Assembly (NCBI GenBank): GCA_963708025.1
Contig: CAVPSB010000016.1
Location: 352,001 to 416,000, forward strand
Length of the DNA: 64,000 bases
Source: an uncultured Candidatus Rokubacteria bacterium
GTDB lineage: Bacteria > Methylomirabilota > Methylomirabilia > Rokubacteriales > DASRDR01
Reading direction: 5' to 3'
Shown: positions 1-64,000 of the stretch, piece after piece
Layout: every line of letters begins with the position of its first letter
How positions within the stretch are numbered: the first letter of the stretch is position 1
Program-made: the position numbers and the translations under genes
Notes under the pieces: generated by a model
What the model was told of the DNA's origin: nothing
The model's input: the letters and a program-made list of their open reading frames with translations, nothing else
Database searches by the model: none

Positions 1-934
1 GCCGGCCAGGAGGCCCAGGTCGTCCCGCCGATCGCGACGGACTACCGCGGCGTCACCGTGTACGAGACGCCCCCCGTCTCGCAGGGCTTCCTGCTCCTCG
101 CGCAGCTCAACCTCCTCGAAGGCTTCGACCTCGCGGCCCTCCCGCCCCTGGGGCCCGATCGGATCCACCTCACCGTCGAGGCCAAGAAGCTCGCCTTCGC
201 CGACCGCAACCGCCACGCCGGTGATCCCGCGTTCGTGCGCTGGCCGCTGGCCGAGCTGATCTCGAAGCCGCACGCCGCCCGCCGTCGCGCCGCGATCGAC
301 CTCCACCAGGCCCGGCTGCCCGACGGGGCGGCCGTCGGCGGAGCACGGCGGCGACACCAGCTACTTCGCGGTGGCCGACGGCGAGGGCAACGCCGTGTCC
401 TTCATCCACAGCCTGTCCGCCTCGTTCGGCTCGGGGGTCGTCGCCGGCGAGACCGGCATCACCCTGAACAACCGCGCCGGGCGGGGCTTCCGGCTGGACC
501 CCGGCCACCCGAACGTCATCGCGCCCGGCAAGCGGACGATGCACACCCTCAATGCCTACCTCGTCTGCCGGGACGGCCGGCCCTGGCTCGTGGGCGGGAC
601 CCCCGGCGGCGACCAGCAGACGCAGTGGAACGTCCAGACGCTCACGAACATCCTGGACCACGCGATGTCCCTGCAGGACGCCATCGAGGCGCCCCGCTGG
701 CACAGCTTCCCCGGCAGCGACCCCGCCAACCTGGCCCAGCCCATGACGCTCCGGCTCGAGGGCCGCGTCCCCGAGGCGACCCGGCAGGCGCTGGCCGAGC
801 GGGGGCACGCGGTGGAGGTGCTGGGGCCCTGGAGCGGCGGGGGCACGGTCCAGCTCGTCCAGCTCGACCCGGCGACCGGCGTCCTCCGGGGTGCCAGCGA
901 CCCCCGCGCCGGCGGTCTCGCCCTCGGGCTGTAG
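1..934 (+). CDS. ggt: Gamma-glutamyltransferase family protein (5'-partial; frameshift near 340)
   Basis: YETPPVSQG and KLAFADR motifs lie in one frame; small-subunit motifs GDTSYFAVAD, GxxLNNR, PGKRTMHTL, GTPGG and GASDPR lie in another. Confidence 0.9.
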
Positions 935-1061
935 GCGCCCCGCGCGCCTCGCCCCGCCCTCGCTCCCCCGCGCCACGATGTTCGGCGGGAATCGACCGGC
1001 CCGTGCCGTACAATGATCGGGCGAGCCGACTCACACTCCGAACTCGAAAGGACGCTCACGG

Positions 1062-1737
1062 ATGCGCAAACCCTTGCTGGCTTCGATCGTCCTGATCCTG
1101 GCCGGCGCCAGCCTCTGCTCCGGCGCCGCGCCCGAGCTCAAGACCGAGGAGCAGAAGACCCTCTACGCCATCGGCCTGGCGCTTCTCGAACGGCCTGGCC
1201 GGCTTCGGCCTCAGCGAGGCCGAGCTGGAGATCGTCAAGGCTGGCCTCACCGACGGCGTCATGAACCGGGAGAAGAAGGTCGACCTCCAGGCCTACGGGC
1301 CCAAGATCCAGGAGATGCAGCGGACGCGGTCCGCCGCGCTGGCCGTGGCCGAGAAGAAGACGGGGCAGGCGTTCCTCGACAAGGCGGCGGCGGAGAAGGG
1401 GGCGACCAAGACGGCGTCGGGGCTGGTCGTCACCACGCTCAAGGCCGGGACCGGACCGGCGCCCAAGGCCACCGACACGGTCAAGGTCCACTACCACGGC
1501 ACCCTCATCGACGGCACCGTCTTCGACAGCTCCGTCCAGCGGGGCCAGCCGGCGACGTTCCCGCTGAACCAGGTGATCAAGTGCTGGACGGAGGGCGTCC
1601 AGCTCATGAAGGTCGGCGGCAAGAGCCGGCTGGTCTGCCCGGCCGACATCGCGTACGGCGAGCGCGGGTCACCGCCCAAGATCAAGCCCGGGGCGACTCT
1701 CGTCTTCGAGGTGGAGCTGCTCGAGATCGCGAAGTGA
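1062..1737 (+). CDS. FKBP-type peptidyl-prolyl cis-trans isomerase with signal peptide (frameshift near 1185)
   Basis: Signal peptide followed by LKTEEQKTLYAIG; VHYHGTLIDGTVFDSS, VIKCWTEGV, AYGERG and TLVFEVEL motifs. Confidence 0.92.
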
Positions 1738-2943
1738 ATGGGTGAAGGCCCGGCGCCGGCCGCGGCCGGCGAGAGCCGGTCCGCGGTCGCGGCCGGCTTC
1801 ACCGTCCTGTTCGTCAGCACCGGCGTCAACTTCGCCTTCGGCATCCTCTTCAAGCCGATCCTCCTCGACCTGGGGTCCGACCGCTCGACGCTCGCCTTGG
1901 CCGCGACCGCCGGCCTGACCGTGAACGCGCTCGGCCAGCCGGTCTTCGGCGCGCTGATCGATCGGCTGGGCCCGCGCCGGGTCATCCTGTCCTCCATGGC
2001 GCTGATGGCCGCGGGCACCGCGCTGGTCGCCCTCGCCGAGCGGCCCTGGCAGCTCATCCTGCTCTACGGCGTGGTCGCCGCCGTGGGGTACACGGGCTCC
2101 GGCATCCTCCCCGTCTCGGTCCACATCGGGCGATGGTTCCCCGCCGAGCGCGGCTTCGTCATGGCCGTCGCCGCCTGCGGCTTCTCGCTCGGGCAGCTCG
2201 TCTTCACCCAGGTCGCCGCCCACCTCGAGGCCGCCGTCGGCTGGCGGCGGACCTACGGATGGCTGGCCACGATCCTGGCCGTCTTCGTGGCCGTCATCGC
2301 CGTCTGGCTCCGCGACGCGCCGCGACCACCGGGCGCGGCACCCGACCGGTCGCCCGCCGGGGCCGGCGGGCTCGCCCGGCGAGCCGCTCTCGGCACGCCG
2401 GCGTTCTGGGCGCTGACCGCCGGCCTCATGGGGTGCGGCTTCACGGACTTCCTGATGACCACGCACCTGGCGTCCTTCGCCACGGACCTCGGGCTCTCGC
2501 CGCTGGCGGCGGCCAACGCGCTGAGCCTGTGGGCGGCGGCCAACGTGGCCGGCATCCTGGCGGCCGGGACGGTCGCCCACCGCCTGGGCGCCCGGGGCGC
2601 GATGGTGCTCACCTATGGCGTCCGGGCCCTCGCGCTGTTCTGGCTGCTGCTCGTCCGCGACACCTGGCAGCTTTATCTCTTCGCGATCCTCTTCGGCGCG
2701 ACCTTCTTCACGACCGCGCCGCTCTCCTCGACGATGGTCGGACAGCTCTTCGGCGCCGCCCATCACGGCGCGATCTTCGGGATGGCCAACCTGTTCCACC
2801 ACCTGGCCGGCGGGCTCGGCTCGTACGCCGGCGGCCTCGTCTTCGACCTCACCCGGAGTTACCGGGGCATCTTCCTCGCCGGCGGCGTCATCGTGCTGGG
2901 CTCGGCGGCCGTCACCTCCTTCGCCCGGCGGCAGGCCGCATGA
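1738..2943 (+). CDS. MFS transporter
   Basis: About 12 hydrophobic segments; GALIDRLGPRRV (MFS motif A); WFPAERG. Confidence 0.9.
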   Translation: MGEGPAPAAAGESRSAVAAGFTVLFVSTGVNFAFGILFKPILLDLGSDRSTLALAATAGLTVNALGQPVFGALIDRLGPRRVILSSMALMAAGTALVALAERPWQLILLYGVVAAVGYTGSGILPVSVHIGRWFPAERGFVMAVAACGFSLGQLVFTQVAAHLEAAVGWRRTYGWLATILAVFVAVIAVWLRDAPRPPGAAPDRSPAGAGGLARRAALGTPAFWALTAGLMGCGFTDFLMTTHLASFATDLGLSPLAAANALSLWAAANVAGILAAGTVAHRLGARGAMVLTYGVRALALFWLLLVRDTWQLYLFAILFGATFFTTAPLSSTMVGQLFGAAHHGAIFGMANLFHHLAGGLGSYAGGLVFDLTRSYRGIFLAGGVIVLGSAAVTSFARRQAA

Positions 2944-3046
2944 CGGATCGCGCCCTTCTCCCTCGAGATCGGTCTCGCCGTCGAGGTCGCGGCCGGGTAT
3001 GCTCGGGACTCGTGGGATCCGGCCCGAGCGTCACCCGTGTCGCACC

Positions 3047-3763
3047 ATGCGGCTCGCCGACACCGTCGCCATCGTGACCGGCGCCGGCCGCGGCATCGGC
3101 CGCGGGATCGCGCTGGCCTTCGCGCGCGAAGGCGCGACGCTGGCCGTCGCCGACCGGGCGCCGGCGGGGCTGGACGAGGTGGCCGCCGAGGCCCGCGCGC
3201 TCGGCCGGCGCGTCCTGGTCGACCCGGCCGACGTGGGCCGCGAGGACGACGTCGGGCGCCTGGTCGAGCGGACACTGGCCGAGTACGGCCGGATCGACGT
3301 CCTGGTCAACAACGCCGGGACGATCGTGCTGCCGGGGGCGATCCTGGAGACGACCGCCGAGGCCTGGGACACGATGATGGCCACCAACGCCCGCAGCGTG
3401 TTCCTCTGCTCCCGCGCCGTGCTGCCGGCCATGCTGAGCCGGCGCGCCGGGCGGATCATCAACATCGGCTCGACGGCGGGCATCAAGCCGCTGCCGGACC
3501 GCGCCGCTTACTGCGCCTCGAAGCACGCGGTCGTCGGCTTCAGCCGAGCCCTGGCCCTCGACCTCCGGGGTCGCGGGATCGCGGTCAACGTGATCTGCCC
3601 GGGAGCGGTGGACACCCCGCTGACCGCGTACTCCCGCCCCGACGCCGACCGCTCGCACTGGCTCCAGCCGGCGGACATCGCCGAGGTGGCGGTCTTCCTG
3701 GCCTCGGACGCCGCACGCGGGATGACGGGGGCGGTCGTCGAGGTCCCCGGCTGGTCGGACTGA
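3047..3763 (+). CDS. SDR family oxidoreductase
   Basis: TGAGRGIG, NNAG, YCASK catalytic motif. Confidence 0.92.
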   Translation: MRLADTVAIVTGAGRGIGRGIALAFAREGATLAVADRAPAGLDEVAAEARALGRRVLVDPADVGREDDVGRLVERTLAEYGRIDVLVNNAGTIVLPGAILETTAEAWDTMMATNARSVFLCSRAVLPAMLSRRAGRIINIGSTAGIKPLPDRAAYCASKHAVVGFSRALALDLRGRGIAVNVICPGAVDTPLTAYSRPDADRSHWLQPADIAEVAVFLASDAARGMTGAVVEVPGWSD

Positions 3764-3777
3764 AAGGAAACACTGGC

Positions 3778-4668
3778 ATGCCAAAGGCGAGCGTTGACGG
3801 GGTGAACCTGTACTACGAGGAGGTGGGCGAGGGCGTTCCTCTCGTCTTCGTCCACGAGTTCGCGGGGGATCACGCGAGCTGGGCGCCCCAGGTGCGGTTC
3901 TTCGCGCGACGCTATCGCACCATCGCCTTCGATGCCCGTGGCTACCCGCCCTCCGACGTGCCTGACGACCCGGCGGCGTACTCCCAGCAGCGAGCGGTCG
4001 AGGACATCCGGGGTCTGCTCGACCACCTCGGGGTCGGGAAGGCGCACGTGTGCGGCCTGTCGATGGGCGGCTACGCGACGCTTCACTTCGGGCTCACCCA
4101 CCCCGATCGCGCGCTCTCGCTCGTCGTCGCCGGCTGTGGCTACGGCACCGGGCGTGACCGCGAGGCCTTCCGCCGGGACACCGCGGTCGTGGTCCGGAAG
4201 TTCGAGGAGGAGGGGATGGCGGCCGTCGCCAAGTTCTACAGCCAGGGGCCGGCGCGGGTCCAGTTCCGGGACAAGGACCCGATGGGCTGGCAGGAGTTCC
4301 ACGATCGGCTGGCCGCCGGCTCCGCCCGAGGGCACGCGCTGACGCTGCGCGGAGTCCAGATGACCCGGCCCTCGGTCTTCGATCTCGCCGACGGGCTGGC
4401 GGCGCTCCGGGTGCCGACGCTCGTCGTGATCGGCGACGAGGACGAGCCGTGCCTGGAGCCGGCCCTTTTCATGAAGCGCAAGATCCCGTCCGCCGGCCTC
4501 GCCGTCATCCCGAAGTCCGGCCACACGATCAACCTCGAGGAGCCCGACGCGTTCAACCGGATGGTGCTCGACTTCCTCACCGCCGTCGACGCCGGCCGGT
4601 GGCCGCTCCGCAATCCGGCCTCGATCGCCCCCTCGGCGATCCTGCCGCCCACCCGGCCCGGAGCTTGA
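3778..4668 (+). CDS. Alpha/beta hydrolase
   Basis: RBS AAGGA; HEFAG, GLSMGG nucleophile elbow, GDEDEP, GHTINLEEP. Confidence 0.9.
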   Translation: MPKASVDGVNLYYEEVGEGVPLVFVHEFAGDHASWAPQVRFFARRYRTIAFDARGYPPSDVPDDPAAYSQQRAVEDIRGLLDHLGVGKAHVCGLSMGGYATLHFGLTHPDRALSLVVAGCGYGTGRDREAFRRDTAVVVRKFEEEGMAAVAKFYSQGPARVQFRDKDPMGWQEFHDRLAAGSARGHALTLRGVQMTRPSVFDLADGLAALRVPTLVVIGDEDEPCLEPALFMKRKIPSAGLAVIPKSGHTINLEEPDAFNRMVLDFLTAVDAGRWPLRNPASIAPSAILPPTRPGA

Positions 4669-4740
4669 CTTGGATGGACGGTCTGGCGCTTCATTGACTG
4701 GAGCGCTCGCCAGGCGCCGACCAGCCGGGAGGAGGCGAGG

Positions 4741-6300
4741 ATGAGGGCGACCGACGTTCTGCCCGCGGAGTTCAACGCCGCGGCCCATTTCGTGGATCGG
4801 AACGTGACCGAGGGCCGCGCGGGCGCGCCCGCCTTCGTGCTGGCCGACCGCGACCGCGTGCTGAGCTACGGCGAGGTCCAGGAACTGGCGAACCGAACCG
4901 GCAACGCGCTCCTCGAGCTAGGCGTCGAGCCGGAGAGCCGCGTGCTCGTGGCCTGCCTCGACGCGCCGGAGTTCCTCGGGGCCTTCTGGGGCGCCATCAA
5001 GATCGGGGCGATCCCCATCCCGGTCAACACGCTCCTCCGCGCGGCCGACTACCGGTATTTCCTGCGGGACAGCCGGGCCCGGGTGGCGGTCGTCTCGGCG
5101 CCGCTCCTCGCCGAGGTCGGGCCGGCCCTCGAGGCCGAGACGCGGCACCTCCGGCACGTCCTGGTCGCCGGGGGCCCGCCGGGCCGCTACCTGGCCTACG
5201 AGGACCGCGTGGCCAAGGCGTCGGCCACGCTGGCGGCGGCGCCCACACACCGGGACGAGCCGGCGTTCTGGCTGTACTCCTCCGGCTCCACCGGCTTCCC
5301 CAAGGGCGCGGTCCACCTCCATCACGACATGGTGGTGTGCGCCGAGACGTACGCGCGCCAGGTCATCGGGTTCGCCGCGAGCGACCGGGTCTACTCGGCG
5401 GCCAAGCTCTTCTTCGCCTACGGCCTCGGCAACGCCGGGTACTTCCCGATGGACGTGGGCGCCCAGAGCGTGCTCTTTCCCGGCCGGCCGACGCCGGAGG
5501 GCGTGTTCGAGCTGCTGACCCGCCACCGGCCGACCCTCTTCTTCGGCGTCCCCACGCTCTACGCCGCGATGCTGGCCGTCAAGGACGCGGCGGAGCGCTA
5601 CGACCTCTCCTCGCTGCGCCTCTGCGTGTCGGCGGGCGAGGCGCTGCCGCCCGAGCTCTACCACCGGTGGCGGGAGCGCTTCGGGGTGGAGCTGCTGGAC
5701 GGGATCGGAACCACCGAGATCCTGCACGTCTTCCTCTCGAACCGCCCCGGCGCCGTCCGGCCCGGCTCCACCGGGCTCGCCGTTCCCGGCTACGAGGCGA
5801 CCATCGTGGACGACGAGGGGCGGCCGGTCCCGCCGGGGGAGATCGGGAACCTCCGCGTGCGGGGCGACTCCACGATGGCCTACTACTGGAACCAGCACGA
5901 GAAGACCAAGGGCACGCTGCTCGGCGAATGGATCCAGACCGGGGACAAGTACTACCAGGACCCGGACGGCTACTTCTGGTTCTGCGGCCGGGCCGACGAC
6001 ATGCTGAAGGTCGGCGGCATCTGGGTCTCGCCGGTCGAGGTGGAGGCGACCTTGATCGCCCACGCCGCGGTGCTGGAGGTGGCGGTTGTCGGCAAGGAAG
6101 ACGCCGACCGGCTGGTCAAGCCCCAGGCGTTCGTGGTCCTCAAGGACGCGGCCCAGGCCTCGCCCCGTCTCGCCGAGGAGCTACGCGGCTTCGTGAAGGA
6201 CAAGATCGCGCCCTACAAGTACCCGCGCTGGATCGAGTTCGTGGCCGAGCTGCCGAAGACGGCGACCGGCAAGATCCAGCGCTTCAAGCTCCGCGGCTGA
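4741..6300 (+). CDS. Benzoate-CoA ligase family (aromatic acid-CoA ligase)
   Basis: YSSGSTGFPKG, AKLFFAYGLGN, DGIGTTE, KTATGKIQRFKLR. Confidence 0.9.
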   Translation: MRATDVLPAEFNAAAHFVDRNVTEGRAGAPAFVLADRDRVLSYGEVQELANRTGNALLELGVEPESRVLVACLDAPEFLGAFWGAIKIGAIPIPVNTLLRAADYRYFLRDSRARVAVVSAPLLAEVGPALEAETRHLRHVLVAGGPPGRYLAYEDRVAKASATLAAAPTHRDEPAFWLYSSGSTGFPKGAVHLHHDMVVCAETYARQVIGFAASDRVYSAAKLFFAYGLGNAGYFPMDVGAQSVLFPGRPTPEGVFELLTRHRPTLFFGVPTLYAAMLAVKDAAERYDLSSLRLCVSAGEALPPELYHRWRERFGVELLDGIGTTEILHVFLSNRPGAVRPGSTGLAVPGYEATIVDDEGRPVPPGEIGNLRVRGDSTMAYYWNQHEKTKGTLLGEWIQTGDKYYQDPDGYFWFCGRADDMLKVGGIWVSPVEVEATLIAHAAVLEVAVVGKEDADRLVKPQAFVVLKDAAQASPRLAEELRGFVKDKIAPYKYPRWIEFVAELPKTATGKIQRFKLRG

Positions 6301-6324
6301 GATCATCGGATAAAGGAGATCCAC

Positions 6325-7077
6325 GTGCGGAACAACACGGCCAAGGCGAAGCTGAAGGCTGGCCAGGCGGTGAGCGTGATCGCCCCGACCTACACCTCGG
6401 CGGGGCTCGTCGAGCTGCTGGGTCGGGTCGGCTTCGACGTCATCTTCATCGACTGCGAGCACGGACCGGCCGGCTGGGACGACGTCGAGAACATGGTGCG
6501 GGCCGCCGAGCTGGTCAACGTGACCCCGATCATCCGGGTCCAGGCCAACGACCCCTCGACGATCACGCGAGCGCTGGATCGCGGCGCGGGCGGCGTCCAG
6601 GTCCCCCACGTCAACACGCGGGCCGAGGCCGAGGCGGCCGTCCGCCACGCGAAGTTCGCGCCGAGCGGCCACCGCGGGTTCGCCGGTGGCCGCTCGGCCT
6701 TCGGCGAGAAGATGACCGAGTACACGCGCCGGGCCAACGCGGAGACGATGGTCGTCGTCATGCTGGAGGAGGTCGAGGCGCTCGAGAACCTCGACGACAT
6801 CCTGAAGGTCGACGAGATCGACGTCTTCTTCGTCGCCCCCGGTGACCTGGCCCAATCGATGGGCCTCCCCGGCCAGATGGATCACCCGAAGGTGCAGGCG
6901 GCGATCGACGACGCGGTGGCCCGCATCAAGGCCGCCGGCCGCGTCCCCGGCGGCCTCGTCACCCCCGCCACCGTCCAGCGGTACCGCGAGCGGGGCGTCC
7001 GGTTCCTCTACGTCTCGCTGGCCGCGGTGCTCGACCCGGGGGCCAAGGGCTTCCTCGCCGCGGTCAGCGGGACCTGA
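6325..7077 (+). CDS. HpcH/HpaI aldolase family protein
   Basis: IDCEHG, LDRGAGGVQVPHV, PGDLAQSMG. Confidence 0.9.
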   Translation: MRNNTAKAKLKAGQAVSVIAPTYTSAGLVELLGRVGFDVIFIDCEHGPAGWDDVENMVRAAELVNVTPIIRVQANDPSTITRALDRGAGGVQVPHVNTRAEAEAAVRHAKFAPSGHRGFAGGRSAFGEKMTEYTRRANAETMVVVMLEEVEALENLDDILKVDEIDVFFVAPGDLAQSMGLPGQMDHPKVQAAIDDAVARIKAAGRVPGGLVTPATVQRYRERGVRFLYVSLAAVLDPGAKGFLAAVSGT

Positions 7078-7081
7078 GCCG

Positions 7082-7852
7082 GTGCACCCCTTCTGCGACC
7101 TGGACGGCCGGGTCGCGCTGGTGACCGGGGGCGGTGGCGCCATCGGGGGCGCCACCGCCCGGGCGCTCGCCGGGGCCGGCGCCGACGTGGTCGTCGTGGA
7201 CCTCCGGGCGGACGCGGCGGAGGCGGTCGCCGGCCAGGTGCGGGGGACCGGCCGCCGCGCCCTGTCGCTGGTCGGCGACGCGATCGACTACGACCACGCC
7301 GGCACGCTGGCCCGGCAGGCGCTGGCGACCCTCGGCCGGGTGGACATCCTCGTCAACGTCGCCGGCGGCGGGCAGCCCAAGGGCTTCCTCGAGCTGACCG
7401 CGGCCGAGTTCGACCGCGTCGTCGCCCACAACCTGAAGTCGGCCTGGAACTGGGCCCATCACCTCGCCCCCCAGATGCTGACCCGGGACCAGCAGCGGAT
7501 CGTCAACACCGCGTCGATCTCGGCCAAGCACGGGGGCGGCCCGCCGGCCACCGTCAGCAAGTCGGCCTACGCGGCGGCCAAGGCGGCGGTGATCGGGCTG
7601 ACGAAGGGGCTCGCCAAGGAGCTAGCGCCGCGCGTCACGGTGAACGCCGTCTGCCCGGGGCTCATCGACACGCCGGCCACCGTCTCCATCACGCGGGGGC
7701 CGCAGATCGACGCCATCCTGAAGACCATCCCGATGGCCCGGGCGGGCACGCCCGACGACGTGGCGGCGGCCGTCCTCTTCTTCGCCTCGCCGGGCGCCGG
7801 CTGGATCACCGGCGAGAGCATGGACGTGAACGGCGGCCAGTACATCGACTAG
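7082..7852 (+). CDS. SDR family oxidoreductase
   Basis: TGGGGAIG, YAAAK, ITGESMDVNGG. Confidence 0.9.
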   Translation: MHPFCDLDGRVALVTGGGGAIGGATARALAGAGADVVVVDLRADAAEAVAGQVRGTGRRALSLVGDAIDYDHAGTLARQALATLGRVDILVNVAGGGQPKGFLELTAAEFDRVVAHNLKSAWNWAHHLAPQMLTRDQQRIVNTASISAKHGGGPPATVSKSAYAAAKAAVIGLTKGLAKELAPRVTVNAVCPGLIDTPATVSITRGPQIDAILKTIPMARAGTPDDVAAAVLFFASPGAGWITGESMDVNGGQYID

Positions 7853-7978
7853 CTCCTTCGAGAAGCAGCGGAGTGGCCTGCGCCGCGGTCGCCTTGCGCC
7901 CCGGCCGGGCTCGGATCTATCCTGGCGGCGTTGGCCGGCCGACGGTGATCCCCGTCCACCCTTGCCAAGGAGGACGCC

Positions 7979-9481
7979 ATGAACCTGCTCGACCCCGAGG
8001 AACTGAGCCGACTGCTGCCCGCCGAGACTCACTCCTATCCCGGGCCGATCCCGACCCAGCACGTCTCCAGCGACGAGTTCATGCCCGTGCCCCAGACGCG
8101 GGCCCAGCGCCGGGTCGAGGCGCGCCTCAAGGAGCTCGGCGACGGGCTGGCCCGGAAGCACGGCATGAGCCGGCGCCGGTTCTTCCAGACCGCCGCCGGC
8201 ATGGCGGCCGCGTTCGTCGCCATGAACGAGGTCTACGGCCGCCTCTTCGAGACGAGCCAGGCCGAGGCGCAGACGCCCGGAGGTGGCGACGGACCGAGCG
8301 AAGGCGCTCTCTAATCAGTTCGTCATGGACTGCCACACCCACTTCCTCCGGGACGACACCCGCATCATGAGCTTCGTGCGCCAGCGGGAGGCGGTCGGGA
8401 AGGCCGGCTGGAACCCGGCGCTGGCCGGCAAGCCGCAGACCATCGAGGAGTCTGAAGTTCGCCAACTACTACAAGGAGATCTTCCTCGACAGCGACACCA
8501 AGGTGGCGCTGATCTCCGGCGCGCCGTCGGACATCGTCCAGGACTGGTTCCTGACGAACGAGATGAAGGCCGAGGCCCGCGCCCGGGTGAACCGCGAGGC
8601 CGGGCTCACGCCGGATGCTGAGCCACGCCATCTTCACGCCGGGCCAGCCGGGGTGGCTGGAGGACATCGACCGCGTCATCCAGGATCTGAAGCCCGACTC
8701 GTTCAAGGGCTACACCATCGGCGACAACACGAACAAGCAGCTCAGCAAGTACCCGTGGCGGATGGACGACGAGAAGGTGACGTACAAGGCGTACGAGAAG
8801 TTCGTCAAGGCGGGCCTCGTCAACGTCTGCGTCCACAAGGGACTCTTCCCGCCGTCGGTCGAGCAGCAGTTCCCGCACCTCCTCGCCTACTCGGACGTGC
8901 GGGACGTGGGCAAGGCGGCCAAGGACTGGCCGCAGCTCAACTTCGTCATCTACCACTCGGCCTACCGCTTCGCCGGCGGCGGCAAGGTGGAGGACGCCTG
9001 GGCCCAGTTCGAGAAGACCGGGCGCATCGAGTGGGTCACCGACCTCGCCGAGATCCCGTCGAAGTTCGGCGTCACCAACGTCTACGGCGACCTCGGGCAG
9101 ATCTTCGCCCAGAGCACGGTGGCCGATCCGCGGGTGTGCGCGGCGATGATGGGCCAGCTCGTCCGGGGGCTGGGCGCCGATCACGTCGTCTGGGGCACCG
9201 ACGCCATCTGGACCGGCTCGCCCCAGTGGCAGATCGAGGCGCTGCGCCGGCTGGAGATCCCCGACGAGATGCAGCAGAAGTACGGGTTCAAGCCGCTCGG
9301 GCCCGCCGACGGCCCGGTCAAGAACGCGATCCTCGGCGAGAACAACGCGCGCCTCTACAAGTACGAGCGGCGCGGCGCGCTGACCACCGACGGCATCGCG
9401 GTGGCCAAAGCCCAGTACGAGCGGAGCGGCCCCACCCGCAGTAATCTGCGCTACGGCTACGTCATCAAGGCGCGGGCCTGA
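7979..9481 (+). CDS. Amidohydrolase family protein with Tat-like RRxF segment (frameshifts near 8283, 8451 and 8605)
   Basis: MSRRRFFQTAAG; DCHTHF; CVHKG; WGTDAIW; ILGENNARLY, spread over consecutive frames. Confidence 0.85.
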
Positions 9482-9504
9482 GCCCGCGCCGGGTACCGGA
9501 AACA

Positions 9505-9540
9505 CGCAGAGCCCGGATCCGATCGGATCCGGGCTCTGCG
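9505..9540 (-). terminator. Perfect 36-bp palindrome, likely rrn operon terminator
   Basis: CGCAGAGCCCGGATCCGA|TCGGATCCGGGCTCTGCG lies just 3' of 5S, is followed by TGTTT on the minus strand, and sits between convergent genes. Confidence 0.75.
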
Positions 9541-9547
9541 ACAGAGC

Positions 9548-9664
9548 CCCGGCGGCGACCTACTCTCCCACGCCGTTACCAGCGCAGTACCATCGGCCCT
9601 GGAGGGCTTAACGACCGTGTTCGGGATGGGAACGGGTGTGGCCCCTCCGGTCTGGCCGCCGGGA
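9548..9664 (-). rRNA. rrf: 5S rRNA
   Basis: Conserved CCCGTTCCCATCCCGAACACGG and GGGAGAGTAGGTCGCCGCC; ends approximate. Confidence 0.97.
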
Positions 9665-9743
9665 AGCACCAGCCGTCTACGAGTCCCTCGAGTCGCCGTC
9701 CTGTCCACCCGTCGGATCGCCATCCGGCGGCGGAATCATCCGT

Positions 9744-12728
<2,985 letters not shown>

Positions 12729-12805
12729 ACGGATCCCTCCGTGGTCCGCCGAATGACTTCCGTCTCGTGTAGACGCTCTGGCTACTCGAGGTTCTCGTAT
12801 GCGGT

Positions 12806-12817
12806 TGTCAAAGAGCA
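12806..12817 (-). promoter_or_regulatory. boxA antiterminator (ITS copy)
   Basis: TGCTCTTTGACA on the minus strand upstream of 23S. Confidence 0.75.
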
Positions 12818-12863
12818 ACTCGGAGCCCGCAGGCTCCCGAGCTTCTTCCATCCTCTCGGCACC

Positions 12864-12939
12864 TGGTGGAGATGACCGGATTCGAACCGGCGACCCCCTG
12901 CTTGCAAAGCAGGCGCTCTCCCAACTGAGCTACATCCCC
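12864..12939 (-). tRNA. tRNA-Ala(TGC)
   Basis: GGGGATGTAGCTCAG...TTGCAAG...GTTCGAATC...CACCA, 76 nt with encoded CCA. Confidence 0.97.
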
Positions 12940-12946
12940 ACGTGGG

Positions 12947-13023
12947 TGGTGGGCCTAGGTAGAGTTGAACTACCGACCTCGCGCTTATCAGGCGCGCGCT
13001 CTAACCACCTGAGCTATAGGCCC
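12947..13023 (-). tRNA. tRNA-Ile(GAT)
   Basis: GGGCCTATAGCTCAGG...CTGATAAG...GTTCAACTC...CACCA, 77 nt. Confidence 0.97.
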
Positions 13024-13109
13024 CCAAAGGTGGGAAGATTAATGCTACTGGCTCGCGCGAGTGGTGATCGACCCAGTCGATCGGGCAGTGGGTCACCCCA
13101 CCCCCCCGA

Positions 13110-14677
<1,568 letters not shown>

Positions 14678-14736
14678 ACCTCTCTCGGACCTCAAGGGCA
14701 TGCACACCGTCTCGGTGAGCCAGTAGCATATTCAGC

Positions 14737-14747
14737 TGTCAAAGAGC
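14737..14747 (-). promoter_or_regulatory. boxA antiterminator (leader)
   Basis: GCTCTTTGACA in the 16S leader. Confidence 0.7.
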
Positions 14748-14786
14748 CCCGGCCGGCGGACCAGCCGCCAGCCGATACTAAACACA

Positions 14787-14980
14787 TACATAGCAGTCGC
14801 GCAGAGCGCCGTCAAGGCCAGGGCCAACCAGGTTTGCGGCGGCGGTCAGCAACAGGACAACGAGGCCTGCAGCGACTACCGGAACTCCTGGCCGGCCGCG
14901 CCCCCGAGACTCCGAAGGGCGCGCCGACCGCGACACAATAAAGTGCCACCGCCCACGTGGACTCGTCAAGTGATTTTTCA
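14787..14980 (-). promoter_or_regulatory. Probable tandem rrn promoters
   Basis: TTGACG-17-TATGTA (14815-14787), plus a second TTGACG (14969-14964) with an A-rich UP-like tract and a weak -10. Confidence 0.5.
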
Positions 14981-15114
14981 CTCTCACGCTTCACCGCGGA
15001 GGATCGCCGACCGAGGCCGCCGACCGAGGCCGGCGAGTTGACCCCGCCGGTGTCCCGGTCTAAGCTGAGCCGCACGTTCGGCGGCGGACACGGCCGCGCG
15101 ACTCGGAGCGCGCC

Positions 15115-15564
15115 ATGAGCATTGAGTCGATCGATGCCCGGATCGGACGGGTGGAGCGAACGCTCGACCTCGTCGCCATCGCCGCCGGCGTCGCGCTGAT
15201 TGTCCTCGTCCCGGCCCGACTTTCGCTGTCCGCGTCCACGTGGGTCGTCGCGGCCGGACTCACGCTGCTGGGCTCCGGCCTCGTTCGGGACCTGGCCTGG
15301 CTCGCGCTTCACGGACCGCCGGCGGCGGCCCGGACCGCGGGGCCGCCCGAGGCGCGACTCTGCCTGGAGTCCACCCTGGGCGGCGTGGCGGTGGCTGGCG
15401 GGCTGGCCTGGCGCCTCCTGGCGCCGGGACCGCCGCGCACGATCGGGGTGGGCGCCTTCGTCCTCGCGCTCGCCCTCGTCGCGTCGTTCGGGCACCTGAC
15501 CCGCAACGTCATCGTCGCGCTGCGAGTCGAGCCCGGCCACCGCAACATGACCTTTTGGTCCTGA
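15115..15564 (+). CDS. Hypothetical membrane protein
   Basis: RBS GGAG; about four hydrophobic segments. Confidence 0.65.
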   Translation: MSIESIDARIGRVERTLDLVAIAAGVALIVLVPARLSLSASTWVVAAGLTLLGSGLVRDLAWLALHGPPAAARTAGPPEARLCLESTLGGVAVAGGLAWRLLAPGPPRTIGVGAFVLALALVASFGHLTRNVIVALRVEPGHRNMTFWS

Positions 15565-15581
15565 GCCGGGAGGCCCCCACG

Positions 15582-16331
15582 ATGGTGCTCCAGGAAGAGT
15601 CGATCGACCTCGCCACCGCCACCGGACCCATGCGCACCTACGTCTACCGGCCGGTCGCGCCGGGTCGCCATCCGGGCCTGATCTTCTACTCGGAGATCTT
15701 CCAGCGAACCGGTCCGATCAAGCGGGCGGCGGCCATGATGGCGGGCCACGGCTTCGTCGTCGCGGTGCCCGAGATCTACCACGAGCTGGAGCCGGCCGGC
15801 ACCGAGCTGCCGTACGACCCCGCCGGGACCGAGGCGGGCAACCGTCACAAGGTGGCACGGCCGACCTCGGTCTACGACGACGACGCGCGCGCCGTGATCC
15901 GTCACCTGGCTTCCCTCCCCGCCTGCACCGGCCGGCTCGGCGCGATGGGGATCTGCATCGGCGGGCACCTCGCCTTCCGGGCGGCGCTCAACCCCGAGAT
16001 CCGGGCTGGCGCCTGCTTCTACGCGACCGACCTCCACAGCCGGAGCCTGGGCCAGGGCGGCGACGACACGCTGGAGCGGGCGGGGGACATCCGCGGCGAG
16101 ATGCTGATGGTCTGGGGCCGGCAGGACCCGCACATCCCGGTGGAGGGCCGACTCCTCATCTACCAGCGCCTGACCGCCGCCGGCGTCAACTTCACGTGGC
16201 ACGAGTTCAACGGGGCCCACGCCTTCATGCGGGACGAGGGCGCCCGCTACGACCCGGCGCTGGCCCTGATCGGGTACCGGCTGGCCATCGACCTGTTCGC
16301 CCGCACGCTGGCGATGGGAGGAACATCGTGA
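15582..16331 (+). CDS. Dienelactone hydrolase family protein
   Basis: SEIFQ, GICIGG (nucleophile Cys), AHAFMRD. Confidence 0.9.
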   Translation: MVLQEESIDLATATGPMRTYVYRPVAPGRHPGLIFYSEIFQRTGPIKRAAAMMAGHGFVVAVPEIYHELEPAGTELPYDPAGTEAGNRHKVARPTSVYDDDARAVIRHLASLPACTGRLGAMGICIGGHLAFRAALNPEIRAGACFYATDLHSRSLGQGGDDTLERAGDIRGEMLMVWGRQDPHIPVEGRLLIYQRLTAAGVNFTWHEFNGAHAFMRDEGARYDPALALIGYRLAIDLFARTLAMGGTS

Positions 16332-17237
16332 AGCTCGGCATCTGCATCCCGCACTACGGGCGACCGATCGAGGTCGGGCGCCTCTTCGGGGTCGTGCGCC
16401 GCGCCGAGGAGCAAGGGCTGGACTCGGTGTGGGTGACCGACCACGTCATCGTGCCGCTCGACGCCAACGTGATCTACCGGGAGCACATGCTCGATCCCCT
16501 CGCCGTCCTCCCGTGGCTCGCCGGCGTGACGGAGCGGATCGCGCTCGGCACCAGCGTGGTGATCCTGCCCTATCGCTCGCCGATCCCCGTGGCCAAGCTG
16601 CTTGCCAGCGTGGACGTGCTGTCGGGCGGACGCCTGATCGTCGGCGCGGCGATCGGCTGGCTGGAGGGCGAGTTCGACGCGCTGGGAGTGCCGTTCAAGG
16701 AGCGCGCCAGCCGCTCGGACGAAGCCCTCGAGCTGTTCCGGACCCTCTGGACCCAGGACCGACCGGCGATCGAGACCCGACGCTACCGCGTCCACGACGT
16801 GCAGGTCTCCCCGATGCCGCTCCAGAAGCCGCGCCCGCCGCTCTACATCGGCGGCAGCAGCGAGGGCGCCTTCCGGCGGGTCGCCCGGCTGGGCGACGGG
16901 TGGCACGCCACCGCCTCGACACCCGAGGCGCTTCCGCCAGGGGGCCGACGCCGTGCGGCGCTTCTGGAAGGAGGCGGGGCGTGAAGGAGAGCCGGTCTGG
17001 TCGCTCCGCATCCCCGTCCTCATCGACGGCATCCATCGCCCGGCCGTCGACATGACGCTGATGCGTGGCCGCCACGCGATCGCGGGCCCGGTGACGAAGG
17101 TGACCGAGGAGCTGCGAGCCTTCCAGGCGCTCGGCGTGAGCCACGTCGCGCTGGAAGTCTCCTATTCCACCTACCCGGCGATCCTGGAGACGATCGACAT
17201 CCTGGCTGACAAGGTGAAGCCGCAGCTCGGGAGCTGA
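16328..17237 (+). CDS. LLM-class flavin/F420-dependent oxidoreductase (frameshift near 16933)
   Basis: DSVWVTDH, LGTSV, DVLSGGRL, PKPRPP-like segment, GDGW. Confidence 0.88.
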
Positions 17238-17338
17238 TAAGAAATCGGTTGTCCGGCACCCCCTCCCCCCGCCAAAGGCCGAAGGCCGTCGAACGGTGGG
17301 GGAGGGGGGCCGCGGTGGGGGCGGGAGGTCCCGAACAG
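17238..17338. repeat. GC-rich intergenic hairpin repeat (homologous to 31101-31180 in reverse) with a GGCC-GAA-GGCC module in its loop
   Basis: Reverse complement shares GGGACCTCCC...CCCCTCCCCCACC...GGGGGGAGG...CGGA with 31101-31180. Confidence 0.6.
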
Positions 17339-17915
17339 TCAGCCGGTGGCCCGGCCGATCTCCTCCCGCAGCCAGACCATGATCTTGTCGCGCCAGGCCA
17401 CCGCCTCGGCCCGCGCGGCCTCCGAAGCCCCGGGCGGGGCGAACGTCTCGACGTAGGGCCGCACCACCGGCTCGGTCCCGGACGCGCGGACGCCGACCCA
17501 CCAGCCGTTCTCGAAGACGACCTTGACGCCGTCGAGCCTGATCACCTGCGCGACGGCAAAGCTCCGGCCGTCGATCGACATCCGGTCGCCGGGTCGGGGC
17601 CGACCGAAGTGCGCCCTGAGGGCGGCGACCAGCGGCTCGCCCTGCAGCCGGCCGGTCACCTTCTGGCGCTCGAAGTAGAACGAGCCCAGCTCCGCCTCGG
17701 CCTCGGCACGGATCGCCTCGGCGGGGCGATCATAGTGGAGCACCATGGCGGTCAGGATGAGCGCGGCCAGGAGACCGTCCTTGTCGCGGCTCCACCCCTT
17801 CGGCGACATGCCGTCGCTCTCCTCCCACGAGTTGACCGAGACCGGGACGACCTCCTTGAGGAACTGGAAGCCGACCGCGGTCTCGTGGAACTCGCGAGCC
17901 AGGGACTGCGACGAT
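17339..17915 (-). pseudogene. Phosphoglucomutase/phosphomannomutase C-terminal half only
   Basis: ETAVGFQF, WEESDG, DKDG, RASGTEP motifs; upstream in-frame stop near 18008; no N-terminal phosphoserine or metal-binding domains. Confidence 0.7.
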
Positions 17916-18022
17916 TCAATGACGGGGACCGGGCGGCTCTCGAGGCCAGGATGGTACGCCCGGCCGGGGCTGTCAAGCTTGCCGGCGACCGTGGGTTCCC
18001 CGCCGCGTTAGAATGACGGGGT

Positions 18023-18496
18023 ATGCGCGAGTATCACTACCGGGTGGACGGGGACGGCCGCATCTTCCACGACGGCACCGAGATCCTGGACCCGCTCGTG
18101 CTGCGCTTCTTCCTGCGCGCCATGACGCAGACGCCCGAGGGCCGCTACCTGGTCGTCTGCCAGGGCGAGCACAACTGGTTCGACGCCGGCGGCCCCGACG
18201 GGACGCCGTTCGTGGTCCTCCGCGCGCGGCCCGTCGTCGAGGCGGAGCGTCTCGCCGCGGTGGAGCTGTCCCTCGCGGGCGACTATCGGGAGCCGCTGGA
18301 TCCCGCCAGCCTGGAGGTCGAGGAGGGCCGTCTCTACTGCCGCGTGCGGCGCGGCGCCTTCCGGGCGCGCTTCGGCCGGGTCGCCGTCCAGCAGCTCGCG
18401 CCGTTCCTGACGGACGACGGCGGCGGGCCGGGCCTGACCGTCGGCGGCACGCGCTACCCGATCCGCGAGGCGGTCCCGGCCGCCCGCGCCACATGA
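18023..18496 (+). CDS. Hypothetical protein (DUF1285-like, tentative)
   Basis: VDGDGRIFHDG, TPFVV, EPLDPASL, LYCRVRRG...ARF pattern. Confidence 0.6.
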   Translation: MREYHYRVDGDGRIFHDGTEILDPLVLRFFLRAMTQTPEGRYLVVCQGEHNWFDAGGPDGTPFVVLRARPVVEAERLAAVELSLAGDYREPLDPASLEVEEGRLYCRVRRGAFRARFGRVAVQQLAPFLTDDGGGPGLTVGGTRYPIREAVPAARAT

Positions 18497-19287
18497 CGGC
18501 CCGACGGTCGGGCGCCGACCGGACGCCGGGAATCCCCGAGCGGGGCGCGAGACGGGCGAGCCGGCCGCCGGAGCCGGCGGCCCCCGCCCGGGCCCTCAGC
18601 ATCCACGCTCACCCCGACGACCAGGAGTTCACCGTGGGCGGAACCCTGGCCAAGTGGGCGCGCGCCGGCAGCGAGATCGTGACCGTGTGCATCACCAGCG
18701 GCGGCGCCGGCTCCAACCAGTACACGCCGCCGCACATGACGCGCGAGGCGCTGGTCCCCGTCCGGGAGGCGGAGCAGCGCCAGGCCTGCCGCGTCCTGGG
18801 CGTCAAGGAGGTCGTGTTCCTCGGCTACGAGGACGGCCTGCTGGAGCCGTCCCTCGCCCTCCGCCGGGAGCTGACCCGCGTGATCCGCCGGTACCGTCCG
18901 GACGCGGTTCTCTGCGGCGATCCCACCGTTCGCTTCTACGGCCAGAGCTACATGAACCACCCCGACCACCGGGCGGCGGCCGACGCCGCGCTGGACGCCG
19001 TCTTCCCGTCGGCCGAGACCCGTCTCGTCTTCCCGGAGCTGCTCGAGGAGGGGCTGGCGCCCCACCACGTCCAGACGGTGTTCATCCACGGCGCGAGCCG
19101 ACCGGACACCTTCGTCAACATCGCCGACGTGCTGGACGTCAAGCTGGCCGCGCTCCGGGAGCACAAGAGCCAGATGGGGGAATGGGACCCGACTGAGATG
19201 ATCACGCTGTGGGCCCGCGAGCAGGGTCGGCGCCGCGGGCTGGCCGCCGCCGAGGCGTATCGCCGGATGGTCCTCGGCGGCCCGTAG
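18493..19287 (+). CDS. PIG-L/LmbE family deacetylase
   Basis: AHPDDQE, HPDHR, HKSQ motifs. Confidence 0.9.
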   Translation: MTARRSGADRTPGIPERGARRASRPPEPAAPARALSIHAHPDDQEFTVGGTLAKWARAGSEIVTVCITSGGAGSNQYTPPHMTREALVPVREAEQRQACRVLGVKEVVFLGYEDGLLEPSLALRRELTRVIRRYRPDAVLCGDPTVRFYGQSYMNHPDHRAAADAALDAVFPSAETRLVFPELLEEGLAPHHVQTVFIHGASRPDTFVNIADVLDVKLAALREHKSQMGEWDPTEMITLWAREQGRRRGLAAAEAYRRMVLGGP

Positions 19288-19291
19288 CCTC

Positions 19292-20464
19292 TCAGACGCG
19301 GCGGAAATAGACGCGCGGATCCCCGTAGAAGAGATACGACGCCCAGGAGAAGTCCGTCGGCCCGGTCGCGTTCCGGCACGCCACCCGGGCGTCCCTGACC
19401 GCCCGCCCCAGCGGCTTCCCCTCGACCAGCGCCGAGTAGAACGCCTTCGCGAATGCCGCCGCCGCGGCGTCTCCCACCTGCCAGCGGTTGCCGATCAGGT
19501 AGGCGCCGGTCTCCAGGAAGGCGCGGGCCAACCCGAAGATGTCGAAGCGGTTCTTCCACTCGCCCTCGGTCTTGGCCGCCGCGGTCTCGCAGGCGTTCAT
19601 GAAGAAGAAGACCGGAGGCTTGCTTCCGAAGAACCCCATGATGGGTCCCGTGCTCATGTCGCGGTCGAAGAGCACGAGGCTGCTGAGGTGCGGCTTGTCG
19701 TTCCGGAAGTACGCGTGTCCGCTGAAGTGCACGATGTGGTAGCGGCCGCTCTTGATCGCCTTGTAGACGTCGTCGTACTTGGCCTTCGGGCCCTGCAGCA
19801 ACGACACCTTGGCGGCATCCCCCAGCGGCGCCAGCGTCTCCAGGATCGCCTGGGTCTCCGCCGCCGCCGCCGGCAAGGGGTCGTACTTCACGTTCCCGCG
19901 CGGCTGCGGCTGGGGCACGCTGATCAGCAGCACCGACAGCTGGGTCGCCCCCACCGTGGCCGCCGCCCGCTGGAGCGACGGGATCGCCGGCTTCGAGGAG
20001 TTCACGAAGCGCCCGACGAGGTGCTTGAAGCACAGGAAGTCGTCGTCGTCGTGCATCAGCTCCCACGGGTACTCGAGCAGCGCCTCGTCCATCCCGATTT
20101 CGAGGAACAGGTCGGGAGTCCGCAGCTCCCCCTGGACGTACCCCGGCATGATGAGGTTCAGGAGCTGGCCGCCGATCAGCTTGGTCTCGTCGAGGAGCGT
20201 CTCGTCCGGCGCGGCCCCGCCGGCGGCGCCGCCGCCTCGCGCATCGACCGCCACCGCCAGCTGATTCAGGCGGTCACGGATCGGCGTGAGCTCCTCGGAC
20301 CCCAGCCGCAGCTCCTCCAGCGGTGGACGGATCGTCGAGCGAAAGGGCGGGGTGTACTTCAGTCGATAGGTGTCTCCCCCCGCCCCCGGGCCCGGGCTGA
20401 ACAGCTCGACCTGGGCAGTGGCCCCCGCGAACCAGTCGATGCAGAAGCCGGTAGCCGGACTCAC
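19292..20464 (-). CDS. Standalone CHAT-domain (caspase-like) cysteine protease
   Basis: YPWELMHD, IVHFSGHA (His), FFFMNACET (Cys), AFLETGA..IG..WQVGD, WASYLFYGDP. Confidence 0.9.
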   Translation of the reverse strand: MSPATGFCIDWFAGATAQVELFSPGPGAGGDTYRLKYTPPFRSTIRPPLEELRLGSEELTPIRDRLNQLAVAVDARGGGAAGGAAPDETLLDETKLIGGQLLNLIMPGYVQGELRTPDLFLEIGMDEALLEYPWELMHDDDDFLCFKHLVGRFVNSSKPAIPSLQRAAATVGATQLSVLLISVPQPQPRGNVKYDPLPAAAAETQAILETLAPLGDAAKVSLLQGPKAKYDDVYKAIKSGRYHIVHFSGHAYFRNDKPHLSSLVLFDRDMSTGPIMGFFGSKPPVFFFMNACETAAAKTEGEWKNRFDIFGLARAFLETGAYLIGNRWQVGDAAAAAFAKAFYSALVEGKPLGRAVRDARVACRNATGPTDFSWASYLFYGDPRVYFRRV

Positions 20465-21249
20465 GATGCAACACCCCCTTCCATCGGCCGACTCTCCACG
20501 ACGGTCTGGACGACCGCCGGGTCGGCCACGGCCAGCTGGAAGCCTCGGCCGGCGAGCTTCGGCAGCTCGTGCTCATCCCCCAGGTGGGTCATCAGGTCCA
20601 GGTTCGTCACCGAGCCGACGTCCGAATAGAGGAAGCAGCTGGAGTTCTCGCACCGCTCCAGCCCGAGGAACTGCCCGGTGATCGACAGCCCGGCCGCTCT
20701 GACGCGATGCTTGATCGTCGAGATCCGCCCGGGATCCGGGCTTCGCCAGTACTTCGGATCGGTCGGCACCATCGAGATGACCGCGCCGCCCTCGAAGTCG
20801 TCCCAGATGATGTAGCGCCATTCGGGGGGCGGGGTGATCTCGCGGTCGGTCACGATGAAGAGCAGCCCGGAGTCCGGACCGATCCCGATCAGGTCGCGAA
20901 CCACCTGGCCCAGCTTCCGCTGGTCACACGTCCGCCGGAACCGCCCGGTCGAGTCCTTGGACGACACCGGCTTCTCCACCCGCTGCGCCGGGCTCAGCTG
21001 TGCGAGCGCGTCATCGACCGCCTTCCCGCCCCTCAGCAGCCGATCCAGGTTTCGCCGCGCCGCGTCCAGCAGGTTGATCTTGGGCACCTGGGGGGAGATG
21101 TAGAATCGCTGGAAGCTGATCCGTGGCTGGTCCATGTTGTAGAACCGCTCGATCTCGAGCAGCATTGCCCACAGCGCCGGACCGACCTCGAGGGAGGTCT
21201 CGCCATCGACCAGCAGCAGCACCTGCACGATCCGAACGGGGTCGCTCAT
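20461..21249 (-). CDS. Archaemetzincin (M54)-like protein lacking catalytic zinc ligands
   Basis: VTD..., AVIS...DPKYW, GLERCENSSC..S...D match the archaemetzincin pattern, but HExxHxxGxxH is replaced by SITGQFLGLER. Confidence 0.65.
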   Translation of the reverse strand: MSDPVRIVQVLLLVDGETSLEVGPALWAMLLEIERFYNMDQPRISFQRFYISPQVPKINLLDAARRNLDRLLRGGKAVDDALAQLSPAQRVEKPVSSKDSTGRFRRTCDQRKLGQVVRDLIGIGPDSGLLFIVTDREITPPPEWRYIIWDDFEGGAVISMVPTDPKYWRSPDPGRISTIKHRVRAAGLSITGQFLGLERCENSSCFLYSDVGSVTNLDLMTHLGDEHELPKLAGRGFQLAVADPAVVQTVVESRPMEGGVAS

Positions 21250-21267
21250 CGTCCGCTGACCTGGCGG

Positions 21268-21359
21268 CTAGTGCCGTTCCAACTTGTTCCAGCTAGTGCT
21301 TTCGAGGAACACAGTGCGCGCATCGTCTATCTTGGCTCATGTAGTTGGAACGGCACTAG
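21268..21359. mobile_element. MITE-like element with perfect inverted ends, CTAG at each end
   Basis: CTAGTGCCGTTCCAACT (21268-21284) and AGTTGGAACGGCACTAG (21343-21359); more AT-rich interior. Confidence 0.7.
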
Positions 21360-23071
21360 GAGATTCCCACCTTCGCGTACGCATCGGTGAGGGCATCGAG
21401 CTTCGGCTGGCGCTGCGCATCGCCGGCATAGTACGTGCTGGCGACGTTCCGCAGCGTCTGGAGCGTCTGCGAGAACGTGGCCAGCTTGTCGAGCCGGGTG
21501 AGGCACAGGTAGTAGAGCACGGCCGCCTCGCGCGGCGTGAAGACCGGTTGCCCCTGAGCGTCCTTCGCGCTGAGCACATTGTACGCCGCCTTGTTGTGGA
21601 TGTTGCTGTTGGTGTGCACCCCGCCGTTGTCCTGCGGCGTGTTGACGTACTGGTCCATGTGCGCGGGATCGCCGGTCCGGGTAGGGTCCCGCATGTCGCG
21701 CAGGGGAAGTCCGCCGGCCCGGAACCCGGAGCCGATCTCCCAGCTCCAGCCGTCCACCGTCCCGCCGGTGGTCGGGTTGGCCACGTCCCAGTTCTTGATG
21801 ATGATCCCGAAGATGTCGCTGAACGATTCGTTCAGCGCGCCCGATTGCCGGAGGTACACGAGGTCGGCGGTGAACTCGGTCACCCCGTGCGTCAGCTCGT
21901 GGGCGATGGCGTCGAGGTGGCGGGCGTAGCTCCGGAGGGCGCCGGTGGCGTCCCGGGCCTGGCCGTACCACATCCGCCGCCTCCACCACACGGCGTTGTG
22001 CCACTCGGGTGGCGCTTCCTCAGCCGGCACCGTGCAGTTCACGTAGGAGACGAGCTCCATGCCCTTGTCGTCGACCCCGTCCCGCAGCAGCACCGACTTG
22101 TAGAAGTCGAAGACGCGCATCGCATTGACATGGGCCGAGACCGCCGGCGCATTCTTGAACTCGCTCGACGGCCCGCCGATCGGCTCGGCCGGCGGCGGGG
22201 TGGTGTCCACGTCGTTCAATCCGAAGTCGAACGTCCGGATTCCCCGGATCGGGTCGCTCATCTCGAACGCGGCGCCGTTCTTGCGGCCCCAGAACACCTG
22301 GGTCGCTCCGTCCTCGTCGGCGCCCCGGCACTGACTGGGGATCTCCAGGGTCGGCGCCGCGCTCCAGTAGAGGAGCACCGCGCCGTCGTGGGCGTCCACG
22401 AGATAGTTGACCTCGGGATGCCGCTGGGCCAGCGAGCGACCGAGCCCGTGACTCCGCGTCGCTTCGAGAAAGCCGGGCGGCGCCGCCGGCACGTTCCGGA
22501 AGAAGTAGACGAGGTGCCACTGGTCCGACCCGTCGTCGTGGTAGTAGGTGAGCTCCGGAGGCTCCACGCCCTCCAGCGTCGCCTCGGCGACCTTCGCCAG
22601 CGTCGCGATGCGGCTCCGGGCATGGGCGGCGCCCAGCGCGGCGATGGGTGACGCGTTCTTGACCTCGGCGAGCTCGGCGTCGACCGAGAGGAGCTCACGG
22701 TTTCGGTCCAGCTCGACCACGGCCCGGGAGCCGAAGACGGGGATCGTCGCCTTGGTCTGGACGAAGCGCACCGTCCAGGTGCCGGTCAACGGTGAGCGCT
22801 GGCTGTCGCGCAGCCGCATGTCGGGAACCACCTCGGGACGCTCGGGCGCGGTCAGTCCCCGCAGCGACGGCCGAGTGTCCCGCCCGAACAGCTGGCTCAG
22901 ATAGAAGCGCGCGGCCGCCTCTTCGCTGTTGAAGCCGGGCGCCGCCTCGGCGGCCCCGGCCCGGGCCGGCCCCCCGCCGCGGAGCGCGAGAGGTCGCGCG
23001 CCCACCGCCTGCAGATCGTGGTCTTCCCGGTCGGCGACGTTGAAGTGGATGCTGTGGAAGCCGGTGGCCAT
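21356..23071 (-). CDS. Thermolysin-like M4 metalloprotease with propeptide and no signal peptide
   Basis: NAVW, AHELTHGV, GALNESFSD, DNGGVHTNSNIHNKAAY; FTP/PepSY-like VRFVQ...IPVFG and YLVDAHDG; N-terminus MATGFHSIHF is not hydrophobic. Confidence 0.92.
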   Translation of the reverse strand: MATGFHSIHFNVADREDHDLQAVGARPLALRGGGPARAGAAEAAPGFNSEEAAARFYLSQLFGRDTRPSLRGLTAPERPEVVPDMRLRDSQRSPLTGTWTVRFVQTKATIPVFGSRAVVELDRNRELLSVDAELAEVKNASPIAALGAAHARSRIATLAKVAEATLEGVEPPELTYYHDDGSDQWHLVYFFRNVPAAPPGFLEATRSHGLGRSLAQRHPEVNYLVDAHDGAVLLYWSAAPTLEIPSQCRGADEDGATQVFWGRKNGAAFEMSDPIRGIRTFDFGLNDVDTTPPPAEPIGGPSSEFKNAPAVSAHVNAMRVFDFYKSVLLRDGVDDKGMELVSYVNCTVPAEEAPPEWHNAVWWRRRMWYGQARDATGALRSYARHLDAIAHELTHGVTEFTADLVYLRQSGALNESFSDIFGIIIKNWDVANPTTGGTVDGWSWEIGSGFRAGGLPLRDMRDPTRTGDPAHMDQYVNTPQDNGGVHTNSNIHNKAAYNVLSAKDAQGQPVFTPREAAVLYYLCLTRLDKLATFSQTLQTLRNVASTYYAGDAQRQPKLDALTDAYAKVGIS

Positions 23072-23132
23072 CACTGTCTCTCCCTCGGGTCGCCACGCAT
23101 CGGCGCGCCGCCCCGCGGCTCGCACCCCGACG

Positions 23133-23711
23133 TTATCGCGTGCTCCGGACCGGCCGGCCCAGGATCGGTCCCACCGCCCTCGGCGTCGTCGCGGCCACAC
23201 CCCTCGGGCCGTGTGGGGTCCGACAGCCCGTCATGGGGGCCACCAGCACCTGGAGGAACATGTCGGCCGAATCCGTGACCAGACCGGTGCTGACGAGGAG
23301 GGCCACGTCGCCGCCGGCCGCCGCCCGGGTGATGGCGAACCGCAAGCGACGATCGAGGCCGCTGCTCGCCGGTGTCCAGGGAATCTGGCTGCCGTCCCCC
23401 ACCAGGTAGCTGGCCTGGACCGGCACGCCCTCCGGATCGGCATTGAACCGGTCGAGCTGCGCGAGCAGCTCGTCGAGCGTCTGGGGGAGAATCTCGCGTC
23501 TCAGGACGAGCGTGGCCAGGGGATCGTTCAGCCACTGGGCCGTCTCGGCGGGCGTCATCGGGCACGGCGCGTCGTCGAGCCCGAGCACGAACCGGTAGAG
23601 CCGGCCCGCCTCCAGGACGTATCCGTCACGGGCCGCCGCGAGCCCCGCGTAACGGGTCGGGAACGACCGGGACGCCCGGGGCGGAGGCGTCGCGAAGCTC
23701 GATCGGGTCAT
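23133..23711 (-). CDS. Hypothetical protein, probably 3'-truncated
   Basis: Protein-like composition up to FLQVL, then low-complexity tail; first gene after the promoter at 23845-23873. Confidence 0.5.
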   Translation of the reverse strand: MTRSSFATPPPRASRSFPTRYAGLAAARDGYVLEAGRLYRFVLGLDDAPCPMTPAETAQWLNDPLATLVLRREILPQTLDELLAQLDRFNADPEGVPVQASYLVGDGSQIPWTPASSGLDRRLRFAITRAAAGGDVALLVSTGLVTDSADMFLQVLVAPMTGCRTPHGPRGVAATTPRAVGPILGRPVRSTR

Positions 23712-23844
23712 CGGCCCGCCCGAGCGGCCCGACCGTCGACCGGGTCGAGGCCATTCGGCCCGACTCTACCGTCTTCGACCGTGCGACCGCTCACCGCGAC
23801 CCGCCATCCGACCGGAACGAGACGGCAGTCCCGGCCACGTCCGC

Positions 23845-23892
23845 ACACTAGAGCGAGGCCGAGAGGCCGTCAAGTGTATCCAAATGGATACA
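23845..23892 (-). promoter_or_regulatory. Sigma70-like promoter with adjacent palindromic operator
   Basis: TTGACG-17-TAGTGT (23873-23845); TGTATCCA-AA-TGGATACA at 23875-23892. Confidence 0.6.
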
Positions 23893-23959
23893 GGTGGACA
23901 CCGCGGGCCACGACCGAAGCCTGGGATTCCCACCCGGGATCACCTGGGCCGTCCGCAAC

Positions 23960-24040
23960 CTACTCCTCCCAGGCGGCCAGGAGGACCACGTGGAGCAGGG
24001 CAACGATCAGGACCAGCAAGAGCGCCGGTGGCATGTTCAT
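23960..24040 (-). CDS. 26-aa hydrophobic micropeptide
   Basis: RBS AAGGAGG then MNMPPALLLVLIVALLHVVLLAAWEE*. Confidence 0.55.
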   Translation of the reverse strand: MNMPPALLLVLIVALLHVVLLAAWEE

Positions 24041-24063
24041 CGCCTCCTTCACCGGAGGAGAAT

Positions 24064-24080
24064 GGCAACGCGGGTGCCAG
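24064..24080 (-). promoter_or_regulatory. Sigma54 (-24/-12) promoter
   Basis: CTGGCAC-CCGCG-TTGCC matches TGGCAC-N5-TTGC. Confidence 0.6.
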
Positions 24081-24196
24081 GCCCCAGGCGCATCACGACG
24101 CGTAGTTACGCGTGGCGAGGGGTGAAGTGGCGGTGGTGGTGACCGGCCTTTCGCCACCGCTCGCGGCAGCCACGACCGGCCATCCGGCGGCCCGGG

Positions 24197-25393
24197 CTAC
24201 CGGCCCAGCAGCACCCTGGCGTAGCGGTGGCGGGGCTGGTGGGGGCGCCCGGCCGCGAAGCGTCCGAGCGCGAAGAAGCCGAGGTCGAGGTGGGGGTCCG
24301 CGGGAGTCGTCCCCAGGACCAGGTCGGCCACGAGGTCCCCGATGATCGGCGAGTGCTTGAAGCCGTGTCCGCTGAAGCCGACCGCGACGACCAGCCCCTC
24401 GATCCCCGGTGCCCGGTCCAGGATGAACTGGAAGTCCGGGGTGGTGTCGTAGAAGCCGGTCCAGCCGCCCCGGCTCCGCGCCGCCTCCATCCGCGGAAAG
24501 CGGGCCACGCTCCCCTCGGCGAACTCCTGGATCCACTCGGCCTCCGCGCGCTCCGGGTAGCCGTCGGGATCCACCACGTCGTCGGCGGTGTGCTTGGTGC
24601 TGCCGATCAGCGTCAGGCCTCCCTGCTCCGGCCGGAAGTACACTTGGTTGACGAAATCGCCGCACACCGGATGCGGCGGGCCGAAGTCGGCCGGGCGCTC
24701 GAAGACGCCGATCCGGTGGAGCGTGTTCACGATGGGGACCTCCACGCCGAGCGGCCCGAGGAGCCGGGGGGTCCAGCCGCCGGCCGCGGTGACCACGACC
24801 GGCGCCGCCATCGGGCCTCGGTCGGTCTCGACGCCGGCCGCTCGCCCACGCTCGACCAGGATCCGCCGCACCGTCACGCCCTCGAGGACCCGCGCGCCCA
24901 GCTCCCGGGCGCGGTGAGCCAGCGCGGCCGTGGTCCCCGCCGGGTCGGCGAAGCCCGCGTCGGGCTCGTAGGCGGCGGCGGCCAGGTCGTCGGTCGCCAT
25001 CCGGGGAACGAGCGCGCGGATCTCGTCCGGCTCGACCACGCGGGTCTCGACCCCCACACCCCGCTGCATCGCCACGTTCGCGGCCAGGGCCTCCCGGTCG
25101 CCAGGCCCGACCAGCGCCAGGTAGCCGGTCCGCGTGAAGCCCGAGTTGCCGCCGATCACCTCGTCGAACCGGGAGAAGGCATCCAGGGCCAGCCGGGCCA
25201 GCCGCGCCGTCACCGGGTAGGCGTAGTGCTGCCGGACGATGGCGCTGGAGCGGCCGGTGGCGCCCGAGGCGAGGAACCCCTGCTCCAGGAGCACGACGTC
25301 GCGCACGCCCCGGCGAGCCAGGTGGTAGGCGACGCTGGCCCCGGTGGAGCCCCCGCCGATCACGACCGCCTCCGCCGTCCGCGGGAGGGTCAC
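24197..25393 (-). CDS. FAD-dependent oxidoreductase (sarcosine oxidase/DAO family)
   Basis: VIGGGSTG, GATGRSSA, YDTTPD, GFSGHGFK. Confidence 0.9.
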   Translation of the reverse strand: MTLPRTAEAVVIGGGSTGASVAYHLARRGVRDVVLLEQGFLASGATGRSSAIVRQHYAYPVTARLARLALDAFSRFDEVIGGNSGFTRTGYLALVGPGDREALAANVAMQRGVGVETRVVEPDEIRALVPRMATDDLAAAAYEPDAGFADPAGTTAALAHRARELGARVLEGVTVRRILVERGRAAGVETDRGPMAAPVVVTAAGGWTPRLLGPLGVEVPIVNTLHRIGVFERPADFGPPHPVCGDFVNQVYFRPEQGGLTLIGSTKHTADDVVDPDGYPERAEAEWIQEFAEGSVARFPRMEAARSRGGWTGFYDTTPDFQFILDRAPGIEGLVVAVGFSGHGFKHSPIIGDLVADLVLGTTPADPHLDLGFFALGRFAAGRPHQPRHRYARVLLGR

Positions 25394-27537
25394 CGGACCG
25401 CCACGCGCCGGATGAGGAGGTTGCCGAACCTGTCGACCGCCACCGCGAAGCCCGGCTCGACCACCGTGGTGGAATCGATCTGCTCGACGAGGGCCGGGCC
25501 GCGGAAGCGGTTCCCGGCCCGGAGCCGGTAGCGGTCGAAGACGGGGCAGCGCCGGGCGGAGGCGGCCGACCCGGTGCCGAAGACCACCGGGCGCGACGCC
25601 TTGAGCGCCGTCCCCGGGTCGCGCCCGCCGGCGGGCACCCGACGGAGGCGCGGCCGCGCGACCACGCCGATCCCGGTGAGCCGGACGTTCACCACCTCGA
25701 CGGGCTCGCCCCGGGCGGCGAAGCCGTAGGCCCGGTCGTGGGCCCGGAAGAACGCCGCCTCCAGGCCGGCCAGGCGCGAGCGCGTGAGGGGCCCGGCCGG
25801 CAACGGGATCGCCAGCTCGAAGGACTGACCGACGTAGCGGAGGTCGAGGGCCCGCACCCACCGGATGCGCGCCCCGGCCACGCCCTCGCGTCGCAGGACC
25901 CGCGTCGCCTCCGCCTCGAACTCGGCGAGGATGCGGCGGATCGCCTCGGCGTCGGCCTGGCCCAGCGGCCGGAGGTAGCTCCGGACGTAGTCGTGCTTCA
26001 GGTCGCAGGTCAGGAGCCCCAGCGCGGAGGAGACGCCCGGGGCGGGCGGCACCAGGATCCTTCGGATCCCGAGCGCGCGCGCCACCGCGGTGACGTGGAG
26101 CGGGCCGGCGCCGCCGAACGCGACCAGCAGGAAGGCGCGCGGGTCGAAGCCTCGCTGGACCGAGATCATCCGGATCGCCTCCACCATCTTGGCGTTGGCG
26201 ATCTCCAGCATCCCGAGCGCCGCCTCCCGCGGCCGGAGGCCGAGCGGCCGCGCCAGCTCGTCGGCGATGGCCCGCTCGGCCCCCGCCACGCTGACCGGCA
26301 TCTCCCCCCCGAGGAAGTAGTCGGGGTTCAGGCGGCCGAGGATCAGGTTGGCGTCGGTCAGCGTCGGTCGGGTGCCGCCGCGGCCGTAGCAGGCCGGCCC
26401 GGGGTCGGCCCCGGCGCTCTGCGGGCCCACCCGGAAGGCGCCGCCCGGGTCGACCCAGCCCAGGCTGCCGCCGCCGGCGCCGATCTCGACCAGCTCGATG
26501 GCGGGCACCTTGATCGGGTAGCCGGTGCCGCGGCGGCCCCCGGCGCCCCGGACCGCATCGGCGCCGTCACCGGCCAGGCCACCTACCTCGAACTCGGAGA
26601 CCAGCCGGGGCACCCCGTCCACCACGAGCCCGGCCTTCGCGGTCGTGCCGCCCATGTCGAAGGCGATCAGGCTCCGCGCCCCGATCGCCTGCCCCAGGTA
26701 CATGGCCGCGATGACGCCGGCCGCCGGACCCGACTCCAGCAGGTGGACGGGGCGGACGCGGGCGGTCCCGGTCGCGATGATCCCGCCGCTCGAGGTCATC
26801 AGGTGGAGCGGCGCCCCGATCCGGCCCTGGACGAGCCCCTGCTCGATCCCCTCCAGGTACCGCGACACCACCGGGGCCACCAGCCCATTGACGGCGGCCG
26901 TGCAGAAGCGCGGGTACTCGCGGAACTCGGGGCAGATGTCCGACGAGGCGGCCACGAAGACGTCGGGCAGGGCCTCGGCCAGGATCGCCGCCGCCCGGCG
27001 CTCGGGTCCGGGATTCCGGTAGGAGTGGAGGAACCCGACGACGATCGCCCGGACCCGGCACCGCCGCAGCGCGGGCGCCAGCGCCCGGACGGCGGCCTCG
27101 TCGAGGGGGACCAGCTCCTGGCCCTCGGCGTCGGTCCGCTGGGGGACCTCGAAGGTCAGCTCGCGCGGGATCAGCGCGGGCGGCTTGTCCGCCCGGAGAT
27201 CGTAGAGGTCGGGACGGATCTGCCGGCCGATCTCGAACAGATCGCGGAAGCCGACGCCGGTCACGAAGGCCGTCGGCGCCCCCTTGCCCTCGATGACGGT
27301 GTTGGTCGCGACCGTCGTCCCGTGGACGAGGAAGCGGAGCCGTCCCGGCTCGGCGCCCGCCACGGCGAGGATCCGGCTCAGCGCCTCCATGAAGGCCTTC
27401 GACGGGTCGTGGGGCGTCGACGGGACCTTGGCCACGCCGGTGACGCCGGTCGCCTCGTCGATGTAGACGGCGTCGGTGAACGTGCCGCCGATGTCGATGC
27501 CGACCCGGATGCCGGCGGCCGCCCGGCGAGGCGTCAC
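25390..27537 (-). CDS. hyuA: Hydantoinase/5-oxoprolinase subunit A
   Basis: GIDIGGTFTD, HGTTVATN, SGPAAG, DMGGTT, GAGGGS, AFGGAG. Confidence 0.9.
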   Translation of the reverse strand: MTPRRAAAGIRVGIDIGGTFTDAVYIDEATGVTGVAKVPSTPHDPSKAFMEALSRILAVAGAEPGRLRFLVHGTTVATNTVIEGKGAPTAFVTGVGFRDLFEIGRQIRPDLYDLRADKPPALIPRELTFEVPQRTDAEGQELVPLDEAAVRALAPALRRCRVRAIVVGFLHSYRNPGPERRAAAILAEALPDVFVAASSDICPEFREYPRFCTAAVNGLVAPVVSRYLEGIEQGLVQGRIGAPLHLMTSSGGIIATGTARVRPVHLLESGPAAGVIAAMYLGQAIGARSLIAFDMGGTTAKAGLVVDGVPRLVSEFEVGGLAGDGADAVRGAGGRRGTGYPIKVPAIELVEIGAGGGSLGWVDPGGAFRVGPQSAGADPGPACYGRGGTRPTLTDANLILGRLNPDYFLGGEMPVSVAGAERAIADELARPLGLRPREAALGMLEIANAKMVEAIRMISVQRGFDPRAFLLVAFGGAGPLHVTAVARALGIRRILVPPAPGVSSALGLLTCDLKHDYVRSYLRPLGQADAEAIRRILAEFEAEATRVLRREGVAGARIRWVRALDLRYVGQSFELAIPLPAGPLTRSRLAGLEAAFFRAHDRAYGFAARGEPVEVVNVRLTGIGVVARPRLRRVPAGGRDPGTALKASRPVVFGTGSAASARRCPVFDRYRLRAGNRFRGPALVEQIDSTTVVEPGFAVAVDRFGNLLIRRVAVR

Positions 27538-29300
27538 GTCCCCGCCTCCCGGCACTCTCGCGTCGCCTCGGCGTCGATCGTCAGGGTGGCCGGGTCCACG
27601 ACCACCCGGTAGAGCTCCCGCGCGCGGGCGGGGCTCACCTTGCCGCCGCGCACGTCGTGGAGCACCGCCTCGGGGTCGCGCTCCCGCGCGGGGCCGTAGC
27701 CGCCCCCGCCGGGCGTCCGGACGCTCAGCACCGTCCCGGGCGCCAGCGTGGTGGTGACCTTCGAGGGCAGCACCTGCTCGGCGGCCCCCGGGTTCAGGAT
27801 GTACCCGGCCGGCCGCGCCGACTCCCCGCCGAAGAGGCCCCACGGGGGAAACTTCGTCCGGTCCGAGAGGAGCGTCAGCTCCACGCGGTGGTCTGGGAAG
27901 ACGTAGTCCCGCCGGACGCCGAGGCCGCCGCGGGACCGGCCGGCGCCCTCGCTGTCCGGGATCAGCTCGTAGCGCAGCACGCGGAACGGGAAGGCCAGCT
28001 CGGCCTCCTCGATCGGCGTGTTCTCCGTGTTCTGGATGTGGGCCTGCACGGCGTCCATGCCGTCGCGGTCGAGGCGGGCGCCCCCGCCGCCGGCGACCGT
28101 CTCCACGAAGCAGTAGTAGCGCCCGGTCCGGGGGTGGGTGCCGCCGAAGCCGATATAGCAGATGATGCCCTTGCTGGAGGCCACCACGCGCTCCGGGACC
28201 AGCCCGGCGAAGGCAAGGAACAGGAGGTCGCAGAGCCGGATCCCCACCTCGGCGGCGCCGACCACCGGCGCCGGGTGCCGGGCGTGGAAGATCGTCCCCT
28301 CGGTCGTCAGCACCTTGATCGGGCGATAGAGCCCGTCGTTGATCGGGATGTCGGGGTCGATGAGCGCCTTCACGACGTACGCGAACGAGGCGTACGTTGA
28401 CACGAACGTGGCGTTCATCGAGCTGAGCCGCTGGGGCGGCGCCTCCCGGCAGTCCATCGTCGCCTCGCCGCCGCCCACGGTGACCGTGACCCGCAGGGGG
28501 ATCGGCTCGCCGGTCACCCCGTCGTCGTCGAGGCTGGTCTCGGCCTGCACCGTGCCAGGGGGAATTCGCTTCAGCGCCGCCCGGGTCCGGTCCTCCGTGT
28601 AGTCCTGGAGCGCCCGGATGTACCGCGCGAGCCGGGCCGCCCCGTACCGCCGGAGCAGCTCGGTGAGCCGCCGCACGCCGATGACGTTGGCCGCGATCTG
28701 GGCGCGCACGTCACCCGCGTTCTGGCTCGGGGTGCGCACGTTGGCCAGGAAGAAGTCGAGCTTCTCCGTGTCCACCCGACCGCCGGCGACCAGCCGGATG
28801 GGCGGGATGATGACGCCCTCCTGGAAGATCTCGGTGGCGATGCAGATGCTGGCCGGGGCCCGCCCGCCCACGTCGGTGTGGTGGGCGATGTTGGCGACGA
28901 AGCCGAACAGCCGGCCCCCCCGGCCCGGCTCGAAGACCGGCGCCACGAAGAGCAGCTCGTTCAGGTGGATCGAGCCCCGGTGGGGGTCGTTCATCGCGAC
29001 CTGGTCCCCCAGGTGGAGGCGCTCGACACCGTACTCCCGGAGCACCGTGGGCACCATGAACGCGAGGGCCGGGAGATGGTTCCCCTGGCCGAACGACTGG
29101 GCGGCGATGCGGAGGTCCCGGTCGAAGAGGGCGCAGGACATGTCCTCGCGCGCCTTGATGTTCGTGGAGTACGCGGACTTCTTCAGGGCCAGCCCCATCT
29201 CGGTGGTGATGCAGGCCAGGGCGTTGCGGATCACCTCGAAGAGGATCGGGTCGAGCCCGCGCCGCCACGCCGGCGCGCTTCGTGTCTGGCCGCGCTTCAT
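27534..29300 (-). CDS. hyuB: Hydantoinase/5-oxoprolinase subunit B
   Basis: DPILFEVIRNAL, NDPHRG, HHTDVGG, NTPIE, GGLG, TPGGGGYG. Confidence 0.9.
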   Translation of the reverse strand: MKRGQTRSAPAWRRGLDPILFEVIRNALACITTEMGLALKKSAYSTNIKAREDMSCALFDRDLRIAAQSFGQGNHLPALAFMVPTVLREYGVERLHLGDQVAMNDPHRGSIHLNELLFVAPVFEPGRGGRLFGFVANIAHHTDVGGRAPASICIATEIFQEGVIIPPIRLVAGGRVDTEKLDFFLANVRTPSQNAGDVRAQIAANVIGVRRLTELLRRYGAARLARYIRALQDYTEDRTRAALKRIPPGTVQAETSLDDDGVTGEPIPLRVTVTVGGGEATMDCREAPPQRLSSMNATFVSTYASFAYVVKALIDPDIPINDGLYRPIKVLTTEGTIFHARHPAPVVGAAEVGIRLCDLLFLAFAGLVPERVVASSKGIICYIGFGGTHPRTGRYYCFVETVAGGGGARLDRDGMDAVQAHIQNTENTPIEEAELAFPFRVLRYELIPDSEGAGRSRGGLGVRRDYVFPDHRVELTLLSDRTKFPPWGLFGGESARPAGYILNPGAAEQVLPSKVTTTLAPGTVLSVRTPGGGGYGPARERDPEAVLHDVRGGKVSPARARELYRVVVDPATLTIDAEATRECREAGT

Positions 29301-30574
29301 CGCAGGAGCAGGCGTGGCAGGAACAGGGTGAGGCTCGGCACGTAGGTGATGAGCAGGAGCAGCAGCACGAGGGCGGTGATGAATGGCAGCACCTCCCGGG
29401 TGAACGTCGCCACCGAACAGTTGGCGATGCTGCAGGTGATGAACATGTTGGTGCCGACCGGCGGGGTGATGACCCCGAGGACGACGTTCAGCACGAACAC
29501 GACGCCGAAGTGGACCGGGTCGATGCCGTACTTCGCGATGACCGGGACCAGCATGGGGCCGAGGATCACCATCAGCGGCACCGGCTCGATCGGGATCCCG
29601 AGCAGGAACAGCACGACGTTGATGACCAGGAGGACCACCCATGGCTGGTCGGTCAGCGACAGGAACGCGGTCGTGATCCCCTGCGGGATCTGCTCCACCG
29701 CCAGGATCCAGCCGACCAGGTTGAAGACCCCGAGGAGCAGGTAGACGACCGACGTGGTGACCACGACCTCGGTGAGGATCCCGGGCAGCGCCCGCCACCG
29801 GAGCTCGCGGTAGGCCAGGCCGAGAAGGAGGCTGTAGAGGACGGCCAGGGCCGCCGCCTCGGTCGGCGTGACCACGCCGGCCACCATGCCGCCGAGCACG
29901 ACCACCGGCGTCAGCATGGCCGGTCCGGCCCGCCGGAACGTCCGCCACACCTCGAGCGCCGTCGGGCGCTGGGCGGCGGCCCCGTAGCCGCGCCGCCGCG
30001 CGACCAGGTAGCAGGCCACCATCAGGTAGACGCCCATCAGGAGACCGGGCACGACGCCGGCCAGGAAGAGCTGGCCGATGGAGACGCCGGTCAGGCTGCC
30101 GAAGATGACGAAGGCGATGCTGGGCGGGATGATCGGGCCGATGGTTGCCGCCGCGGCGCTGATCGCCGCCGCGAAGCCGGGGGAGTAGCCCTGGCGGACC
30201 ATGCTCGGGATGAGCACCGTCCCGGTGGCGGCGGCGTCGGCGGCGGCGCTCCCCGACATGCCGGACATGATGACGTTGGCCAGCACCGTCACGTGGCCGA
30301 GCCCGCCGTGGATGTGGCCGACCAGCGCCGTCGAGAAGTCGACCAGCCGGCTCGTGATGCCGCCGGCGTTCATCAGCCCGCCGGCCAGCAGGAAGAACGG
30401 GATCGCCAGCAGGAGGAAGGAGTCCATCCCGGTGACCATCTTCTGCGGGATGGTCATGAGCGAGAAGTCGCCGGCCACCAGCAGGTACCCGAGCCCCAGG
30501 ACTCCCATGCCGAAGGCGACGGGCAGCCCGAGCAGGAGCACGGCGACGAAGGCCGCGGCCAGGAGGAGAGCCAT
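29297..30574 (-). CDS. dctM: TRAP transporter large permease
   Basis: LLAIPFF, GSAAADA, IIPPSI, TPTEAA, TPPVG. Confidence 0.92.
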   Translation of the reverse strand: MALLLAAAFVAVLLLGLPVAFGMGVLGLGYLLVAGDFSLMTIPQKMVTGMDSFLLLAIPFFLLAGGLMNAGGITSRLVDFSTALVGHIHGGLGHVTVLANVIMSGMSGSAAADAAATGTVLIPSMVRQGYSPGFAAAISAAAATIGPIIPPSIAFVIFGSLTGVSIGQLFLAGVVPGLLMGVYLMVACYLVARRRGYGAAAQRPTALEVWRTFRRAGPAMLTPVVVLGGMVAGVVTPTEAAALAVLYSLLLGLAYRELRWRALPGILTEVVVTTSVVYLLLGVFNLVGWILAVEQIPQGITTAFLSLTDQPWVVLLVINVVLFLLGIPIEPVPLMVILGPMLVPVIAKYGIDPVHFGVVFVLNVVLGVITPPVGTNMFITCSIANCSVATFTREVLPFITALVLLLLLITYVPSLTLFLPRLLLR

Positions 30575-30588
30575 GGGAGCGGGCAGCC

Positions 30589-31029
30589 TCAGCCCGGGCG
30601 GCGGGCCCGACCGACCGCGAAGGCGAGGGCCTGAAGGGCCATGAGCGCCGCGCCCACGGGCACCGCCAGGTAGACGAGCCCCATCGGGAGACCGAGTGCC
30701 GGCGAGACCTGGCGCATGGTGCGCAGCGTCAGTGCCACCCCCTGCCAGGCGAGCACGGCGAGGAACAGGGCGCTCAGGAGGTACGCGACGAGCCGGACGA
30801 GCCGCCCGGCGGCCGGCGGCAAGAGGTCGGGCAGCACGTCGACGGCCGCGTGGGCCCCCCGCTCGAAGGCCACCGCGCTCCCGAGCATGACCAGCCAGAT
30901 GGTGGTGAAGCGGGCCAGCTCGTCGGTCCAGTGGAGCGACCCGCCGAGCACGCCGAAGTACCGCACCGCGACCGCCAGCAGGACGGCCGTGACGAGCACA
31001 ACCAGCGCCGCGTTGGTCAGATAGCGCAC
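30589..31029 (-). CDS. dctQ: TRAP transporter small permease (start uncertain)
   Basis: VAVRY, WTDELAR, four TM segments, SPALGLPM. Confidence 0.88.
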   Translation of the reverse strand: MRYLTNAALVVLVTAVLLAVAVRYFGVLGGSLHWTDELARFTTIWLVMLGSAVAFERGAHAAVDVLPDLLPPAAGRLVRLVAYLLSALFLAVLAWQGVALTLRTMRQVSPALGLPMGLVYLAVPVGAALMALQALAFAVGRARRPG

Positions 31030-31100
31030 CGCCGCCAGGACCCCGGCGTAGGCGCGCTCGAGCCCGGCTGGTGCCCCCGAGGCCCCGTTGGATGATGTCA

Positions 31101-31370
31101 GTTTGGGACCTCCCTCCTACCCCCCCAACCCCCCTCCCCCACCCACCGGGGGGAGGCGGGAGTCGGAAGACCCATTGCTTCCACACGTTCTCAGTTCCGA
31201 ACCTCCCTCCTACCCCCCGGAGCACGCCATTCCTTCACATGCTCTCATCCCGACTCGACAGTCCTAGCCGCTCCCTCTCCCTCCCTCTGGAGGGAGAGGG
31301 CCAGGGTGAGGGTGGTGCCGATGCATCTCCCCCTACCCTCTCCCCCGAGGGGGAGAGGGTAGAAAGGGTG
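31101..31370. repeat. Cluster of intergenic palindromic repeats
   Basis: ACCTCCCTCCTACCCCCC occurs twice (~31108, ~31201); CCCTCTCCC...GGGAGAGGG hairpins at ~31273 and ~31336. Confidence 0.65.
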
Positions 31371-32381
31371 TCATTGCTTCTGGATGGCGTCGACGACGCC
31401 GGCCATCCCCGTCTTCTTGGCCCACTCGTCCCAGAACGGCCGGACGGCGGCCTGGAACGGCTTGATGTCCACCGCCACCAGCTGGAGCCCCTTCGTCGCC
31501 AGCTCGGCCTCGGCTTTCTCGTTGCCGGCCTGGGCGGCCGCCCGCTGAGCCTGCCAGACCTCGAGCCCCGTCTCGTCGATGACTTTCCGGACGTCCGGGG
31601 GCAGCCCCTGGTAGGTCTTCTCGCTCACCAGGAGCTGGAGCGTGGCCATGATGTGACCGGTCTTGGCGATGTACTTGCCCACCTCGAACATCTTCTGGTT
31701 GAGGATGACGTCGGGCACCCCTTCGAGGCCGTCGACGACCCCGTTCTGGACGGCCAGGTAGGTCTCGCCCCAGGGCACGCCCACCGGGTTGGCGCCGAGC
31801 AGCCGGAAGGTTCTCAGGAACGTCTCGGCTTCCGGCACCCGGATCTTCAGCCCCTTGAGGTCGTCGATCGCCTTGACCGGGCGAGTGCGCGTCAGCACGT
31901 ACCGGAAGCCCTGGGCGCCCGAGCCCAGCACCCGGATGCCGGCCTTCCCGCGCAGGCTGTCCCAGACCTGCTGGCCGATCGGGCCGTCCATCACCCGGTT
32001 GGCGTGGGCGTAGTCCCGAAACATGAACGGCATGTCGAAGATCCCGATGGCCGGATCGAAGTTCGTCAGGACGCCGGGCCCGCCGAAGGTGAAGTTGACG
32101 TTCCCGATCTGCAGGCCCTCTTCCAGCTCGCGCTCGTTGCCGAGCTGGCTCGCTGGGAAGACCTTGATGGCGATCTTGCCCCCGGTGCGCTGGCCGACCA
32201 GGTCGGCGAAGCGCTGGGCCGCGCCCCCCCACCCGCCCTCGGGCGGCCAGATGTGGCCGAAACGCAGCGTCCGGTCGGCGGCCGTTGCCGGCCGCCCGTC
32301 CGGCAGGGCGAGGACGGCGACGACGAGAATGGCGAGCGCGAGCAAACCGAGGTACCGGGAGCCGGTCGTGATACGCGTCAT
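31371..32381 (-). CDS. dctP: TRAP transporter substrate-binding protein
   Basis: Signal peptide; FPASQLGNE, DLKGLKIRV, QNGVVDG. Confidence 0.92.
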   Translation of the reverse strand: MTRITTGSRYLGLLALAILVVAVLALPDGRPATAADRTLRFGHIWPPEGGWGGAAQRFADLVGQRTGGKIAIKVFPASQLGNERELEEGLQIGNVNFTFGGPGVLTNFDPAIGIFDMPFMFRDYAHANRVMDGPIGQQVWDSLRGKAGIRVLGSGAQGFRYVLTRTRPVKAIDDLKGLKIRVPEAETFLRTFRLLGANPVGVPWGETYLAVQNGVVDGLEGVPDVILNQKMFEVGKYIAKTGHIMATLQLLVSEKTYQGLPPDVRKVIDETGLEVWQAQRAAAQAGNEKAEAELATKGLQLVAVDIKPFQAAVRPFWDEWAKKTGMAGVVDAIQKQ

Positions 32382-32407
32382 CGAAACCTCCACGGTGGGG
32401 GGTGGAA

Positions 32408-33142
32408 TCAGTCCGGGCGTCGGCCCGAGCGATCGCGGTCCTCGAGCCAGGCTCGATACTCCTCCAGCGTGCGGGCGTTGGGCGGATAGGTGCCGGGCAG
32501 CGCCGCGCCCTCGCGGACCTTGGCGAGGACGAAGGTCTCCAGACGCTCCTGCTCGGCGGCGTCGCGGGCGACCTCGACCGCCAGGTGCCGGGGAATGATC
32601 ACCACGGCCTCCTCGTCGCCGAGCACCACGTCGCCCGGGAAGACCGGCACCCCGCCGCAGCCGATCGGGACGTTGATGTCGACGGCGTGGTGAACGGTGA
32701 GGTTCATGGCCGGGCTCGCCGCGCCCGCGTACACGGGGAAGTCCATCTCGGCGATGGCCGGGCTGTCCCGCAGGGCGCCGTCCGTCACCAGGCCGGCGGC
32801 GCCGCGCTGCTGGAGCCGGGTCACCAGGATGTGACCGGCCGACGCCGCGCCAGTGTCCCGCCGGGCGTCGACGACCAGGACCTGCCCCGGCTGGGTCAGC
32901 TCGATCGCCTTGCGCTGGGGATGCTCGGGGTTCTGGAACACCTCGACCACGTCGAGGTCCTCGCGGGCCGGGATGTAGCGAAGCGTCAGCGCCTCCCCCG
33001 CGAGCCGGCGCCCGCGGCTCACCGGGAGCACGCCCTGGAGGTGCATCCGGCGCAGGCCGCGCTTGAAGAGCTGGGTCGTGACGGTGGCCGTGCTCGCCTC
33101 GGCGAGCCACCGCCACAGCTCTTTGGGAAGCGGCTCTCCCAT
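32408..33142 (-). CDS. RraA/HMG-aldolase family protein
   Basis: STATVTTQL, GLVTDGALRD, GGVPVFPGDVVLGD. Confidence 0.88.
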   Translation of the reverse strand: MGEPLPKELWRWLAEASTATVTTQLFKRGLRRMHLQGVLPVSRGRRLAGEALTLRYIPAREDLDVVEVFQNPEHPQRKAIELTQPGQVLVVDARRDTGAASAGHILVTRLQQRGAAGLVTDGALRDSPAIAEMDFPVYAGAASPAMNLTVHHAVDINVPIGCGGVPVFPGDVVLGDEEAVVIIPRHLAVEVARDAAEQERLETFVLAKVREGAALPGTYPPNARTLEEYRAWLEDRDRSGRRPD

Positions 33143-33151
33143 GCCTTCGCT

Positions 33152-33426
33152 CTAGAACTCTTGACGCACCAGAGTCATGACAGATTGGTCAAGCTCTGGG
33201 GGGCGGGGTCGAGGAGCGAGCAGCGCCCAAAGGCCGAAGGCCGTCCGAAGGACGCAGGAGTTCGCCGACAATCGCAGGCGTACTCCGAGTACGCCGAGGA
33301 TCGGCGACGACCGAGGACGACCATAGGTCGGGACGGACGCCCACAGGCCGAAGGCCCTCCGATCGACGTAGGCCGAGCGCGTCCAGACCGAGATGAGAAT
33401 TGCGACGCTCATCGGCCCGCCCGCTA
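33152..33426. mobile_element. Modular non-autonomous element flanked by CTA(G) duplication (copy 1)
   Basis: Ends homologous to 40203-40398; internal GGCGGG..CGAGGAGCG / CGCTCATCGGCCC inverted repeat. Confidence 0.7.
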
Positions 33427-34536
33427 GTTGGGGGCGATCGCGCCGCGCGTGATGTGTCCGTCCTCCTGCTCCCGGAAGGCGTCGTTGATCCGCTCCAGCG
33501 GGAACGTGTGGGACAGGATCCGCTGATAGGGGTACTTCGCCCGGGTGCGGATCATGAGGTCGAGCGTGGCCTTGAGGTGCTCGGCCTCGTAGTGGATGAC
33601 GCCGACGATGCGCCGGTTGCCGAAGACGAGCCACGACGGGTCGATGGTGCCCTCCAAGCCGGCGTTGATGTTGCCGACCTCGAGGTAGGTCCCGTCGGGC
33701 GCCAGCATGCGGAGCCCCTCGTCCACGATGCCGGGATCCCCCACCAGCTCCATCACCACGTCGGCGCCCCAATCGTCGGTCAGGGCCCGGACGCGCTCGA
33801 CCCGGCTGGCCGGGGTGCGGTACTCGCGTAGGTCGACGGCCTCGTCGGCCCCGAACTCCCGCGCCAGGGCGAGTCGTTCGTCCACCCCGTCGATGACCAC
33901 GATCTTCCCCGCGCCCATCTCGCGGGCGGCCGCGCAGGAGTAGACGCCGAGCCCGCCGGCCCCCTGGATCACGACCGTCTGACCCGCGTGGAACCCGGCG
34001 ATCTCCAGCGCGGCGTAGACCTGGGTGAAGGCGCAGTTGATGCCGGCCGCCATCGCGTCGGTGATGGCGTCGGGGATCCGGAAGATGGCGTGGCCGGCCC
34101 CCAGGTAGAAGTACTGGCCGTAGCCGCCCTGGAAATGGGGCCAGACGTCGCAGCTCACCGCCCAGTTCGACTGCCGGGTGGGGCAGGACCGGAAGTGGCG
34201 CCGCAGGCACGCCGGGCAGCGCCCGCACGGGATGAAGTACCGGTAGATGACCCGGTCGCCCTCGCGGAGCGGCTGGCCGGCCGAGTCGCGGGTGACGCCC
34301 GCCCCCAGCTTGTACACGGTGCCCATGTGCTCGTGGCCGGTGTTCAGCGGGAGCGGCCGGCCCCGCTTCGTGAAGTCGTAGTGGCCCTTCCAGTAGTGCA
34401 TGTCGGAGCCGCAGACGTTGGCCAGGGCGACCTTGATCAGCACCGCCCCCGGCACCGGATCCGGCACCGGGTACTCCCGGATCTCGAAGCCCTTGCCGAG
34501 CCCCTGCCACGCCGCCAGCCGGCCCACCTCGGCCAT
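33424..34536 (-). CDS. Zinc-binding alcohol dehydrogenase (MDR)
   Basis: VCGSD, GHE, CGRCPAC...C, GAGGLG. Confidence 0.92.
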   Translation of the reverse strand: MAEVGRLAAWQGLGKGFEIREYPVPDPVPGAVLIKVALANVCGSDMHYWKGHYDFTKRGRPLPLNTGHEHMGTVYKLGAGVTRDSAGQPLREGDRVIYRYFIPCGRCPACLRRHFRSCPTRQSNWAVSCDVWPHFQGGYGQYFYLGAGHAIFRIPDAITDAMAAGINCAFTQVYAALEIAGFHAGQTVVIQGAGGLGVYSCAAAREMGAGKIVVIDGVDERLALAREFGADEAVDLREYRTPASRVERVRALTDDWGADVVMELVGDPGIVDEGLRMLAPDGTYLEVGNINAGLEGTIDPSWLVFGNRRIVGVIHYEAEHLKATLDLMIRTRAKYPYQRILSHTFPLERINDAFREQEDGHITRGAIAPN

Positions 34537-34696
34537 CCCGTCGTCCTCCTCGTCGTCGGATCACGCAACGCCGACGATGCTGCGCCAACGGCCTGGCGGT
34601 GTCAAGGCGGGACCCCGCACATCGGCCCCGGGCTGCGCTACAATCTCCACGGGCACGAGGTAGAAAATGGGACCGACGCTCGGTGGAGGGAACGAC

Positions 34697-35027
34697 ATGA
34701 CACGACGCGTGGTCATCGGCCTCCTGGCGCTCTCGATCACCGCCTGCGCCACCGCGCCGGCGGGTCCGCCGCAGACGTCGGAGCCCGCGGCGAACCCGCC
34801 GCGCCGCCGTCTCGGTCGGCAGCCAGGTCGTGGCCGTCATCGGGACCCCCTTCTACCTGATCTACAAGACCGTCGTGTGCGCGGCGACGCTCGTCATCGC
34901 GCCGCCCATGTCGGGGCTGGTGGCCATGACCGATCGCGACGACCGGCAGGTCATCCGCCGGCGGATCGACGAGGGCACCACGCAGAACTGCGGCGGGTCC
35001 TGGATCCTCACGCCCGCCTCCCCGTGA
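34697..35027 (+). CDS. Small lipoprotein (frameshift near 34800)
   Basis: RBS GGAGG; lipobox SITAC; continues as VIGTPFYLIYK...NCGG in another frame. Confidence 0.6.
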
Positions 35028-35086
35028 CGGCCGCCCTCGAGATGCCTTCCCGCCGAGCCGGAATTCGCGCGCTCGTGGGATAGAAT

Positions 35087-35455
35087 ATGCCCGTGAGCCT
35101 TCAGGGGGGAACAGCCAACCACTGGATCGGACGCATCGCGCCTCGTGGCCGGTCCGACGCCTACGCCTTGGCGACGAGCCCGACCTGTGCCTGCTGACCA
35201 CCGCGGAACAGAGGCTGGAGATGATGTGGTCCCTGGCGCTCGAGGTCCTGGGCGCTGACCGGAAGGCCCCTGCCGCAGTACCGTCGGCAGGACGCGCCGG
35301 TCCGCCTCCTCGAGCTCTCGGCTCTCCGAAAGAGCTGAGAGGCTGTGCATCAAGGGCGTCGGGAGTTGCTTCAGAACAAGCGCGCCACGGGTCGCCTCCG
35401 AGACCTGGCCGACGTCGAAGCCCTGGAGGCGAGCGGAGAGATCGCGCCGCCCTGA
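35087..35455 (+). pseudogene. Remnant of a small protein/nucleotidyltransferase gene pair
   Basis: WPVRRLRLGDEP...EQRLEMMW...PLPQY (ends 35338), then only the C-terminal LLQNKRATGRLRDLADVEALE* of a minimal nucleotidyltransferase. Confidence 0.55.
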
Positions 35456-35464
35456 GGAGCATCA

Positions 35465-36019
35465 TTGGGACGCGGCGAAGACGACCCATCCGGTGAGTCC
35501 CCCCTGAGTCGGCTCGAGTTCCACATCGCCCAGAAGATCGCGCAGCGTGACGCGATCGATCGCGCGGCCGAGCGCGTGGCCGGGCTCGACGGCGTGGTGG
35601 TCGAGTTCGGACTGGGCCAGGGGCGCTCGTATTCCCACCTGGTCGCCCGCTTTCCCGACCGCGAGGTCTTCTGCTTCGACCGCCAGGACGCCACGCCACC
35701 CGGCTGGGCGCCGCCGGCCGATCACCTCTACCTGGGCGAGTTCGACGCCGTGCTCCGCGACCCGACGGTCCACGCCCGCTTCGCCGGCCGGGTCGTCCTG
35801 GCCCACCTGGATCTCGCGCGTGGCGACTCCCCGGATTCCCGGGTGCACCACTTCGTGGTCGGGCAGACCCATGGCTGGCTGCGGCCCGGGGGCTCGGTGC
35901 TCAGCGACCGGCCGCTCCGGCTCGAGCCGGCGTGGGGCCTCGAGCCGCTCGGGCCGGCCGGAGAGTCCTGGCCGCCGGACCGGCCCCGGTTCTACGCCTA
36001 CCAGCGGCACTCCGCGTGA
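35465..36019 (+). CDS. Class I SAM-dependent methyltransferase (Methyltransf_17-like; start uncertain)
   Basis: SRLE...AQRDAI, VVEFGLGQGRSYSHL, FCFDR. Confidence 0.75.
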   Translation: MGRGEDDPSGESPLSRLEFHIAQKIAQRDAIDRAAERVAGLDGVVVEFGLGQGRSYSHLVARFPDREVFCFDRQDATPPGWAPPADHLYLGEFDAVLRDPTVHARFAGRVVLAHLDLARGDSPDSRVHHFVVGQTHGWLRPGGSVLSDRPLRLEPAWGLEPLGPAGESWPPDRPRFYAYQRHSA

Positions 36020-36307
36020 AGCGCGGGCACCACCACGACCGCAGGCCCTGACGCGCTGCTGGCGGGGCGGGAGGCGGACTACGCCACGCTGATCGACCTG
36101 CTGGACTCCGTCGGGCGGGCCTGGGCCACCCAGCAGACGGGCCACCCCGGCCGTCCGCCCATCCCCTTCCACACCATCCTGGCGGTGCCCCGCTCCCGCC
36201 TGGCGAGCCGCGCCGACTGGCGGGCCCCGCGCCTCCGCTGACAGAGCACGAGAGGTTGCTATCGTGCCCTTGTCATGCCGAAGCCGCATGGCAGCGAAAG
36301 CGGGCCC

Positions 36308-36580
36308 TCAGAGCTTGTCGGCGATGTGTCGGGCGGCCTCCGCGGAGGTGCGCACCGGAATGATCTCGAAGTGGCCAAGGTCGCTCCACGCCTTCATCCA
36401 TGGATCGAACAACGACCGATCCTCGGTGCGCATGACCTGAAAGCACCGGAAGTAGTCGAGGTCCACCCAGCTGTCGACGTATTCGAGACCGGGTGGCAGC
36501 TGGCGACCACGGTCGCGAGCACGACGATAGATCTCCGGAGCCGCGCCCGCATTGAAGTACTCGATGACCATGTAGAGCAT
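36308..36580 (-). CDS. DUF3303 family protein
   Basis: MLYMVIEYF...IYRR...GRQLPPGLEYVDSWV...RCFQVM...W...WSDL..FEIIPV. Confidence 0.8.
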   Translation of the reverse strand: MLYMVIEYFNAGAAPEIYRRARDRGRQLPPGLEYVDSWVDLDYFRCFQVMRTEDRSLFDPWMKAWSDLGHFEIIPVRTSAEAARHIADKL

Positions 36581-36642
36581 CACGGGATCTCCTCGCGGTC
36601 CGTTGTCGTTAGACTCGGCTGAATAGCGTTGCCCTGGTTAGT

Positions 36643-36792
36643 TACACTCGGTGTAGATTGGCCAACGCCTCAACAAGCGGTACGCTCTTCGCTAGTTGTG
36701 CAATGCCGCGCATGGAGAGGCGCAGCGCGCGGTCGATCTCACGAACCGCATCATGGGCCCGGTCGAGAGGGCGGAGCGCCCAGTCAGGCATG
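36643..36792 (-). CDS. Short cassette-like ORF (49 aa), likely truncated
   Basis: AAGGA-ATG immediately after the attC core GTTAGGC; MPDWALRPLDRAHDAVREIDRALRLSMRG...; lower GC. Confidence 0.4.
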
Positions 36793-36798
36793 TCCTTC

Positions 36799-36856
36799 GC
36801 CTAACAATCGCGCTCAGCGGCGCGCGAGGCGCGTCCGCTCGAGTGCGAAGCTAGAC
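36799..36856 (-). other. Degenerate integron attC site
   Basis: Minus strand reads GTCTAGC...AGCGGACGCGCCTCGCGCGCCGCTGAGCG...GTTAGGC, an imperfect palindrome with R''/R' boxes directly after a stop codon. Confidence 0.65.
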
Positions 36857-36858
36857 CG

Positions 36859-36960
36859 TCACGACGGGAGGTCCTCGAGTCGAACACCGCTACCGTCCCT
36901 GAGAGCTTTGCGCGCTTCCGCCACGCGGCGCAGAAACTCGGGGTGATGTTCCAGAAGGTA
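36859..36960 (-). pseudogene. C-terminal remnant of a Phd/YefM-like antitoxin
   Basis: YLLEHHPEFLRRVAEARKALRDGSGVRLEDLPS* resembles Phd/YefM C-termini; 5' part is missing. Confidence 0.5.
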
Positions 36961-37031
36961 GCCAGAATATAGCCAGAATTGTCAGCAGTGTCAAAACGGG
37001 GCCCAGGCGGCTTCCCGGATGGACTGCCGGC

Positions 37032-38298
37032 CTAGAAGCCGCCGGCGCCGGGGCGGGGGCCGAGGCCGGCCGGGTCGTGCTCGGGCTTCCGGCCCGCCAT
37101 CAGGTCGGCGACGATCCGCGCGGTGCCGAACGCCATCGTCCAGCCCATGTGGCCGTGGCCGGCGTTGAGGAAGAGGTTCCGGTGCCGGCCGGTCCCGACG
37201 ATGGGGCGACCGTCCGGGGTCATCGGCCGGAGGCACGCCCGGTACTCGCCCCGGTCGTAGTCGACGGCCTCCGGGAAGACGTCGCGCGCGAACTTCAGGA
37301 TGTTGTTGAAATCCCGCGGCGTCCAGCTCCAGTCGTAGCCGGCGAACTCGGCGGTCGAGGTGAGCCGCAGCCGATCGCCCAGCCGGGACCAGCCGACGAG
37401 CCACCGCTCGTCGACGCCCGGCAGGGTCGGCGCCAGGCCGCCCGCCTTGAGCGGGAACGTCGAACGAGTAGCCCTTGGCGGGATAGACGGCGAGCCGCAC
37501 GCCCACCGTGCGGGCGATCAGCGGGCCGTTGACGCCGAGCGCCAGGACGTAGGCGTCGGCGGTGAGGAGGCCGCCGGCGGTCATCGCGCCGACGACGCGG
37601 TCCCCCTCGGCGCGCAGGCCGGTGACGGGCGTCCCGAGCCGGAAGGTCGCCCCGAACTTCTCCCGGCAGACCCGGGCGAGGTTCTCGCTGAACACCCGGG
37701 AGTCCCCGCTCGTGTCCCCGAGGTCCCGGATCGCCCCGGCGATCCGGTCCTGGACCGGCTCGAAGACCGGGTCGAGCCTGGCCACCGCGGCCGCGTCCAG
37801 GGTCTCCTGCTTCTGGCCGTGCTCCGCCAGGAGCGCCATCTTCCGGACTCCCGCCTCCAGCTCGACCGGGTCCCGGTAGAGGTAGAGGGCGCCCCGCGTG
37901 ATGGCGTGGTACTCGATCCCTTCCCGCCGCACGAGGTCGGTCATGACCGCCTGGCTGTACTGGCAGAGGCGCAGCTTGATGAGCGTGTTGTGGCGGGCCC
38001 GCTCGGCGGTGCACTCGCGGAGGAACCGCCAGCCCCAGGTGTAGAGCCGAAGGTCGGGCGCGAGCTTCACCCGGATGGCGGTCTCCTTCCCGAGGAGGGA
38101 CCGCACGAGCTGGGCCGGGGCGCTCGGCGACGCCCACGCGAAGGAGTGGCCGGGGGCGATGATGCCCGCGTTGCCGGAGGTCGCCTCGAGGCCGAGCTGG
38201 TCCTTCGCCTCCACGAGCGTGACTTCGTGCCCGTCCAGGCCGAGGAAGTACGCCGTGGTGACGCCCACGATGCCGCCGCCGAGAACGAGGACCTTCAT
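37032..38298 (-). CDS. dadA: D-amino acid dehydrogenase (frameshift near 37462)
   Basis: VLGGGIVG, TSGNAG, YPAKGYS, RPMTPDG, GHGHMGWT. Confidence 0.88.
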
Positions 38299-38549
38299 GG
38301 CACTGGAGCTTACGTCGGGGCCGCGCCTCCCCGCAAGCCGGTCGCCGGAGAGCGCCCGCCACGGCCCGGGCCGACCACGGCGAGCGACTGGACTGACACC
38401 TGGAAGCGTCGCTACAATCGGCACGACCGAGAGGTGTCTCGATGAAAGAGCTCCCAGTCGTTCCCGAGCGATCGCTCCCGGCGCTGCCGGCCGCGAAAGA
38501 GTAGCCGGCGGGGAAAGCCTCGCGACCTGGCTACTGACCTGAGGGGTCC

Positions 38550-39554
38550 GTGAGATCGGTCGCGATCGAGCCCACGTTCGAGGCGTGGCAGGAGGCGGCC
38601 CGGGCGCTTCTGCGCGAGGGCATGCCGCCCGGCGACGTCGAGTGGCGCGAGGGCCCGGCCGCCGTGCGCCCGGGGCCCGAGGGTGGGCCCTCGGCGGCGA
38701 TCCGCGTGCCCCGCCGGTTCATCGAGCTGGCGGGCCGGGTCGCGCGCCACGGTGATCCCGCCCGGTGGGCGCTCCTCTACTCGGTGCTCTGGCGGCTCGT
38801 CCACGAGAGCCGGGACCTCCTGGCGAGCGAGGCCGACCCGGAGGTCCGCCGGCTCGTCACGCTGGCCGCCGAGGTCCGGGGCGAAGGCGCCCGTGACGCG
38901 GCGCCGGACGCGCCCCTCACCCTGTCCGGGGACGCGGGGGCCGCGGGGGCGGCGCCGTTCGTGCCGGTTGGTGCCGGCCTCGCGGAGCTGCGGGTGGCCG
39001 CCCGGCGCTGCACCGGCTGCGACCTGTACCGCCACGCGACCCAGACAGTGTTCGGCCGGGGCCCGGTAGACGCCCGCGTCGTGCTGGTCGGCGAGCAGCC
39101 CGGCGACCAGGAGGACCTTCAGGGCGCGCCGTTCGTGGGGCCGGCCGGCGAGGTGCTCGACCGCGCGCTCCGGGAAGCCGGTCTCGCGCGCGAGCGGCTC
39201 TACGTGACGAACGCGGTGAAGCACTTCAAGTTCGTGGAGCGGGGCAAGCGACGCATCCACCAGACGCCCGGCCCCGTCGAGATCGCCGCCTGCCGCCCCT
39301 GGCTCGAGGCCGAGGTCGCCGTCCTCGAGCCCGGCGTGCTGGTGTGCCTGGGAGCGAGCGCCGCCCGCGCGCTCCTGGGCCCGGACTTCCGGCTGATGCG
39401 AGACCGCGGCCGCTTCATGGTCACGCGCTGGGCGCCCAAGACGCTCGCCACGCTTCATCCCTCGGCGGTCCTCCGGGGCGAGGACGAGACGACGCAGGCC
39501 CGACTCTATGGCCTGCTGCTGGGCGATCTCAAGCTCGTGGCCGAAGCGGCATAG
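38550..39554 (+). CDS. udgX: UdgX-family uracil-DNA binding protein with N-terminal extension
   Basis: CTGCDL, GEQPGDQED, TNAVKHFKF, KRRIH R-loop, ACRPWL, HPS. Confidence 0.9.
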   Translation: MRSVAIEPTFEAWQEAARALLREGMPPGDVEWREGPAAVRPGPEGGPSAAIRVPRRFIELAGRVARHGDPARWALLYSVLWRLVHESRDLLASEADPEVRRLVTLAAEVRGEGARDAAPDAPLTLSGDAGAAGAAPFVPVGAGLAELRVAARRCTGCDLYRHATQTVFGRGPVDARVVLVGEQPGDQEDLQGAPFVGPAGEVLDRALREAGLARERLYVTNAVKHFKFVERGKRRIHQTPGPVEIAACRPWLEAEVAVLEPGVLVCLGASAARALLGPDFRLMRDRGRFMVTRWAPKTLATLHPSAVLRGEDETTQARLYGLLLGDLKLVAEAA

Positions 39555-39915
39555 CCCGCCTGCTCGAGAACGATGAGTCCCACCTCCGCGACCAGGCTCC
39601 GCATCGTCGCCACCGCCCAGATCCTCCTGGGGATCCTCCTGCTGCCGTTCTCGATGTTCTTCGGGTCGATCCCGGCGCCGGCCCTGGCGCTGGTACCGAT
39701 CTAGCTGGATCATCGTCCGCGGGTGTCTCATGTGGCGACCCGGCGCGGGCACTGTCGCGGTCGCGCGTCGCACCGCCTGGGTCTCACTCGGAACGCCCCC
39801 AGCAGACCACCCCCCGGCGGCAGCGCTTCGCCCGGCCTGCCCGAAGGGCAAGAGCGCATGATCGCCTGTCTCGCGGCGATGTCTCTCGCGCTGGCAGGTC
39901 GAGGCAAGTAGCCGG

Positions 39916-40188
39916 TCAGAAGTACTCGAACGTGTCGGGCTCGCGCGCCATCCGGAGGCGCAGGCCCGCCATGAAGACCAGGTAGGGATGCGCCCCCCGC
40001 GCGATCAGCCGGTCGCGGTCGAGGGCGGTCAGCGCGCCCTGCGTCTCGAGATCCAGGCCCATCTCGGTCATGGCGCCGCCGGCGTCTTCCAGGTAGCGGG
40101 CGCGGAAGCCATCGTCGGACTTCAGCCGGAACAGGCACAGATTCAACTGGTACGCGGCGGCCGACGGGAAGAAATAGTGCGTCTCCAT
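39916..40188 (-). CDS. Extradiol dioxygenase small (LigA-like) subunit
   Basis: YQLN...FRARYLED..AM...GL...L...D...LIARGAHPY; adjacent to LigB-like gene. Confidence 0.7.
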   Translation of the reverse strand: METHYFFPSAAAYQLNLCLFRLKSDDGFRARYLEDAGGAMTEMGLDLETQGALTALDRDRLIARGAHPYLVFMAGLRLRMAREPDTFEYF

Positions 40189-40202
40189 ATCTCCAGCCTC
40201 CC

Positions 40203-40398
40203 CTAAGGTCCTTGACGCGCCCAAGTCATGGCAGGCGAGTCAGGTTCTCGGGCGGGGCCGAGGAGCGAGCAGCGCTAGGACGCAGGGAGTCGCCGACCGG
40301 AGGCGTACTCCGAGTACGCCGAGGATCGGCGACGACCCCAAAGGCCGAAGGCCGTCCGAACGACGACGCGATGCGACGCTCATCGGCCCCGCCCGCTA
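40203..40398. mobile_element. Modular non-autonomous element flanked by CTA duplication (copy 2)
   Basis: Shares CTTGACGC...AGTCATG, GGCGGGG.CGAGGAGCGAGCAGCG, GGCGTACTCCGAGTACGCC and TGCGACGCTCATCGGCCC with 33152-33426. Confidence 0.7.
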
Positions 40399-41184
40399 GA
40401 CGGGCCAGGTCACGACGGCGTTGCCGTGGTGCCACGACGGCTCGTAGCAGAGCACCTCGGCCCGGGCGTCGCCCACGGCGCCGAGCAGCGTGACCCAGGT
40501 TCGCAGCTCGACGTTCCCGGACTTGCCCAGCTCCTCGCCGGTCAGCGCCGCCGCCTCGTGCCCTCGTCCCGCCGCCAGCGCTTCCAGGAGACGGCGATCG
40601 AACTCGTAGTCGGGCGCGTCGTAGCGGTCGGTGCCCGGGAAGTGCGACATGCCCCCGGAGGCCAGGAGCGCCACCCGCTCCGGGCGCGCATCGAGAATCG
40701 CGCGCAGCGCCTGCCCCCAGGCGTAGCAGCGGCGGGGGGTGGGCTGGGGCGGGAGGTAGACGTTGACGTAGAGGGGCACGATCGGCGCCGGCGGCTCAGG
40801 CATCGTGAAGTGGAGCGGGACGTAGAAGGCGTAGTCGAGCCGGAGCGCCTGGGAGTAGAGCAGGTCGAAGCCGCGCTCGATCCCCTCCTCCAGGATGCCC
40901 CGGGCCAGCGGCTCGTGGACCGGGAAGCTGTAGCGGTAGCGGCCGAACTGGCCGGCAACCTCGGCGCCGACGAAGACGCCGAGGGCCGGCACCGCGTCGA
41001 GGAAGAAGCCCTCGATGTGGTCGCCGGCGACGATCGCGATGGCGTCCGGGCGGGCGTCCGCGAGGAGACGCTTCACCCGGGCGAAGGCCGCGTGGACGCG
41101 GAGCACCAGCGCCCGGTCCTCGGTCGGCGGCCGGACCAGGAGCTGCGGGGTGTGGGCGCAGGCGGCGGCGGCGACGAGAGGCAT
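40396..41184 (-). CDS. Extradiol ring-cleavage dioxygenase, LigB class
   Basis: AHTP, GDHIEGF, ASGGMSH, GNVELRTW. Confidence 0.88.
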   Translation of the reverse strand: MPLVAAAACAHTPQLLVRPPTEDRALVLRVHAAFARVKRLLADARPDAIAIVAGDHIEGFFLDAVPALGVFVGAEVAGQFGRYRYSFPVHEPLARGILEEGIERGFDLLYSQALRLDYAFYVPLHFTMPEPPAPIVPLYVNVYLPPQPTPRRCYAWGQALRAILDARPERVALLASGGMSHFPGTDRYDAPDYEFDRRLLEALAAGRGHEAAALTGEELGKSGNVELRTWVTLLGAVGDARAEVLCYEPSWHHGNAVVTWPV

Positions 41185-41195
41185 GCCGATCTCCT

Positions 41196-43532
41196 TCAGG
41201 ACGGCCGCCGACGGGCGGCCGAGCGGAGCCATTCGAAGAGCCGCGGGCCGGTGACGGGCAACGCGTCCACCTCGACCCCGAGGTCGGCCAGCGCGTCCTC
41301 GACGGCGTTGGCGACGGCGGCGCCCGGGGCGATGATGCCACTCTCGCCGACGCCCTTGATCCCCAGCTCGTTCAGCGCTGACGGGAAGTCCACGGACAGC
41401 ACCTCGAGGGGCGGCACCTCGTCGGCGCGGGGCAGCCCGTAGTCCATCAGGCTTCCCGTCAGGAGCTGCCCGCCGGCGTCGTGGACCAGCTCCTCCATGA
41501 GCGCGCTGCCGAGCCCCTGGACGATGCCCCCGTGGAGCTGCCCCTCCACCACCATCGGGTTGATCGGCTGCCCGCAGTCGTGGACCGCCACGTGCTTGAG
41601 CAGGCGCACCGCGCAGGTCTCGACGTCGACCTCGACCACGCACGCCTGGGCCCCGAAAGCCCACGTCACCGTCTCGGGATAGAAGAAGGCGCAGCCGTTC
41701 AGCCCGGGGCCGCCTGCGGTCGCCAGCCTGGGGCTGCGGACCGCCGCCTGGGCCACCTCGGCCAGCCGGATCCCGCGACCCGGCACGCCCTTGACGAAGA
41801 CCCGGCCCTCCGCCAGCTCGAGGTCCTCGGGAGCGCACTCGAGGAGGTCGGCGGCCACGAGCCGGGCCTTGTCGGCCACCTCGCGAGCGGTGCGCGCCAC
41901 GGCCGGGCCGGCGACGGCGGCCACGCGGCTCGCGATGGTCCCCATCCCGTACCCCACCAGCTGGGTGTCGCCGCCCATCACCACCACCTGCTCGAGCGGC
42001 ACCCCGAGCCGATCGGCACAGATCTGCGCCAGCGTGGTCTCGTGGGCCTGCCCCTGGGCCGAGACGCCGACCATGACGTACACGGTGCCCGACGGGTCGA
42101 CCCGCACCTGCGCGCCCTCGTACGGGCCGAGGCCGGTCCCTTCCACGTACGCCGACAGCCCGATCCCGATCGGCGACCCGGTCCCCGCGCGCCGCTTCTG
42201 CTCGACGCGCCACCCGGCGTAGTCGAGGAGGGCCAGCGCCTTCTCGAACGCGGCGGGGAAGTCGGCCGGATCGTAGACGATCGCGCCCCCGTCGCGGTAG
42301 GTGAGCCCGGTGCGGAACGGCATCTCCGCCGGGCGGATCAGGTTGCGGCGCCGCAGCTCGGCCGGGTCCATCCCGATCCGGCGCGCCGCCCGATCCAGCA
42401 GCCGGTCGAGGACGAGGGCCGCCTCGGGACGGCCCGCGCCCCGGTAGGCCGCGGCGAAGGTCTTGTGGGTCACCACGTTCCGTCCGGTCGCCCGGTAGTG
42501 CGGGACGCGATAGGGCCCGGGCAGATGGTTGATCGTGTTGACCGTGATCGCGTCGCCCAGCGTGGGATACGGCCCGTGGTCCCGGGTGAACTCGGTCTCG
42601 AGCGCGACGATCGTGCCGTCCCGCCGCACGCCGAGCCGCGCGCGATGGGCCTGGTCGCGGTCGGCGGCCGCGGTGAGGAAGTGCTCCTGGCGCGTCTCCA
42701 CCCACTTCACCGGGCAGCCGAGCCGTCGCGCGAGCGCCGGCACCAGGATGTCCTCGGGATAGACGTGGCCCTTCACGCCGAAGCCGCCCCCGACGTCGGG
42801 GGCGAGGACGCGCACCCGCTCCTCGGGGAGCCCGAGGGCGGTCGCGATCGCGCTGCGGACGGCGAACGGCACCTGGGTCGAGACCCAGACGGACAGGAGC
42901 CCCGTGGCGTCCTCGGGCACGGCGAGCACGCCGCGCGGCTCGATGGGGACCCCGAGCACCCGCGGATAACGGAGAGCGGTCTCCACCACGACGTCGGCAT
43001 CGGCCAGGCCCCGGGTCGCGTCGCCGACCTGGCCCGCCGACAGCCCGGCGAGGTTGTCCGGCCAGTCGGGGTGCACTCGGGCCGCCCCCGGTGCCAGCGC
43101 GGTGTCGGCGTGGGCCACGGCGGGAAGCGGCGCGTACTCGATCGCGACGCCGTCGAGCGCGTCCGCCGCGAGGTACGGATCCGTGGCCACGACCGCGACG
43201 ACCGCCTCGCCGACGTGGCGGACCCGGTCGCCGGCAAGCACAGGGTGCGTGTACGGCCGGAAGTGGGGCGTGGGGACCAGCGCCGGGATCGCCGCCGCGG
43301 CCAGCTCCGGCAGCTCGGCCGCCGCGAAAACGGCGCGGACGCCGGGTCGGCGCCGGGCCTCCGTCGCGTCGATCCGGACGATGCGGGCGTGGGCATGGGG
43401 ACTCCGGACCAGGGCCAGGTGGAGCAGACCCGCCACCCGGATGTCGTCCAGGTAGCGTCCGCGTCCCGTGAGAAAGCGGAGATCCTCGCTCCGCTTCACC
43501 GAGCTGCCGACCCAGCGCGCGCCAGGCGTCAT
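41196..43532 (-). CDS. Xanthine dehydrogenase/CoxL-like molybdopterin-binding subunit
   Basis: RSEDLRFLTGRG, GGGFGVK, AYRGAGRPE, GQAHET, EGQLHGG, KGVGESG. Confidence 0.92.
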   Translation of the reverse strand: MTPGARWVGSSVKRSEDLRFLTGRGRYLDDIRVAGLLHLALVRSPHAHARIVRIDATEARRRPGVRAVFAAAELPELAAAAIPALVPTPHFRPYTHPVLAGDRVRHVGEAVVAVVATDPYLAADALDGVAIEYAPLPAVAHADTALAPGAARVHPDWPDNLAGLSAGQVGDATRGLADADVVVETALRYPRVLGVPIEPRGVLAVPEDATGLLSVWVSTQVPFAVRSAIATALGLPEERVRVLAPDVGGGFGVKGHVYPEDILVPALARRLGCPVKWVETRQEHFLTAAADRDQAHRARLGVRRDGTIVALETEFTRDHGPYPTLGDAITVNTINHLPGPYRVPHYRATGRNVVTHKTFAAAYRGAGRPEAALVLDRLLDRAARRIGMDPAELRRRNLIRPAEMPFRTGLTYRDGGAIVYDPADFPAAFEKALALLDYAGWRVEQKRRAGTGSPIGIGLSAYVEGTGLGPYEGAQVRVDPSGTVYVMVGVSAQGQAHETTLAQICADRLGVPLEQVVVMGGDTQLVGYGMGTIASRVAAVAGPAVARTAREVADKARLVAADLLECAPEDLELAEGRVFVKGVPGRGIRLAEVAQAAVRSPRLATAGGPGLNGCAFFYPETVTWAFGAQACVVEVDVETCAVRLLKHVAVHDCGQPINPMVVEGQLHGGIVQGLGSALMEELVHDAGGQLLTGSLMDYGLPRADEVPPLEVLSVDFPSALNELGIKGVGESGIIAPGAAVANAVEDALADLGVEVDALPVTGPRLFEWLRSAARRRPS

Positions 43533-43731
43533 GCGAACCGAGCGGCAGGATGTCGAGGGATTCTGGTCATCGGCGATGGCCGTAGCCGATGATACCCCCC
43601 TCGCGCGACGGCTTCAAACGGCCGCCGACCGTATTGATTCGAGTCACCGGAGGCAACAGCTACCAACAGACGGGCGTTACGACCAGACTGAACCGACGCG
43701 CGCGCTGCCGCCGTCAAAAGAGTACGCATTC

Positions 43732-43971
43732 ATGATAGAGTCTGGAGCACTCGGGAGGTACCTGATGGGTCCCTACGACAGTCGCCGACTGACCCTCGAT
43801 CCTGGCCTCACCGCTCTCACGCTTCACGCGTTGCGGAGCCGTGACGGCCACTACCCCTTCATCGAGCGCCACGCCCGATCGCGCAGGCTGCGGGCGGCGC
43901 TCCGGCAACGCCTGGCCGCCTGGTTCCCCACGATCCGCACCCTGCTGACCGCCCGCCCGACCACGAGCTGA
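43732..43971 (+). CDS. Small hypothetical protein
   Basis: 79-aa ORF divergent from the Mo-hydroxylase gene; no motif recognised. Confidence 0.35.
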   Translation: MIESGALGRYLMGPYDSRRLTLDPGLTALTLHALRSRDGHYPFIERHARSRRLRAALRQRLAAWFPTIRTLLTARPTTS

Positions 43972-44155
43972 CGCGCTCGCTCGCCGGCGCCTGGAGACCG
44001 GCCCGCGCCTGAACGACCTGGGTCCCGAGCCCGGGCGGTTGTATCGTAGCCGCCTCTAGGGCCGGGAGCTGGCGCAGATCCCGCGGTACCAGCTCACCGC
44101 CGGGCTCCGCCACAGCCGCCCGGGGTGGCCGACGCTCTCGGCCGACCTGTGCTAC

Positions 44156-44374
44156 GTGGGCCCGCGATTCGAGGACGACAGGAATCGAGTCCGTCTCGGC
44201 GACGCCGTGGTCCTCGACCTCACCGTCTCCATGCAGCTTGCCCGGCGCGCCCAGCTCTTCCTGTCGTTCGAGAGCACCCTCGGCAGCGAGCTCGAGCTCG
44301 CGAGGATGAGCGACGGGGTGGCCACGCTCGGCTCCCCGACCCTCGTCCGCGGCGGCCTGCGCGTCGGCTTCTGA
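44156..44374 (+). pseudogene. C-terminal fragment of a TonB-dependent receptor-like outer-membrane protein
   Basis: GPRFEDD.N...L.DAVVLDL...GSPTLVRGGLRVGF* with terminal Phe beta-signal; no upstream barrel. Confidence 0.5.
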
Positions 44375-44450
44375 GATGAACGTGCCCCACGTGCTAGAGT
44401 AGCTGCCTCATGGTGGACATCCGCCACCACGATGACCGGTATTCGGAAGG

Positions 44451-46046
44451 GTGACTGAGCGCACGGGGCCCGAGACCGTCTCCGCCTGCTTCCGCGCCGC
44501 GCTCGACACCGCGGCCGACACGGGGTTCCTCGCGATGGAGCATGGAACCCTCAGCTACGTCCAGGCGGCCGACTGGTCGCGGGCCGTCGCGAGCGGACTC
44601 ACCGCCCTGGGGATTCGACGGGGAGACCGCGTGGCGATCGTCTCCACAAACCGGCCCGAGATGGTCATCCTGTGGCTGGCGTGCCTCCGGCTCGGCGCGT
44701 GCTTCTGTCCCCTCAACACCGGCTTCACGGGTCCCCAGCTGGCGAATCTCTTCCGGCGGCTGACGCCGGCCCTGGTGATCGCGGAGCCCGGGGCGGCGGC
44801 GGCGATCGCGGACGGCCTGGCCCGGAGCGAGACCGCGGTGCCGGCGGTGGCGCTCGGTCCGGCGCCGACCGGCTGGGCGAGCTGGGACGATCTCGAGCGG
44901 CATCACGGCGATCCCGGCTGGGTCGAGGCCCGGCCGGGCGACCTCGCGGCGATCCTGTGCACGTCGGGCACCACCGGCCCCTCCAAGGCGGTGGCCCTGT
45001 CTCACCGATGGTTCACGAAGATGTGCGAGACGACGGCGCGGTACTGGGGCTTCGGACCGCGGGACGTTTTCTACTCCCCCTTTCCCCTGTACCACATCGA
45101 CGCGCTCGCCCTCACGGTGACCCCCGCCATCTACCACGCCACCGGCACCGCGATCGGGGTCCGCTTCTCGGTCCGCCGGTTCTGGGAGGAGATCCGCCGG
45201 TTCCGGGCGACGGTCTTCGACTTCATGGGCAGCACGCTGACGCTCCTGTGGAAGCGGGAGCCGGCGCCGGATGACGCGGACAACCCGGCGCGCCTCGGGT
45301 GGGGCGTGCCGCTGCCCGATTTCGCCCGCGCGTTCGAGGATCGGTTCGGCTGCCGTTTGGTCGACTGCTACGGCTCCACCGACGTGGGGCTCCCCGTCGT
45401 CGGCCTCCCCGGCGAGCCCAAGCCGACCGGCGCCTGCGGGCGGGCGGTGGAGGGATGCGAGGTGGCTATCCTGTCGCCGGACGGATGGCGTCTTCCCGCC
45501 GGCCACTCCGGTGAGATCGCCATCCGCGTGGACGAGCCCCACACGCTCATGGAGGGTTACGTCGGCGATCCCGAGGCCACCCTCCGGACGTGGCGGGGTC
45601 TGTGGCACCACACGGGCGATCGCGGCCGCCTGGACGAGCAGGGATACCTGTACTTCGAGAGCCGGCTGACCGACTCGATCCGGCGCCGCGGCGAGAACGT
45701 GTCGGCCCAGGAGCTGGAGGAGCTGGTCCTGGCCCATCCCGACGTCCTGGAGGCCGCCGCCGTCGGGGTACCCTCGGAGCTGACCGAGGAGGACATCAAG
45801 GTGGCGGCCGTTCCACGGCGAGGTGCTGCGCTCGACACCCCGGGGCTCGCGCGGTGGCTGGCCGAGCGGGTGCCGCGCTACATGACCGTCCGGTACGTCG
45901 AGCTGGTCGAGGATCTCCCGAGAACCGACACCCAGAAGGTCATGAAGACGACCCTCCGCGAGGAGTGGAGAACGACCGGGACGTGGGACGCCGAGCAGGC
46001 GCGGTTCCTGGCCGACGGGCCCGCCGCTCGACAGGAGAAGCCATGA
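44451..46046 (+). CDS. ATP-dependent acyl-CoA ligase (CaiC-like)
   Basis: TSGTTGPSK, FPLYH, YGSTD, HTGD, RRRGENVS. Confidence 0.9.
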   Translation: MTERTGPETVSACFRAALDTAADTGFLAMEHGTLSYVQAADWSRAVASGLTALGIRRGDRVAIVSTNRPEMVILWLACLRLGACFCPLNTGFTGPQLANLFRRLTPALVIAEPGAAAAIADGLARSETAVPAVALGPAPTGWASWDDLERHHGDPGWVEARPGDLAAILCTSGTTGPSKAVALSHRWFTKMCETTARYWGFGPRDVFYSPFPLYHIDALALTVTPAIYHATGTAIGVRFSVRRFWEEIRRFRATVFDFMGSTLTLLWKREPAPDDADNPARLGWGVPLPDFARAFEDRFGCRLVDCYGSTDVGLPVVGLPGEPKPTGACGRAVEGCEVAILSPDGWRLPAGHSGEIAIRVDEPHTLMEGYVGDPEATLRTWRGLWHHTGDRGRLDEQGYLYFESRLTDSIRRRGENVSAQELEELVLAHPDVLEAAAVGVPSELTEEDIKVAAVPRRGAALDTPGLARWLAERVPRYMTVRYVELVEDLPRTDTQKVMKTTLREEWRTTGTWDAEQARFLADGPAARQEKP

Positions 46047-46828
46047 CGCTCGAGACGGTCCTCTACGACGTGCAGGACGGCATCGCCCGCATCCGGCTCA
46101 ACCGGCCCCACCGGCTGAACGCGATGGTGCCCCAGCTCATGCGCGACCTGCACCGGGCGTTCGTGGCCGCCGCCGAGGACGCGGCGGTGCGGGTCGTCAT
46201 CCTGTGGGGTGAAGGGCGCGCCTTCTGCGCGGGTGACGACCTGAAGGAGTCCGCCCAGGCCCCGACCGACGTCGGCCACGTCCGCGACTTCGTCAACGAG
46301 ATCCAGCAGGTCACCGTGGACATGAAGTCGATGCCCAAGCCGATCATCGGCGCCATTCACGGCTACGCGGTCGGCGGCGGATGCGAGCTGGCGCTGGACT
46401 GCGATCTCGTGGTGGCGGCCGAGGACGCGAAGTTCGGGTTCGTCGAGACCGGGGTCGGACTGTTCTGCACCGGCGGCGTGACCCACTTCCTCCCCCGCAC
46501 GGTGGGGCTCGCCAAGGCGAAGGAGCTGATCATGACGGGCGAGCTCTTCGACGGACGGGAGGCCGAGCGGCTCGGGCTGGTGAACCGGGCGGTGCCCCGG
46601 GACCAGGTGCTCCCGGTGGCCGAGGCCCTCGCGCGGAAGATCATGGCGAGGGCCCCCATCCCGATCTCGATGACGAAGCTCGCCCTCGAGGCGGGGGTCC
46701 AGAGCGATCTCGCCACGGCCATGGCCCTGGAGACCGCCTCGACGGTCACCTGCTTCCTGACGGAAGACGCGCGGGAAGGTGCGCGGGCCTTCGTCGAGAA
46801 GCGACCGCCACGCTACAGCGGCCGATAG
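46043..46828 (+). CDS. Enoyl-CoA hydratase/isomerase
   Basis: LNRPHRLNA, AFCAGDDL, GYAVGGGCELAL, EGARAFVEKR. Confidence 0.92.
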   Translation: MTLETVLYDVQDGIARIRLNRPHRLNAMVPQLMRDLHRAFVAAAEDAAVRVVILWGEGRAFCAGDDLKESAQAPTDVGHVRDFVNEIQQVTVDMKSMPKPIIGAIHGYAVGGGCELALDCDLVVAAEDAKFGFVETGVGLFCTGGVTHFLPRTVGLAKAKELIMTGELFDGREAERLGLVNRAVPRDQVLPVAEALARKIMARAPIPISMTKLALEAGVQSDLATAMALETASTVTCFLTEDAREGARAFVEKRPPRYSGR

Positions 46829-47015
46829 CACAGAATCAGCCCGGAAGAACGAGGCCGCCGCCGCCTTGTGCGACGGCCCGGCCTGCGCTACGCTCTCGCC
46901 ACGTGGAGCCATCCCGGAGCGGAGCCGGGCCGCCCGAACCGGCGTCATGCCCCGCGTGCCCAACCACGCAGGAGACCGCGGCGTTCCGCTTCAACCGCCC
47001 AAGGAGGTAGGGTCG

Positions 47016-48557
47016 ATGCGAACTCTTCGAGTGATCCTCACCCTCGCGCTGGCCGCCGGACTGGTGGTGGCCGGCTTCCTGCCCGCCGTGCTGGACGTCT
47101 CGGCCCAGCAAGCGAAGAAGGTGATCAAGTTCGGCGTCAACCGGGGGGCCGAGAACCTCGACCCCGTGACCCAGGACGCCAACCCCGACATCTGGGCCTT
47201 CATGCAGATCTACCAGCAGCTCGTGCGCGTCAACGTCAAGGGCGACGGCTTCGAGCCCGACCTCGCCGAGAAGTGGACCACGTCGGCGGACGGCCGGACG
47301 TGGACCTTCATGCTGCGAAAGAACGCCAAGTTCTCGACCGGCGATCCGGTGACGGCCGCCGACGCCGTCTGGTCGCTCAAGCGGGCGCGCGACACCAAGG
47401 GTCCGTGGAAGTGGGCCCTGGAAGCGGTGGAGGACATCGCGGCCAAGGACGACCACACGGTGGTCATCTCCCTCAAGGAGCCGTGGGCGCCCTTCCTGGC
47501 CGACATCTCGCTCTTCTCCAACAGCATCATGTCCGAGAAGGTGTTCAAGAACGCCTCCGCCGACGACATCTCCAACAAGCCGGTCGGCTCCGGACCCTTC
47601 ATGCTCGCCGAGTGGAAGAAGGGCGAGGTGCTGATCATGAAGGCCAACCCCCACTACTACGAGAAGGGCCTGCCGAGGACGGCCGAGCTGCACATCCGGT
47701 ACATCCCGGACGACAACAGCCGGATCATCGCGCTCCAGTCGGGCGAGCTGGACGGCATCGACTACCCGCCGTTCTCCCGCATGGAGGAGCTGAGAAAGGA
47801 TCCCAAGCTGGAGGCGCAGCTCAATCCCTCCACCCAGGTGTCGCACCTCGTGCTCAACGTCCGCGAGGCTCCGCTCAACAACGTGAAGCTCCGTCAGGCG
47901 CTGGCCTACGCCACCGACCGGGCCGCCATCGTCAAGGCCGTCTGCTTCGGGAACTGCACGCCGGCGACGACCTTCCTGCCGATGACGACCCCGTTCTTCA
48001 ACAAGGGCTCGAAGGGCTACCCCACCGACCTCAACAAGGCCAAGCAGCTCTTCAAGGAATCCGGGGTGGGAACGGCGGTCACGCTGAAGCTCATGTACCG
48101 CTCCAACGACGCGGTCCACCAGCCGACCGCGGTGGCCCTGAAGGAGATGTGGGGCAAGCTCGGCGTCAACCTCGAGCTGGAGCCGCTCGACCGCGCCACC
48201 GAGACGCAGCGCTACCGGGCGAACCAGTTCCAGGTCCGCGTGACCGGCTGGACCAACGACATCCCCGACCCCTCGCAGCTCGCGGCCTACGAGCTGGGGT
48301 TCACGGAGAGCGAGTCGTACCACAGCGGCTACAAGTCGGCGGAGATGGACGCGCTCCTGGCCAGGGGCATGCGCGAGACGAACCTCGAGAAGCGCCGGCA
48401 GATCTACTACGAGATCCAGGAGCTGGCGCTGCGGGACTCGCCGCTCATCTGGCTCTACTACTCGCCCTACACCATCGCCATCAACAAGAAGATGAAGGGG
48501 TTCGTGCAGATGGCCACCGGGCCCTGGATCTTCAAGAACGTGACCGTCGGCGAGTAG
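47016..48557 (+). CDS. dppA: Peptide/nickel ABC transporter substrate-binding protein
   Basis: RBS AAGGAGG; signal peptide; LDP, PDLAEKW, PVGSGPF, LRQAL. Confidence 0.9.
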   Translation: MRTLRVILTLALAAGLVVAGFLPAVLDVSAQQAKKVIKFGVNRGAENLDPVTQDANPDIWAFMQIYQQLVRVNVKGDGFEPDLAEKWTTSADGRTWTFMLRKNAKFSTGDPVTAADAVWSLKRARDTKGPWKWALEAVEDIAAKDDHTVVISLKEPWAPFLADISLFSNSIMSEKVFKNASADDISNKPVGSGPFMLAEWKKGEVLIMKANPHYYEKGLPRTAELHIRYIPDDNSRIIALQSGELDGIDYPPFSRMEELRKDPKLEAQLNPSTQVSHLVLNVREAPLNNVKLRQALAYATDRAAIVKAVCFGNCTPATTFLPMTTPFFNKGSKGYPTDLNKAKQLFKESGVGTAVTLKLMYRSNDAVHQPTAVALKEMWGKLGVNLELEPLDRATETQRYRANQFQVRVTGWTNDIPDPSQLAAYELGFTESESYHSGYKSAEMDALLARGMRETNLEKRRQIYYEIQELALRDSPLIWLYYSPYTIAINKKMKGFVQMATGPWIFKNVTVGE

Positions 48558-48564
48558 CGGCCCC

Positions 48565-49506
48565 GTGCCCCTCGCCAGCTACGCCCTCCGGCGCATCGGC
48601 CAGACCCTGCCGGTGGCCCTGCTGGTGACGGTGCTGATCTTCCTCCTCATCAAGCTGCTCCCCGGGGACCCGGCGGCGGCCATCCTCGGGGAGCGGGCCA
48701 GCGACGCGGCGGTCCAGGCCCTGCACCGGCAGTGGGGCCTGGATCGCCCGCTCTGGCAGCAGTACGCGGTCTACATGCGGAACCTGGCGACGGGCGACCT
48801 GGGCCAGTCGTTCCGCTACCGCACCCCGGTGATCGACCTCCTCCCCCGCCGCATGGGGGTGACGATGTTCCTCGTGGTCTACAGCCTCGTCCTGGCCGTG
48901 GTCATCGCCGTGCCGCTGGCCGTCGTGGCGGCCACGAACCGCGAGCGCTGGCCCGACCAGGCGGTGCGGGCCCTGATCACGCTGCCGCTGGCGTCGCCCC
49001 CCTTCTGGATCGGCATCCTGCTCCTCATCGTCTTCGCGCTCAAGCTCGGCTGGTTCCCGGCCACCGGCTACGGCGAGGGCTTCACCGGCCACCTCCGCCA
49101 CCTGTTCCTGCCGGCCCTCACGCTCTCCCACGCGTTCGCGGCGGTCCTGACCCGCAACCTCCGCTCCGCTCTCATCGACGTGCAGACCACCACCTACGTC
49201 GACTTCGCCCGCGCCAAGGGTCTGGACCGGCCGCACGTCCTGGTCCACCACGTGCTGCGCGCCGCGCTGCTGCCGATCGTCACGCTGATCGGCGTCCGCC
49301 TCTCGTACGCCATCGGGGGCTCGGTGGTCGTCGAGACCGTCTTCTCGCTGCCCGGCCTCGGGTCCTGGATGGTGGAGTCGATCATGGCCCGCGACTACAT
49401 GGTCGTCCAGACCCTGACCCTGGCCTTCGCGCTCGGCGCGATGGCGATCAACCTCGCCACCGACCTGGTCTACCCGCTGTTCGATCCCCGGGTCCGCATG
49501 GGATAG
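48565..49506 (+). CDS. dppB: Peptide ABC transporter permease
   Basis: LPGDPA, GLDRP..QY, ARAKGL, VETVFSLPGLG. Confidence 0.9.
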   Translation: MPLASYALRRIGQTLPVALLVTVLIFLLIKLLPGDPAAAILGERASDAAVQALHRQWGLDRPLWQQYAVYMRNLATGDLGQSFRYRTPVIDLLPRRMGVTMFLVVYSLVLAVVIAVPLAVVAATNRERWPDQAVRALITLPLASPPFWIGILLLIVFALKLGWFPATGYGEGFTGHLRHLFLPALTLSHAFAAVLTRNLRSALIDVQTTTYVDFARAKGLDRPHVLVHHVLRAALLPIVTLIGVRLSYAIGGSVVVETVFSLPGLGSWMVESIMARDYMVVQTLTLAFALGAMAINLATDLVYPLFDPRVRMG

Positions 49507-49512
49507 GCCCCG

Positions 49513-50365
49513 GTGAGCGTCGTCGCCGCGGAGATCCCGATCGCAGCGTCGGCCCGGCCGCGGCTCCACCGGAGCCTCACGGCCGGCGGGCTCATGCTGG
49601 GACTCCTGGTCGCCGCCGCGGTGGCCGGCCCGCTGCTCTCGCCGTACACCCCGACCGCCCACGACTTCGACGCGCTCCTCCAGCCCCCGAGCCTCGCCCA
49701 CCCGTTCGGCACCGACAACTTCGGGCGGGACGTGCTGACCCGGATCATCTATGGCGCCGTCATCGACCTGCGCATCGGCGTGCTGGCGGTGGCGTTCCCC
49801 TTCGTCTTCGGCTCGGTGCTGGGGGCGGCGGCCGGCTACTACGGCCGCTGGGTCGACACGCTGGTCATGCGGGTCGTCGACGTGATCACCGCGGTGCCCT
49901 TCCTGGTCCTCGTGATCGCCGTGGTCGCGTTCCTGGGGCCGGGCGAGGTCAACATCTTCATCGCCATCGGGGGCGTCGGCTGGGTGACCTACGCCCGCCT
50001 GGTGCGCGGTGAGGTGTTGCGCGAGAAGAGCCTGGAGTACGTGGCGGCCGGGCGGGCGCTCGGGTTCCGCCGGTGGCGGCTCCTCCTCGGCCACGTCCTG
50101 CCCAACGCGATCCCGCCCGGCGGTCATCTTCCTCGCCTCCGACGTCGTGCTCGTCATCCTCACCACCGCGTCGCTCGGCTTCCTGGGCCTGGGCGTCCGG
50201 CCCCCCGCGCCCGAGTGGGGGATGATGATCTCGGAGGGGCGCGAGTTCCTGGCCAGCGGGTGGTGGGTGGCGACCATGCCCGGCTTCGCCTGCATGTACA
50301 CCGGCCTCGCCTTCATCCTCCTCGGCGACGGGGTCGCCGACCTCCTCCGCGTGAAGGGGCAGTGA
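49513..50365 (+). CDS. dppC: Peptide ABC transporter permease (frameshift near 50118)
   Basis: HPFGTDNFGRD, HVLPNA, LGFLGLG..PP.PEWG. Confidence 0.88.
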
Positions 50366-50394
50366 GAGGAGCCGGCAGGCGGGCATCCGGCACC

Positions 50395-50520
50395 CCCAGG
50401 TGGGGGGGTCCAGGTGGGGACCGCCGGAAGGGCGGGACGGACGCCCACAGGCCGAAGGCCGTCCGATCTACGCAGGCCGAACGCGTCCCGGCGAGTTGGT
50501 GGTTGGGACTCCCCCCCTGG
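50395..50520. repeat. Intergenic repeat carrying the module also found at 33330-33384
   Basis: GGGACGGACGCCCACAGGCCGAAGGCC.TCCGATC.ACG.AGGCCGA.CGCGTCC shared with element copy 1. Confidence 0.7.
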
Positions 50521-50531
50521 CGAACAATCCA

Positions 50532-51498
50532 GTGACCGGCGACGGGCTCCTCGCGGTCGAGGACCTGCGCGTGGAGATCCCGACCCGGCGCGGCGTCGTC
50601 CACGCCGTGCGGGGCGTCAGCTTCGGCGTGCAGGCGGGCGAGACCTTCGCCCTGGTCGGGGAGTCGGGCTCGGGCAAGACGATGACCTGCCGGGCGATCG
50701 TCCGCCTCGTCCACCCGCCGGGGCGGATCACCGGGGGCCGCGTCGTCTTCCAGGGGCGCGACCTGGTGCGGCTGCCCGAGCGGGAGCTGGAGCGCATCCG
50801 CGGGCGCGGCCTGGTCATGGTCTTCCAGGACCCCATGACGGCCCTCAACCCCGTGCTGAGCGTCGAGCGCCAGATTACCGAGGTCCTGTCCGATGGCGGC
50901 TCCCGGCGGGCCCGGGCCGTGGAGCTCCTCCGGCAGGTCGGCATCCCGGACCCCGAGCGGCGGCTCCAGGCCTATCCTCACCAGCTCTCCGGCGGCCAGC
51001 GCCAGCGCGTGATGCTGGCCATCGCCCTCGCGCGCCAGCCGCGGCTGCTCCTCGCCGACGAGCCCACCACCGCGCTGGACGTGACGATCCAGGCCCAGAT
51101 CCTCCGCCTCATCGTGAGCCTCCAGAAGGCGATGGGGATGGCGCTCATCCTCGTGACCCACGACCTGGGCGTGGTCTACCAGGCGGTCGATCGCGTCGCC
51201 GTCATGTACGCCGGCCAGGTGGTCGAGCTGGCGACCACGGCCGAGCTGTTCGCGCGGCCCCGCCATCCGTACACGATCGGCCTGATCGCGTCGATCCCCA
51301 GCCTCGACCGGAGCCGGCCCCTGGTGCCCATCCCCGGGTCGCCACCCGACCTGGTCGCGGTCGGCCGGGGCTGTCCGTTCGCCCCCCGCTGCGCCTGGGC
51401 GTCGGCGGAGTGCCTGGACGGCGACATCCCGCTCCGTCCGGTCGGTGACGCCCACTGGAGTCGGTGCATCAAGGCGGAAAGCCTCGACCGGTGTCTGA
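50532..51498 (+). CDS. dppD: Peptide ABC transporter ATP-binding protein (stop probably lost to an indel near 51490)
   Basis: [32 protein letters not shown]. Confidence 0.88.
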
Positions 51499-52512
51499 GC
51501 CCCTCCTCGAGGTCCGCGACCTCGTCAAGCACTTCCCGCTGCGCCACACGCTCCTCGACGTCGCGCGCGGCCGGCCGCCCGAGGCCGTCCGCGCGGTGGA
51601 CGGCGTCTCCTTCACGCTCGAGCGGGGCCGGACGCTCGGCCTGGTCGGCGAGTCGGGGTGCGGGAAGAGCACGCTCGGGCGCTGCATCCTCCGGCTCCAC
51701 GACGCCGACCGGGGCGAGATCCGGTTCGACGGCGTGGACCTGGCGCGGCTCGGCGAGGCCGAGCTGATTCCCTATCGCAAGCGCCTGCAGGTCGTCTTCC
51801 AGGACCCCTACGCCTCGCTCAACCCCCGGCAGCGCGTGGGCCGGACCCTGGCCGAGGTGCTCGACGTCCACGGCATCGACGGTCCGGGGGGACGCCGCCG
51901 ACCGCGTGGAGCAGCTCCTGGTCCAGGTGGGCCTGAGCCCGGCCGACGCCCGGAAGTATCCGGGCGAGTTCTCCGGCGGACAGCGCCAGCGGGTCGGCAT
52001 CGCCCGGGCGCTGGCGGTGGAGCCGGAGCTGCTCATCGCCGACGAGCCGCTCTCGGCGCTCGACGTCTCGATCCAGGCCCAGATCCTCCAGCTCCTGCTC
52101 GACCTGCGGACCTCGCTCGGGCTCGACGATGATCTTCATCTCCCACGACCTCCGCGTCGTGCGGTATCTGAGCGACGAGGTGGCCGTGATGTACCTGGGC
52201 AAGATCGTCGAGCGCGCGCCCACCGCGACGCTCTTCGCCCGGCCCCGGCACCCGTACACGGCGGCGCTCCTGTCGGCCGTGCCCGAGGTGGGCGGCGAGC
52301 GCCGGGACACCGTCCCCATCGAGGGCGAGCCGCCGAGCGCCGTCCGGATCCCGGCCGGCTGCCGGTTCCATCCCCGCTGCGCCTGGCGCGAGGAGCGATG
52401 CCTCCGGCAGTCGCCGGAGCTCCGCGAGCTGGCGCCCGCGCACTTCGTCGCCTGCCACGTCGCGGAAGATCGCGCGGCGACTGGTGATTCCCAGCCGCGG
52501 CCCCCCGGGTGA
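51491..52512 (+). CDS. dppF: Peptide ABC transporter ATP-binding protein (frameshifts near 51890 and 52125)
   Basis: [35 protein letters not shown]. Confidence 0.88.
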
Positions 52513-52591
52513 ACGCGCGTGGCGGGTTCCCGCCAGGCGGTGGTAGACTCGAAGGCAACCGGGTTGGACTCATCTCGAATGGGAGGACGTG

Positions 52592-52993
52592 ATGTCGTAC
52601 TTCAGGGGAGCCGTTATCGCATCCCTCGTCATCGCTCTGACCGGCTGCGCCGCGACGCTTCCCGCCGCCCGCGACCTCCAGCCGCAAGACGTGAATCGGC
52701 TAGCCGGGAACTGGACCTGGACCGCCTGGTCCTCGACGCCGGCCCGCCTCGGGGCCGGACCGATCAAGGTCAAGGTCGCCGACGGCCGGCTGCAGTTCGA
52801 AGCATCGGCCGCCGTCGGCACCCTGGTCCTGTACGAAGACGCCAGCCGGCGAGTCCTGAGAGGGGAAGGCCGGGATCGCACGGGAGGCGGGCCGTTCGTC
52901 GTGGAGCTGACCCAGCGGGGCGCCGTGACCCCGGCGACCGCGGGCTTTGACGGCTCGGGCAGGGCGGTCTTCGCGCTGGTCGTCGTCCAGTAG
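52592..52993 (+). CDS. Hypothetical lipoprotein
   Basis: RBS GGAGG; lipobox LTGC. Confidence 0.65.
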   Translation: MSYFRGAVIASLVIALTGCAATLPAARDLQPQDVNRLAGNWTWTAWSSTPARLGAGPIKVKVADGRLQFEASAAVGTLVLYEDASRRVLRGEGRDRTGGGPFVVELTQRGAVTPATAGFDGSGRAVFALVVVQ

Positions 52994-53172
52994 CACCCCG
53001 CCCCAGAACCGCCGGCGATCCTGTCCACGATCTCCTCGGCCCTGCTCCCCGCTGACCGATCCAGGGAAGCGGGGGCGGGCCGAGGATCGCCTCGTCACCA
53101 CGACTCGCCTTCTCGGTAGCCCGGCCGCACTCTGGACGCGATCTCGGGAGCGAACGATGAAGGGAGCCAGCC

Positions 53173-54198
53173 ATGGGTCATGACGCGATCCGGATCCGGG
53201 ACATCGTCGCCGAGCCGGGCACCCGGCAGCGCGGGCGTCTCAAAGTCGGCGAGACCGCGGCCGGGCCCATCGAGATGCCCCTGGTGATCGTCCACGGGTC
53301 GGGCCCCGGGCCCACGCTCTGTCTCACCGGTGCCGTCCACGGCACCGAGTACCCCGGCACCACGGCCGTCCGCGAGCTGACCCGGCAGCTCGACCCCGAG
53401 CGGCTGACCGGCACGGTGATCGCGGTCACCGTCACCAACATGCCGATGTACCAGGCCCGCTCGCCGTTCATCTCGCCGATCGACGGGCTGAACCTGAACC
53501 GGGTGGCGCCCGGCCGCCCGGACGGGACGATCACCGAGCGCATCGCCCACACCCTCTTCAGCGAGGTGATGCCCCTGGCCACCCACCACATCGACTGCCA
53601 CGGCGGGGACATCACCGAGGCGCTCTGGCCGTACGCGGCCTACCGCGTGACCGGCAACCGCGCCGTCGACGAGGTCGGCGAGGCCATGGCCCGCGTGTAC
53701 ACCCCCCGGATCTTCGCCCTCCTCAAGGAAGGCCTCCCGCTGGCCATCACCCACGGCACCGTCACCTCCGAGGCCGCCCGGCGCGGCATCGCCTCGATCC
53801 TGGGCGAGTGCGGCAGCGACCGCGGACTCGATCCGGCCGACGTGCGCACGCACGTCAACGGGATCACCAGCGTGATGCGCTACCTGAAGATGATCCCGGG
53901 CGAGCCGACCGTCGCCCGGGACCTGCTCCTGGGCGTCAGCCAGTTCGTGGTCCCGGCCGATCGCGGCGGCCTCCTGCGCCTCGCCGTCCAGGTCGGTGAC
54001 GAGATCGCCGAGGGCCAGCCGCTCGGCGAGATCTGGGACGAGTTCGGCGACGTCGTGGAGACGCTCCGGGCCCCGGCCCGGGGTCTGATCCGCCTCGTCT
54101 GGACCCACAAGGTGGTCAACACGGGCGACCTCGTGCTCAAGTGCTGGGTTACCGAGCCGGCGCCGCCCTTCCCCTTGACGGATCGGTTCGCCCGGTAG
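53173..54198 (+). CDS. Succinylglutamate desuccinylase/aspartoacylase (M14) family
   Basis: HGTE, NLNR..PG..DG, IDCHGG. Confidence 0.88.
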   Translation: MGHDAIRIRDIVAEPGTRQRGRLKVGETAAGPIEMPLVIVHGSGPGPTLCLTGAVHGTEYPGTTAVRELTRQLDPERLTGTVIAVTVTNMPMYQARSPFISPIDGLNLNRVAPGRPDGTITERIAHTLFSEVMPLATHHIDCHGGDITEALWPYAAYRVTGNRAVDEVGEAMARVYTPRIFALLKEGLPLAITHGTVTSEAARRGIASILGECGSDRGLDPADVRTHVNGITSVMRYLKMIPGEPTVARDLLLGVSQFVVPADRGGLLRLAVQVGDEIAEGQPLGEIWDEFGDVVETLRAPARGLIRLVWTHKVVNTGDLVLKCWVTEPAPPFPLTDRFAR

Positions 54199-54241
54199 CA
54201 TCGTCGAGCCAGCGCCAGCGGCGCGGCAGGGAGGCCCCGGC

Positions 54242-55405
54242 ATGGAGATCAGGTCCCAGAAGCTCAGCGAGTTCTTCAACATCGGGCGCGACCGGGGGTG
54301 GGACGTCCAGAAGCAGGCCTGGACCGTGCATTCCCTGGTCAACCCCGAAGGCCGGGTCCTCACGCTCGGGGACATCATGGAGGGGATCCCGCCGGACCTC
54401 CCCCTGGCGAAGTCCGGCAACCGCTACGGCTACCCGCCGCTCCGGGAACAGATCGTCCGGTCGCAGCGCTACGAGGTCACCGCCGACGACGTCCTCGTCA
54501 CCTCGGGTACCCAGCACGCGAACTACCTGGCGTTCGCCACCCTGCTCCAGGCCGGCGACGAGGCCATCATCGAGTCACCCTCGTGGGAGCAGCCGAAGGT
54601 CCTGTGCGAGGCGCTCTCCGTGCAGGCCCGGATCCTCCCGCGGCGTCCGGAGCTCGGGTGGAAGTTCGACCTCGACGAGCTCGAGCGGCTGGTCTCCCCC
54701 CGCGTGAAGCTGATCTACCTCTGCCACCCGAGCAACCCCACCGGGGCGATCCTCGACGAGTCGGAGCTGAAGGCCGTCTGCGCCGTCGCCGATCGGATCG
54801 GCGCCTACGTCGTCTCCGACGAGATCTACCGGGGCCTCGAGTGGGACGAGGCGCTGTCTCCCTCGGTGGTCAACGTCTACGAGCGGGGCGTGACCACGAG
54901 CAGCATCTCCAAGACCCTGGGGATGAGCGGGCTCCGCCTCGGGTGGCTCGCGACCCGGGACCGGGCGTTTCGCGAGCGGTGCATGGAGCTGAAGTACTAC
55001 ATCAGCCTCCACCAGCAGAGCCGCCTCGACGAGGTCGTGGCCCTGGCCGCCCTCGAGCCGACCCGATACTGGCGCCTGGTGAGGAAGACGATGGACGCCG
55101 CCCGCGTCAACTACGATCTGGTGGCCGCCTGGATGAAGGACAACGGCGTCTTCACCTGGATCCCGCCTGGCGGCGGCTTCCTGTCGTTCCCCCGCTACGA
55201 CCTGGACATCCCCTCCTGGGACCTCTGCGTCCGCCTGCTGGAGGCGCCGTACCGCACGTACCTGATCCCGGGGAGCTGTTACGGCCACGAGGGGCACGTG
55301 CGGCTCGGCTTCGGCCCCGGCACCCCGGCCGACACGATCCGCGCCGGCCTCGCCGCGGTCGACCGCTTCGTCGCCGACCTGCGGGGCCAGACCGTCCGCG
55401 CGTGA
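54242..55405 (+). CDS. PLP-dependent aminotransferase class I/II
   Basis: PSNPTG, SDEIY, SISKTLGMSGLRLGW. Confidence 0.9.
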   Translation: MEIRSQKLSEFFNIGRDRGWDVQKQAWTVHSLVNPEGRVLTLGDIMEGIPPDLPLAKSGNRYGYPPLREQIVRSQRYEVTADDVLVTSGTQHANYLAFATLLQAGDEAIIESPSWEQPKVLCEALSVQARILPRRPELGWKFDLDELERLVSPRVKLIYLCHPSNPTGAILDESELKAVCAVADRIGAYVVSDEIYRGLEWDEALSPSVVNVYERGVTTSSISKTLGMSGLRLGWLATRDRAFRERCMELKYYISLHQQSRLDEVVALAALEPTRYWRLVRKTMDAARVNYDLVAAWMKDNGVFTWIPPGGGFLSFPRYDLDIPSWDLCVRLLEAPYRTYLIPGSCYGHEGHVRLGFGPGTPADTIRAGLAAVDRFVADLRGQTVRA

Positions 55406-55440
55406 CGCGAATGGATAGCGACGGCAACGGAGGTGCAGCG

Positions 55441-56385
55441 ATGCTGAGGACAATCGGGATCGTGGTGGCGGTGGCCTGGATGCTCGGATCGGCAACGGTT
55501 CCGGCCAGTGCGGCCGATGACGTGGCCGAGCGCTTCACGCGCATCGCGCGGTCGCTGGACTGGCAGCTCGTCGAGACCGTGGCCGTGCAGTTCCCGACCC
55601 ATCACCCGCAGGGGATGGTGAAGATCGGCGACCGCCTCTATTTCTCCACCGTGGAGATCCAGGAGGCCACGCAGCGCTATCCGGAGCCGCGCGACGGGCT
55701 GGACCGCAGCGCGGGCAAGGGCGTCGGCCATCTCTTCGAGATGGATCTGAAGGGCGCCCTGCTCCGCCAGATCCAGCTCGGTGAGGGCGACGTCTACCAC
55801 CCCGGCGGCATCGACTTCGACGGCACCCACCTCTGGGTGCCGGTGGCCGAGTACCGGCCAAACAGCAACTCGATCGTCTATCGCGTCGATCCGAAGACGA
55901 TGCAGGCGGTCAAGGTCCTGTCCTTCGCCGACCATGTCGGCGGCATCGTTCACGACACCGTGGCCAACACCCTCCACGGCGTGAGCTGGGGCTCGCGACG
56001 CTTCTATCGCTGGACGCTCGACCGCTCGCTCAAGGTGACGAACGCGGCTGCGAAGCCGGAGGCGCTACGCAAGCTCAACCCGGCCTTCTACATCGACTAT
56101 CAGGATTGCCACTACGTCGGCGGCAGCCGCATGCTCTGCTCGGGGCTCAACACCTACCGCATGAAGCCCGACGGCCCACCGTTCCCGCTCGGCGGGCTCG
56201 AGCTGGTCGACCTCAAGACCGACCGACCGCTCCACCAGATTCCCGTCGCGCTGTGGACGGACGGCGGCAAGGTGATGACCCAGAACCCCTTCTGGATCGA
56301 GACCTCGGCGGCCGGGCTGCGCCTCTATTTCATGCCGGAGGACGACAAGTCACGCCTGTTCGTCTACGAGGCGAAGGTCAACTGA
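55441..56385 (+). CDS. Secreted beta-propeller-like protein (DUF6454-like)
   Basis: Signal peptide; HHPQGM, YHPGGIDFDG, VAEYRP, DYQDC, MTQNP. Confidence 0.75.
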   Translation: MLRTIGIVVAVAWMLGSATVPASAADDVAERFTRIARSLDWQLVETVAVQFPTHHPQGMVKIGDRLYFSTVEIQEATQRYPEPRDGLDRSAGKGVGHLFEMDLKGALLRQIQLGEGDVYHPGGIDFDGTHLWVPVAEYRPNSNSIVYRVDPKTMQAVKVLSFADHVGGIVHDTVANTLHGVSWGSRRFYRWTLDRSLKVTNAAAKPEALRKLNPAFYIDYQDCHYVGGSRMLCSGLNTYRMKPDGPPFPLGGLELVDLKTDRPLHQIPVALWTDGGKVMTQNPFWIETSAAGLRLYFMPEDDKSRLFVYEAKVN

Positions 56386-56559
56386 CGGCTCGATGACCCG
56401 GTGTTCGAGGGCGGCGACCGCGGCCGCGATCGAGACCGATCTTCGCGCGGTCAGGCGTCCCGCAACCACGGGCCCAGGCCGTCGCGGAGACCGTCGCTCA
56501 CCGACTCGTGCTAAAAGGGCCCTCACGGAGAAAGGAGGGGAAGCTCGACAGCTGATCGG

Positions 56560-56650
56560 CCGGCCAGCATCGCTCCGCTCCGATCACGATCCCCCGATCG
56601 GCGCGTTCACGATGGGCCGATCTAAGCGTTCAGCTTCGCCGGAATACGCA
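56560..56650 (-). mobile_element. Solo IS21-family-like terminal sequence
   Basis: Begins 5'-TGCGTATTCCGGCGAAGCTGAACGC; internal direct repeats TGAACGC..(GATCGG) 23 bp apart; no istA/istB in the window. Confidence 0.6.
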
Positions 56651-56719
56651 CCCACGCACGCCGCGCCCCTGTGGGTGCGGGAGAAGATCCTACGTTCCGG
56701 GCGGCCTCAGTCCGACTCT

Positions 56720-59700
56720 TCATTCCAGCATCGTCCGCACGTCCTCCGCGCTGCGCCTGTCTCCAACCTCTCGAAAGATCGCCAGCGCAGCGCCCGCCAT
56801 CTCCCGCGCGCGGTCTCGTGATGCCGGGTTTTCCGACGTGAGCTCCGCTCTTCCCCAATCACGCAGCGTCTGCGCGACCTCCCAGCGCGTCCCGAGCTCC
56901 TGATACCGCCGCAGGGCCTCCGCGAAGTGCTCCGCCGCCGTAGACGAGTCGCCGACGGAGCCGAGGACGATGCCGCGCGCGCGGTAGGTCTGAGCGATCT
57001 CCTTCCCTGCGCCGGCGCGCGTCGCCAACGCGAGGACGTGGTCCGGCGCCGCGGCGGCGCGCGGGTCGCCGGTCCGAGCCTGGATCTCCGCGAGGTGGGC
57101 GTGCACCGCTGGTAGAAGCCGGCGAGGTTCGCCCGCGAGCTCCTCGAGCGCGACGCGGGCGTCGGCCAGGCGGTCCTGCGCCATCAGCAAGAGCGCAGGG
57201 AGATGGAGCATGCGGCGCACCGGGTAGTCTTGCGCTTGCCGCGCCAGCGCGCTCGCCTTCTCCTCCTGACCGCGGCGAGCCAACACGACAGCCTGGATGA
57301 GAAAGAGTTCCCCGACGAACGTCTGGTAGATGCGGCCGTAGTTCTCCCAGACACGCAGGAACTCCTCGAACGAGCGCGTCGCGTCATCCCACTGATCCCA
57401 GGCGAAGTGCGCCCAGGTCCGCCAGAGCAGCGCGTGCACGTGCCATCCCCCCAACCCGATCTCCCCGAGGTCGGCGGCGGCCTGCGCCTCCCGCACCGCG
57501 TCGGCGTATCGGCCCAGGGCGGAGTAGGCCTGCGAGAGCATGCAGCCAATGTCGATGAGCTCGGCGCGGTCCTCGATGAGCGGGCCGAGGTCACGGCGGT
57601 GCAGGTGGCATCCGAGCGCGCCAGGGTAGTTGGCGAGGTGCATGTGCACGCCGCCGATCGAATCGAGTACCGCCGAGACGTCGCGGGCCGTGCCGAGCGC
57701 CTCCATGATCGGCAGCGCCTCTTCGGCGCTCGCGAGGGCCGGGCGCAGCTCCTCCTCGTCCCGTCGCCCGGTGAAGTTCGGCAGCGCCGCGCGTGCCATC
57801 AGCAGCCGGCCTTTCTCGATGGAGGGCTCCTGGTCGCGGAGGAGGTCCAGGCCGGCTTGGATCCATCTGATGACGTCGCCCTCGGCCGGGGGCGTCTTGA
57901 AGGCGCCCCGCCAGCGCGTCGGCGCCTCGGCGAGCTTGGCGTACAGGCGCGCGCCCAGGCCGGCGTCAGGCGCTCCCGCCGCGTGCCACATCTCGAGCGC
58001 GCGCCGATGGTGGATGCCTCCGGCGTCCCCCGACCATTGGAGCATGTGGATGTCGCCGATCCGCTCATGCAGTGAGGCGCGGTCCAGGGGGCTGTCCGCG
58101 ATCGCCAACGCGGCCTCGTAATAGTGATTCGCGGGACCGGTGGCGTACTTTCGCGCCGCCATGTCCCCGGCGGTCGTCAGCCAGACCTGGGCCTTCCTCG
58201 GCACCTCCGCGTGCCGATAGTGCCGGCCGAGGGCGCCGGCGGGGGGATCGAGCGCGCCGGCCGTGAGCGCTTCGAGGGCCACGGCCACGTCACCGTGCAG
58301 AAGCTTCCGCCGCGGCGGCAGGAGCCCGCCGTACACCACCTCGCGGATGCGGTCGTGCGTGAAGTCGAAGCCCTCGTCCACGCCGTGCAGCATCCGCCGC
58401 CGCACCAGCTCCTCCACGCCCTCGGCCGCATCGCGCTCGGGGAGCCGGCTGGCCCGCTGCAGGAGCGCGAAGTCGAACTCGCGCCCGATGACGGCCGCCA
58501 CCGAGAGGAGCTGCCGGCTCCCCTCGCTCAAGCGCGCCACGCGTCCGGCGATGACATCCCGGACGCGCTGGGGCAGCGACAGGGTCGCCGGCTCCTGGAG
58601 CGTCAGCCCCTCCCGCAGCGCCCGCACGGTCTCGACGACCACGAACGGGTTGCCCTCGCTGGCGGCCCACGCTTGCTCCTCCAGCCACGCCACCGTGCGC
58701 GCCTCGCTGCCCGCCACGGTGAGGCACCGCACGAGCCTGGACGTGTCGGGGCGCGACAGCGGCGAGAGCAGTAGCTCACCGAAGTGGCCCTCGCCTCGGA
58801 GCTCCCCGAGCACCCGACGCAGGGTGTCGGCGTCGGCAAGCTCCTCCTCCCGCGCCGTCGCCACCACCAGCACGGGCCACGCCTGCACGCGACGGCCCAG
58901 GAACGACAGCAGCCGCAGGCTCATCTCGTCGGCCCAGTGCAAGTCCTCGAGCATGAGCGCGAGCGGCTGGGTCGAGGCGACGTGCGCGACGAGATAGGCG
59001 ACACTCTCGAAGAGGCGGAGGTAGTCGTCGCTGGGCGCGGGCAGCCCCGGCCCCGCGAGCTCTGGAAACAGCCGGGCCAGCTCCGCCCGCCAGACGGGGT
59101 TCAGCCCGCTGACCATGACCTCCTCGGCGATCAGCCCACCCGTGCGGAAGGCATCGACCCAGGGACCGAACGGCAGAATCTGGGCACTTTCATAGGCCCG
59201 GCCGACCAAGACGTGGCTGCCGCCCTGGCGGGCTTCAGTCGCCACTTCCACGAGGAGGCGGGTCTTGCCGACGCCGGCCTCACCCAGGACCGCGACGGCG
59301 CGGCCGCGGCCCCCGCCGGCCTCGGCCAACGCATTCCGCAGCGTGGCCAACTCGACGTCGCGGCCGATCAGCGATGTCTCGGTGGTCACCGCCTCCGGAC
59401 GGGCCCCCAGCGGCACCCGGCGCGTCAGTTCCTGGCCGGCTTTCCCCAACGCCGTCCGGCTGGACGGCGCCTCGTCACGGCGCCGGATGATCTCCTGGTA
59501 GAGCTGCTTCGTCTCCGCTTCCGGCTCCACCCCCAGCTCGCGCTGGAGCACCCCCACGCACTGCTGGTACTGGCGCAGCGCGGCGCCCCGCCGGCCAGTC
59601 TGGGCGTAGAGGCGCATCAGCGTGCGGTGCACCGGCTCCTGCAACGGGTCCAGGCTCGAGAGCTTGAGCCCCGTCTGGATCGCCGGCTCCGTCTGGGCGG

Positions 59701-60199
59701 CGCTCCTCTGGTGCGCCAGGAGCTTCGCCAGCCCCTCCAGCGCCAGCTCCCGGAGCCGCTCCCGTTCCCCCAGCAGCCACTCCTCGAAGCCCCCCGCCCC
59801 CTCCACGCTCAGCCCCGCCAGCAGGTCCCCCTGGTAGAGCGGCACCGCCGCCTCCAGCGCCGCCGGCGTCCCCTCGGCGACCCCTCGCTCGAACGCCGCC
59901 ACGTCCACCTCCACCGCCGCCGGGTCCAGCGCGACCGCGTCCCCCTCCACGCGCACCCCGCCGGCGGGCAGCGCCCGCCGCAGCGCGAACAGCGCCTGGC
60001 GGAGGCTGTTGCGGGCCTGGCCCTCGGGGCTGTCGCCCCAGAGCAGGGTCGCCAGCTTGTCGCGCGGATGCGCCCGCCCGGCGGAGAGGGCGAGGTAGGC
60101 GAGCAACGCCTGGGCCTTCCGCGTCGGCAGGGGGAGGGCGGGGCCCGATCCGATCCGGGCCTGGAAGCCGCCCAAGAGGGTGAGCTGGAGGGATGCCAT
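56720..60199 (-). CDS. AfsR/SARP-type regulator: wHTH + BTAD + AAA/STAND ATPase + TPR
   Basis: LLGGF, RKAQALLAYL, RDKLATLLW, DPLQEPVHRTLM, GEAGVGKT, LEDLHWAD, GNPF, FTHDRIRE. Confidence 0.92.
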   Translation of the reverse strand: MASLQLTLLGGFQARIGSGPALPLPTRKAQALLAYLALSAGRAHPRDKLATLLWGDSPEGQARNSLRQALFALRRALPAGGVRVEGDAVALDPAAVEVDVAAFERGVAEGTPAALEAAVPLYQGDLLAGLSVEGAGGFEEWLLGERERLRELALEGLAKLLAHQRSAAQTEPAIQTGLKLSSLDPLQEPVHRTLMRLYAQTGRRGAALRQYQQCVGVLQRELGVEPEAETKQLYQEIIRRRDEAPSSRTALGKAGQELTRRVPLGARPEAVTTETSLIGRDVELATLRNALAEAGGGRGRAVAVLGEAGVGKTRLLVEVATEARQGGSHVLVGRAYESAQILPFGPWVDAFRTGGLIAEEVMVSGLNPVWRAELARLFPELAGPGLPAPSDDYLRLFESVAYLVAHVASTQPLALMLEDLHWADEMSLRLLSFLGRRVQAWPVLVVATAREEELADADTLRRVLGELRGEGHFGELLLSPLSRPDTSRLVRCLTVAGSEARTVAWLEEQAWAASEGNPFVVVETVRALREGLTLQEPATLSLPQRVRDVIAGRVARLSEGSRQLLSVAAVIGREFDFALLQRASRLPERDAAEGVEELVRRRMLHGVDEGFDFTHDRIREVVYGGLLPPRRKLLHGDVAVALEALTAGALDPPAGALGRHYRHAEVPRKAQVWLTTAGDMAARKYATGPANHYYEAALAIADSPLDRASLHERIGDIHMLQWSGDAGGIHHRRALEMWHAAGAPDAGLGARLYAKLAEAPTRWRGAFKTPPAEGDVIRWIQAGLDLLRDQEPSIEKGRLLMARAALPNFTGRRDEEELRPALASAEEALPIMEALGTARDVSAVLDSIGGVHMHLANYPGALGCHLHRRDLGPLIEDRAELIDIGCMLSQAYSALGRYADAVREAQAAADLGEIGLGGWHVHALLWRTWAHFAWDQWDDATRSFEEFLRVWENYGRIYQTFVGELFLIQAVVLARRGQEEKASALARQAQDYPVRRMLHLPALLLMAQDRLADARVALEELAGEPRRLLPAVHAHLAEIQARTGDPRAAAAPDHVLALATRAGAGKEIAQTYRARGIVLGSVGDSSTAAEHFAEALRRYQELGTRWEVAQTLRDWGRAELTSENPASRDRAREMAGAALAIFREVGDRRSAEDVRTMLE

Positions 60200-60264
60200 G
60201 GGCCACCGGCCAGGGGCCACGCCGACCATAGCACTCCCCGGATGGCGGGCCAAGTCCGGGGCTC

Positions 60265-60302
60265 GACGGGCGTTTAACGCTCACCTGGACGGGCCCGTAA
60301 CG
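60265..60302 (+). promoter_or_regulatory. Phased (11/12-bp) RACG direct repeats, putative SARP binding site
   Basis: GACG 60265, AACG 60276, GACG 60288, AACG 60299 in the divergent intergenic region. Confidence 0.55.
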
Positions 60303-60338
60303 GCGCCCCCTTACCCTCGGGCGCGAAGGAGGTCTCAC

Positions 60339-60440
60339 ATGGTCACCCAACAGGAGCTGGAGGCGCTGCGCGACCGGTATCCGGATCTGCCCTGGCCCCC
60401 CCGGCCACCCTGTCCCCGCGAACTCCGGGCAAGAACATGA
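60339..60440 (+). CDS. 33-aa leader-like peptide
   Basis: RBS AGGAGG; MVTQQELEALRDRYPDLPWPPRPPCPRELRART*; ATGA overlap with next ORF. Confidence 0.5.
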   Translation: MVTQQELEALRDRYPDLPWPPRPPCPRELRART

Positions 60441-60610
60441 CCTTCGTCGTCCGGCTCTCGCTCGACGAGGCCGGACGCGTGACCGGGATCGTGGAGCGGG
60501 TGCGGATCGGAGAGAAGGAGCGGTTCGAGGGAGTCGCCGCCATCGCGACGTTGATCGCGCGCATGGTGGAGGCCGACCACATCCAGAGAGAAGCGGAGGA
60601 CACGCGATGA
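60437..60610 (+). CDS. 57-aa small protein ('TFVVR' family, copy 1)
   Basis: MTFVVRLSLDEAGRVTGIVERVRIGEKERFEGVAAIATLIARMV; ATGA overlaps at both ends; homolog at 63185. Confidence 0.7.
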   Translation: MTFVVRLSLDEAGRVTGIVERVRIGEKERFEGVAAIATLIARMVEADHIQREAEDTR

Positions 60611-60750
60611 CCACGCTCAAAGGCAAGCACGCCCTGGTGACTGGAGGTTCCCGCGGGATCGGCCGGGGGATCGCCCTCGAGCTCGCCGCCGAGGGCGCCC
60701 GGGGCGCCGTCCACTACTACCAGAACGAGGCCGCCGCCAAGGACACCCCC
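60607..60750 (+). pseudogene. SDR oxidoreductase N-terminal fragment
   Basis: MTTLKGKHALVTGGSRGIGRGIA...VHY.QNEAAA then abrupt loss of SDR similarity. Confidence 0.7.
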
Positions 60751-60947
60751 CGGGGGGCCATGGCCGAGAATGGGCATTGTGTTGACTCCCCCCCCGGTGA
60801 GCAAGTGGCACTGGCCGACGTGGTCGCTCGGCTCGCGGCCCGCCCCGAGGGGCGGGTGCCCGGGGGCACCAGGTGGGCCAGTTCCGTGACACAGGCGCGC
60901 GAGATGACCGAGATAGGGCCGTCCCGGACCGGCACGGAGGTGGTGTC

Positions 60948-62917
60948 ATGAGACGAGGTGTCAGGCGGGCTGCCTTGTTCGTTGGCATGACGATCATCTT
61001 CGCGGCTGTCTTGGCTCTTCCGCCGGGACACCATGTGCGGGCCAATGAGCATCACGACTCGAGTGGTCGGAACGATGATCGGGGAAGAGCCAGCGACAAG
61101 GGCGGGAGGCACCGGCATCATCGGTGCGATCCTCTGCGGGACCAGCACGGCAAGGCGAAGAGGATCGACGGGAGATGTCCGACGGGAGGCAGCAGCAACG
61201 GCATCGCCAAGGGCGACTTCAACGGCGATGGCTTTGCCGATCTCGCCATCGGGGTGCCGGGCGAAGAGACGCCTTCCGGCGTGCCCAGTTCCGGCGCGGT
61301 GATTGTCATCTACGGCTCGGCCAGCGGGCTCACCGCAACCGACCCCAATGTCCCGGCCTCTCAGTTCTGGTCCCAGAACGCGACCGGGGTTCCGGGGACC
61401 TCTGAGGCCGGTGATGGGTTTGGCTCGGCCTTGGCAGCGGGTGACTTCAACGATGACGGATTCTCAGATCTCGCCATCGGGGCGCCTGCTGATGTGAGCG
61501 TTAGAGGCGGTGCGGGGTTTGTAGGGCAAGTGTACGTGATCTACGGCTCCTCGGTTGGACTGACGACCGACAACAGCTTGGGCGTTCCGAGGGCCCAGCG
61601 CTTTTCAATGGGGGAATTGAACACAGGGGGCCTACTGGCCCCCTTCGCGGCTACGACGGAAGACGACGTACCTGGCACCTTCTCCTTCGGCGCCGCTCTG
61701 GCCTGGGGTGATTTCAACGGGGATGGCTTTGGCGACCTCGCGGTGGGTTCGCCGAGGGAAATGGTCAACAATTTTGAAGATTTTCCCACAATGGCCGGAG
61801 CGGTGGGCATCATTTTCGGGAGCAGTACCGGCCTGGAGGTCGCGGGCAGCCAGGTCTTCACCCAGGAAAGTCCCGGCATCCCGGGCAACAGTATTGGCGG
61901 TGACCTCTTCGGGGCAGCCCTGGCCGGAGGAGACTTTGACGGGGACGGTGTCACGGACCTGGCCATCGGGATTCCGTTGAAGAATGTCCCAGGTACCGCC
62001 ACGCAGGGTGGCGGTCTCCTCAACGATGCCGGAGCCGTGCTGGTTCTGTTCGGAAGCAGCGGTGTTGGACTCGTGACCACGCTGAACCGGTTCTTTGACG
62101 AGACGGATCTCTTCGAAGGCGCCGGCTTCGGCGTGGGGGACCGCTCCCAAGCCGGTGCCCGGTTCGGCTCCGCTCTGGCGGCCGGCGACTTCAATGGCGA
62201 TGGTCGGGATGACCTGGCGGCGGCCGCGCCCTTCAAGGCCATCCGGGGTCTTCCTCAGGCCGGTGGGGTGTGGGTGGTCTTTAGGACGGCATCGGGCACG
62301 AACCAGTTCTGGGAGCAGTCACTGATCTTTCCTGGCAGCACCGCAATCAACGAGCGCGACGGGGATGGGAGTCCCACGGAGGCCGGGGATCTCTTCGGCG
62401 CGGCCCTGGCCGCCGGCGACTTCAACGGTGACGGTCGAGACGACCTCGCCATTGGCGCGCCGTTTGAGGACGTGCTCGTGCAGCGCAGCGCCAACCGCTT
62501 CGAGACCGTCGTAGACGCGGGTGCGGTGACCGTGGTCTATGGCTCGGCCACTGGCCTGTCGATCGCAGGGCGAGCGCCGCAGCTGTGGCATCAACAGAGC
62601 GTCAACATCGAAGAGGAGGCTGAAGCCGGCGATCGGTTCGGTTCCAGTCTGACCGCCTGGAATTTTGGCAGAAATGAAACTCGCCAGGTCTGTACGCCTG
62701 ATTGCTTTAGAGTGTCAGTCCAAACCGCCGATCTCGCGATCGGGGCGCCGTTCGAGGACGTAGGGAGCGTCGTCAATGCCGGCGCAGTCAACGTCATCTA
62801 TGGCTCCTTTCCGCCAACGGACTGACGTTCTCCAATGACCAGGTCTGGACGCAGAACAGTCCTGGGGTTCCAGGGGCATCCGAGACCAACGACCGCTTCG
62901 GCGGCGCAGTGTATTGA
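60948..62917 (+). CDS. Secreted FG-GAP repeat (integrin-alpha-like beta-propeller) protein (frameshift near 62810)
   Basis: RBS GGAGG; signal peptide; repeated FGxALAxGDFNGDGxxDLAIGAP...AGAVxVxYG; tail continues as [12 protein letters not shown]...DRFGGAVY*. Confidence 0.88.
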
Positions 62918-62940
62918 CACTGGCTCCCCCGGCTCGGCGT

Positions 62941-62991
62941 CACGGGTGTGCCCGGCCCGCGCCTCACGGATTCTTGACGCTCCGCCCGACG
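62941..62991 (+). promoter_or_regulatory. Second phased NACG repeat array
   Basis: CACG 62941, CACG 62965, GACG 62976, GACG 62988. Confidence 0.4.
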
Positions 62992-63184
62992 CGGTTCCCA
63001 TGCTCGTTGCCGTACACGGCCCGCGCGAGGGGGAACAATGGGAGCCGGACTCGCAGGGCGCACGCCTGATCGCGCGGATGATCGGACCCAGCGTAGCGGG
63101 GCTGGCCGCGCGCCGTCCCGCCCGCGGGGGGGCGCCTGGCCAGGCCGCAGACGCTCGCTCGGCAGCGCACGGGTAGGCCGGGCG

Positions 63185-63379
63185 ATGGAGTCCTTGCCGC
63201 GCACGGCGACCTTCGTCGTCCGAGTCAGCGAGGGGGAGGCCCGGGAGCTGACCGGGACCGTCGAACGAGCGCTGACCGGGGAGCGGCACCCGTTCCGCGG
63301 CGCGGAGGCGCTCGCGAGCCTGATCGCGCAGCTGGCGGGGCGCCCGACGACCGATCCCCCCGCGCGGGGTGGCCACTGA
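63185..63379 (+). CDS. Small protein ('TFVVR' family, copy 2; may start at 63038)
   Basis: [44 protein letters not shown] aligns with 60437-60610. Confidence 0.65.
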
Positions 63380-63509
63380 CGCCCCGTGAGGCTTCCCGAC
63401 CCTCGCCAAGCATGGGTCGCTGGCAACTCGGCGGCAGGCCGGCGGGGCTACTCCCGGGCGGACCCGGCCCCGACTCCGGCGTCGGCTCCGGCTCCAGCTC
63501 CGGCCTCGG

Positions 63510-63770
63510 CTCAGGCCATGGACCACCGGCGCTGGAGCGCGCGGAAGATCCCGAGCGTGGGCAGCGTCGCCAGCCACAGGATCGCGGCCAGCCACAGGGC
63601 GGCGGCCCCGCCGCTCCGATCGATCAGGTAGCCGGCCTAGCCCCGGGACGACACCCATGCACGCGTAGTAGAGCGCGTAGAAGAGGCCGAAGCCCGTGCT
63701 GCGGCTCCGCGGCGGGAGCACCTCGCCGGGCAGCGCCACCACGCCTGCGGCGGGCGCGACCAGGAGACCC
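63510..63770 (-). pseudogene. MFS transporter C-terminal fragment (frameshifted)
   Basis: [24 protein letters not shown]...[17 protein letters not shown]. Confidence 0.55.
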
Positions 63771-63772
63771 AC

Positions 63773-63900
63773 GCGGAAGCGGTTGACGATGGGCAGGCGC
63801 CAGTCGCGGCCGAACGCCCGCGGGGTGATCTTCACATCGATCGGCCCCCGGCGGCGCTTGTACTCGTTGACGTCCACCATGCGCACCACGCACGGTCTCC
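63773..63900 (-). pseudogene. nadE: Glutamine-dependent NAD+ synthetase C-terminal fragment
   Basis: [36 protein letters not shown]. Confidence 0.7.
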
Positions 63901-64000
63901 TCGGCGGAGCCGCGGGCGACCACCAGGGCGTGGAAGAGCGGGTCACGGCACGTGCCTGACCGCACTCACGAGCTCTTGCCGGGCCCGAGGAAGGTGGTCA

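Follow-up and report, generated by a model that had tools for sequence, protein, structure and literature searches.

Within the 64,000-nucleotide stretch of DNA analyzed here (the window), three genes on the minus strand form what we read as a self-contained, horizontally mobile cassette encoding a latent intracellular proteolytic module, a reading to which we assign a probability of about 0.42. In the order of transcription, the cassette encodes a thermolysin-type M4 protease precursor (571 aa; 21356–23071), a putative archaemetzincin-fold pseudoprotease called X in this work (262 aa; 20461–21249), and a caspase-like CHAT cysteine protease of clan CD (390 aa; 19292–20464). These genes and their coordinates had been named in the original prediction and were borne out when the ORFs of the window were checked. 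In distant phyla, M4, X, and CHAT are passed on together as a compact unit, and this conserved co-encoding suggests an intracellular protease module that has not been described before. The original prediction had put forward a unit consisting of a cytoplasmic M4 enzyme, a dead archaemetzincin, and a CHAT protease devoid of a sensor; such a unit is supported because the three genes co-occur elsewhere and no signal peptide was seen in the M4 homologues by hydropathy and inspection. It is very likely that the three genes constitute a real functional module and likely that this module acts in the cytoplasm, where it possibly operates as a latent protease relay, with defense or cell suicide as one of its conceivable roles.

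With X alone used as the query, 21 loci were fetched (three from genomes and 18 from metagenomes), whose hosts, where named, are Alphaproteobacteria, Hyphomicrobiales, and Isosphaeraceae MAGs and whose GC content ranges from 0.42 to 0.71. An M4 gene adjoins X in all 19 loci with room for it, and in 18 of them it lies upstream on the same strand; the exception is L005, where the 5′ part of the M4 gene is found on the opposite strand. The CHAT gene follows X in 16 of 17 loci with room, while in L021 it is absent and X itself is broken. The co-occurrence of the three genes was therefore confirmed outside the window, across phyla and with an order that is constant except at a single locus. Beyond the three genes, no ORF family recurs in three or more loci, so that no fourth member of the cassette emerges, and the flanks vary. 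Across nine loci, the three proteins have correlated pairwise distances (Mantel r 0.57–0.84, p 0.0004–0.003), which indicates joint inheritance, not binding. Their rarity is also similar, with 17 close homologues of X and 14 proteins sharing the N-terminal region of CHAT. Chance adjacency of three unrelated protease genes, with no functional link among them, is a vanishingly unlikely explanation and is already contradicted by the synteny seen in every informative locus except L021, by the order kept everywhere except in L005 among unrelated flanks, and by the overlap of start and stop codons described below.

The stop codon of X ends at 20461 and the GTG start codon of CHAT lies at 20464, and these coordinates make the proposed GTGA overlap of the two genes real. 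In 15 of 16 other loci, the stop of X likewise overlaps or abuts the start of CHAT. The gap between M4 and X measures 3–20 nt across the loci, or the two genes overlap. In the window, the spacer between them holds an unstranded MITE-like repeat of ~91 nt (21268–21358), which was recognized by BLAST of the spacer against the genome (51 HSPs, representing ~25 other places on 15 contigs). The repeat has 13-nt terminal inverted repeats and TA flanks and overlaps the stop codon of M4; in metagenome contigs, positions 21267/21268 and 21359 are marked by a depth spike and loose ends. The MITE is real, as had been stated, and its excision leaves 18 nt from the M4 stop to the X start. A search for longer forms returned a single database ORF (P0022) that fuses the catalytic part of M4 with X; it counts as weak support only, because a real fusion, a frameshift, and an assembly error are all possible.

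Two elements of the original prediction were not upheld. A hypothetical gene at 23133–23711, also on the minus strand, had been counted among the members of the operon, but none of the 21 loci contains a homologue. According to paralogue alignment and the locus survey, it is a flank marker outside the cassette, namely a 3′-truncated remnant of a 540-aa family. Residues 6–156 of its product align with residues 2–155 of the paralogue (40% identity, E 9e-27), and the similarity stops at residue 156, around window position 23244. Among 26 related genomes, the family occurs only in the window's own, which also carries the full-length paralogue (contig C12). The 5′ border of the cassette is thus occupied by a truncated resident gene, and the GC content of the cassette is 0.63–0.69 versus 0.71–0.78 in the flanks. 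The second element is the single promoter behind which the genes were said to lie: a sigma-70 scan found no site where 0.3 were expected, and a terminator scan found one terminator-like site, inside the CHAT gene, where 1.3 were expected, both scans being uninformative for a high-GC genome. One metatranscriptome run (X20) contains a 297-nt contig that is identical to positions 19292–19551 and runs past the end; since such libraries can contain DNA, this contig is not proof of transcription.

The assignment of the first gene to the M4 family rests on Pfam matches to Peptidase_M4 (1.3e-22), Peptidase_M4_C (2.5e-34), and the FTP propeptide motif (2.7e-5), with scores above the gathering cut-offs for PF01447 (81.3 bits, cut-off 22.4) and PF02868 (119 bits, cut-off 24.4). 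The active site is intact, as had been proposed: the motifs HELTH, NESFSD, and HTNS show no variation among the 11 homologues compared, and neither do the zinc ligands and catalytic residues H391, E392, H395, E415, and H486. The conserved start codon is the ATG at 23071 and not the GTG at 23200; this start and the N-terminal motif are kept in 12 of 12 sequences. From there, a family-specific N-terminal extension of ~50 aa is followed by the FTP-containing propeptide and by the catalytic and helical domains. The best PDB sequence matches, covering residues 101–558, are the Bacillus neutral protease 1npc (4.6e-35) and the thermolysin precursor 5a3y; thermolysin is matched at 1.3e-31 and protealysin (2vqx) at 1.4e-24, which is weaker than the neutral protease. 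The thermolysin precursor aligns through the propeptide, whose presence had been claimed. Judged by its sequence, M4 has the layout of a zymogen and has retained a thermolysin-type propeptide.

Thermolysin-type proteases are textbook secreted enzymes, and a signal peptide is typical of the secreted M4 members but does not define the family. In the M4 protein of the cassette, the conserved N-terminal extension of ~50 aa stands where a signal peptide would be. Hydropathy and inspection revealed no signal-like or transmembrane stretch, and a hydrophobic stretch is absent from the first 45 residues in 11 of 11 homologues. The highest 10-residue Kyte–Doolittle mean is at most 1.06 and all 19-residue windows fall below 1.6, values that belong to a crude check and not to SignalP. 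The proposal that M4 has no signal peptide, not even a cryptic one, was upheld by these means in all 11 homologues.

X has no match in NCBIfam, in PADLOC, or in Pfam at E-values up to 0.1, which includes PF07998/M54. Its AlphaFold2 model has a pLDDT of 88 and a pTM of 0.87, and the best five PDB matches found by Foldseek are all archaemetzincins: 3lmc (5.4e-7), 2x7m (1.9e-6), 3zvs chains A and B (3e-5), and 4axq (1.5e-4), with TM-scores of 0.63–0.67 on the target. In the profile search against PDB sequences, 3lmc appears at an E-value of 0.14 only. The nearest ESM Atlas clusters are unnamed and occur most often in Chloroflexota, and Peptidase_M54 clusters come next; the result agrees with the fold and is a lead, not independent proof. 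Family alignment, model, Foldseek, and profile alignment to 3lmc together predict that X has an archaemetzincin fold in which the catalytic zinc site has been lost family-wide, in agreement with the initial description of an archaemetzincin-like protein with replaced zinc ligands. The zinc-ligand positions of the window protein read S-I-T-G-Q...R in place of HEXXHXXGXXH, and HExxH is found at the catalytic position in none of 164 family members. The CX4C pair (Cys200, Cys205) is kept in all 164. The second pair, CXXC, has been replaced with unchanged spacing: no member has a cysteine at either position, while E226 is present in 152 and H227 in 161. The family, which comprises ~218 cluster representatives at 50% identity, also retains a number of charged and aromatic residues that do not vary.

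X further contains an insertion (residues ~52–110) that is poorly modeled, with a pLDDT of 63 over residues 61–80. Craspase cleaves Csx30, and by comparison X might be a substrate or effector whose insertion is cut by CHAT or M4, freeing an active fragment. The low model confidence of the insertion would suit such a role, as would the rapid evolution of X, whose mean pairwise difference (0.60) is the highest of the three proteins (0.53 for CHAT and 0.47 for M4). We consider this very unlikely, however, as X has no recognizable toxic domain and its strongly conserved residues map to the metzincin core and the metal-site region, outside the insertion.

The third gene encodes a protein whose residues 100–382 match the Pfam CHAT family (PF12770, 1.8e-35, 123.3 bits, cut-off 24). 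Its dyad, described from the start as intact, is indeed invariant: the histidine of the GH motif (H250) and the cysteine of the NAC motif (C292) are present in 14 of 14 proteins. The model of CHAT (pLDDT 81.5) has its best Foldseek matches in Csx29/TPR-CHAT (8eex_B at 6.9e-13 and 7y9x_B) and separase, with SAVED-CHAT (8tl0) and the anti-sigma factor DdvA also among the fold matches; in NCBIfam, there is a weak match to the HetF model. The N-terminal beta region of ~95 aa is specific to the family and was found in only 14 proteins, all of 386–402 aa and all CHAT proteins. The protein was rightly described as having no sensor, for Pfam gives the CHAT domain alone, with no TPR, SAVED, or other known sensor domain. 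A complex prediction for X and CHAT, run without controls, scored 0.00 twice and weighs neither way.

PADLOC, which had been suggested as a check for a defense system, called none; what remained was a domain-level match of CHAT to BovA, which is partial (31.7 bits, 159 of 711 model positions, 510–668). In the window, the cassette is accompanied by PGM/PMM, PIG-L, a DAO oxidoreductase, and a hydantoinase. Of ten immediate neighbors in six other loci, nine gave no PADLOC match, and the tenth, UvrB according to Pfam, matched only the helicase parts of defense models. Further neighbors in other loci include an alkyl sulfatase, an ABC transporter, LodA, a histidine kinase, an M28 peptidase, and a patatin-like protein. 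Among the neighbors examined, no defense-island context was seen; they are metabolic or unrelated genes instead. Together with the lack of copies in phage and plasmid records (see below), these results speak against a defense role. A RiPP or peptide-maturation role was ruled out because no conserved small precursor ORF adjoins the cassette.

These surroundings bear on the idea that the cassette is not a conflict system but serves the host's own physiology through regulated proteolysis inside the cell, for instance in protein turnover during starvation, in development, or in the removal of a specific regulator, with X tuning the choice of substrate or the timing. This idea is favored by the location of the cassette among metabolic and signaling genes, not defense genes, and by searches of 72,556 plasmid records, 50,697 phage records, and IMG/VR, which turned up no copy. 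Some CHAT proteins also have roles in cell biology, as the weak HetF match and the presence of separase and DdvA among the fold matches recall. On the other hand, the distribution is very patchy: X is present in one of 61 related genomes, and one peptide pattern, scanned against genomes from 185,579 species in a search that can miss relatives, yielded three X loci. The GC content of the cassette is foreign, and traces of mobile DNA are adjacent to it, namely the MITE, the truncated gene, and, in L004, an IS3-like transposase. Patchiness, foreign GC, and mobile-DNA traces are more in keeping with an accessory trait that can be transferred than with core physiology, and we regard the physiological explanation as unlikely. 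If it were nevertheless correct, X would still define a new family with a clear and testable partnership.

For the latent intracellular module that we prefer, the following sequence of events may be envisaged. X would be a regulatory subunit, either an adaptor or sensor or an inhibitor, made in step with CHAT through the overlapping stop and start codons, and it would keep CHAT, the M4 zymogen, or both inactive. Some trigger, sensed by X or CHAT, would set off a cleavage relay ending in the removal of the M4 propeptide. The freed broad-specificity, thermolysin-like protease could then cause growth arrest or death from within the cytoplasm, in a manner comparable to abortive infection or programmed cell death. 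Protealysin, an intracellular M4 enzyme held in check by an inhibitor, and the protease cascade started by SAVED-CHAT, both described below, are precedents for such a scheme. The relay order and the trigger are guesses, and the exact wiring set out here is improbable in this precise form. That the purpose is conflict or cell suicide at all seems possible but somewhat doubtful. It is rather unlikely that the cassette is a new type of all-protease cell-suicide or immune module working inside the cell, with a pseudo-metzincin as sensor or brake, CHAT as initiator, and a thermolysin zymogen as executioner. If true, bacteria would have their own equivalent of initiator/executioner protease cascades, complete with a pseudoprotease regulator, and this would be the first M4 zymogen used as an intracellular death effector. 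Should the relay hold, the known conflict and cell-death systems of prokaryotes would be joined by a protease-only module, the archaemetzincin fold, about whose biology little is known, would gain a role as a regulatory pseudoenzyme, and a compact three-gene system would become available for studying zymogen control.

The literature search turned up no description of a unit of M4, archaemetzincin-like, and CHAT proteins, in line with the earlier statement that no described system with this triad was known, although supplements might list such neighborhoods. The word "thermolysin" is absent from two eLife papers on conflict systems (PMC7159879, PMC8195603), whose mentions of CHAT and of metallopeptidases concern other architectures. 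Archaemetzincins (MEROPS M54; AmzA) are defined by the motif HEXXHXXGXXHCX4CXMX17CXXC, as given in PMC3427221. X shares their fold, judged by its top five PDB matches, and the spacing G-x-x-[H>R]-C-x4-C-x-[M/L]-x17, but the three zinc histidines and the catalytic glutamate are replaced family-wide, x-E-H-x stands where archaemetzincins have CXXC, and X carries an insertion of ~60–80 aa relative to their 158–191 aa.

The protealysin–emfourin pair of Serratia proteamaculans resembles the cassette in that an M4 protease has no signal peptide and the gene directly downstream in the operon controls the protease. Intracellular protealysin is toxic without emfourin, its operon-encoded inhibitor, and cleaves FtsZ and RecA (PMC9505478). 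A toxin–immunity arrangement of this kind might apply here too, in which M4, an effector aimed at other bacteria or at a host, exits by a non-classical route, X is the cytoplasmic immunity protein, and CHAT matures or releases M4. Besides the protealysin precedent, in which loss of the inhibitor is harmful, the position of X directly after M4 in 18 of 19 loci, the ORF fusing both, and the T4 gp19-like tail-tube gene that adjoins the cassette in L016 speak for it. Yet M4, with its long FTP-type propeptide aligned, lies closer to thermolysin and neutral protease than to the protealysin type with its short propeptide. The downstream protein X belongs to no Pfam family and has a predicted metzincin fold, from which the emfourin fold probably differs. 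No conserved secretion or injection genes adjoin the cassette, and the constant presence of CHAT with an intact dyad, the third gene that protealysin–emfourin does not have (16 of 17 loci with room), is left unexplained. A toxin–immunity pair is quite unlikely. For the preferred regulated zymogen, the pairing of iRhom with ADAM17, in which a catalytically dead relative of proteases is reported to control the zymogen of an active metalloprotease, may serve as an analogy in idea only, since neither the protein families nor the cell compartment nor the organisms are related.

With Csx29/TPR-CHAT of type III-E Craspase, SAVED-CHAT, and BovA, the cassette has in common the CHAT fold and its His/Cys dyad. 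Type III-E Craspase is marked by a TPR sensor arm on the CHAT protein and a neighboring gRAMP/Cas7-11 gene. Unlike Csx29 chains (640–735 aa), the 390-aa CHAT of the cassette has no TPR by Pfam, and no Cas genes were seen among the neighbors examined, with metabolic genes flanking the cassette in the window. SAVED-CHAT is reported to drive a cleavage cascade through PCaspase in type III-B CRISPR systems (bioRxiv 10.1101/2023.06.23.546230), while CHAT of the cassette has no SAVED domain by Pfam and no cyclic-nucleotide genes were seen among the neighbors examined. Borvo is set apart by the lack of a full-length match to the BovA model, and the bacterial gasdermin–protease systems by their gasdermin neighbor, as the loci share no fourth gene family and the ORF upstream of the cassette in the window is the remnant of the unrelated 540-aa family. 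What distinguishes the cassette from these immunity CHAT systems is the company that its CHAT protease keeps, an M4 zymogen and a putative pseudo-metzincin.

The minus strand of the window carries four ORFs at 19292-23711, which the original prediction had read as one operon. Sequence evidence points to a smaller, tightly packed unit of three genes, encoding in order a thermolysin-type M4 protease, the 262-aa protein X and a caspase-like CHAT protease; two of these proteases are catalytically intact and one is dead. With X as the only query, 21 loci were retrieved. Metagenomes supplied 18 of them, and the other three came from a set of contigs with one genome per species, belonging to MAGs of an alphaproteobacterium, a member of the Hyphomicrobiales and a member of the Isosphaeraceae. 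The four window proteins served as tblastn queries to establish gene content. In 18 loci, M4 is immediately upstream of X and co-oriented with it, and in L005 its 5' part is upstream of X but on the opposite strand (L005:1-760); since the contigs of L007 and L018 start inside X and leave no room for M4, it accompanies X in 19/19 loci with room. CHAT follows X directly in 16 loci. The contigs of L005, L012, L019 and L020 end in or just after X, while in L021 (L021:780-2155) X carries a frameshift and is truncated after residue ~150, with no CHAT in the next ~900 nt; CHAT is thus present in 16 of the 17 loci with room. The predicted synteny of M4, M54-like and CHAT genes therefore recurs, with L005 and L021 as the exceptions among the 21 loci. 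In the three genome loci, M4 and CHAT were confirmed by Pfam.

No further ORF family was found in at least three loci outside the three genes when 1143 ORFs of the loci and the window were compared all-against-all, and flanks are shared only in the near-identical pair L002/L009. GC content varies among the loci from 0.42 to 0.71. In nine complete loci, the pairwise distances of the three proteins, of which X evolves fastest, are correlated with one another (Mantel r 0.57, 0.84 and 0.68; p 0.0004-0.003), which shows inheritance as a unit, not contact.

The fourth, "hypothetical" ORF (23133-23711, minus strand) has a counterpart in 0/21 loci by tblastn, and among 26 related genomes its family occurs only in the window's own. 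There, a full-length 540-aa paralogue without a Pfam family is encoded on another contig (C12; L024:1495-3114). Residues 6-156 of the ORF product align to residues 2-155 of this paralogue (40% identity, E 9e-27); beyond residue 156 the similarity ends, and the last 36 residues are unrelated. Because of this break and the lack of counterparts, the ORF is the remnant of a gene truncated at its 3' end and marks the 5' border of the cassette near 23244, and its proposed membership in the operon is not upheld. Upstream of the remnant, at 23845-23891 on the minus strand, lie a palindrome whose arms are 7 bp long and, after it, TTGACG and TAGTGT separated by 17 nt; this arrangement may represent an operator and a promoter and was not picked up by a consensus scan. 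A 26-codon ORF for a very hydrophobic peptide, preceded by a strong GAAGGAGG ribosome-binding site, lies at 23960-24040 (minus strand) between a DAO oxidoreductase gene and the remnant.

The M4 ORF (21356-23200, minus strand, 614 codons) matches Pfam Peptidase_M4 (1.3e-22), Peptidase_M4_C (2.5e-34) and the FTP propeptide motif (2.7e-5). Judged against 11 homologues, translation starts at the ATG at 23071, giving a protein of 571 aa, and the N-terminal segment M-x(2-3)-F-x-S-I-H-F-N-V is shared at this start by 12/12 sequences. The active-site motifs HELTH, NESFSD and HTNS are intact, as predicted, with H391, E392, H395, E415 and H486 invariant (11/11). Among solved structures, the closest are those of Bacillus neutral protease 1npc (4.6e-35) and thermolysin; protealysin 2vqx is farther (1.4e-24). 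The full thermolysin precursor 5a3y aligned to residues 101-558, that is, through the propeptide, and M4 has a zymogen layout. Propeptides of thermolysin-type enzymes act as intramolecular chaperones and as inhibitors until they are removed. The predicted lack of a signal peptide agrees with a crude check by hydropathy, in which 0/11 M4 proteins had a signal-like stretch in the first 45 residues (maximum 10-residue mean <=1.06) and 0/11 a membrane-span-like window; in the hydropathy check, M4, X and CHAT are all without an export signal.

X (20461-21249, minus strand) has no match in Pfam, NCBIfam or PADLOC. Its close homologues number 17 among 5.8 billion clustered proteins, and a profile search of 1.84 billion representatives returned 218 matches at E<=0.001 (163 of them at E<=1e-30), with lengths almost always of 230-280 aa. 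The AlphaFold2 model of X, built from an 18-row alignment, is confident (pLDDT 88.0, pTM 0.87), and its top five PDB matches in Foldseek are all archaemetzincins, namely 3lmc (5.4e-7), 2x7m (1.9e-6), chains A and B of 3zvs, and 4axq, at probability 1.00 and TM 0.63-0.67 on the target; the remaining metzincins score far lower. The family profile "clsivGellGlerCeNpeCfly" aligns to a 22-residue stretch of 3lmc. The archaemetzincin motif is given in PMC3427221 as HEXXHXXGXXHCX4CXMX17CXXC. In the window's X, the three zinc-His positions are S, Q and R, and the catalytic-Glu position is I; HExxH at the expected place is found in 0/164 aligned family members. Given these structural matches and the lost motif, X is an archaemetzincin-fold pseudoenzyme, in line with the earlier reading that its zinc ligands are replaced. 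C200 and C205 are present in 164/164 members, and no member (0/164) has a Cys at the CXXC position with the same x17 spacing, which instead holds E226 (152/164) and H227 (161/164). K180, R182, R184, W168 and D164 are almost invariant too. X probably retains a metal site of changed make-up.

CHAT (19292-20464, minus strand, 390 aa) matches Pfam CHAT over residues 100-382 (1.8e-35), and its catalytic residues are intact as claimed, H250 (in G-H) and C292 (in N-A-C-E) being invariant in 14/14 sequences. Its model (pLDDT 81.5, pTM 0.85) is most similar to Csx29/TPR-CHAT of type III-E CRISPR (8eex_B, 6.9e-13) and to separase; SAVED-CHAT and the anti-sigma factor DdvA are also among the matches. No sensor domain was detected in the 390-aa protein, again as predicted. 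Residues 1-95 form a small beta region and then a variable linker rich in Ala, Gly and Pro, and this N-terminal region is found in only 14 database proteins, all of them CHAT proteins of 386-402 aa. The loop after the catalytic Cys (residues 293-308) is variable and modelled with low confidence (pLDDT about 45). In a divergent subgroup (L016:2155-3816, L018:730-2373), CHAT bears an extra acidic C-terminal tail of ~160 aa.

The genes are tightly packed. CHAT starts at a GTG (20464) that shares nucleotides with the X stop codon TGA (20461-20463), forming the GTGA overlap noted originally, and the two genes overlap or abut in 15/16 loci (15-nt gap in L014), a count in which the choice of start codon is ambiguous for L001 and L003. 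The 106-nt M4-X spacer contains a TA-flanked, MITE-like element of ~91 nt (~21268-21358) bounded by 13-nt terminal inverted repeats. It is found at ~25 further sites in this genome, spread over 15 contigs. One end of the element contributes part of the M4 stop codon, and its ends coincide with break points and a depth spike in metagenome contigs. Removal of the element leaves 18 nt between the M4 stop and the X start, exactly as claimed, and the M4-X distance across loci is 3-20 nt or an overlap. In one database protein (P0022, 571 aa), a single ORF runs from M4 catalytic domains straight into a full X domain; this may be a natural M4-X fusion, or else a frameshift or assembly error.

Signs of horizontal acquisition include the truncated resident gene at the cassette border, a GC content of 0.63-0.69 in the cassette vs 0.71-0.78 in the flanks, and the absence of X from all but one of the 61 related genomes that were searched, 43 of them >=90% complete with <=5% contamination. 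The plasmid, phage and IMG/VR collections yielded no relative of X. Contigs 90-100% identical to parts of 19292-23244 are present in metagenome runs from soil and bog; one public run (X1) covers 29/30 bins of this interval, and since this run may come from the very sample behind the window, it is not independent support. In the window, the cassette neighbours PGM/PMM, DAO oxidoreductase, hydantoinase, dienelactone hydrolase and luciferase-like monooxygenase genes, and a PIG-L deacetylase gene that is convergent to CHAT and ends 5 nt from its stop. Elsewhere, neighbours include alkyl sulfatase, GST and UvrB (L001), an ABC transporter and an alpha/beta hydrolase (L002), LodA (L003), a histidine kinase with EAL and GGDEF proteins (L013), an M28 peptidase (L015), and a patatin-like lipase/phospholipase with a metallo-beta-lactamase-fold protein (L020). 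Convergent genes lie just downstream of CHAT in L004 (IS3-like transposase, HTH_21 + rve) and L016 (T4 gp19-like tail-tube gene; L016:4109-4822). Beyond the L004 transposase is a RiPP-like nitroreductase/ThiF/YcaO cluster, the two together lying at L004:9899-16250. The L020 patatin-like phospholipase gene (L020:4655-5893) immediately precedes M4 in the same orientation, 129 nt away, and has no PADLOC match. A PADLOC scan of 10 immediate neighbours left nine without a match, UvrB matching only helicase parts of defence models, and no system was recognised in the cassette itself.

We propose that X would act as a regulatory subunit holding CHAT and/or pro-M4 silent, and that a trigger would lead to cleavage and release mature M4 loose in the cytoplasm. 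The conserved M4 N-terminal extension and CHAT loop 293-308 are candidate docking or cleavage elements. The cassette may serve defence or cell suicide, or internal physiology, or it may encode an exported toxin with its immunity protein. Its patchy, mobile-looking distribution favours an accessory conflict trait; however, this reading is weakened by the lack of defence-island context and of a PADLOC system.

No description of the M4, X and CHAT triad was found in the full-text literature as available to the search, supplementary tables lying outside it, or in the passages of two survey papers on conflict systems. The conservation of the cassette is striking and directly testable, while its function is a proposal. 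The M4 and CHAT genes are members of known families, whereas X shares the fold of archaemetzincins but fails that family's defining motifs. The nearest known kind is multi-protease regulatory or conflict modules. Among functional precedents, the closest are the protealysin-emfourin operon, where an intracellular M4 protease can harm the cell that makes it unless held in check by a partner from the same operon (PMC9505478), and type III CRISPR, where CHAT proteases are able to initiate immune cascades in which one protease cleaves another (bioRxiv 10.1101/2023.06.23.546230). Pseudoproteases that act as regulators, for example iRhom, are a precedent by analogy alone.
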